27,740 bases of DNA. It comes from an uncultured Candidatus Saccharibacteria bacterium. GTDB taxonomy: Bacteria; Patescibacteriota; Minisyncoccia; Phycocordibacterales; Zambryskibacteraceae. Below are positions 1-27,740 of this stretch, one piece after another. Position 1 is the stretch's first letter, and every line of letters begins with the position of its first letter. Both the position numbers and the translations under genes were made by a program. The stretch is taken from contig CAZMSV010000002.1 of the NCBI GenBank assembly GCA_964569075.1, positions 1 to 27,740 on the forward strand, in the 5' to 3' direction. The notes below the pieces were generated by a model. That model ran no database searches and was not told where the DNA came from. It saw nothing but the letters and a program-made list of their open reading frames with translations.

Positions 1-63
1 CCGGATTGCCCCTTGAAGCTCCGTCAGTAAATATAGTTATATTTTGCATTAAAAGATTTTAAC

Positions 64-101
64 ATACACAAAACCGCCCGAGGCACAAAGCCACGGGCGG
101 G
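64..101 (-). terminator. Intrinsic terminator-like hairpin, copy 1 of a duplicated 38-bp element
   Basis: Minus strand cccgcccg...cgggcgg stem followed by TTTTGTGTAT; matches 347-384 at 36/38 nt. Confidence 0.6.
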
Positions 102-152
102 CAAAAAGGTTCAAGTTCCCAAAGACCGGAGTCTAGAGAAACTTATTTTTGA

Positions 153-185
153 GGACCAACTAGGAAAGTTATGTGCTAGTGGTCC
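153..185. repeat. Internally deleted copy of the CCTATAGG-core palindrome
   Basis: ggaccaactag|gaaagttatgtgctagtggtcc; the right arm is identical to that of the 1339-1378 palindrome and most of the left arm is missing. Confidence 0.7.
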
Positions 186-203
186 CATATTAACTACTAC
201 CCC

Positions 204-241
204 CCTCCAACAAACAAACCTATAGGTTTGTTTGTTGGAGG
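204..241. repeat. Perfect 38-bp palindrome, CCTATAGG core
   Basis: cctccaacaaacaaa-cctatagg-tttgtttgttggagg read directly. Confidence 0.95.
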
Positions 242-277
242 CCTTGTATTAACTATCCCCTCTATTTTTGCTACCAT

Positions 278-325
278 CCCCCATACACGCATTTCTCACG
301 ACCGTGAGAAATGCGTGTATGGGGG
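278..325. repeat. 48-bp palindrome, ACG-AC-CGT core
   Basis: Perfect 23-bp arms cccccatacacgcatttctcacg / cgtgagaaatgcgtgtatggggg around a 2-nt centre. Confidence 0.95.
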
Positions 326-346
326 TGTTTAAAATTTGAATCATAG

Positions 347-384
347 ATACACAAAACCGCCCGAGGCACGAAGCCCCGGGCGGG
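347..384 (-). terminator. Intrinsic terminator of the 395-1228 gene, copy 2 of the 38-bp element
   Basis: GC stem plus T-tract on the minus strand, 10 nt after the TAG at 395. Confidence 0.7.
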
Positions 385-394
385 GTACAACCTA

Positions 395-1228
395 CTACAC
401 AAACATACTACCCTGAGAGGCAAGAGCCTTGAATTCTCCTGGCAATACCTCAAAGGAGTCGCGGAGATTCTTCATACCTCTGTCTCGTATCTCCCGGATT
501 CTCTCCCTAGTAATGCCTAATTTCCTGCCGATCTCCTCCAGGGTCATCGGCCGAGCTTCAAAGCCGAAATACAACTCCACGACATTGCGATCCATTGGCG
601 AGATTCTGCCAAGCCACTCTTCCAGAATCGGACCATGAATCTTATCGTCCCAAACTGGAACAAGGTTGGTCGCCCATTCTTGCCGAGAGCTGAGGAGGGC
701 GATGGCATCAATGAGATCTCTCTCTGATCTGGGAATGTCCTCAACTGGAATATCCGCCAGAGAATCGAGATACTCACCCCACAGAGATCCGTGGTAAACA
801 CCAGCATCGGGGAGACGGTAACCAAGAATACCTGCCATGAGGGCTTCGACTGGACTTCTTGGCGTGTACCTCCAGACCATACGCCAAGAAAGCCTTTCCA
901 TCCCCTCACAAGCCAAGAGTATCCTCTCCTCCCTCAAGACAGAGCAAATCGCCATCTCAAGAAAACAGAGAAACTCATCCCTAAGTCTCGACGGAATCAG
1001 CCTAATTTCCGACAACTTCTTGATAAGATTCTGGTATGTCCTACCGTTTCCTGAATACTTCGGTCGATCTGGAAAAGCTCTGGCTCCACCAAGTTCGCGA
1101 GCCACCACACTGTTAACGGTAGCTTCACTGACCCCTAGAAACTCGGCAATGGTTAGCCTTTTGACTCCCAAGGAAAACAGGGCCTCGAGAACAAGTTTAT
1201 GTTTCCCAGTTATAAGCCTCTTAACCAC
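395..1228 (-). CDS. Sigma-70 region-4-like HTH DNA-binding protein, with a second HTH at the N-terminus
   Basis: C-terminal MTLEEIGRKLGITRERIREIRDRGMKNLR is a classic sigma region 4 motif; N-terminal TIAEFLGVSEATVNSVV is HTH-like; GTG start with AAGGAG SD; no region 2 recognised. Confidence 0.75.
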   Translation of the reverse strand: MVKRLITGKHKLVLEALFSLGVKRLTIAEFLGVSEATVNSVVARELGGARAFPDRPKYSGNGRTYQNLIKKLSEIRLIPSRLRDEFLCFLEMAICSVLREERILLACEGMERLSWRMVWRYTPRSPVEALMAGILGYRLPDAGVYHGSLWGEYLDSLADIPVEDIPRSERDLIDAIALLSSRQEWATNLVPVWDDKIHGPILEEWLGRISPMDRNVVELYFGFEARPMTLEEIGRKLGITRERIREIRDRGMKNLRDSFEVLPGEFKALASQGSMFV

Positions 1229-1338
1229 GAGAACACTCCTTGTGTTAAATGAACTACAATATGAATCTGCTATCTATAAAGCACGTGAGAATGGATATGT
1301 CAATCTTTAAGCTCCTAGGTTCAACAAGTAAGTGCACC

Positions 1339-1378
1339 ACTAGCACATAACTCTCCTATAGGAAAGTTATGTGCTAGT
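1339..1378. repeat. 40-bp palindrome, CCTATAGG core
   Basis: actagcacataactct-cctatagg-aaagttatgtgctagt, one mismatch. Confidence 0.95.
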
Positions 1379-1413
1379 TGACCTATGTTAACTCTCTACC
1401 ATACATATATACC

Positions 1414-1459
1414 ACCCATACACACATTCCTCGCGGTCGTGAGAAATGTGTGTATGGGT
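1414..1459. repeat. 46-bp palindrome, CG-GT-CG core (reverse orientation of the 278-325 type)
   Basis: acccatacacacattcctcgcg-gt-cgtgagaaatgtgtgtatgggt; arms homologous to 278-325. Confidence 0.92.
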
Positions 1460-1555
1460 ATTTTAACGCACGCTCCAGCCAGAGCTAGAGCTAGGGGGTT
1501 ATATCAAAAATAATCTCACCCGCACTCGCGCGTGGGATTCACTATTTCTTTTTAT

Positions 1556-3268
1556 TTAAACAATGTCAACAATCCTCAAACGAAGCTCTGGAAAAGACCT
1601 GAACATTGATTTTTCTAAAGTTGCCACCACGTTTACAAACTTGCCACTTTCTGGAACGACTCTGTATTTTTCTGCATTTGTAAAAAAAGATATTGCTTTC
1701 ATTGGTTTGCCCCTCCTCTCAAAAGAAACCTCCAAATGATTCTTATCTTTACCAAACTGTTTTGCCTCTAAAACTTTCGCACCTGACACTAGAAATATAG
1801 GTTTTGGATTGCCAACACCAAATGGAGCTAGGCGCTCAATATGCCGATACATATCCCAATCTATTTCATCCATAGATATTTCACCATCTATAAAAACTGA
1901 TTCGTCGCCGTCTGTCTTTGGTAAGGTTTCAAAAACTTTATTCAAAGATTCTTCAAGTGTATGTATCTGCTCGTGAGAAACCTCAAAACCTCCAGCCATC
2001 TTATGTCCACCAAATTGAACGAAGCTGTCTTTGGCTTTCTCCATAAGAGAAATCATATCTGTCACGCCTTCAGAACGGCACGAACCCTTGAGAAGTGAAT
2101 CTCCATTTCTCCCCCAGAGAAATATTGGCCTAGGAAAATCATCTAAGACACTATTAGCGGCGAGACCTAGAAGCGACGGACGCCACTTCGGGTTACCAAG
2201 GACCAAAACAGACGGCAATGGTCCCGCTAATTCTCTCTCACGAATATGTTTTTTAATTTCCTTGACCAAAGATGCCACAACTCCTTTTCTTTCATCATTT
2301 ATTTTATTTAAATGCTCACTAGCGATGCCAGCTTCTTCTATGTCGTTCGTTTTTAAAAGACGAAAAGCGTCGTCGGGATGGCCCATACGAGAAGCGGCAT
2401 TTATTCTAGGCGACAAAGAAAAGCCAATATCATCTTCTGATATGTATCTTTGGTCAATTCTTAATTTTTTCCATATTTGCTGAAGACCTGGGCGTGGTGA
2501 TTTACGCAAAACCCTAAGTCCATAGTGAGCTAGGGCGCGGTTCTCACCGACTAATGGCACCATGTCAGAGAGGGTGGCCATACCGACAAGATCTAGGAGC
2601 CACTTTTCTTTTCCTTCACCCAAACCAAAGCGATTCTTTTGCAAAATTGCCTGCACAAGCTTAAAGGCTACTCCAGAACCACAGAGTATCTTCTCTGGGT
2701 AAGTACAGTCTATTTGTTTTGGATTCACAATGGCAAAAGCTTTAGGCAAAATTTCTCCCGGTTCATGGTGATCTGTGATAATTACATCAATACCTAGATC
2801 TTGGGCGCGAGCGACTTCTCCACTGTCAGAGATTCCACAATCAATTGTAATTATTAGCTCTATTCCCTTCTCTTTAAATGTTTCTACAGCCTCAAGATGA
2901 AGGCCATATCCTTCATTGTGCCTATGTGGGATATAGTTTTCAAAGTTACTAAAACCAATACGTTCAAAAAAATCTGCGAGCATTACTCCCCCAGGAATAC
3001 CATCTGCATCATAGTCGCTATATATGAGGACTTTTTGATTATTTTCTATTGCACTAAGTATCCTAGTAACTGCCTTCTCCATTCCCTTGAGCAAAAATGG
3101 GTCATGTAAGTCTAAATCGTAGTCAGGATTTAGGAATTTTTCTGCTGAAGACATATCCTCAAGACCACGATGATATAAAAGTTTCCTTAAAAGCGGGTGA
3201 TAGGAAAGAAGCGCCTCATCAAACTCTTTCGGAACATTCGGTCGGACTTTGTATTCTTTTCTCGACAT
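1556..3268 (-). CDS. recJ: Single-stranded DNA-specific exonuclease RecJ
   Basis: DHH-family motifs YSDYDADG, ITIDCG, ITDHH, SPRINAASR, GGHKMAGG; start placed at MSRKEY (the ORF track extends to 3307). Confidence 0.96.
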   Translation of the reverse strand: MSRKEYKVRPNVPKEFDEALLSYHPLLRKLLYHRGLEDMSSAEKFLNPDYDLDLHDPFLLKGMEKAVTRILSAIENNQKVLIYSDYDADGIPGGVMLADFFERIGFSNFENYIPHRHNEGYGLHLEAVETFKEKGIELIITIDCGISDSGEVARAQDLGIDVIITDHHEPGEILPKAFAIVNPKQIDCTYPEKILCGSGVAFKLVQAILQKNRFGLGEGKEKWLLDLVGMATLSDMVPLVGENRALAHYGLRVLRKSPRPGLQQIWKKLRIDQRYISEDDIGFSLSPRINAASRMGHPDDAFRLLKTNDIEEAGIASEHLNKINDERKGVVASLVKEIKKHIRERELAGPLPSVLVLGNPKWRPSLLGLAANSVLDDFPRPIFLWGRNGDSLLKGSCRSEGVTDMISLMEKAKDSFVQFGGHKMAGGFEVSHEQIHTLEESLNKVFETLPKTDGDESVFIDGEISMDEIDWDMYRHIERLAPFGVGNPKPIFLVSGAKVLEAKQFGKDKNHLEVSFERRGKPMKAISFFTNAEKYRVVPESGKFVNVVATLEKSMFRSFPELRLRIVDIV

Positions 3269-3292
3269 AAAAAGCATTGTATCATGAGACCT

Positions 3293-3703
3293 ATGAATAC
3301 TGACCAATGCATCTTTTGCAAAATAATTAAAAAAGAAATACCAGCAGAAATAGTTTATGACGATTCTGAAGCTGTTGGCTTTTTAGACATTAACCCAGTA
3401 AATGAGGGGCACCTTCTTTTGATACCCAAGGAGCACCACGAAAGTATGTCTGCTACCCCTGACGACCTTGTGGGTAAACTTTTCACGACAGCCAAACATA
3501 TTATGCCTAAGCTTAAAGAAGCAACGAAAGCGGACTTTATAGCAGTGACTGTCGTTGGCACTGATGTTCCCCATTTCCACATTCATCTTGTCCCACGAAA
3601 AAAAGATGACGGCTTGGCCGGATTTTGGCCAACAAAGAAATATGAAAGTGATGAGGAACTAAAACTAATAGGAGAAAAAATTAGAAACAGCCTTGAGGAA
3701 TAG
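3293..3703 (+). CDS. hit: HIT family hydrolase
   Basis: CIFCKII N-terminus and HFHIHLVPR histidine triad; start placed at MNTDQC. Confidence 0.95.
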   Translation: MNTDQCIFCKIIKKEIPAEIVYDDSEAVGFLDINPVNEGHLLLIPKEHHESMSATPDDLVGKLFTTAKHIMPKLKEATKADFIAVTVVGTDVPHFHIHLVPRKKDDGLAGFWPTKKYESDEELKLIGEKIRNSLEE

Positions 3704-3762
3704 CGACAAAGGTGTATACTCGCAGAAGAATCTGAACCCAACCCTAAGGCGAAAGGAAATGT

Positions 3763-3966
3763 ATGAGAGAAGACCTGTATGAAATGCTCTTTGCTGTCTT
3801 TGGCATTGCATTGGGGGCAATCCTCAAGTGGTCGCCAATCCAAGCGGAAAAAATTGGAATTCTTCTCATAATTCTAGGATCGGGAGCCCTTCTTGTTATT
3901 CTGGGACAATTCGCCACAAAGCGACTTGGGGCGCTCATCCGCCGTCCGCCCTCACGAACACCGTGA
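3763..3966 (+). CDS. Small hypothetical membrane protein (two hydrophobic segments)
   Basis: 67 aa; GAAAGGA upstream; hairpin ccctcacg-aacac-cgtgaggg over the stop. Confidence 0.55.
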   Translation: MREDLYEMLFAVFGIALGAILKWSPIQAEKIGILLIILGSGALLVILGQFATKRLGALIRRPPSRTP

Positions 3967-3991
3967 GGGCTTTAGTATTTATATAAATAAA

Positions 3992-5086
3992 TTAATTTAA
4001 AGCATCTATACCAGGTAAGGTCTCATTGGCAAGAAATTCAAGCATCGCACCACCTCCAGTAGAGACAAAGGAAAATTTATTTTCCAGACCAAGCTCCGCT
4101 ATGGAGGCAATAGTATCTCCACCACCAACGATTGAGGTGGCGTCAGAATCCGCAAGTATTTTCGCCAGAGAAAGTGTGCTCTCTTTAAACCCTCTCTCAT
4201 AATTTCCAAGTGGGCCATTCCACAAAACAAATTGCGCCTTAGCAATTTGATCCCTAACAAGCTCCATTGATTGAGGCCCAACATCAGAAATAACATCACC
4301 CAGAGCAATATCTTCAATCTTTTTTATTTCTCTTCTCCCATTATTTTCAACCACCACATCAACTGGAAGAATGAGCTTTTCGTTAAGAAACTCATTAAAA
4401 TTTAAATCTTTTTCTGAAAGCAGTGAATTTCCAGTATTCAAACCTTGCGCTCTAAAGAAATCATTAGCTAAAGCACCGCCAATAAAAACACTATCAGCCA
4501 ATTTAAAAAATTTTCTAACTAACGGCAACTTAGTGTCAAATTTTGCTCCACCTAAAACAAAAAAGAATGGGTGGTCTGAGTTAAAAGCATAAGACAATTC
4601 TCTTATTTCCCCCTCTAATGACATTCCAGCATATGAAGGCAAGATCTTTGGAATACCTACAACTGAGGCGTGCTCTCTGTGAGACACAGAAAAAGCCTCG
4701 TTCACATAACAGTCAGCGAAACTTGCTATATGTTTGGAAAATGCCTCATCATTAGAAATTTCTTCTGGATACTTTCTCAAATTTTCTAAAAGAAAAACAT
4801 CTGAAGATGAGAAATCTGGGACCGCTGGGAAATAGTCATCAATAAAATCTATTTTGTATTTTGTTTTGAGATACTTAAATACAGGGCGAAGGGTCTTATC
4901 ACCGCCTTCAATATGGCTCGCCAGGATTATCTTGGCCCCAGAAGCACGCAGAAAATCTATTGTTTCTAGTGCTTTTTTAATACGAAAATCGTCGCTCACA
5001 ACACCGTCTACAATAGGTACATTAAAATCTGCCCGTACAAAAACAGTCTTGCCAGCAAAATCTTTATGATCTTTTAATGATTTCAT
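3992..5086 (-). CDS. pgk: Phosphoglycerate kinase
   Basis: VRADFNVP, LLENLR, LGGAKFDTK, WNGPLG, GGGDT, STGGGAMLEFL. Confidence 0.97.
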   Translation of the reverse strand: MKSLKDHKDFAGKTVFVRADFNVPIVDGVVSDDFRIKKALETIDFLRASGAKIILASHIEGGDKTLRPVFKYLKTKYKIDFIDDYFPAVPDFSSSDVFLLENLRKYPEEISNDEAFSKHIASFADCYVNEAFSVSHREHASVVGIPKILPSYAGMSLEGEIRELSYAFNSDHPFFFVLGGAKFDTKLPLVRKFFKLADSVFIGGALANDFFRAQGLNTGNSLLSEKDLNFNEFLNEKLILPVDVVVENNGRREIKKIEDIALGDVISDVGPQSMELVRDQIAKAQFVLWNGPLGNYERGFKESTLSLAKILADSDATSIVGGGDTIASIAELGLENKFSFVSTGGGAMLEFLANETLPGIDALN

Positions 5087-5089
5087 ACA

Positions 5090-5848
5090 TTACAAACTAT
5101 CCACTATCTTCAAAATTGGATTAAATGTTTCTGGAGACAGACTTGCTCCGCCAACAAGAAATCCTTTCACCTCTCCATTCTTAATCAAATCTTCCGCATT
5201 GCCTTCTTTTACCGAACCACCATAAATAATTCTGACATTTAAAGCAGTTTCTCTCCCGCACAATTCTCCAAGAATTTTTTGAATGTATAAAACTGTTTCA
5301 TGAAGTTTTCTAGAACTCATTGCGTCCTCGGCGTTTTTACCGATAGCCCATATTGGTTCATAGGCAATGATGATATTTGAAAAATGATTTCGTGATACTC
5401 CCGAGAAAGCAGACTTGATTTGATTTGAAAGAAAAGAAAGATACGCCCCCGCAGTGTCGTGCTCACTTTCACCAATGCAAATTACTGGGGTCATTCCTTC
5501 TTTTAGAACAGCTTTTATTTTTTTGTTTACCTGACTATCGGTCTCGCCCAATGCCCTTCTTTCTGAGTGCCCAACAATTACGTACTTAACGCCAAGATCC
5601 TTTAATTGCGAGGCGCTAATCTCTCCAGTGTATGCGCCTTGTTCTGCCCAAAACACATCCTGTGCACCTAATGCGAGCTTCTTGCTTTTTGTTTGGCACA
5701 AAGAGGTATAAACAAAAGGTGGGGCCACGACCACCTCGGTCTTCTTCATTTTTGATGCGAGTTTGGATATTCCTAAAAATAATTTATTCGCTTCTTTTGA
5801 GGTATCTGGATTTAGTTTCCAGTTTCCGATAACGATTTTTTTTAGCAT
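5090..5848 (-). CDS. tpiA: Triosephosphate isomerase
   Basis: GNWK, GAYTGEIS, VGHSERR, AYEPIWAIG, YGGSV, LVGGASL. Confidence 0.98.
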   Translation of the reverse strand: MLKKIVIGNWKLNPDTSKEANKLFLGISKLASKMKKTEVVVAPPFVYTSLCQTKSKKLALGAQDVFWAEQGAYTGEISASQLKDLGVKYVIVGHSERRALGETDSQVNKKIKAVLKEGMTPVICIGESEHDTAGAYLSFLSNQIKSAFSGVSRNHFSNIIIAYEPIWAIGKNAEDAMSSRKLHETVLYIQKILGELCGRETALNVRIIYGGSVKEGNAEDLIKNGEVKGFLVGGASLSPETFNPILKIVDSL

Positions 5849-5864
5849 GTTCCCTGAAAAATTT

Positions 5865-6119
5865 TTATCTATTAAAAAAGTTGTTTAAGATTTTCTTTAT
5901 ATACGTTCGACCCCACTGTGTTTTCATATAAATCTCACGCTCATAAGCATCTTTTGAGTCTATATAGGCTTCGTAATAGATTAACACAAAAGGAGAACGT
6001 TTTTTAGTTGAAGCAACTTTTTTCGCATTATGCAGTTTTAGCCTAGCTTTCAGGTCTTTTGTACAACCAATATACAAATCATTATCTTTCTTGCTTTGGA
6101 GCACGTAAACGTACTGCAC
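5865..6119 (-). CDS. Small GIY-YIG nuclease family protein (UPF0213-like)
   Basis: YVYVL...LYIGCT.DL.ARL..HN...STK...LIYYEAY...A..RE motif set, 84 aa. Confidence 0.9.
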   Translation of the reverse strand: MQYVYVLQSKKDNDLYIGCTKDLKARLKLHNAKKVASTKKRSPFVLIYYEAYIDSKDAYEREIYMKTQWGRTYIKKILNNFFNR

Positions 6120-6161
6120 AATGGGTAGATAAAAACTTTAGAGGGTAAATTACATCATGTG

Positions 6162-7484
6162 CTATTTTGACTCTCTCCACCTTTTGATTTTCCATTTTCC
6201 ACCAGGCCCCGAAGAAAAAAGCGGCTGCGCTAACCCTGTGCTGTAAATCACTTGAACATTGTTGCTAAGTGTTAATTTATACGAAGTAACTTCGCGCAAA
6301 ATTACATTATTAGAAAGACTGACTTCTCCATGTGGAGCATAGAGAAGTAATCTTCCTGTAACATTGTTACCCACAGAAATTGCCAATGCGGCTCCACCAG
6401 ATTCGGCACCTGTATTACGGGAAATAAGCATCACATAGGAATCTGCGTTAGGGATACCGTTTGCGTTAGAACCGTAAAACATCGGGTTGTTACTTATGCC
6501 AATAGTGCCTCCACTTACCCTATTCGACGTTTTATCTACAATAATAGTTACACTATTGTTGCCAACAGAGTCATTAACTTTAAATGTCGGATTGCCACTT
6601 ATTGTAAGGTTGCCATTTATCCATACAGTACCGACAAGAGTAACAACTGTGCTGTTACCACTAATCGTTACGTCGCAATTAATTTGATTTGGCCCAATAG
6701 TTGTCGAAGAATTTATGACATAAGGACATGTATTAATTACCCCACCTGCCGTAGCGTCACCTTCCCATTGATCGAGCAAAGAATCTGAGATGGGCATGGG
6801 AACAGAAATCTGATTTGAGCTACCTGGATATTTTGTACCTTTAACTACACTTGCAACGTCGATTGTTTGGTAATAAGCATCTTTATCTGCAATTGAATTA
6901 GTAATACTGCTGGCATACAAGCTTGATGTGGCATGCACCCTTCCAATACTCCCTGTGTTCCCAGTAGAAACAGCGTCTCCCGCTATAGTGTTGCTACCGC
7001 TACTATCACCCAGTATTGGGCCATCAGAATACACGTTGCCAATAATGTCCGAATTATTAAGCATACGTAAGCCCCCAGGCCCAACTTGAACAGCAAAATT
7101 AAAAGCAAACCCATCAGTAACTGTAAGTCTCTTTACCACACTACGAATAAGATTTCTATTGTTCCCTTGGGAAAAAATTTCTTTCTCATTGCTTCCTATC
7201 GGAGTAACGGTGGTAGTCGATGTTGCTCCGGCTAACGCCATGGTCACTGGTAAGGTGACCACAATATTATTACGAATCCGATAATAAACATCCTCACTTC
7301 CAGCTTCAGCAGTAAAATAACTTTGTTTAGAAGAATGCAAATCAATTTGCCCTTGAAGTTGATGAACAATGGGTGACACGACACCAAGGACCACAGTTGA
7401 GGCTGCTATGGTAAAAAGAATTACCGCCGTCATGAGTACTTGGCCTTGTTGATTATGAAGAAAGCTTTTTTTTACCTGTTTCAT
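6162..7484 (-). CDS. PilX-like minor pilin / pilus-tip protein
   Basis: QQG|QVLMTAVILF prepilin-like N-terminus, S..aY..AEaG.E motif, long beta-rich domain; last gene of the pilin cluster. Confidence 0.75.
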   Translation of the reverse strand: MKQVKKSFLHNQQGQVLMTAVILFTIAASTVVLGVVSPIVHQLQGQIDLHSSKQSYFTAEAGSEDVYYRIRNNIVVTLPVTMALAGATSTTTVTPIGSNEKEIFSQGNNRNLIRSVVKRLTVTDGFAFNFAVQVGPGGLRMLNNSDIIGNVYSDGPILGDSSGSNTIAGDAVSTGNTGSIGRVHATSSLYASSITNSIADKDAYYQTIDVASVVKGTKYPGSSNQISVPMPISDSLLDQWEGDATAGGVINTCPYVINSSTTIGPNQINCDVTISGNSTVVTLVGTVWINGNLTISGNPTFKVNDSVGNNSVTIIVDKTSNRVSGGTIGISNNPMFYGSNANGIPNADSYVMLISRNTGAESGGAALAISVGNNVTGRLLLYAPHGEVSLSNNVILREVTSYKLTLSNNVQVIYSTGLAQPLFSSGPGGKWKIKRWRESK

Positions 7485-7506
7485 AGATTTTGGTAAAGTG
7501 TTTGTG

Positions 7507-8055
7507 TTATTGAACTGGATAGGACCCCCTCATAACTACGGTTGAGTAAAAATTCTTTACTTTATAACTCGCTCCCTGACCGCTTTCTACTGTCATCTCA
7601 ATCTTTACGGCATTCGACTGTGTAGACGAGATGGACCGAAACACAAGATTAGTAACTCTGGCTGACGCGTTCGATAGGGGTCCAATGTCTGTGTCAGAGA
7701 CCGCGATACGAATAGCTTGCCCGCTCAAAAAAAACTTTATCGTTGTCGCCGTCCCTGCTTCATCTTGTGTATTGATAGTAAGCTGGCCAGGAGAGGTACC
7801 TAGGGTACTTTGTGTTACATTTATACTTAATGCATCTCTAATATCTCTGGTCATTCTTTCCATAGCTATTTGAGCAGTTGATTCTATCGTTTGGGTAGAT
7901 TGGATGGTTCGAAATGAACGAGTCAGTAATGCCAAAGCGTTTACCACGACAACTAACACGAGGAGTAAAATGACAATGTATACAATGGTTTCAACCAATG
8001 AAAATCCACGATTTTGATGTTTATCCCTTCGTGTTTTTGTAAAGAAAAAAGTCAT
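7507..8055 (-). CDS. Prepilin-type minor pilin (PilW/PulJ-like)
   Basis: Class III signal RG|FSLVE followed by a hydrophobic helix; TGATG overlap with the upstream gene. Confidence 0.88.
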   Translation of the reverse strand: MTFFFTKTRRDKHQNRGFSLVETIVYIVILLLVLVVVVNALALLTRSFRTIQSTQTIESTAQIAMERMTRDIRDALSINVTQSTLGTSPGQLTINTQDEAGTATTIKFFLSGQAIRIAVSDTDIGPLSNASARVTNLVFRSISSTQSNAVKIEMTVESGQGASYKVKNFYSTVVMRGSYPVQ

Positions 8056-8567
8056 CAGTTATTGAAGATATTAGTAAGGTATGTAGACAACGACCGTGTA
8101 GTAGTAGCTCCGTTTGACGACCATGACACGGAAACTGTAACAAGTCTGATATTTGCATCTAACGTTCCTTCAGATGAAACAATATTTTGTGCGTTATTAC
8201 GATATACATTTCCTAAAGTGACTTTACGTTCAAAAGTACCGTCCACAAACGTGTTCGTGGTTGTTGCTTTCCAAGTTGCACCATCAAATGTCAAATAAAA
8301 TGGGGTGTTTACTGACTGCGATACTATTTGTGCCGTCCATCCATTATCACGCATAACACGCACGACTTCCTGTCCCTCTTCTTCTAAGAAGGTCGCTTGC
8401 ACTTTTGCTGTATTGGCGGTGGACAATTTCAAAATATTACTAAATACCAACATCAACGATAGGGTTACAACGAGACACACACTAGTTGCAATAACAGCTT
8501 CTACAAGAGCGAAGCCGTCAGTTTTTTTAATGTTGGATATCAGTTTTATTTTAGTAAACTTTGACAT
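8055..8567 (-). CDS. Prepilin-type minor pilin (PilV-like)
   Basis: DG|FALVE class III signal; start placed at MSKFTK (8567). Confidence 0.85.
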   Translation of the reverse strand: MSKFTKIKLISNIKKTDGFALVEAVIATSVCLVVTLSLMLVFSNILKLSTANTAKVQATFLEEEGQEVVRVMRDNGWTAQIVSQSVNTPFYLTFDGATWKATTTNTFVDGTFERKVTLGNVYRNNAQNIVSSEGTLDANIRLVTVSVSWSSNGATTTRSLSTYLTNIFNN

Positions 8568-8571
8568 GAAA

Positions 8572-9045
8572 CTAATTAGTTTGGAAAAGGCCCGTACCAT
8601 ATATTGTAACTGTTTTTGTCCTAGTTGTACTGGCGACAAGAGCCATAGTCACAGTCCCACTTTGGACAGTCTCTCCTGTTAATCTCTGAAAAATAACATC
8701 TACTCCTCCACCGGCCAAATTAATGCTATTAATATTAACTCTCTTATTCAGCAAATTAACAACATTTGATGAGTTGCCAGGCACGAAAGTATTACCTTCA
8801 AAAAGGGTAACTTGGGAACTTTCAAGATGCACACCAAATTGATTCGCGTTTTTCGAAGCCAAAGTCAATAATCAGGCTTGCCCCAACACTGAGCTCAATA
8901 AAAGCGAACTTGTGTCCAATGCTTTCGCGCTATTCAAATCAGAAAATGTTTGAAAGGTCACACTAAGTAACAACGCAAAAATTCCAACCACCACGAGCAC
9001 TTCTGGGAGCGTAAAGCCGACTCTTTTTTGATCAAAATAGATCAT
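8572..9045 (-). pseudogene. Prepilin-type pilin (FimT/PulH-like) interrupted by an in-frame TGA at 8872-8874
   Basis: ATG at 9045 gives MIYFDQKRVG|FTLPEVLVVVGIFALLL...LGQA*LLTLASKNANQFGVH, in the same frame as the 8572-8868 ORF. Confidence 0.85.
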
Positions 9046-9051
9046 TACGTT

Positions 9052-10269
9052 TTAAATTGCATCTACCAGCGAATATGTCGGTGCTAGCATAGAAAGAGCA
9101 AAGAATCCTACTGCTACTCCCATCATTACCATGAGGAATGGTTCTATGATTGTGGACATATCCTTGGTCTTTTGATCAACCTCATCTTCATAAAAAATGG
9201 CCACACCCAAAAGCATATCTGACATCTTGCCAGTCTCTTCCCCAACGCTCATCATTTCTCCAACAAATACAGGATAAAGATTTTCATTTTCAATAAATAC
9301 TGAAGAGATCGGATCTCCTTTTTGAATAACCGCCTGCGCCTTTACAAGAACTTCTTTATAGTATGAGTTCTGCATCACGTCAGCGGTAACCTCAATTGCA
9401 ACCACAATATCAACCCCTGAAGAAATGAGTGATGCCAGGGTGCGCGCAGTACGAGCGGCATTTATTTCTTTTACAATGTTACCAATGATTGGGAACTTCA
9501 AAATAACCAAATCTAAGAACCTTTTTCCTTTTTTATTTCTCGCAAAAAGGACCAGAGAAACAACGAAAGCAACAATCGCCAGCAGTGTTACAAGATAATG
9601 ATTTCTCAAAAAATCACTAACGCCAATAATAAGTTGAGTACTTTTAGGTAACTCAATCCCAAGACCCACGAAGGTAGATGTGAGAGTCGGCACCATATAC
9701 ACAAGCATCAATATGGCAATAATAATCATTATCCCAAAAATAACAGCTGGGTACATAAGCGCCCCGCGAATTTTTTTTGTAAGTTGATATGTTTTCTCCA
9801 TCTGAACCGACACAACCTTAAGTGAGCCAGCTAGATTTCCACTCTCTTCGCCAGCTTTCACCATCGATATGAAAAGTGGAGAAAAAACATCTGTTTTTTT
9901 CTTCATTGCCTCTGAAAGACTCTGCCCCTTACTAATATCTTCATTTAATTCAGCGAGTATCTGTTTTAATTTTTTGTTTTTTGATTGCTTTTCCATTACA
10001 GAAAGAGCCCTAGTCACCGCAAGGCCAGCCTCTATCATTGCTGCCAGATTTCTAGCAAACATTATTTTTTCGTGAGTTTTAACTTTTGAAAAAAGGGTGC
10101 CAAGTTTTTTTATTGCAAAAACAGACCTACTTCTTATCTCAGTCACACTGGCAATCATGCCTCCTTCTGCTTTGACTTTACGATACACGACAAAACGATC
10201 CGTAGCCTCTATAACTCCTTCGTATAACTTACCTTCCTTGTTTAATGCTTTATATGAAAATTTTGACAT
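9052..10269 (-). CDS. pilC: Type IV pilus inner-membrane platform protein (PilC/GspF family)
   Basis: GEESGNL, ALMYP, VGEETGKM, IIEP motifs; duplicated T2SSF domain. Confidence 0.95.
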   Translation of the reverse strand: MSKFSYKALNKEGKLYEGVIEATDRFVVYRKVKAEGGMIASVTEIRSRSVFAIKKLGTLFSKVKTHEKIMFARNLAAMIEAGLAVTRALSVMEKQSKNKKLKQILAELNEDISKGQSLSEAMKKKTDVFSPLFISMVKAGEESGNLAGSLKVVSVQMEKTYQLTKKIRGALMYPAVIFGIMIIIAILMLVYMVPTLTSTFVGLGIELPKSTQLIIGVSDFLRNHYLVTLLAIVAFVVSLVLFARNKKGKRFLDLVILKFPIIGNIVKEINAARTARTLASLISSGVDIVVAIEVTADVMQNSYYKEVLVKAQAVIQKGDPISSVFIENENLYPVFVGEMMSVGEETGKMSDMLLGVAIFYEDEVDQKTKDMSTIIEPFLMVMMGVAVGFFALSMLAPTYSLVDAI

Positions 10270-10273
10270 ATGA

Positions 10274-12034
10274 TTATTCATCAGATGAAACGACTCTCAA
10301 TACCTCCTCGATGGTTGTAATGCCCTGTACTGCCTTGAATACTCCATCTTCAAGCATGGTGAGCATTCCTTCACTTTTTGCCTGCTCTTCTAATTCTTGG
10401 GTGGTCACACCCTTCATAATCAAATCCTTAATTGATGTCGTGACCTTGAGTACTTCATGAATACCAATACGACTTTTATATCCGTCCTCACTGTCAGCGC
10501 TTGGTTTGGCTTTGTACATTGGTATCTTATCCCAAGTAGCGCCCTTTTCTAATATTTTTTCTTCCTTAAGAGTACTCAGGACCCTGTCTAAATTAACAAT
10601 CTTTTCAAGCTGAGCAATTTCCTCTTTTGACAAAAAATATTTTTCTTTTGTATCTGCCAAACGGCGGATAAGTCTCTGGGCAATAATTACTGAAAGAGTG
10701 GAGGTTAAAAGAAATGGCTCAATCTTCATATCTACAAGCCGGGCAATCGTTCCTGCCGCAGAATTAGTATGCAAAGTAGAGAGAACCAAGTGACCAGTAA
10801 GTGAAGCATTAATGGCCAAAGAGGCGGTTTCTGTATCACGAATTTCTCCAACCATTATCACATCTGGGTCCTGCCTAACTAAAGTTCGAAGACCTGTGGC
10901 GAAAGTAAATCCAATTTCTGGCTTCACTTGAGTCTGATTAACTCTTTTCATTTGGTATTCAATCGGATCTTCAATGGTAGATATATTCACGTCCGGAGTA
11001 TTCAAAATATCAAGCATTGTATAAAGGGTTGTGGTCTTTCCAGATCCAGTGGGACCTGTGGTCAAAATCATTCCATCAGAAAGACGCGTCGCTTTGTGAA
11101 GTTTTTCTAATCCTTCTCCATGAAAACCAAGTCCTTCCAGAGTGAAGCCTGAAGCACCCTCTCTTAAAAGTCTCATAACCGTCTTTTCACCATAATATAC
11201 CGGCAAGGTTGAAACACGAAAAGAAACTTTTTCTTCGTTCATCTCAATCTTAAATCTTCCGTCCTGAGGAATACGCTTCTCATCAAGCTTCAAATTTGAG
11301 AGTACTTTAATACGTGCCGTAATGCCACCAGCAACATTTTTTGGTAAAACCATTGCATCATGGAGAATACCGTCAATGCGATATCTCACAACCACTTGAG
11401 TTTCCATTGGTTCTATATGAATATCAGATGCATCCTGAATGATTGCATGCTTCAAAAGCGTGTCAACAATACGAACCACTGGCACATCTTCAGCGAGTTT
11501 TTTTAGATCATCTTCACTAACCTCATCATCTCCGGCCTTATCAACGACCGCCTTAAGTGCCGACGCTTCCTTCTGAATAATATCTCCAAACTCAGCCTTG
11601 AGACTCTTTTGGTAATTCAAAAGGGCGTGCTTCATTGATTCCCCGTCTGTTAAACGAGGAAGAATTTTGAACCCAGTCTTTTTCCTTACAAAATCAATAG
11701 CTGTAAGATCTTCAGTATCAAGCATTGCAACCTCAAGATTGTCATTGGTTTTTCGAAAAGCTACAATGTTGTGATTGCGAGCAATAGGTTCAGGGATTAG
11801 TGACAAAATTTCAAAATCTGTACGCTGCCCCTTAAGGTCGACAAAAGGAATGCCTAGAATATAGGCCTGCATACGACGAAGGTCGTCTTCAGTAATACTT
11901 CCCTTGCTTACCAAGATTCTCCCGACGCTTATTCCTGATTCTTTAGATTCTTTTTCAGCCTTTACAATGTCAGCCTTAGAGACTAGACCAGAATCAAGTA
12001 TAAATTCTTTTAGTTGTGATTCTTCTATGTGCAT
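10274..12034 (-). CDS. pilB: Type IV pilus assembly ATPase (PilB/GspE family)
   Basis: ASDIHIEP, RYRIDG, PQDGRF, Walker A GPTGSGKTTT, RQDPDVIMVGEIRD, LTGHLVLSTLHTN; the CxxC zinc motifs are not present. Confidence 0.96.
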   Translation of the reverse strand: MHIEESQLKEFILDSGLVSKADIVKAEKESKESGISVGRILVSKGSITEDDLRRMQAYILGIPFVDLKGQRTDFEILSLIPEPIARNHNIVAFRKTNDNLEVAMLDTEDLTAIDFVRKKTGFKILPRLTDGESMKHALLNYQKSLKAEFGDIIQKEASALKAVVDKAGDDEVSEDDLKKLAEDVPVVRIVDTLLKHAIIQDASDIHIEPMETQVVVRYRIDGILHDAMVLPKNVAGGITARIKVLSNLKLDEKRIPQDGRFKIEMNEEKVSFRVSTLPVYYGEKTVMRLLREGASGFTLEGLGFHGEGLEKLHKATRLSDGMILTTGPTGSGKTTTLYTMLDILNTPDVNISTIEDPIEYQMKRVNQTQVKPEIGFTFATGLRTLVRQDPDVIMVGEIRDTETASLAINASLTGHLVLSTLHTNSAAGTIARLVDMKIEPFLLTSTLSVIIAQRLIRRLADTKEKYFLSKEEIAQLEKIVNLDRVLSTLKEEKILEKGATWDKIPMYKAKPSADSEDGYKSRIGIHEVLKVTTSIKDLIMKGVTTQELEEQAKSEGMLTMLEDGVFKAVQGITTIEEVLRVVSSDE

Positions 12035-12247
12035 TTTTGTCTACTAACAACATACAACCCACGAGTGTGTTACCAATATAATTGTACCAGATGTAACAGA
12101 AATGTTGTGCACAAACACGCTCAACTGTAACCTAAGTAACCTTTTCTATCTAAATATTCATAAAGTATTCACAAGTCATCTTTTACATAAATGAACCACT
12201 GCAGACTTGGGCCTGGGGTATTATGGTGGAAAATAAGCTCTCTAGAT

Positions 12248-12287
12248 CACCCACAAGTTTTCTACGGTCGTAGAAAACTTGTGGGTG
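12248..12287. repeat. 40-bp palindrome, ACG-GT-CGT core, 10 nt after the PaaX-like stop
   Basis: cacccacaagttttctacg-gt-cgtagaaaacttgtgggtg, perfect arms. Confidence 0.95.
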
Positions 12288-12297
12288 CGTAAAATCT

Positions 12298-12858
12298 CTA
12301 CAAACTGAGACCAAACTCCTTCTTTAATTGCTTTTCGTTTTCTATAGAATCAACAATCAAGTACAAGAGATTTTTCCCAAGTTTCATTTCTGCCTTAAGA
12401 AGAGAGACGAAATCCTCACAGTTATAAGGATATACCCAGACGCTATCTTGAAGCCTAATGAAGCCGACCGCCATTAGCTTGTTTCGTGTTTGGTCTCTGG
12501 TTTTTCTTCTTTTTTCTGATATATCAAATATTAAGACTCTCCACTTTTTATCCCATTTTTTCTTTTTCAAAGATACCGCGCCGTATACAGCCAATTGAAT
12601 CTGACCTTTATTGGTAATGCAAAGAAAGCCACGTTTGTCTGTGGCCAAAAGCCCTTTTTCAAGCAATCTTTTTCTGGCTCGATAAATACGCTCTGACTTT
12701 CTGTTACCCACAATTCCTAAGTTAGCAAAAACTTTCAAAGCATTGGGGGACAGGACAGCAACACCTAAGAGGGCGCCGGTATAAATGGCAGAGAGTATCG
12801 CATATTGCACTTTGCCCTTTTTAATTCGCTTACTTACATTTTTCTCCATTTCTCCCAT
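12298..12858 (-). CDS. PaaX-like regulator: hydrophobic helix, winged HTH and a Cas2-like C-terminal domain
   Basis: WDKKWRVLIFDISEKRRKTRDQTRNKL...GFIRLQDSVWVYPY resembles the PaaX/Cas2 fold; no cas1 or array nearby; start placed at MGEMEK. Confidence 0.85.
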   Translation of the reverse strand: MGEMEKNVSKRIKKGKVQYAILSAIYTGALLGVAVLSPNALKVFANLGIVGNRKSERIYRARKRLLEKGLLATDKRGFLCITNKGQIQLAVYGAVSLKKKKWDKKWRVLIFDISEKRRKTRDQTRNKLMAVGFIRLQDSVWVYPYNCEDFVSLLKAEMKLGKNLLYLIVDSIENEKQLKKEFGLSL

Positions 12859-12900
12859 ACACACATTATATACGACCGTGAGAAATGTGTGTATGGGAGA
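12851..12900 (-). promoter_or_regulatory. Palindrome (ACG-AC-CGT core) containing the -10 box and start codon of the PaaX-like gene
   Basis: Minus strand cggtcgtaTATAATgtgtgtATG; arms homologous to 278-325 and 1414-1459. Confidence 0.75.
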
Positions 12901-12904
12901 ACAC

Positions 12905-13057
12905 AAAGATAAGGATGAGAAAAAGGGATATGAAGATAGAAGTGAGAAAAAGGGGTGAGGAAAAAGGTTGGGGTTGGAAGAGGGGGAAAGATGGAAAAAG
13001 ATAAGGAGTTAGGAAAAGAAGTAGGAAAAGAAGAGGGATTGGGAAGGATGTTAGAGA
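12905..13057 (+). other. 153-nt cytosine-free, purine-rich tract
   Basis: No C on the plus strand between 12904 and 13058; degenerate gagaaaaagg / aggaaaagaag units. Confidence 0.9.
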
Positions 13058-13098
13058 CGAATGAAAGCCTTCTATTCGCACTTGCGTTCGTGGTTCCC

Positions 13099-13142
13099 CA
13101 CAAACAAAAAGACCGAGGCATATCTCGGTCTTTTTGTTTGTG
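13099..13142. terminator. Bidirectional-type intrinsic terminator after the surface protein gene
   Basis: cacaaacaaaaagaccgag-gcatat-ctcggtctttttgtttgtg. Confidence 0.85.
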
Positions 13143-13156
13143 TTCCCTATATCTCT

Positions 13157-16069
13157 CTAGAACTCCTCAAAGATCGGATTGAGAGCAATAACAATTGTAC
13201 CTTGGGCAGACACCACTCCTTCGTTACATGTGACTGTTAGATTAGTAGTCTTTACACCAGTAGTTTGATAACTAATAGAAAACGTGCTTCCGGTTGGAGC
13301 CGGGATAGATGGAATCTCTGTTCCTGACCAAGAGTAGGAACATCCTGTTCCACCACTTAAGACCGGTGTCCAAGTAACCTGCTGGCCTACACCTGCCTTT
13401 GATGGACTAACGGTAAGACTTACGGTCGGAAAAACTGGATCAGAGATAATCAAGTTAAAGTTTGTTGTTTTGTCTACTAATCCAGCAGAGGTACCTGTAA
13501 CTGTAATCGGATATGTCCCCGCCACTGCTGTTGGCTGAACCGTAAAGGTTAGAGTTGTATTGCATGTTGGAGAGCATGTTTTATTGGCATAAACCACTGA
13601 AACATTTGCTGGCATACCCGTAGCCGTAACATCTACTGACTGAGTCGTACCTTGAGTAAGAGTCTTAGTAATTGTGTTTATTAGATTTACAGGAGATGCG
13701 CTTTTTGTAACTGAAGAATTGCCTGAATTAGACAAATTATAGTTGAATGACAATCCTGTCATAGTCACCGTAGCACTAGCAGGGGTCGTACCTCCAAGAC
13801 CCGTACAAGTAAGTGTGAATTGAGTGGTTGCAGTTATGTTTGTAATAGTTTGATTAGCTGAGGTCGGATTACCAACTGACTTGGCTCCCACCCATTGACC
13901 ATTTGCTGGACTAGCTGATGCAGTACAGCCTGTAGCGTTTGTTGATGACCAAGTGAGAGTAGATGAACCGCCACTAGCAACTGATGTTGGACTGGCTGAA
14001 ATATTAACTATTGGAGCAGAAATTGCTGTGTATGTAAGAGTGAAGCTTGCCGTATCACCTGGAACCAAGGTCATACTAGAGCCCGAACCAGTTTTACTGT
14101 TAGTAACAGAAGTAAGGGTATAGCCTCCAGGGGTTGCTGGAGTAATGGTATAAGGCGACCCGCCAGAAGCAGGACTTACACTATGACTTCCCGAAGTCCC
14201 AGAGCCATTTATACCTCCAGTTATAGTCCAGGTGGTAGAAACATTAGAGCTTACATTTATTGTTGCACCAGATGTAACATTGAAAGTAACATTATCAGTC
14301 CCCGCAGTAGTGCTTGGGCCGGTATCACAACTTATACCAAAATTTCTGGTACCAGCCGAACCATACGGACCAAATCCTGATATTGAACCTGAGGAACCAT
14401 AAGTGCCTGTCCACTCTCCGCCCGTAGCAAGACAGCGGGTAGCATTAGTACTTGTCCAAGAAATGTCTGCCGAACTTCCAATGGGCATACTTACCGGACC
14501 ATTAGAATATGAAACGGTACCAGATTGACGACCTTGTATATCTGCAGTTGGAGATGGCGCTGTAACATTCACCACGAAGCTATCAACGGCAGGTCCACCC
14601 GTTCCAGCACAGGAGATTGTGAAGGTGGTATTTGAAGATATTGGACCTAGTGAAAGTTGATTGTATGTTCCATTGCTGAAGGTTTTGGCACCACTCCAGC
14701 CATTTGAAGCTGTACAAGATGTTGCATTTGCTGGAGTCCACTGTAGATCAATGTTACTTCCAGAAGCCACAGATAGTGGGCCGTCACCGTATGAACCAGT
14801 GCTAGCCTGTCTACCCTTGAGGTCGACGGTTACTGGGGGCGCTGTAACATTCACCACGAAGCTATCAACGGCAGGTCCACCCGTTCCAGCACAGGAGATT
14901 GTGAAGGTGGTATTTGAAGATATTGGACCTAGTGAAAGTTGATTGTATGTTCCATTGCTGAAGGTTTTGGCACCACTCCAGCCATTTGAAGCTGTACAAG
15001 ATGTTGCATTTGCTGGAGTCCACTGTAGATCAATGTTACTTCCAGAAGCCACAGATAGTGGGCCGTCACCGTATGAACCAGTGCTAGCCTGTCTACCCTT
15101 GAGGTCGACGGTTACTGAGGGACATACATTAGGTGCCGTTCCGGGGTAAGATACAGACAAAGCTGATGTGCCATCAGAATTTGTGGCTGTGCCGGTATAG
15201 TTGTATGTCTGATTAGCAGTTAATCCTGTGTCTGAATAGGAAGTGCCGGAACCACTGTATATTGGTGAACCGTTTCTAAAAATCTGATAGGAAGTTGCCG
15301 TAGATGAGGACCAAGTGAGATTTATAGTTCCAGTACCACAAGCACCTGGAGTGGTGGTAATTACTGGAGGATTCGGTTGGGCTAGGGGTGGAGGTGGGGG
15401 TGGGGGATTAGCTTGATAATTAATTGTAAAAGAATAGCTTGTTGTATCATATTGAGTAGTGAAGCAGGAACTATTCTGACCAGTGACTGAATTATCTATC
15501 CTTAATAGGGTGTAACTATTCGGAACACTTGTTGATGTCAGGCAATACTGTACCCCAGAAGAAGTGGGGATTTGATTTGAATTTGCGGTAAGCCCACCTG
15601 TTATAGACCAAGTACCACCTGTTACAGGAGTTTCATTCACAGTAATGGTGGAACAAGTATAGATATCGGGTGATGATTGATTAAAAAAAATAAATTCGGT
15701 AGCCAACGGCGCTGGGCCGTTACCATTATAATCAATTCTATAAGTATAATTACCACTAAATAACTTCGAATCTGTAAAAATAGTATCTTTACCCTGATAA
15801 GTTCCTAAAGATACCCTTGGTCCTAAGTCATGAGATCGCCAAACTTCAAACCAAGCATTGCTACCATCTGCATTTATTGGGTGGGATACAGGAAAAATAA
15901 CTTTGATATTCGCATCATTCAAAAATAAGTTCCAACTATTACAGTTAATTCGGCCAAATAAGATCTCACCGTTTGGATTACCCTCTTGACCTTGGACAAA
16001 GTTTGGCAATACAAACATCACAAACAATAGGAGACTCGTTATTAATCCGGATTTGGTTTTATTTTTCAT
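13157..16069 (-). CDS. Large secreted Ser/Thr/Gly-rich surface protein with FN3/Ig/PKD-like repeats
   Basis: Signal peptide, poly-Pro linker, FN3-like INLTWSSS..SYQIFRNG..YSDTGL, repeated LxWtstnatsCtAsxxW modules. Confidence 0.85.
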   Translation of the reverse strand: MKNKTKSGLITSLLLFVMFVLPNFVQGQEGNPNGEILFGRINCNSWNLFLNDANIKVIFPVSHPINADGSNAWFEVWRSHDLGPRVSLGTYQGKDTIFTDSKLFSGNYTYRIDYNGNGPAPLATEFIFFNQSSPDIYTCSTITVNETPVTGGTWSITGGLTANSNQIPTSSGVQYCLTSTSVPNSYTLLRIDNSVTGQNSSCFTTQYDTTSYSFTINYQANPPPPPPPLAQPNPPVITTTPGACGTGTINLTWSSSTATSYQIFRNGSPIYSGSGTSYSDTGLTANQTYNYTGTATNSDGTSALSVSYPGTAPNVCPSVTVDLKGRQASTGSYGDGPLSVASGSNIDLQWTPANATSCTASNGWSGAKTFSNGTYNQLSLGPISSNTTFTISCAGTGGPAVDSFVVNVTAPPVTVDLKGRQASTGSYGDGPLSVASGSNIDLQWTPANATSCTASNGWSGAKTFSNGTYNQLSLGPISSNTTFTISCAGTGGPAVDSFVVNVTAPSPTADIQGRQSGTVSYSNGPVSMPIGSSADISWTSTNATRCLATGGEWTGTYGSSGSISGFGPYGSAGTRNFGISCDTGPSTTAGTDNVTFNVTSGATINVSSNVSTTWTITGGINGSGTSGSHSVSPASGGSPYTITPATPGGYTLTSVTNSKTGSGSSMTLVPGDTASFTLTYTAISAPIVNISASPTSVASGGSSTLTWSSTNATGCTASASPANGQWVGAKSVGNPTSANQTITNITATTQFTLTCTGLGGTTPASATVTMTGLSFNYNLSNSGNSSVTKSASPVNLINTITKTLTQGTTQSVDVTATGMPANVSVVYANKTCSPTCNTTLTFTVQPTAVAGTYPITVTGTSAGLVDKTTNFNLIISDPVFPTVSLTVSPSKAGVGQQVTWTPVLSGGTGCSYSWSGTEIPSIPAPTGSTFSISYQTTGVKTTNLTVTCNEGVVSAQGTIVIALNPIFEEF
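14556..15117. repeat. Exact tandem duplication, period 282 bp (94 aa)
   Basis: 14556-14835 is identical to 14838-15117 by direct comparison. Confidence 0.95.
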
Positions 16070-16152
16070 ATAATAACTTTAATTAGTATTCGCCCGCTAA
16101 AACCCTTATTAGCTGAAATGGACATTTATACTTTAGAAAAACTTCTAGAAAA

Positions 16153-16677
16153 TTAATCCCTGTCCAAAAAACTAATCTGCACAAACACTCGACCCTCTCT
16201 TGTGCTTACTTTTACGATGAGATTATCATTGTCCTTGGTACCAATGAGTTCTTTTTGCTCTTCATTTTTGCCATTATCTCCAAATTCATAACCAGCATCT
16301 GTCATAAAGCTCAAATATTGAGCATAAAGCTCTTCCATGGGGCGACTGGAAGCATACATTACTGTATATTGCGTAGCGCCAATATCCTTATACTCTGCAG
16401 AATAGCTTTCTATCATCTCAGCTGTATCAACTGGGATATCGCTTGGAAACCCCTGTGGAAGTCTATCTTCTGGGGTAAGGGCATTCGCTATATCGGTCTG
16501 GCTAGTCACCACATTGGAGTTTACTTCTACTGGACTAGTGATAGTAGTGGGACTTCTCATTAAAAAATACATAATTAAAATAAGAGCAATAAAGACAGCC
16601 ACGAGCAATATGATGCTTTTGCCCTTTGTAGGTTTGTCGCTGCTGATAATTGGATTTTGTATATTTTCTGGAGGCAT
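16153..16677 (-). CDS. Hypothetical membrane-anchored protein
   Basis: Single N-terminal TM helix; LPQGFPSDIPV motif of small extracellular domains. Confidence 0.8.
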   Translation of the reverse strand: MPPENIQNPIISSDKPTKGKSIILLVAVFIALILIMYFLMRSPTTITSPVEVNSNVVTSQTDIANALTPEDRLPQGFPSDIPVDTAEMIESYSAEYKDIGATQYTVMYASSRPMEELYAQYLSFMTDAGYEFGDNGKNEEQKELIGTKDNDNLIVKVSTREGRVFVQISFLDRD

Positions 16678-16957
16678 AAAATTTTAAATTTCATTAAATA
16701 ATAATCAATAAATAAGAAGTTAAATAAAACACACACCAAGGAAAGGGTTGCCCTCTCTATGCCAAAATTATAACACCGTTTAAAGAAACGAGGGACATAT
16801 TGTACACAGTATTACATTTTATTGTCTTTGTGGGATATACACAAACATCAAATACAGAGACTTGCCATTTTACAAACAAAGTACATAATTAAAATAGAAT
16901 CCCTGTCAAGGGTTTGAACCTTAACAACACAATCTTTCAATTCTTCAAGGAGGAAAA

Positions 16958-18508
16958 ATGTCCACTCGCTACCTTTGGGCATGGACTCTTGTCCTCGCCC
17001 TTTTCGGCTGTGGGGGCAAAACCCCCACTGAGTTTCCGGACCCAAAACCCGAAGCCAAGATTGATGCCAATCCCAAACTGGCCATTGTTGGCCAACCCAT
17101 GACAATCTCTTGGATAATCAAGAATGCCACCTGCATCCCATCGTGGAGAGATGGAACAATCCCCGCAGGAAGTGGTAGTGAGAGCTACACTCCCCAAGCG
17201 GTTGGTGACTTTGAACTCTCAATCACCTGCTCTGGTGCTGGGGGTACGGTCTCGGACAAAGTATCAATACGGGCGGTAAACAAAACGATAGCAATCCTCA
17301 GTCCACAGAGTGCATCAATCGCAATTGGTAAAAGCGTTGCTTTTACCTGGGAGTGCCAAAACGGCACACCACTCTCTCAATCATGGTCTTCCCCACCACA
17401 GGGTACTTCTAGTGGAACATTCTCCTTTATCGGAACAAGTGTCGGCAGTTATGTCGTAACGCTTGCCTGCTCTGGAGAAGGTGGCACAGCTACTGTCCAA
17501 GCCACGGTAACGGTCTACCAACCGCCAACTATTTCTGGAAATGTCTACGGACTTCAGAGTGGACTGGTAGGATTTGGCGATTGGCGAATCTTCGTCACCT
17601 ACAGCGGAGTGCGAGATTCCGTAGATGTCTCCCCTGATGGGAGCTTTTCCATCGTAGCTGATGCGGATAGCGTTGACCTCATCATTGACGACAAAGACAC
17701 GGCAAATCGGCGTTTTTTCCCTACCCTCATCGCTCTGAAAAAAGTCAACTTTGGGAATGTCAATGTCCTAAGAATACCGAGAGAAGGAACTATATCTTTC
17801 GGGATATATTCTGGGCAAAAGATAGCCCAGAGTTTGGAACTGGCCTACACCCCAATACCGAACAACCTCGCTTTCTACTTTAGGGACAATGTTATTGGGG
17901 GATGGATATACCATGTAAATTATCTTTCCAAAGTAGACTCTCCCCTGATGACGGCCTTTGACCGCAATGCTTCTACTGATCCAATCTCTCCAACAGATTC
18001 AATTGGATTCTGGTCAGTAATTGACTCTGTAGAAAGTATATACGGTCAAGATCTGTTCAAACCAGCCAATATCTCTGAACTGCCCGCAGGAAAGGGTTTG
18101 CGCGTTTGGGTAAACAGAACCATGCTGAGTACCGGAAGGGCCGGACCAAGTAATTGGATTGTCACGAACGGAATACGCGAGACCGTCGGGGCCACTTTCG
18201 AAGTTTTTGAGCCAAGTCTACTCCCCGGCTTCTACATCGGGTACCACGAACTAACGCACGTCTTGGGCTTTGGGCACACATGTGTTTGGCCTACGGTAAT
18301 GTTCTCTGGCTTCCTCAATGAATGTGGTCAGGAATGGAAAAGCCTTACTCTAACGGCCTACGATGTTGCCTACAAGGAACTAATGTATGCCGTTGCGGAG
18401 AGGATGCTCGAGACCGGTGCCAAGTACGGACTCGCTGAAGCTCACCAAGGAGAACGGGTGCTGATGCTTGGTCTTCCACGACAAGTGATCTGGTATCCAA
18501 ACCAATAA
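16958..18508 (+). CDS. Lipoprotein with Ig/PKD-like domains and a C-terminal metzincin-type zinc metalloprotease motif
   Basis: Lipobox LALFG|C; HELTHVLGFGH fits HExxHxxGxxH, followed by a Met-turn-like VM; AAGGAGG SD. Confidence 0.85.
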   Translation: MSTRYLWAWTLVLALFGCGGKTPTEFPDPKPEAKIDANPKLAIVGQPMTISWIIKNATCIPSWRDGTIPAGSGSESYTPQAVGDFELSITCSGAGGTVSDKVSIRAVNKTIAILSPQSASIAIGKSVAFTWECQNGTPLSQSWSSPPQGTSSGTFSFIGTSVGSYVVTLACSGEGGTATVQATVTVYQPPTISGNVYGLQSGLVGFGDWRIFVTYSGVRDSVDVSPDGSFSIVADADSVDLIIDDKDTANRRFFPTLIALKKVNFGNVNVLRIPREGTISFGIYSGQKIAQSLELAYTPIPNNLAFYFRDNVIGGWIYHVNYLSKVDSPLMTAFDRNASTDPISPTDSIGFWSVIDSVESIYGQDLFKPANISELPAGKGLRVWVNRTMLSTGRAGPSNWIVTNGIRETVGATFEVFEPSLLPGFYIGYHELTHVLGFGHTCVWPTVMFSGFLNECGQEWKSLTLTAYDVAYKELMYAVAERMLETGAKYGLAEAHQGERVLMLGLPRQVIWYPNQ

Positions 18509-18552
18509 ATTGAAAGGCGTGTTGTTGCTGGGCGCCCTTGGCGCCCAAGAAA

Positions 18553-18581
18553 CCCCCGAAGCGCAATGCGCGCTTCGGGGG
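18553..18581. terminator. Intrinsic terminator after the lipoprotein gene
   Basis: cccccgaagcgc / gcgcttcggggg 12-bp stem. Confidence 0.75.
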
Positions 18582-18709
18582 ATATTCTTTATTTATAGTT
18601 TTCCTCTCATGTTGCCTTAACAAACCTGTAAATATGCCTACTATCATATTAGACTTGATTCTTCTGGATTGAGGTTTAAACCTTAAAATACCCGGAGGGG
18701 GTGAAATAT

Positions 18710-18787
18710 ATGGCAGATGATGGTGGCCCTCTCTCGGATGACTATTCCGAAGATTCTGACGCTGATTCGAGAGCGACTCCCGAATAG
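18710..18787 (+). CDS. Putative 25-aa acidic micropeptide MADDGGPLSDDYSEDSDADSRATPE
   Basis: GGAGGGGGTGA SD-like sequence upstream and a terminator downstream; below the ORF-track cutoff. Confidence 0.35.
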   Translation: MADDGGPLSDDYSEDSDADSRATPE

Positions 18788-18814
18788 CCAGCGAAGAATC
18801 GAGAGTACAAGGTC

Positions 18815-18852
18815 AGGATCCTCAACGTAACCGGTTGGGGGTCCTTTCTTTT
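18815..18852 (+). terminator. Intrinsic terminator, convergent with the M16 peptidase stop
   Basis: aggatcctcaac / gttgggggtcct stem with G-U pairs, then a T-rich tail. Confidence 0.7.
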
Positions 18853-20107
18853 ATATGTCTATGTCTCCACATATCGCAGTATAAAAATACTTTGGTTCCA
18901 AGTATTTATTGGCAACAAAACTAATATCATTAACTGATAGAGAATTGATGTTTTGAACATAATCCTCAACGGTATGCAACGATTCAGGCGATAGCAATGC
19001 CTCTACATCGTGATTATCAACCCACGATTTGGAAGTTTGCAAGTTTCGAATCATCCCTTTAGATATCTTACATTTCACTATTTCTAGTTCACTTTCCAAG
19101 ACACCACCTTTACGAATATCATCAAACAAGTCGTATATAAGTTTTCTCGCTTTTTCCCAGTTATTCCTATCGCAAGTAAGTTTGATTCTGAATGATCCCC
19201 AATCGCCGGAATCTACAATACTTCCAGAAACTGAATATACCAATCCATTCTTATACCTCAACAACGTAGTCAGTCTGGACCCCCTACCAACTGCCAAAAT
19301 AATATTGAGAGCCTGTAGAGCACAATATTCTTTGTAGTCATCAAAAGATGTTCTGCATCCAAGCATTATGTGTAACTCCTTAACATCAGAGTATCGTTTT
19401 ACAGCCGATGTTGTTATGTTTATAATCGGTAGTATTTCCTGAACATTAAACCTTTTTTGGTACGGAAGATTAACCTCACTTAAAAAACTCGCCAACTGGT
19501 CAATACTAATATCTCCAGCAGCAATAAAACAGGCATGACCAGAATTAATAAAACTATTTTTATGATCAATTAATACTGCTCGGCTAATTGATTTCACGTC
19601 CTCAATCTCTCCTCGTACACCTTTCTCCAGTAGGGTTCCTTGGAACGCGAGCGAATTAAACAAATCAACGACTACCTCATTTGGATTGCTTTTTCTAGAC
19701 TTAATTTCCGAAAAAATGGACCCTCTCTCATTTTCAATAGTTCTTTCATCAAAAAGCGAGTGGTTAAGGCACTGGTCTAATACTTCCATACCAGCAATTA
19801 AATCCCCTGACTCTGGAATCTCAATATCAAATCTTACAAAATTACCATTCGTCGCTGCGCCAAAATCACCGCCAACTCTTTCTAGGTGCTTTGCTATAAG
19901 ATTTTTTGTGGGAAATTTTTCTGTTCCAGCCACAAGCATGTGTTCAAGAAAATGCGATGTACCAGGAATGGTGTCAAAACGTGAGCCAGCAAAAAACAAA
20001 GTCCGTATGAATATGGGCATCCCTTTTCTGCTAAACAGAAAGAGATTTGCCCCGTTAGCCAATTTTCTCTGATGCAACTCTACAGCCAGTTTCTCCAGGG
20101 TCTTCAT
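18851..20107 (-). CDS. M16 (pitrilysin/insulinase) family zinc peptidase
   Basis: Inverted zinc motif GTSHFLEHML, ERGSIFSE, SRL...LRYKNGLVYSV. Confidence 0.93.
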   Translation of the reverse strand: MKTLEKLAVELHQRKLANGANLFLFSRKGMPIFIRTLFFAGSRFDTIPGTSHFLEHMLVAGTEKFPTKNLIAKHLERVGGDFGAATNGNFVRFDIEIPESGDLIAGMEVLDQCLNHSLFDERTIENERGSIFSEIKSRKSNPNEVVVDLFNSLAFQGTLLEKGVRGEIEDVKSISRAVLIDHKNSFINSGHACFIAAGDISIDQLASFLSEVNLPYQKRFNVQEILPIINITTSAVKRYSDVKELHIMLGCRTSFDDYKEYCALQALNIILAVGRGSRLTTLLRYKNGLVYSVSGSIVDSGDWGSFRIKLTCDRNNWEKARKLIYDLFDDIRKGGVLESELEIVKCKISKGMIRNLQTSKSWVDNHDVEALLSPESLHTVEDYVQNINSLSVNDISFVANKYLEPKYFYTAICGDIDI

Positions 20108-20275
20108 TAAATTTATAGGGATTCTAATTTACCAATTACTTTATAGATCTTTCGTCTTTTGAAAAGTGACCTAAACCGATGAATCAACTTGACGACAACC
20201 TGCAAAGTATACTGTATTTGTAATGGATTGGGGAGCTTAGAATCATGCTCTGCACACTTACCAGAGAGGTGAAAA

Positions 20276-20344
20276 ATGGATTCGTGCCATATTCCTGATG
20301 ACGTTATCCGAACCCAGATTTCTGATTCTCCCGACGAAGAATAA
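20276..20344 (+). CDS. Putative 22-aa acidic micropeptide MDSCHIPDDVIRTQISDSPDEE
   Basis: GAGAGGTGA SD directly upstream; hairpins and a terminator downstream. Confidence 0.35.
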   Translation: MDSCHIPDDVIRTQISDSPDEE

Positions 20345-20432
20345 ACGGGTCCGGGAATTTTTACCCCAAGTTGGGCCGTGGATCATGGAGAGGCGGAAGA
20401 TCTCCACTGATCTAAATGTCCGATTGACTCCG

Positions 20433-20465
20433 CCGCCCCCCCCCTACTCGGGGGCGGTTTTTTTT
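20433..20465 (+). terminator. Intrinsic terminator
   Basis: ccgccccc / gggggcgg stem followed by T8. Confidence 0.8.
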
Positions 20466-20535
20466 ATTTTTTAATTAAAATTTTCTACTTTTATAGATAT
20501 TGCAACACTAAAAGATCTGCAAACTTTCAACTCAT

Positions 20536-20563
20536 TTGACAAAAAATGTGTATTTGCTATAAT
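20536..20563 (+). promoter_or_regulatory. Sigma-70 promoter for nusA
   Basis: TTGACA-16 nt-TATAAT with an extended -10 (TGn). Confidence 0.85.
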
Positions 20564-20576
20564 TAAGGAGTGATTG

Positions 20577-20661
20577 AATGTTGGTTCGCCCGAAAGGCGA
20601 GCTCATTTTTTTACCCGCACACCGTTTGCTTATTTATTTCAAACAGTCTGTGGGTAAAAAA
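20577..20661 (+). promoter_or_regulatory. Candidate attenuator in the nusA leader
   Basis: Hairpin gttcgcc-cgaaa-ggcgagc plus T7; the T-run is also the left arm of a second hairpin, ttttttacccgca...tgtgggtaaaaaa. Confidence 0.5.
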
Positions 20662-20705
20662 TGCTCGGTAAAAATTTTTATATTCATTAATATTCATAAA
20701 ACAAG

Positions 20706-21932
20706 ATGTTTGACCTTAAAGTAATAAATTCCGTTCTTGACCAAATGGAACAAGAGCGAGGAATACCGAAAGAGAAAATAATAGAAGCCATTGAGATGGC
20801 TCTGGCCACTGCATACAAAAAAGAGTACGGAAAACGCGGACAAATCGTACGCGCTAAATTTGATATAAACACAGGAAAGGTTGAATTCTACCAAGTTAAA
20901 ATCGTAGTTGACGATACGCGAGTCATCATCACAGACAACGACGAAGAATTTGTACGCGAAGAAACTGATGAAAGAATTTTTTTCAACTCTGAACATCATA
21001 TCCTCATAGAAGATGCACAGAAAATAAAAAGAGAAGCAGAGCTAGATGAAGAGATTGTTTTTCCTCTAGAAAACAAGAGCGACTTCGGACGCATTGCATC
21101 TCAGACCGCCAAACAAGTCATAATGCAAAAAATTCGCGAAGCGGAAAAAGCTTCTGTCATGGGAGAATTCGGATCTCGTGAAGGTGACATTGTCACTGGA
21201 ACAGTACAGAGAGTTGAGAGAGGCAATATATTTGTTGATATGGGTCGCGCTACTGGTCTCCTACCATATGAAGAACAAATACCCGGTGAAAGATTCGCAC
21301 AAGGTGAGCGTGTCAGGGCATATCTGTATCGTGTAGAAGAAACACCCAAAGGAATATTCCTGCGCCTGTCACGCTCTCACCCAAAATTTCTTGAAAAATT
21401 ATTTATGCAAGAAGCGCCGGAAGTTGCGAGTGGTGCGGTAGAGATAAAAGCCATAGCCCGTGAAGCTGGCAACAGAAGTAAGGTTGCAGTATATTCTAAA
21501 GACGAACACATTGACCCTGTTGGTTCTATGGTTGGACAACGAGGAGTACGAGTATCTACTGTGACCAGTGAGCTCGGCGGAGAAAAAATAGACATTATTG
21601 AATGGTCGGCTGACCCAAAGAAATTCATCGAGGATGCGCTCTCTCCAGCAAAAGTTGTATCAGTTGTCATTGACGAAGAAAACAAACAAGCGCACGTACA
21701 GGTCTCTGAAGATCAGCAGTCTTTGGCTATCGGACGCGGAGGCCAAAATGTTCGCTTGGCTGCGAAACTCACTGGGTGGAAGATAGACATACAGTCTGTT
21801 GCCGGAGAAAATTTGGCCGAAGCAGAAGCCCTGCCAGACACCCCTGAAACATCCAACGCTCCGCAAGAAAAGATGTCAGAAGAAAAACCAGAAATCTCGG
21901 ATGCGATCGCTACTCCTGAAGAAACAGGCTAA
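20706..21932 (+). CDS. nusA: Transcription termination/antitermination factor NusA
   Basis: FGRIASQTAKQVI, S1 and KH domains, IAREAGNRSKVAV, LAIGRGGQNVRLAAKLTGWKIDI. Confidence 0.98.
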   Translation: MFDLKVINSVLDQMEQERGIPKEKIIEAIEMALATAYKKEYGKRGQIVRAKFDINTGKVEFYQVKIVVDDTRVIITDNDEEFVREETDERIFFNSEHHILIEDAQKIKREAELDEEIVFPLENKSDFGRIASQTAKQVIMQKIREAEKASVMGEFGSREGDIVTGTVQRVERGNIFVDMGRATGLLPYEEQIPGERFAQGERVRAYLYRVEETPKGIFLRLSRSHPKFLEKLFMQEAPEVASGAVEIKAIAREAGNRSKVAVYSKDEHIDPVGSMVGQRGVRVSTVTSELGGEKIDIIEWSADPKKFIEDALSPAKVVSVVIDEENKQAHVQVSEDQQSLAIGRGGQNVRLAAKLTGWKIDIQSVAGENLAEAEALPDTPETSNAPQEKMSEEKPEISDAIATPEETG

Positions 21933-21986
21933 TGAAAACTTCAAATCCCGACGATAAGTCTGGACCAAGAATTAAATTAATTAAAT

Positions 21987-22511
21987 ATGAATCTTTGGCA
22001 CGACATTGAACCCGGAAAAGTTGATGCGATGAACGTTGTCGTTGAAATAAATAAGGGATCAAAAAATAAATACGAGATGGACAAAAAAACTGGACTCATT
22101 GCCCTTGATAGAGTTCTAAACTCTACCCAAGACTATCCGTTTAACTATGGGTTCATACCACAAACACTCTGGAAAGATGGGGACCCCGTAGACGTGGTTT
22201 TACTTTCAACCCACCAGTTTGTGCCAGGTGCATTGGTTAAGGTTCGCCCAGTAGCAATTATGAATATGGTTGATGGTGGAGAAGGCGACGACAAAGTCGT
22301 TGCCGTACCCATAGAAGACCCGCGTTGGGATAGTGTCCAGAATCTAAACACAATAGATAAACATACACTAAAGGAAATAGAACACTTTTTTAGTACATAT
22401 AAAAAACTCCAGAATAAGGAAGTAAAAACATTGGGGTTTAAAAACAAAGAAGAGGCCGAGAAATGCTTCACCGAAGGAAGCCAGATGTATAAAGATAAAT
22501 ATGGCAAATAA
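21987..22511 (+). CDS. ppa: Family I inorganic pyrophosphatase
   Basis: KYEMDK, YPFNYGFIPQT, DGDPVD, DDKVVAVP. Confidence 0.97.
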   Translation: MNLWHDIEPGKVDAMNVVVEINKGSKNKYEMDKKTGLIALDRVLNSTQDYPFNYGFIPQTLWKDGDPVDVVLLSTHQFVPGALVKVRPVAIMNMVDGGEGDDKVVAVPIEDPRWDSVQNLNTIDKHTLKEIEHFFSTYKKLQNKEVKTLGFKNKEEAEKCFTEGSQMYKDKYGK

Positions 22512-22547
22512 CAAAAGGCCCGCCCTATAATCAGGGCGGGCCTTTTG
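22512..22547. terminator. Intrinsic terminator of the nusA-ppa operon
   Basis: caaaaggcccgccct / agggcgggccttttg. Confidence 0.88.
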
Positions 22548-22652
22548 TAGTACACTAATGTAGTAAGAAATACCCACAAAGGACCGTCTTACCATATAGA
22601 CACCACAATATTGGTGTAAAGAATTATTAAAATAACTACATATATTATATTT

Positions 22653-23279
22653 ATGAAAAAAATTATCGGACTATTGGCCCTCTCTTTATTTTTCACATTC
22701 ACATCTGGTATATTTGCTGAAGAGCCCAACACAGACACACAGCAGGTTGAAGCGAGAGCTCAACTGGAACTCAACAGAGAAGCTCGTCAAAACCAAATTG
22801 AAAAAAATAGAGAACAAATGCAAGAAAGAAAAGAATTGGCAAATGACAGACAAGAAGAGCGCCAGATAGAGCGTGAACAAAATATGAAAGACCGCATTAG
22901 TGCTCATCTTGAATGGATGACTAGACGTCTTAACGCCGCAGTAGAAAGACTAGAAAAACTAGTGCTACGTATTGAATCTAGAATAGAAAAAATAGAAAGT
23001 GAAGGCGGAGACACTGAGGAAGCAGTGGGCCTTGTAGAGGAAGCCAAAGTGAGTATAGAATCGGCCCAAAATGGAATCTCTCAAATACCAGAAATATTTG
23101 AAGAAGCAATTTCAAAAGAAGAACTTAAGGGAGCATTCACTGAACTTCGCACTCTGATAGAACAAATACGAACTGATTTAAAGGAAGCGCACAAATTACT
23201 TATAAAGGCCGTTACAAAACTCAAGGGGCTTCGAGTTGGGGTAGAAACATCCACAAATTCGGCAGATAGTGTAGAATAA
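22653..23279 (+). CDS. Secreted coiled-coil hypothetical protein
   Basis: Signal peptide and E/R/Q-rich heptads. Confidence 0.8.
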   Translation: MKKIIGLLALSLFFTFTSGIFAEEPNTDTQQVEARAQLELNREARQNQIEKNREQMQERKELANDRQEERQIEREQNMKDRISAHLEWMTRRLNAAVERLEKLVLRIESRIEKIESEGGDTEEAVGLVEEAKVSIESAQNGISQIPEIFEEAISKEELKGAFTELRTLIEQIRTDLKEAHKLLIKAVTKLKGLRVGVETSTNSADSVE

Positions 23280-23305
23280 ATTAATACAAACTAATTAAAA
23301 TCTAT

Positions 23306-23656
23306 ATGGAACCAACAGGAGAACAAATACAAATGTCACCAGCCCCTCAGGATGAAAAATCCATAGGACCAGCAATTGGGGTGATCATTATCATATTGGC
23401 GCTCGTCCTTGGTGGGCTATATTTTTGGGGTCAAACAGAAACGAACAGAACTCAAAATAAAAGCCAAAATATAGAAGGACAAGAGGCGTCCGCCGATGCT
23501 CAGGCTGAGATCCAGTTGCTTCAAAGCCAAGGAGAATCAGACGATCTAGACTCAATCGAAGCAGACCTCAACAATACTGATTTTTCAGGACTTGGCTCTG
23601 AGATGAATAGTATAGAAACTGAATCAGAAGGTTCTGGACAAATAGAGCTTGAATAA
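23306..23656 (+). CDS. Small membrane-anchored acidic hypothetical protein
   Basis: One TM helix (IGVIIIILALVLGGLYFW); SDDLDSIEADLNNTDF acidic motif. Confidence 0.8.
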   Translation: MEPTGEQIQMSPAPQDEKSIGPAIGVIIIILALVLGGLYFWGQTETNRTQNKSQNIEGQEASADAQAEIQLLQSQGESDDLDSIEADLNNTDFSGLGSEMNSIETESEGSGQIELE

Positions 23657-23666
23657 CCAACCCACT

Positions 23667-23716
23667 CAAAAGGCAACCCCGTCCTTCGACAAAGCTCAGG
23701 ACGGGGTTGCCTTTTG
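23667..23716. terminator. Long bidirectional hairpin terminator
   Basis: Perfect 19-bp arms caaaaggcaaccccgtcct / aggacggggttgccttttg. Confidence 0.85.
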
Positions 23717-23769
23717 TCTATTGTTTCTTTAGACTGGTGAAATTATTCCCTAAATAAACCGACAACCAA

Positions 23770-24828
23770 ATGAAAAAACATTTCACTCTTTCAAAAACTG
23801 AAAAACTCCCAGACTCCCGAATACTCATTGAGGGCGAGATTGATGTTGAACTACTGAATAAACACAGGGAAAAGGCCCTTAAGGAGATCGGCAAGAATGC
23901 CGAACTTCCTGGATTTAGAAGGGGCCACGTACCAGAAAATATGCTAGTGGAACGCTTGGGAGAAATGCACATTTTGGGCGAAGCGAGTGAGGGCGCTTTG
24001 AATGAAGTTTATCCGCAGATTATTGAAAGTGAAAAAGTTTTTGTTATTGGAGAACCAGAAGTCAAAATTACCAAACTGGCCCCCCAAACTCCCGTTGGTT
24101 TTTCTATAACAATATCTGTACTCCCAGAATTTAAACTTCCCCCCTACAAAAAGATTGCCGGTGAGGTTGTGTCAGAAGAGATATTTCTTGTATCAGAAAA
24201 AGAAGTGGATGATGTAATAAATGAAATTCGTAAAAACTTCGCCCATATGGAAATGCACAAAAACAAAAATTCTGATGACCACAAGCACGGGGAAATAAAA
24301 GACGAAGATCTCCCAGAGGTAAATGACGAATTTGTAAAAAAGATTGGACAGTTTAAGGACGTCTCCGACTTCAGGGAAAAGGCCAAAGAAAACCTGACTA
24401 AAGAAAAAAGTATTCGCGCAAAAGAAAAAAGGCGGACAGAGATACTGGAAAATATCCTCAAGGGAACTGAAATATCTGTTCCTCAGATCCTGATTGAAAA
24501 TGAACTCAAGAAAATGCTCGCACAATTTCAAGACGATGTGGCTCGTGCTGGTGTAAATTTTGAAGAATATTTAAAACAAGTTAATAAAACAGAAGAGGGT
24601 ATAAAAAAAGATTGGACAGAAACAGCAATTAAGAAGGCAAAGATACAACTCATACTAAATAAAATATCGGAAGAAGAAAAAATATCTCCAGACGGAGACA
24701 AAGTGCGAACAGAAACTGAAAAAATACTTATCGCTCATCCGAGTGCTGACCCAATCCGCGCCAGACTCTATGTTGGCCAAATGTTTCTAAACGAAAAGGT
24801 AATAGAGTTTCTAGAAAGCCAAGAATAA
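23770..24828 (+). CDS. tig: Trigger factor, short form (FKBP domain apparently missing)
   Basis: Ribosome-binding signature LPGFRRGHVP; C-domain LPEVNDEFVK...VPQILIENE. Confidence 0.93.
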   Translation: MKKHFTLSKTEKLPDSRILIEGEIDVELLNKHREKALKEIGKNAELPGFRRGHVPENMLVERLGEMHILGEASEGALNEVYPQIIESEKVFVIGEPEVKITKLAPQTPVGFSITISVLPEFKLPPYKKIAGEVVSEEIFLVSEKEVDDVINEIRKNFAHMEMHKNKNSDDHKHGEIKDEDLPEVNDEFVKKIGQFKDVSDFREKAKENLTKEKSIRAKEKRRTEILENILKGTEISVPQILIENELKKMLAQFQDDVARAGVNFEEYLKQVNKTEEGIKKDWTETAIKKAKIQLILNKISEEEKISPDGDKVRTETEKILIAHPSADPIRARLYVGQMFLNEKVIEFLESQE

Positions 24829-25524
24829 CTATTGCAAAAGTATAAGACTTGAAATAGCGACCGCCGCTGTTTCTGCTCGTAGAGTTTGATGACCCAAAGA
24901 ATACACCCGCATATTATTTTTCTTAAAAAGAAAAATTTCTCTATCTGTCCATCCACCCTCTGGTCCAACAAATATTCCTAAAGGAGAATAATTTTGTGCG
25001 TGCTCTATAGTGAAAGTATCTCCCTTTGGGTCAAAAGCAAAGCAAGGAAACTCTGCATTTATGGCATCTTCAAGGTTCATAATTTGAGAGAGCACCGGCA
25101 GTGTTGCTCTGCCTGATTGTTCTGATGCTTCTATTAAAATCTTTTCTGCTCTTTCAATATTTATATTTTTCTTTTCGCTTCTATCAGAGAGTATCGGTAT
25201 AAAGCGAGTCACACCAAGCTCTGTCCCCTTCTCAAGTACCCATTCAAATGTGTCTTTTTTGGTGATTGAATAAAAAAGATGAAGCTCTCGAGCTGGGGTA
25301 TTTTTGCTTTCCTTTTTTGAAATGACCGAACCCATAATCTCTCCATTCTCAAGAGATGAAATCAAAATATAATATTCAAAACCAGTATTATCAAAAAGAA
25401 TAATCTGTCCACCTACTGTGAAACGAAAGACTGAAAGGAGCTGGTGAATAAGCGCCGAATCGCGAATAACGACACTATCTTTGTCGCCGATTTCTTCTGG
25501 GGTGTAAAATCTGTGAAGACGCAT
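24829..25524 (-). CDS. rsmE: 16S rRNA m3U1498 methyltransferase
   Basis: EKGTELGV, EASEQSGR, IFVGPEGGW, LGHQTLRAETAA. Confidence 0.97.
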   Translation of the reverse strand: MRLHRFYTPEEIGDKDSVVIRDSALIHQLLSVFRFTVGGQIILFDNTGFEYYILISSLENGEIMGSVISKKESKNTPARELHLFYSITKKDTFEWVLEKGTELGVTRFIPILSDRSEKKNINIERAEKILIEASEQSGRATLPVLSQIMNLEDAINAEFPCFAFDPKGDTFTIEHAQNYSPLGIFVGPEGGWTDREIFLFKKNNMRVYSLGHQTLRAETAAVAISSLILLQ

Positions 25525-25530
25525 GGGGGG

Positions 25531-26703
25531 TTACAGTTTTGAGTTGTTAGTTTTAAGTAAATACAGTAAATACTCTGCCAAACAAACGAAACTGTCGTTA
25601 GCCCAGACGCTTTGGTCGGGACTTGCAGCTTTTAGCTTTGGCTCTAGCTTAATACCTTGTGAAACTCTTTGCAATTTTATTCGAAGTTTATAACTGTTCC
25701 CATGAGAGAGTAACCCTAGATAAGAGGCTGTGCTTTCTGGTGTGTAATGCTTTCTAACATTTCGGAACATCCTTCTTTTTGTCGCAGTACGCAAAATCCT
25801 GTGCTTAGGAAAATGTACCCAACCTAGAAAATCAATTCCAGACGAAAATGTTTTTATAAAAACCTTGTCTGGATGCAAAGCCAGTTTAAGATTTTGTACA
25901 AGAAAGTCTGATACTTGCGAAAGAAGCGCCTCTAAATCCTTTTTATTGTGCGAAAGAAAAACAAAGTCGTCAGCGTAGCGAATATAGTATTTAACCTTAA
26001 GCTCATGTTTCACATATCGATCAAACTCATTCATATAAATATTAACCAGAAGTTGTGAAGTAGGGTTGCCTAATGGTAAGCCCTCAGAACATTCCAATAT
26101 TCTTGAGAATGTTGGAATGTTTGATGATGATTTAAAACTATCTATTACTTGTTCCAGAAGCCACAGATTCTGCTTATCCTTGTCGACGCTCCACACGCGG
26201 TTGTCAGCGCTCCAGTACACAAAGACGACACATGAGCTGGTGTAGAACAGGTTGGCATGGCCGTTATTCAACAGCGTGCCCTCCTTTCCACCCTCCTGCT
26301 TTGAGATGAGATCTGCGATGATGGCACAGAGCACGCCTTCATCAAAGAGATGCCCATCTGGCAGGGAGCTTTCGATCCCGACGTCGCTCATATCCCTCTT
26401 GAGCTCGAAGCTCCGGGCGCTGAACTCGGCACCAGCCGGAGTTGGCTTCGCCTTCGCGACCACCTGACTGCGGTAGCCACCCCAAACCCAGAGACCTTCC
26501 CGGTTCTCGTAGAACGAGTCGGGGTTGTGGGGCTCGGCGAGCTTCACATACACGAGACCGCGCGGTGCGAGGAGCATCTCCGCCTCCACATACTTGCGCA
26601 CGACCTCAACCAACTCGTCACCGCGCGGTGCGAGGAGCATCCCCGCCTCCACATACTTGCGCACGACCTCAACCAACTCGTCTGGCGTCATGGTGTTGGC
26701 CAT
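25531..26703 (-). CDS. Chimeric ORF: DGR target (variable) protein N-part fused in frame to the C-terminal half of a DGR reverse transcriptase
   Basis: aa ~174 onward: GLPLGNPTSQ, YIRYADDF, LHPDK, GIDFLGW; aa 1-173: GTLLNNGHANLFY..CVVFVYWSADNRVWSVD, resembling CPR DGR targets. Confidence 0.85.
   Translation of the reverse strand: MANTMTPDELVEVVRKYVEAGMLLAPRGDELVEVVRKYVEAEMLLAPRGLVYVKLAEPHNPDSFYENREGLWVWGGYRSQVVAKAKPTPAGAEFSARSFELKRDMSDVGIESSLPDGHLFDEGVLCAIIADLISKQEGGKEGTLLNNGHANLFYTSSCVVFVYWSADNRVWSVDKDKQNLWLLEQVIDSFKSSSNIPTFSRILECSEGLPLGNPTSQLLVNIYMNEFDRYVKHELKVKYYIRYADDFVFLSHNKKDLEALLSQVSDFLVQNLKLALHPDKVFIKTFSSGIDFLGWVHFPKHRILRTATKRRMFRNVRKHYTPESTASYLGLLSHGNSYKLRIKLQRVSQGIKLEPKLKAASPDQSVWANDSFVCLAEYLLYLLKTNNSKL
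26182..26226 (-). repeat. Truncated DGR variable repeat (VR)-like segment
   Basis: GTC TTT GTG TAC TGG AGC GCT GAC AAC CGC GTG TGG AGC GTC GAC; alternating NNY codons derivable from AAY by changes at adenines only. Confidence 0.65.
26557..26682. repeat. 63-bp tandem duplication (21 aa)
   Basis: 26557-26619 vs 26620-26682, one mismatch (26579 T / 26642 C). Confidence 0.95.
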
Positions 26704-26711
26704 GGGGTCAT

Positions 26712-26811
26712 CTCCTTATTTTTGAAACGAACATTCCCAGAACGCTGGGTCGTCGGTAGGAAATCCACCACTTCTACCCTTAATTATACCATACTTGATT
26801 TAAAAATGCAA
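26712..26811 (-). promoter_or_regulatory. Promoter and SD of the target::RT ORF
   Basis: TTGCAT (26811-26806), 17 nt, TATAAT (26788-26783) preceded by TGg; AAGGAG 8 nt before the ATG. Confidence 0.8.
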
Positions 26812-26872
26812 GGATTTGACCCCAAAATCTATATTTTTAGGGTTTTTAGCACTAGCACATATTAACTCTACC

Positions 26873-26916
26873 CACCCTCCAACTTCTCGACCTATAGGTC
26901 GAGAAGTTGGATGGTG
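26873..26916. repeat. Palindrome with CCTATAGG core upstream of the DGR remnant
   Basis: Perfect 34 bp tccaacttctcga-cctatagg-tcgagaagttgga; left flank catattaactctacccaccctccaac matches 186-211. Confidence 0.93.
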
Positions 26917-27028
26917 TATATTGTCCTTTATTCATCATTCCTTCTTCGTTATTCCTTCTGCATCCCCTAACTTGAAAAGTGGGGTGAATCATGTAATATT
27001 GCACTACTTAAAACTAACAATTACCTAT

Positions 27029-27610
27029 ATGTTAATCCCAACCGTTATAGAAAAATCGCAGTTTGGTGAAAGAGCATACGACATATACTCTCGGCTTTTG
27101 CGTGAGAGAATAATTTTCCTTGGCGGGACAATTGATGACAATGTGGCAAACATAGTAATCGCCCAGCTTCTTTTCCTTGAATCAGAGGATTCAAAAAAAG
27201 ACATACATCTTTATATTCACTCCCCTGGTGGAAGTGTTTACTCCGGTCTTGCTATATACGATGCTATCCAACATATCAAACCAGAAGTTTCTACAATATG
27301 TATGGGCATTGCTGCTTCAATGGCCTCTGTACTTTTGGCATCTGGCGCCAAGGGCAAAAGATTTATTCTTCCAAACTCCGAAGTTATGATCCATCAGCCA
27401 CTCGGTGGTGCTGAGGGACAAGCATCGGACATTGAAATATCTGCTCGTCAAATTCTCAAGGCTCGTGATCGACTAAATAGTATTCTGGCAAAACACACAG
27501 GTCAGACATTAGCAAAAATCTCCAAAGATGCCGACAGGGACTTCTTTATGACAGCCGAAGAGGCGGTCAAATACGGAATTGTAGACAAAGTTTTCAAGAG
27601 TAAGAAATAG
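27029..27610 (+). CDS. clpP: ATP-dependent Clp protease proteolytic subunit
   Basis: [51 protein letters not shown]; true start at 27029. Confidence 0.98.
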
Positions 27611-27618
27611 AGGAGAGG

Positions 27619-27661
27619 AGAAACACCCCGAGCTCGCAATTTGCGAGCTCGGGGTGTTTCT
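27619..27661. terminator. Perfect 21-bp-arm hairpin after clpP
   Basis: agaaacaccccgagctcgcaa-t-ttgcgagctcggggtgtttct. Confidence 0.85.
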
Positions 27662-27740
27662 TGGCTTTCCTGACTTAAAATCGCCCTCACACCTAATTTT
27701 CTCTATTTATATTAAAAACATCAAAAAAGCTGATGTGATA

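Follow-up and report, generated by a model that had tools for sequence, protein, structure and literature searches.

A small winged-helix and Cas2-fold protein gene that lies between palindromes it may recognise: a probable REP/RAYT-like unit in an ultra-small bacterium

Introduction

The closest published systems to the locus described here are the REP elements with their RAYT gene (REPtrons, REPINs and BIMEs; Nunvar 2010; Bertels and Rainey 2011; PMC3116915, PMC3337134) and PaaX. REP/RAYT systems and our locus have in common a single small gene with a copy of a palindrome on either side, further copies scattered or arrayed between genes, and a palindrome family particular to each genome. The differences from REP/RAYT are as follows: the protein here has a winged helix and a Cas2 fold and is not an HUH/Y1 transposase, the copy numbers here are in the tens and not in the hundreds, no GTAG or CGTC tag is common to the copies here, and the unit here is gained or lost between close relatives and occupies varied sites, in contrast to the mostly vertical inheritance in single copy that is described for RAYTs.

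PaaX is a phenylacetyl-CoA-responsive repressor, whose inverted-repeat binding sites overlap promoters. Like the protein studied here, PaaX (PDB 8a39, 3kfw, 3l09) has a winged helix that is followed by a Cas2-like middle domain with a WDxxW motif, and among solved structures it is the best match in both fold and sequence. It is about 300 residues long, compared with 186 here, where the PaaX_C domain, which serves ligand binding and dimerisation, is missing; the FDI aspartate that is kept here is missing in the aligned PaaX chains; and the sites here, unlike those of PaaX, are perfect palindromes of 36-52 bp that bracket the gene and are also dispersed. No paa genes lie nearby, and the neighbours are pilB and a surface-protein gene. 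Cas2 resembles our protein in its ferredoxin-like beta-alpha-beta-beta-alpha-beta fold and in the invariant FDI and Q-x-SV motifs, and differs from it in that a winged helix is fused to the N-terminus here and a search of the genome for cas1 gave nothing. RNase activity in vitro is known for some Cas2 and VapD proteins. In the literature that we searched, no published link of CPR PaaX/Cas2-like proteins to bracketing or dispersed palindromes was found.

Results

The gene, its two palindromes and a promoter-like site within one of them

The window (the whole stretch of DNA that was analysed, 27,740 nucleotides) carries the gene and its immediate surroundings as follows:

12298 to 12858, minus strand: mini-PaaX gene, 186 codons (186 amino acids), with a winged helix at about residues 38-95 and a Cas2-fold domain at about residues 100-186
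12248 to 12287, no strand: downstream palindrome, 19+2+19, arms 100% complementary, centre ACGGTCGT, 10 nt past the stop
12850 to 12901, no strand: upstream palindrome, 52 nt, 18-nt perfect arms and a 16-nt centre with ACGACCGT, overlapping the ATG
12865 to 12893, minus strand: promoter-like site, TACACA (12893-12888), 17-nt spacer, TATAAT (12870-12865), 10 of 12 consensus matches

The stop codon is at 12298-12300 and the ATG at 12858-12856 (minus strand), and we regard this ATG as the real start because the MGxxE N-terminus is near-invariant in 49 aligned homologues. An earlier note on this DNA, made from its letters, had claimed a perfect 40-bp palindrome with no U-tract 10 nt after the stop, a second palindrome over the start, a core shared by the two in opposite orientations, and a TATAAT created 6 nt before the ATG where one arm departs from its siblings; each of these was borne out, the palindrome over the start measuring 52 nt. 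The downstream palindrome has no U-tract because the gene strand continues after it as ATCTAGAG. Its arms are unlike those of every other copy in the genome and its centre is common to them. Ordinary T-run terminators are present in the genome and are distinct from the bracketing type of palindrome. The shared 8-mer ACGGTCGT reads on the plus strand at 12264-12271 and on the minus strand at 12872-12879, so that the two copies have opposite orientations, and it occurs 4 times in the window where 0.25 occurrences are expected (none of 100 shuffles reached 4).

The upstream palindrome, a probable operator, spans the -10 box as well as the ATG and the predicted start of transcription. A consensus scan of 12000-13250 gave TACACA-17-TATAAT as the only sigma-70-like site. 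Its TATAAT and the ATG are 6 nt apart, so that the mRNA is predicted to be leaderless. The sibling palindromes at 278-325 and 1414-1459 (below) read catttctcacg and cattcctcgcg, respectively, where the start-proximal copy reads cattatatacg; they have no TATAAT and are symmetric at the place where the start-proximal copy has it. The nearest homologues likewise have TATAAT-N6-ATG, in many of the 80 homologue loci surveyed below the right arm contains TATAAT, six nt and ATG, and in 11 of the 34 loci with an upstream palindrome that palindrome overlaps the ATG by 1-9 nt. The outer arm, CCCATACA / TGTATGGG, is widely shared, and this is partly the start codon and the conserved glycine codon. The leaderless start predicted from the sequence fits both the conserved TATAAT-N6-8-ATG layout and the conserved N-terminus.

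On a map of the genome (626 kb, 596 crude gene calls) this gene is the only one that is bracketed on both sides. A non-terminator palindrome lies within 100 nt upstream of 22 of the 596 genes and within 150 nt downstream of 41.

The protein

In Pfam, PaaX_M (PF20803) matches residues 100-175 at 7.6e-20 (71 bits, against a cut-off of 24), Cas2 (PF09827) matches the 186-aa protein at 19.6 bits, which is under its cut-off, and neither PaaX_C nor Y1_Tnp gives a match, the protein stopping at residue 186. Among the NCBIfam models, TIGR01573 (cas2) scores 26.1 bits against a cut-off of 24.5 and covers only residues 107-148; public records give the name 'Cas2' because of this marginal excess. The full-length PaaX equivalog TIGR02277 scores 36.3 bits, below its cut-off of 264.55. 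AlphaFold2 models residues 100-186 with pLDDT >90 and in the order beta-alpha-beta-beta-alpha-beta (ferredoxin-like), and its confidence is lower in the N-terminal winged helix. Foldseek ranked E. coli PaaX (8a39) first and then many Cas2 chains (TM-score about 0.6, target-normalised), and VapD (3ui3) and a Sulfolobus RNase (3exc) were also among its matches. The earlier call of a winged helix joined to a Cas2 fold is thus upheld by the PaaX_M match and by the Foldseek ranking of PaaX before Cas2.

The Cas2 signatures FDI (F111-D112-I113) and Q-x-SVW are invariant or nearly so in the 49 aligned sequences, and the FDI aspartate is absent from two PaaX-like chains that were matched by sequence. 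D112 lies at the end of strand 1 and, from its profile position and not from a residue-level superposition, we take it to be the equivalent of the Cas2 catalytic site. Residues ~19-37 exceed the Kyte-Doolittle membrane threshold (1.79; the family median is 2.08) and may either cross a membrane as a helix or be the first helix of the winged-helix domain, buried in its interior; if this hydrophobic segment did span a membrane, the topology of a DNA-binding protein would need explaining. A homodimer prediction with two full-length copies scored 0.01 and bears neither way.

The gene had been described as 'solo'. This stands with respect to cas1, since the 93%-complete genome gave no match to Cas1 (PF01867), and fails in that a second paralogue is present in the same genome (below). 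No CRISPR-type repeat array was found among the repeats of the window, where inverted repeats only were searched, and tRNA and Rfam searches of the window returned nothing.

Both units are insertions relative to sister genomes

Comparison with genomes of the same genus delimits a larger unit around the gene, with the following parts and boundaries:

12118 to 13098, minus strand: inserted unit, 981 bp, made up of a pyrimidine-rich leader, the palindrome with promoter, the gene, the second palindrome and a 130-nt tail
12110 to 12117, no strand: direct repeat CACAAACA, copy 1, at the insertion boundary as judged against the empty sites
13099 to 13106, no strand: copy 2 of the direct repeat CACAAACA, which makes up the initial 8 nt of the host terminator
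13099 to 13142, minus strand: host intrinsic terminator of the 970-aa surface-protein gene, a G+C stem and T-run, outside the unit
12905 to 13057, minus strand: C-free tract, 153 nt, in which the plus strand has no C (gene strand 0% G), within the unit and upstream of the promoter palindrome

The 981-bp unit is missing from all four same-genus genomes (G001-G004), in which about 100 nt separate the pilB orthologue (87-91% amino-acid identity) from the terminator that ends the surface-protein gene, and equivalent terminators sit at these empty sites. The unit of the second paralogue, on contig C1, is about 900 bp long, is inserted at the start codon of rsmA and is missing from three same-genus genomes. 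The search for empty sites in related genomes that the earlier note had proposed therefore succeeded for both paralogues, and both of these 0.9-1.0 kb units are insertions relative to sister genomes. The 8-bp direct repeat CACAAACA may be a target duplication or a microhomology. The C1 unit is bounded by the 6-bp repeat TGAAAT, and the difference in length between the boundary repeats (8 vs 6 bp) argues against a target duplication of fixed length. Inspection by eye revealed no terminal inverted repeats and no ends common to both units.

In G001 the rsmA site, the exact site of the C1 paralogue, is filled by a RAYT unit: a Y1 transposase gene lies there between two copies of its own palindrome, in the layout palindrome, GGTATAAT, 9 nt, ATG ... 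palindrome. True RAYTs in these genomes have the general layout palindrome, extended -10 box, 7-9 nt, ATG ... palindrome, and in this they are alike to the mini-PaaX genes. The neighbours of the gene in the window are shared by no homologue locus, and the two nearest homologues (57% identity) both lie antisense between fusA and tuf. The window region is present in DNA runs from microbial mats only; contigs of four of these runs contained no empty-site variant, and they represent the same strain with the unit present.

Palindrome copies elsewhere in the genome

Exactly two members of the protein family are encoded in this genome (G000). The one on C1 is preceded by a palindrome centred on CCTATAGG, which is followed directly by GGTATAAT, 8 nt and the ATG, and downstream of it is a degenerate copy of the CCTATAGG class. 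The two paralogues thus have two centre classes, ACGRYCGT at the window gene and CCTATAGG at the C1 paralogue. Across the genome there are 13 ACGRYCGT-centred and 10 CCTATAGG-centred copies, and 23 of 23 are intergenic. Those that stand apart from a mini-PaaX gene in the window are:

204 to 241, no strand: solo palindrome of the second class, CCTATAGG centre, the class that brackets the C1 paralogue
278 to 325, no strand: solo sibling palindrome, 23+2+23, perfect, centre ACGACCGT, arms of CCCATACAC type
1339 to 1378, no strand: solo CCTATAGG-class palindrome, in an array with the copy at 1414-1459, 36 nt away
1414 to 1459, no strand: solo sibling palindrome, centre CGGTCGTG, arms of CCCATACAC type
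26873 to 26916, no strand: solo CCTATAGG-class palindrome, bordering a reverse-transcriptase insertion that is specific to this genome

The arms of the two classes are 95% and 94% Watson-Crick paired, and reshuffled arms reach about 61% and 49%. At each arm position 2-4 pair types occur, so the arms vary among copies and complementarity is kept. A third paralogue that might be the partner of the commonest solo subfamily was not found in the genome; at two contig starts an ATG follows this palindrome and opens only 28-32 codons. For two solo palindromes, on contigs C17 and C10, the search for empty sites defined no insertion, the flanks on one side having no counterpart in the same-genus genomes.

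Two other genes of the window, one sigma-70-like and the other encoding the reverse transcriptase, are both genome-specific and also adjoin these palindromes; the palindromes are therefore not exclusive to the mini-PaaX gene.

Relatives and the family-wide survey

Is the arrangement peculiar to this locus, or does it recur across the protein family? Of 41 related genomes, 16 yielded homologues; the four same-genus genomes yielded none and also have neither of the two main ACGRYCGT palindrome subfamilies. This absence is specific, because one same-genus genome has another, unrelated palindrome family in common with ours. The palindrome that brackets the homologue has 10 copies in G017, 5 in G005 and 3 in G021, in each case with a sequence that has 0 copies in the other 40 genomes, and variant copies in these three genomes are altered on both arms.

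The family survey covered 80 species-level loci, with 256 neighbouring genes in those loci as controls, and gave the following counts:

Upstream palindrome: 34 of 80 homologue loci, 11 of 256 neighbouring genes
Downstream palindrome: 37 of 77 homologue loci, 16 of 256 neighbouring genes
Palindromes on both sides: 26 of 77 homologue loci (34%), 2 of 256 neighbouring genes (0.8%), Fisher 2e-16

Enrichment of palindromes beside homologues, which the earlier note had suggested looking for, is thus found across Paceibacteria (26/77 vs 2/256). In 22 of 27 cases the bracketing pair comes from one family. About 40% of the homologue loci have no palindrome at the threshold used, among them the four copies of G022 and the two of G031. 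As a positive control, ten RAYT loci from relatives show the same gene-between-palindromes layout. This layout recurs across the mini-PaaX family and is the same as that of true RAYT genes, and the palindrome sequence is genome-specific, with extra solo copies scattered or arrayed in intergenic DNA. The family itself comprises at least 1197 clusters at 90% identity, with at least 587 matches among species-representative genomes.

Family-wide there are two centre classes, N-CTATAG-N and N-CG-RY-CG-N. The orientation of bracketing copies can be read from the central dinucleotide, which alone is asymmetric; it is inverted here and in all three informative relatives, and in the 80-species set five pairs are inverted and three are in the same orientation. 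No consistent orientation rule for the asymmetric centre, either relative to the gene or between copies, was found in that set.

Residue 138 and the centre class

In a search of the alignment columns, residue 138 was the column that best predicts the centre class (mutual information 0.74 bit). It sits in a beta-hairpin of the Cas2 fold, between the invariant Q137 and S139. Aspartate is found there in 28 of 28 proteins with CTATAG centres, and asparagine, lysine, histidine or glutamine in 23 of 26 proteins with CG-RY-CG centres, so that residue and centre class agree in 51 of 54 cases. The window protein is one of the three exceptions, having Q-D-S beside CG-type centres. Its near relative P0003 also has Q-D-S with CG-type centres, and P0005 has Q-N-S with palindromes much like those of the window; residue 138 is not the sole determinant, because the window protein and P0003, set against P0005, break the rule. 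By the family rule the window protein would be expected beside the CTATAG class, and this counts against a simple reading in which the adjacent palindromes are its own target. On the best tree the centre class and residue 138 each change about ten times, that tree being weakly supported (6 of 50 branches of the tree of the 186-aa protein are supported). The residue-to-site link could partly mirror shared ancestry, because the tree is poorly resolved and the pairs test, with only three supported independent pairs, is underpowered.

Discussion

We consider it probable that the locus is a self-contained 'mini-PaaX' unit, in which a gene for a winged-helix and Cas2-fold protein lies between two copies of a palindrome that its own protein recognises. 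The data support a partnership of protein and palindrome, and the gain of the unit as a block. The gene would be transcribed, as a leaderless mRNA, from the promoter inside the upstream palindrome, and the protein would bind the palindrome as a symmetric dimer, or bind its hairpin or cruciform form, with the beta-hairpin that carries residue 138 near the palindrome centre and with the outer arms taken by the winged helices. Binding upstream would cover the -10 box and the start, so that the protein would repress itself; we take autorepression at the predicted leaderless promoter to be the most likely local function. The solo copies would be REP-like offspring of the bracketing palindromes.

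A nuclease role for the Cas2-fold domain, by way of the invariant D112 that PaaX lacks, is possible. A more far-reaching proposal is that this domain is catalytic in a hairpin-recognising repeat system that is independent of HUH enzymes, in which the protein would nick or join its palindromes in their extruded hairpin form, bring about their spread and carry the 1-kb unit that encodes it from one intergenic site to another; we hold this to be doubtful.

If the protein does read its own palindromes, the family would serve as a compact model for the co-evolution of protein and DNA, in which one residue is a candidate determinant of specificity, and much of the repeat content and many of the assembly breaks in ultra-small bacterial genomes would be explained. 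A partnership of gene and palindrome of the REP/RAYT type would then have arisen with an unrelated fold, and, if the catalytic proposal were also true, this CPR family would be a free-living relative of the DNA-handling role that Cas2 has in CRISPR adaptation. Neither of the public names, Cas2 or PaaX, suits this very large family. True RAYT units occur alongside it, in one case at a shared genomic site, which permits direct comparison of the two in one genome.

Four other explanations were weighed. The gene could encode an ordinary transcription factor with a regulon, with the palindromes as operators at which the protein represses its own gene and a set of others. Such a factor would agree with the binding of inverted repeats by PaaX-family repressors, with the first rank of 8a39 in the fold search and with the position of the upstream copy across the -10 box and the start; a few solo copies, too, precede gene starts by 48-110 nt. 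Most of the 23 copies, however, have no start within 85 nt, six are flanked by the stops of convergent genes, and some stand in mixed-class arrays of up to five different palindromes. Perfect palindromes of 36-52 bp, with arms that differ among copies yet remain complementary, are not expected of operators either, and each genome has sequences of its own, which are wholly replaced from genus to genus while the unit changes sites. A plain regulon is unlikely for these reasons, and the REP/RAYT-like reading fits better.

The gene could instead be a passenger, and the palindromes REPs moved by a RAYT, or structural repeats around recently inserted DNA. RAYT genes are common in these bacteria (they are present in 26 of 41 relatives, and our genome has two, on contigs C5 and C33), a RAYT unit occupies the site of the C1 paralogue in G001, and the palindromes that border the genome-specific sigma-like and reverse-transcriptase genes keep this explanation alive. 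The two RAYT genes of our genome are, on the other hand, bracketed by different palindromes of their own. G005 and G021 have the dispersed bracketing palindrome and no Y1 transposase was found in either, which indicates that, in the genomes searched, dispersal needs no RAYT. Bracketing is moreover about 40 times commoner for the mini-PaaX family than for neighbouring genes, and one residue of the protein tracks the centre class; we judge the explanation quite unlikely.

Less probable still is an RNA system, in which the palindromes would form mRNA hairpins with a part in stability or termination, and these hairpins would be recognised by the Cas2/VapD-like domain as a ribonuclease, possibly toxin-like. 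Its attractions are that the fold search also returned VapD 3ui3 and the Sulfolobus RNase 3exc, that some Cas2 and VapD proteins can cut RNA in vitro, and that the downstream copy, 10 nt past the stop, is placed as a 3' hairpin would be. RNA stems usually tolerate G-U pairs, whereas the arms here are nearly all Watson-Crick (a single unpaired cell among the 168 of the inner 14 arm positions); the copies occur in both orientations, some of them between convergent genes and in arrays; the upstream copy mostly precedes the predicted start and so would be outside the mRNA; and the 981-bp unit contains no antitoxin-like partner gene. As to unrelated hairpins lying beside a small gene by chance, the genome is indeed rich in palindromes (112 with perfect arms of at least 14 nt), but chance is already refuted by the single gene of 596 that is bracketed on both sides, by the 4 occurrences of the 8-mer against 0.25 expected and by the family-wide Fisher value of 2e-16.

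The mini-PaaX unit has one further peculiarity in its C-free leader. The leader of the C1 unit has 5% G and the median over the 80 loci of the family is 19% G, so the C-free leader was rejected as a family-wide feature and is peculiar to this genome. Two further tracts of at least 90 nt that are devoid of one base occur elsewhere in the same genome.

Solo palindromes and other palindrome families

The following solo palindromes of G000, the genome to which the window belongs, belong to one subfamily:

C17:2448-2499, solo palindrome
C35:163-206, solo palindrome
C10:8928-8963, solo palindrome
C37:2385-2422, solo palindrome

They have a 34-nt core in common, and their palindromic symmetry extends 1-9 bp past this core by an extension that differs from copy to copy. 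The pattern suggests that the copies inserted into dyads already present, or that the flank was copied by fold-back.

The AACATTCCAACATTCT-type palindrome family has five copies in G000 (window 26088-26121 and contigs C11, C31, C41 and C49) and at least five in the same-genus genome G004. Since it is common to these two genomes, it is older than, and independent of, the ACGRYCGT family, whose palindromes bracket the mini-PaaX gene (PaaX-type winged helix plus Cas2 fold) of the window. Another, abundant G000 family consists of ATTTGAATACGCCA, a short loop and the complement; its ~11 copies (on C3, C6, C16, C20, C28, C32, C34 and others) often lie 20-50 nt from a paired CCACTTGGACGT-type palindrome, and no gene associated with this family was identified.

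RAYT genes and their palindromes

In the same-genus genome G001, a RAYT (Y1 transposase) gene (L034:567-1344) occupies exactly the same intergenic site, between the upstream gene and rsmA, as the second mini-PaaX unit does in G000. This RAYT gene lies between copies of its own palindrome, and a third copy is found, in frame, inside its reading frame. G000 itself has a RAYT gene (C33:3740-4500) with its own CCAAGTTTCCAAGT-type palindrome both upstream and downstream, and two further copies of that palindrome are internal to the ORF and leave the frame unbroken.

The mini-PaaX protein and one-base-free tracts

Residues 19-37 of the window mini-PaaX protein (12298-12858, minus strand) are hydrophobic and follow a basic stretch. 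In each of the 49 family members examined, this segment exceeds the hydropathy threshold classically used for membrane helices, and the structure model of the window protein has low confidence at these residues.

Tracts, 90-153 nt long, from which one base is entirely absent were found as follows:

Window 12905-13057, within the inserted mini-PaaX unit
G000 C27:4025-4165
G000 C37:33-122

Such tracts were rejected as a feature of the mini-PaaX family, whose members do not generally show them; intergenic DNA of a sister genome also has pyrimidine-rich stretches.

Other genes in the window

395-1228, 277-aa protein with sigma-70 region 4
13157-16069, secreted or surface protein of 970 aa
25531-26966, reverse-transcriptase gene insertion (RVT_1, 3.9e-14)

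The sigma-70 region 4 gene has no counterpart adjoining the recJ-like gene in the same-genus genomes, and mixed palindrome arrays flank it on both sides (150-325 and 1339-1459). Within the 970-aa protein there is a long duplication (~90 residues, copies near-identical), and its C-terminal end and the terminator of its gene are conserved in same-genus genomes. The reverse-transcriptase gene is a genome-specific insertion with an rsmE-like gene on one side and clpP on the other, and the top defence-library matches of its product are DRT/UG-type reverse transcriptases. Its N-terminus carries a tandem duplication of 21 residues, and the inserted DNA has a palindrome of the CCTATAGG class at its edge.

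Follow-up and report, generated by a model that had tools for sequence, protein, structure and literature searches.

The locus between rsmE and clpP in the stretch of DNA that we analysed (27,740 nt at its full length, here called the window) raises the question of how a single open reading frame (ORF) can begin GC-rich and end AT-rich with the motifs of a reverse transcriptase (RT), and whether such an ORF is a diversity-generating retroelement (DGR, a targeted-hypermutation cassette) that has been switched off or a new fusion protein. The ORF at 25531-26703 (-) is a single reading frame of 390 codons with its stop codon TAA at 25531-25533, and the following parts can be distinguished in it.

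25531..26703, minus strand: chimeric ORF of 390 codons, which ends 6 nt before the rsmE start codon and is co-directional with rsmE
26182..26703, minus strand: target-derived part, residues 1-174, homologous to residues ~50-196 of ~218-aa DGR targets, ~60% GC, without the family's last 20-22 residues
26181..26182, minus strand: deletion junction GAC/AAG, where D174 may come from either parent, as the target has 'WxVx' and the RT 'DKD'
25681..26181, minus strand: RT-derived part, residues 175-341, from just after motif 3/A to the thumb, ending in GNSYKLR
26053-26073, minus strand: RT motif 4, LGNPTSQ (ORF residues 211-217)
25966-25977, minus strand: RT motif 5, YADD (residues 243-246)
25864-25878, minus strand: RT motif 6, LHPDK (residues 276-280)
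25819-25836, minus strand: RT motif 7, IDFLGW (residues 290-295)
25534..25680, minus strand: 49-codon C-terminal tail from the former rsmE-clpP spacer, in which 21 nt (25645-25665) match the spacer of the closest same-genus genome (G004) exactly; the last 7-16 codons of the RT and its stop are lacking

Measured in 120-nt windows, the GC content is 0.50-0.64 over 26140-26740 as against 0.33-0.41 over 25540-26140, the mean of the genome being 0.40, and the switch from ~60% to ~37% falls at 26182/26181. The codons at this point read ...TGG AGC GTC GAC / AAG GAT AAG CAG, that is, W171, S172, V173 and D174 followed by K175, and the peptide sequence at the target/RT junction is ..NRVWSVDKDKQNLWLLEQ... 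Matches to the target family stop at residues 173-175 and matches to RTs start at residues 174-176, with zero residues left over. Further downstream, the RT sequence stops at GNSYKLR (R341), while the RTs of relatives run 7-16 residues further to a stop codon. The ORF is a three-part chimera of target, RT and old spacer, built by at least three rearrangements. An earlier note on this DNA, made from the sequence alone, had described a 390-aa ORF with these motifs, a GC contrast and a switch at ~26181, all of which are borne out by the coordinates, the windowed GC values and the limits of homology. An Rfam search of the whole window gave no match.

No Pfam or NCBIfam family matched the N-terminal part. 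We found 54 homologues of it (E 9e-49 to 2e-22, identity 41-60%), most of which are hypothetical proteins of 200-221 aa, the few named ones belonging to Parcubacteria-type bacteria. Homology to these proteins breaks off exactly at ..VWSV(D) (W171-S-V-D174), and the relatives extend ~22 residues more, through a C-terminal VR segment (xTWxRGDxGWxAGxxVFSPA) that switches between conserved and hypervariable columns and is absent from the ORF. Among the 32 conserved target columns none is changed in the ORF (0/32). At the other end, the ORF lacks ~35 alignment columns of the helical module found at the N-terminus of the family, and the shortened N-terminus carries a duplication. A 218-aa gene upstream in locus L001, considered as a paralogous target, proved to be unrelated. 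The two features of the front part that matter below are the following.

26182..26244, minus strand: remaining 5' half of the VR (YTSSCVVFVYWSADNRVWSVD), in which the family's AAC positions read TTT, TAC, AGC, AGC and GAC
26557..26682, minus strand: tandem 63-nt duplication, 62/63 identical, which doubles the helix DELVEVVRKYVEA(G/E)MLLAPRG

What the front part once was can be judged from loci in which full-length relatives are still intact. In L005 the target gene (372-1028) is followed by bAvd on the opposite strand (1484-1801) and by the RT gene (1857-2873); L003 and L004 have the target and then bAvd; and in L006-L008 and L009 the target is followed, after a gap of ~700-900 nt, by the RT. 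Three intact loci contain direct repeats, of which copy 1 forms the final 113-123 nt of the target gene and copy 2 lies 429-449 nt downstream. In these three, the mismatches between the copies fall at adenines of the downstream copy in 16/16, 16/16 and 16/17 cases (48/49 in total), and by this adenine-specific pattern the pairs are the signature of a DGR template repeat (TR) and variable repeat (VR). Since the genomic context of the relatives, with TR/VR pairs, RT and bAvd, shows DGR target function, the N-terminal part is, as judged by homology, the front of a genuine DGR target gene from a family of Patescibacteria that has no Pfam domain. The resemblance to DGR targets, suspected earlier from the letters alone, is thereby upheld, as full-length relatives sit directly upstream of TR-(bAvd)-RT cassettes and show adenine-specific VR/TR differences.

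The VR in the ORF is cut after 57-63 nt of the family's 113-123 nt, and its 3' end with the homing signal (IMH) is absent. Compared with the TR of L005, which comes from another organism, the half-VR differs at 7/16 A positions and at 6/42 other positions; its differences at AAC codons and at A positions fit past diversification, which the TR of a different organism can only suggest. There is no repeat of the VR remnant within the window, and no variant letters over the half-VR were seen in Logan contigs, which are assembler contigs in which rare alleles would be missed.

C-type lectin folds are the usual scaffold of DGR variable proteins; the earlier note had seen a frozen ligand-binding domain in the front part and had named CLec/DGR target profiles as a check. 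An AlphaFold2 model of a full-length relative (P0003; pLDDT 91) consists of three N-terminal helices and an alpha/beta domain at 68-218, whose final strands carry the VR. A Foldseek search of the PDB with this model gave no match at E<0.9. A wide VIA-align search gave weak matches, with a best Z of 5.0, and for residues ~68-218 it listed mostly C-type lectin-like domains and proteins of the type of FGE (formylglycine-generating enzyme), along with two variable proteins of DGRs, TvpA (2y3c) at Z 4.1 and Mtd (1yu0) at Z 3.8, which are again weak matches. On these models a minimal lectin-like fold of the target is likely but unproven; the DGR target homology stands, and the C-type lectin fold is weakly supported (best Z 5.0). 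The target domain in the ORF would be structurally incomplete, because strand 210-214, half of strand 192-199 and the conserved W..G..VFSP are lost with the truncated end. The fusion gave a poor model (pLDDT 67, with values <50 at 141-158 and 178-225), which is suggestive only.

In the back part, Pfam RVT_1 matches residues 201-295 only, corresponding to profile positions 111-203 of 205. As the alignment shows, the RT part opens at DKD..LWLL, and motifs 1, 2, 2a and 3/A (LKCDIRKFFASxD, with the catalytic Asp) are gone. Residues ~175-347 are matched by >7500 proteins, the best at 60-69% identity, most of which are metagenome RTs of 300-380 aa, with a few named ones of the Parcubacteria type. 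The closest RT (P0056, 65% identity) adjoins bAvd and a TR/VR pair in which 21/22 mismatches lie at TR adenines, and identity to the RTs of L005, L006 and L009 is 52-57%. The group II intron model TIGR04416 scored 67.6 bits against a cut-off of 300 and the retron St85 model 49 bits against a cut-off of 235, a half protein scoring low anyway, and Drt models gave a weak match only. The motif [ILV]GxxxSQ is a mark of DGR RTs, and it is present here in motif 4 as LGNPTSQ. Of 62 conserved RT columns one is changed, namely L214P in LGNLTSQ (motif 4). From its motifs and relatives, the RT half is of the DGR type and, by the motifs that it lacks, cannot be a polymerase. Both points had been anticipated: the DGR type, as opposed to a retron or group II intron RT, agrees with the 52-65% identity to RTs of DGR cassettes and with intron and retron scores far below the cut-offs, and the suspicion of a dead polymerase agrees with the loss of motifs 1-3 including the motif-A Asp.

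Transfer of both breakpoints onto L005, L007 and L009 gave a loss of 1407, 1429 and 1387 nt, respectively, comprising 20-22 target codons, the VR 3' end, the TR, avd where present and 170-206 RT codons. Between DKD and LWLL the ORF has 2 extra residues relative to its relatives, and because of these and because D174 fits either parent only the ancestor would allow the breakpoint to be placed exactly. Since target and RT share a strand in intact loci, the observed order is what one internal deletion would give. We also looked for the lost parts in the rest of the genome, a 626-kb assembly of 60 contigs that is 93% complete and leaves about 7% of the genome unassembled. It holds one RT match, the ORF's own; no bAvd was found in this 93%-complete assembly by tblastn with the bAvd of L005 and L024; and tblastn and blastn searches of the 626 kb did not detect an RT N-half, a second target or a copy of the VR remnant, nor did heterologous TRs match anywhere in it. 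Some DGRs lack avd, and the absence of avd alone would not exclude DGR membership. A second DGR acting in trans was rejected, as no other DGR part was found in the 93%-complete genome. The loss of the VR 3' end, IMH, avd/TR and the RT N-half with its catalytic Asp, which the earlier note had deduced, is what we observe: these parts are absent at the locus, and none is present elsewhere in the 93%-complete genome. Since no other RT, avd or TR was found, mutagenic retrohoming is impossible and the half-VR is frozen in its last diversified state. Homologous recombination between VR and TR was rejected as the cause of the loss, because the RT-side breakpoint lies inside the RT gene and not in the TR. 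Retro-insertion of a template-switched cDNA is unlikely, given that the insert takes in ~260 nt ahead of the ORF, including a promoter-like site, a stretch not expected in an mRNA copy, and that the RT-side breakpoint is without TR homology.

The system from which the ORF derives is a familiar one. The intact B3-type examples that we compared are L005, L006-L008, L009 and L024. With CPR B3 DGRs the ORF shares its RT family (52-65% identity over the retained half), the DGR motif 4, a target family with a C-terminal VR, and gene order and strand, and in them, too, the targets are GC-richer than the RTs; unlike them, it lacks the TR, avd, the VR 3' half and RT motifs 1-3, it has two genes merged in one frame, and its RT is without a stop of its own. 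The founding system, the DGR of Bordetella phage BPP-1 (mtd-VR / avd / TR / brt), follows the same logic as the ORF's intact relatives, in which, with Avd as helper, adenine-specific changes pass from TR to VR at the C-terminal tip of a small binding protein. It differs from the ORF's system in cassette order; the phage context is absent here, and sequence similarity of the targets is undetectable, the structural match of BPP-1 Mtd and of TvpA to the target model being weak (Z 3.8-4.1). In contrast to the BPP-1 DGR, the element in the ORF cannot work. By the figures given for the CPR set of Wu et al. 2018 (PMC5758913), architecture B3, TR-(avd)-RT, makes up 90%.

In our judgement, with a probability of roughly 75%, the ORF is a non-functional remnant of a Patescibacteria-type DGR of the order target/VR - TR - (avd) - RT. 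A loss equivalent to ~1.4 kb fused target codon 174 in frame to the RT gene at a point directly after catalytic motif A. In the target gene the cut falls in mid-VR, and the loss took the VR 3' half with its homing signals, the TR, avd, the RT fingers and motifs 1-3. The frame then passes the place of the missing RT stop and runs through 49 codons of old spacer to 6 nt before rsmE. Presumably a cassette that was once complete at this site suffered a deletion, rather than a broken piece having arrived, and the event was probably recent. Any protein made would be neither a polymerase nor a correctly folded target. Little decay has occurred, as only 1/94 conserved columns is changed and the 63-nt duplication is 62/63 identical, which is consistent with youth; since the conserved-column test gives no sign of decay, it cannot separate youth from selection. 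That the DGR is switched off, one of the two outcomes offered by the earlier note, is supported by the fact that every part needed for retrohoming is missing.

The other outcome, which starts from the same origin, is that the fusion has been retained by selection, as a frozen ligand-binding head joined to a nucleic-acid-binding RT palm/thumb or as a frame held open to aid rsmE expression, and we consider it unlikely. In its favour, and against a relic, the frame stays open through three joints, more than would be expected of junk: the internal junction is in frame (chance 1/3), and the 49 spacer codons are stop-free, as are only 2.6% of composition-matched shuffles, while the equivalent frame in the G004 spacer, followed by eye, meets a stop after 14 codons. 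This open-frame argument is, however, post hoc. Selection would also suit the position of the ORF, co-directional with rsmE and 6 nt upstream of it, the identity of its sequence across several mat samples, the 1/94 changed columns, which fit purifying selection as well as youth, and the signals upstream of the ORF, a good ribosome-binding site and a promoter-like site that resembles another in the genome. A palindrome lies further upstream.

26712..26717, minus strand: ribosome-binding site AAGGAG, 8 nt before the ATG
26783..26811, minus strand: promoter-like TTGCAT-17 nt-TATAAT with TG extension, a consensus match only
26873..26916, no strand assigned: 44-nt palindrome that precedes the ORF; an 88% copy lies at C1:5149-5193 in the same genome

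The promoter-like site has a counterpart on contig C20 of this genome, with 97% identity over 30 nt. Set against selection is the solitary nature of the ORF. No second target::RT fusion was found among 1.84 billion representative proteins, where the best match (218 bits) covers one half only; none of 8000 scored candidates was an independent fusion; and 40 related genomes contained no fusion of this type. The search for independent target::RT fusions, proposed earlier as a check on the new-protein reading, thus came back empty across the 1.84 billion representatives. A term search of the DGR surveys PMC5758913 and PMC8144416 met with no description of a target::RT fusion in the text covered, and one may be published elsewhere. 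The two modules are, moreover, damaged where they would be needed: the target domain has lost its last 20-22 residues, among them the conserved W..G..VFSP and the model's final strand, the RT is without fingers and motif-A Asp, the sole altered conserved residue falls in motif 4, and model confidence around the junction is low. As to rsmE, the old spacer, possibly with rsmE's own promoter, remains downstream of the insert. That the chimera is a selected product of DGR collapse, which locks one VR variant as a new two-module protein or keeps the frame open for rsmE, is to our mind quite unlikely, and we keep to the reading of a young, non-functional remnant.

Having weighed the fate of the chimera, we turn to how it came to its site. 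In 4/4 same-genus genomes rsmE and clpP are divergent neighbours, ~150-185 nt apart, without an insert, and the ORF's RT was not found in these four genomes. In the closest of them, G004 (RsmE 80% and ClpP 91% identical), the spacer matches the window on both sides, with 21 nt at 25645-25665 matching exactly, further similarity from position 25525 onwards, and another match at 26968-26980. As these matching flanks are separated by 18 nt in G004 but by 1302 nt in the window, the extra DNA is an insertion in the lineage of the ORF.

25680..26964, no strand assigned: DNA extra relative to four same-genus genomes, ~1.29 kb, from the spacer comparison

The comparison with sister genomes for an intact target-avd-TR-RT locus, which the earlier note had wanted, showed an empty rsmE-clpP spacer in the four same-genus genomes. 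One may ask whether the chimera was ever a working DGR at this site, or whether illegitimate recombination brought into the rsmE-clpP spacer a 1.29-kb piece of a foreign DGR that had been rearranged beforehand. The site is indeed empty in the four same-genus genomes, none of which has the ORF's RT, the RT end of the insert is truncated and abuts a nearly complete ancestral spacer, and other DGR parts were not found in the genome; but nothing tells this apart from a whole cassette that was inserted and later suffered a deletion, and the near copies of the promoter-like site and the palindrome elsewhere in the genome point to local DNA or long residence. We regard the arrival of a ready-made fragment as improbable. 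It concerns history only, and the object is a collapsed DGR either way. Deletion in situ is what we infer, the intact ancestor at the rsmE-clpP site not having been found. The earlier view that one deletion made the chimera therefore holds in part: the loss of the core fits a single deletion, but the RT 3' end and stop are missing as well, the N-terminus is shortened and carries the 63-nt duplication, and the whole locus is inserted.

The junction is present in the DNA and not only in one assembly. The identical 390-aa protein occurs on 5 contigs, which include two separate JGI metagenome assemblies, where contigs of 104 kb and 3.6 kb carry it with the same neighbours (clpP, rsmE, trigger factor), and the sequence is present in many microbial-mat runs. 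Contigs of three runs from Logan, made with a different assembler, cross 26182/26181 by 34-430 nt with zero differences.

24800-26609: covered by Logan contig X1, 6072 nt
25932-26405: covered by Logan contig X6, 474 nt
25714-26215: covered by Logan contig X8, 502 nt

Spanning of the junction, which the earlier note had wanted checked, is hence provided by contigs of three runs and by two JGI assemblies. No alternative joint was seen at 26182/26181 in these assembler contigs, which are not raw reads and in which rare intact alleles could be missed. The GC step was also considered as a sign of foreign GC-rich DNA or contamination, which was rejected as intact relatives show the same contrast between target and RT (0.54/0.37, 0.62/0.48 and 0.56/0.33 in three intact loci); since targets are GC-richer than RTs in 3/3 intact loci, the step is a trait of the DGR family and not a sign of foreign DNA. 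An assembly chimera, in which a GC-rich piece of another organism was wrongly attached to an AT-rich RT fragment, would suit the sharp GC step and the depth spike at 26061-26157, where the conserved RT motif region draws reads from many organisms, but it is scarcely credible against contigs of three runs from a different assembler that bridge the junction with zero differences, an identical ORF in two JGI assemblies, once on a 104-kb contig with the same neighbours, and an equal GC step in three intact DGR loci.

In summary, the ORF is a broken member of a known CPR DGR type, and its unusual feature is the in-frame union of RT and target inside the VR. If expression and selection of the fusion were established, it would be a rare instance in which the ruins of a retroelement were turned into a new protein; the evidence for this is thin. 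The ORF is a clean and well-documented example of DGR death, in which one loss from mid-VR to mid-RT strips all retrohoming parts at once and leaves the last-written half-VR fixed. The analysis also documents an uncharacterised family of ~218-aa targets with an N-terminal helical module and possibly a lectin-like domain, and it identifies the GC step between target and RT as a trait of that family. For annotation it means that ORFs of this kind are not to be called reverse transcriptases and not to be counted as DGRs.

In the intact DGR loci that carry a target of the fusion ORF's family (L005, L007 and L009), the GC content of the target gene lies well above that of the RT gene (0.54/0.37, 0.62/0.48 and 0.56/0.33, respectively), and in the window the target part (26182-26703) and the RT part (25681-26181) give about 0.60/0.37. 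The contrast is present in every DGR locus of the family, where the target gene is also much GC-richer than avd. Possibly, stray adenines are selected against within VR/TR and in their surroundings. As a separate observation, in the same-family genome G008 a target-like match (G008:C2:80505-80954, minus strand) upstream of a DGR RT at 78751-79257 was reported with three in-frame stops (two TGA, one TAG); this may represent a further target in decay, or, alternatively, the alignment may overrun the gene end.

Upstream of the fusion ORF and elsewhere in the window, the following short elements were found:

26783-26830, minus strand: promoter-like element with shared downstream leader, TATAATTAAGG(G)TAGAAGTGGTGGA
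26873-26916: near-perfect palindrome of 44 nt, CACCCTCCAACTTCTCGACCTATAGGTCGAGAAGTTGGA..
277-323, 1412-1458 and 12851-12897: self-complementary repeat of 44-47 nt in three copies, CCCATACAC.CATT...CGTGAGAAATG.GTGTATGGG

The promoter-like element occurs in at least three places in this small genome, including C20:806-834 and C10:18935-18963. The palindrome has an 88% copy on a separate contig (C1:5149-5193) and possibly belongs to a dispersed repeat that forms a small hairpin. The self-complementary repeat, whose copies are 83-91% identical and two of which flank a sigma-70-like gene (395-1228), is a second hairpin repeat family.

Three further ORFs were considered:

12298-12906, minus strand: 202 aa, PaaX central Cas2-like domain (E 8e-20)
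13157-16069, minus strand: 970 aa, only weak Filamin/DUF6301 matches
16958-18508, plus strand: 516 aa, PKD domain

As to the 202-aa ORF, no CRISPR array was noticed anywhere in the window. The 970-aa ORF, which contains a tandem duplication of 282 nt (14474-15037, 87% identical), probably encodes a repeat-domain surface protein. GC around the PKD ORF is 0.47-0.51 against a genome mean of 0.40; an rRNA gene was rejected here, since the stretch had no Rfam match.

L024:133-726, the target in the DGR whose RT (P0056) is the closest, differs in its C-terminal variable domain from the fusion ORF's family (compared with P0002, P0009 and P0011), whereas the N-terminal helical module MTPS..ITAGQIGK.Q.LL...LRKS...VAAVRRRVEA is common to both. 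The comparison suggests that variable domains are swapped modularly onto a common N-terminal module.
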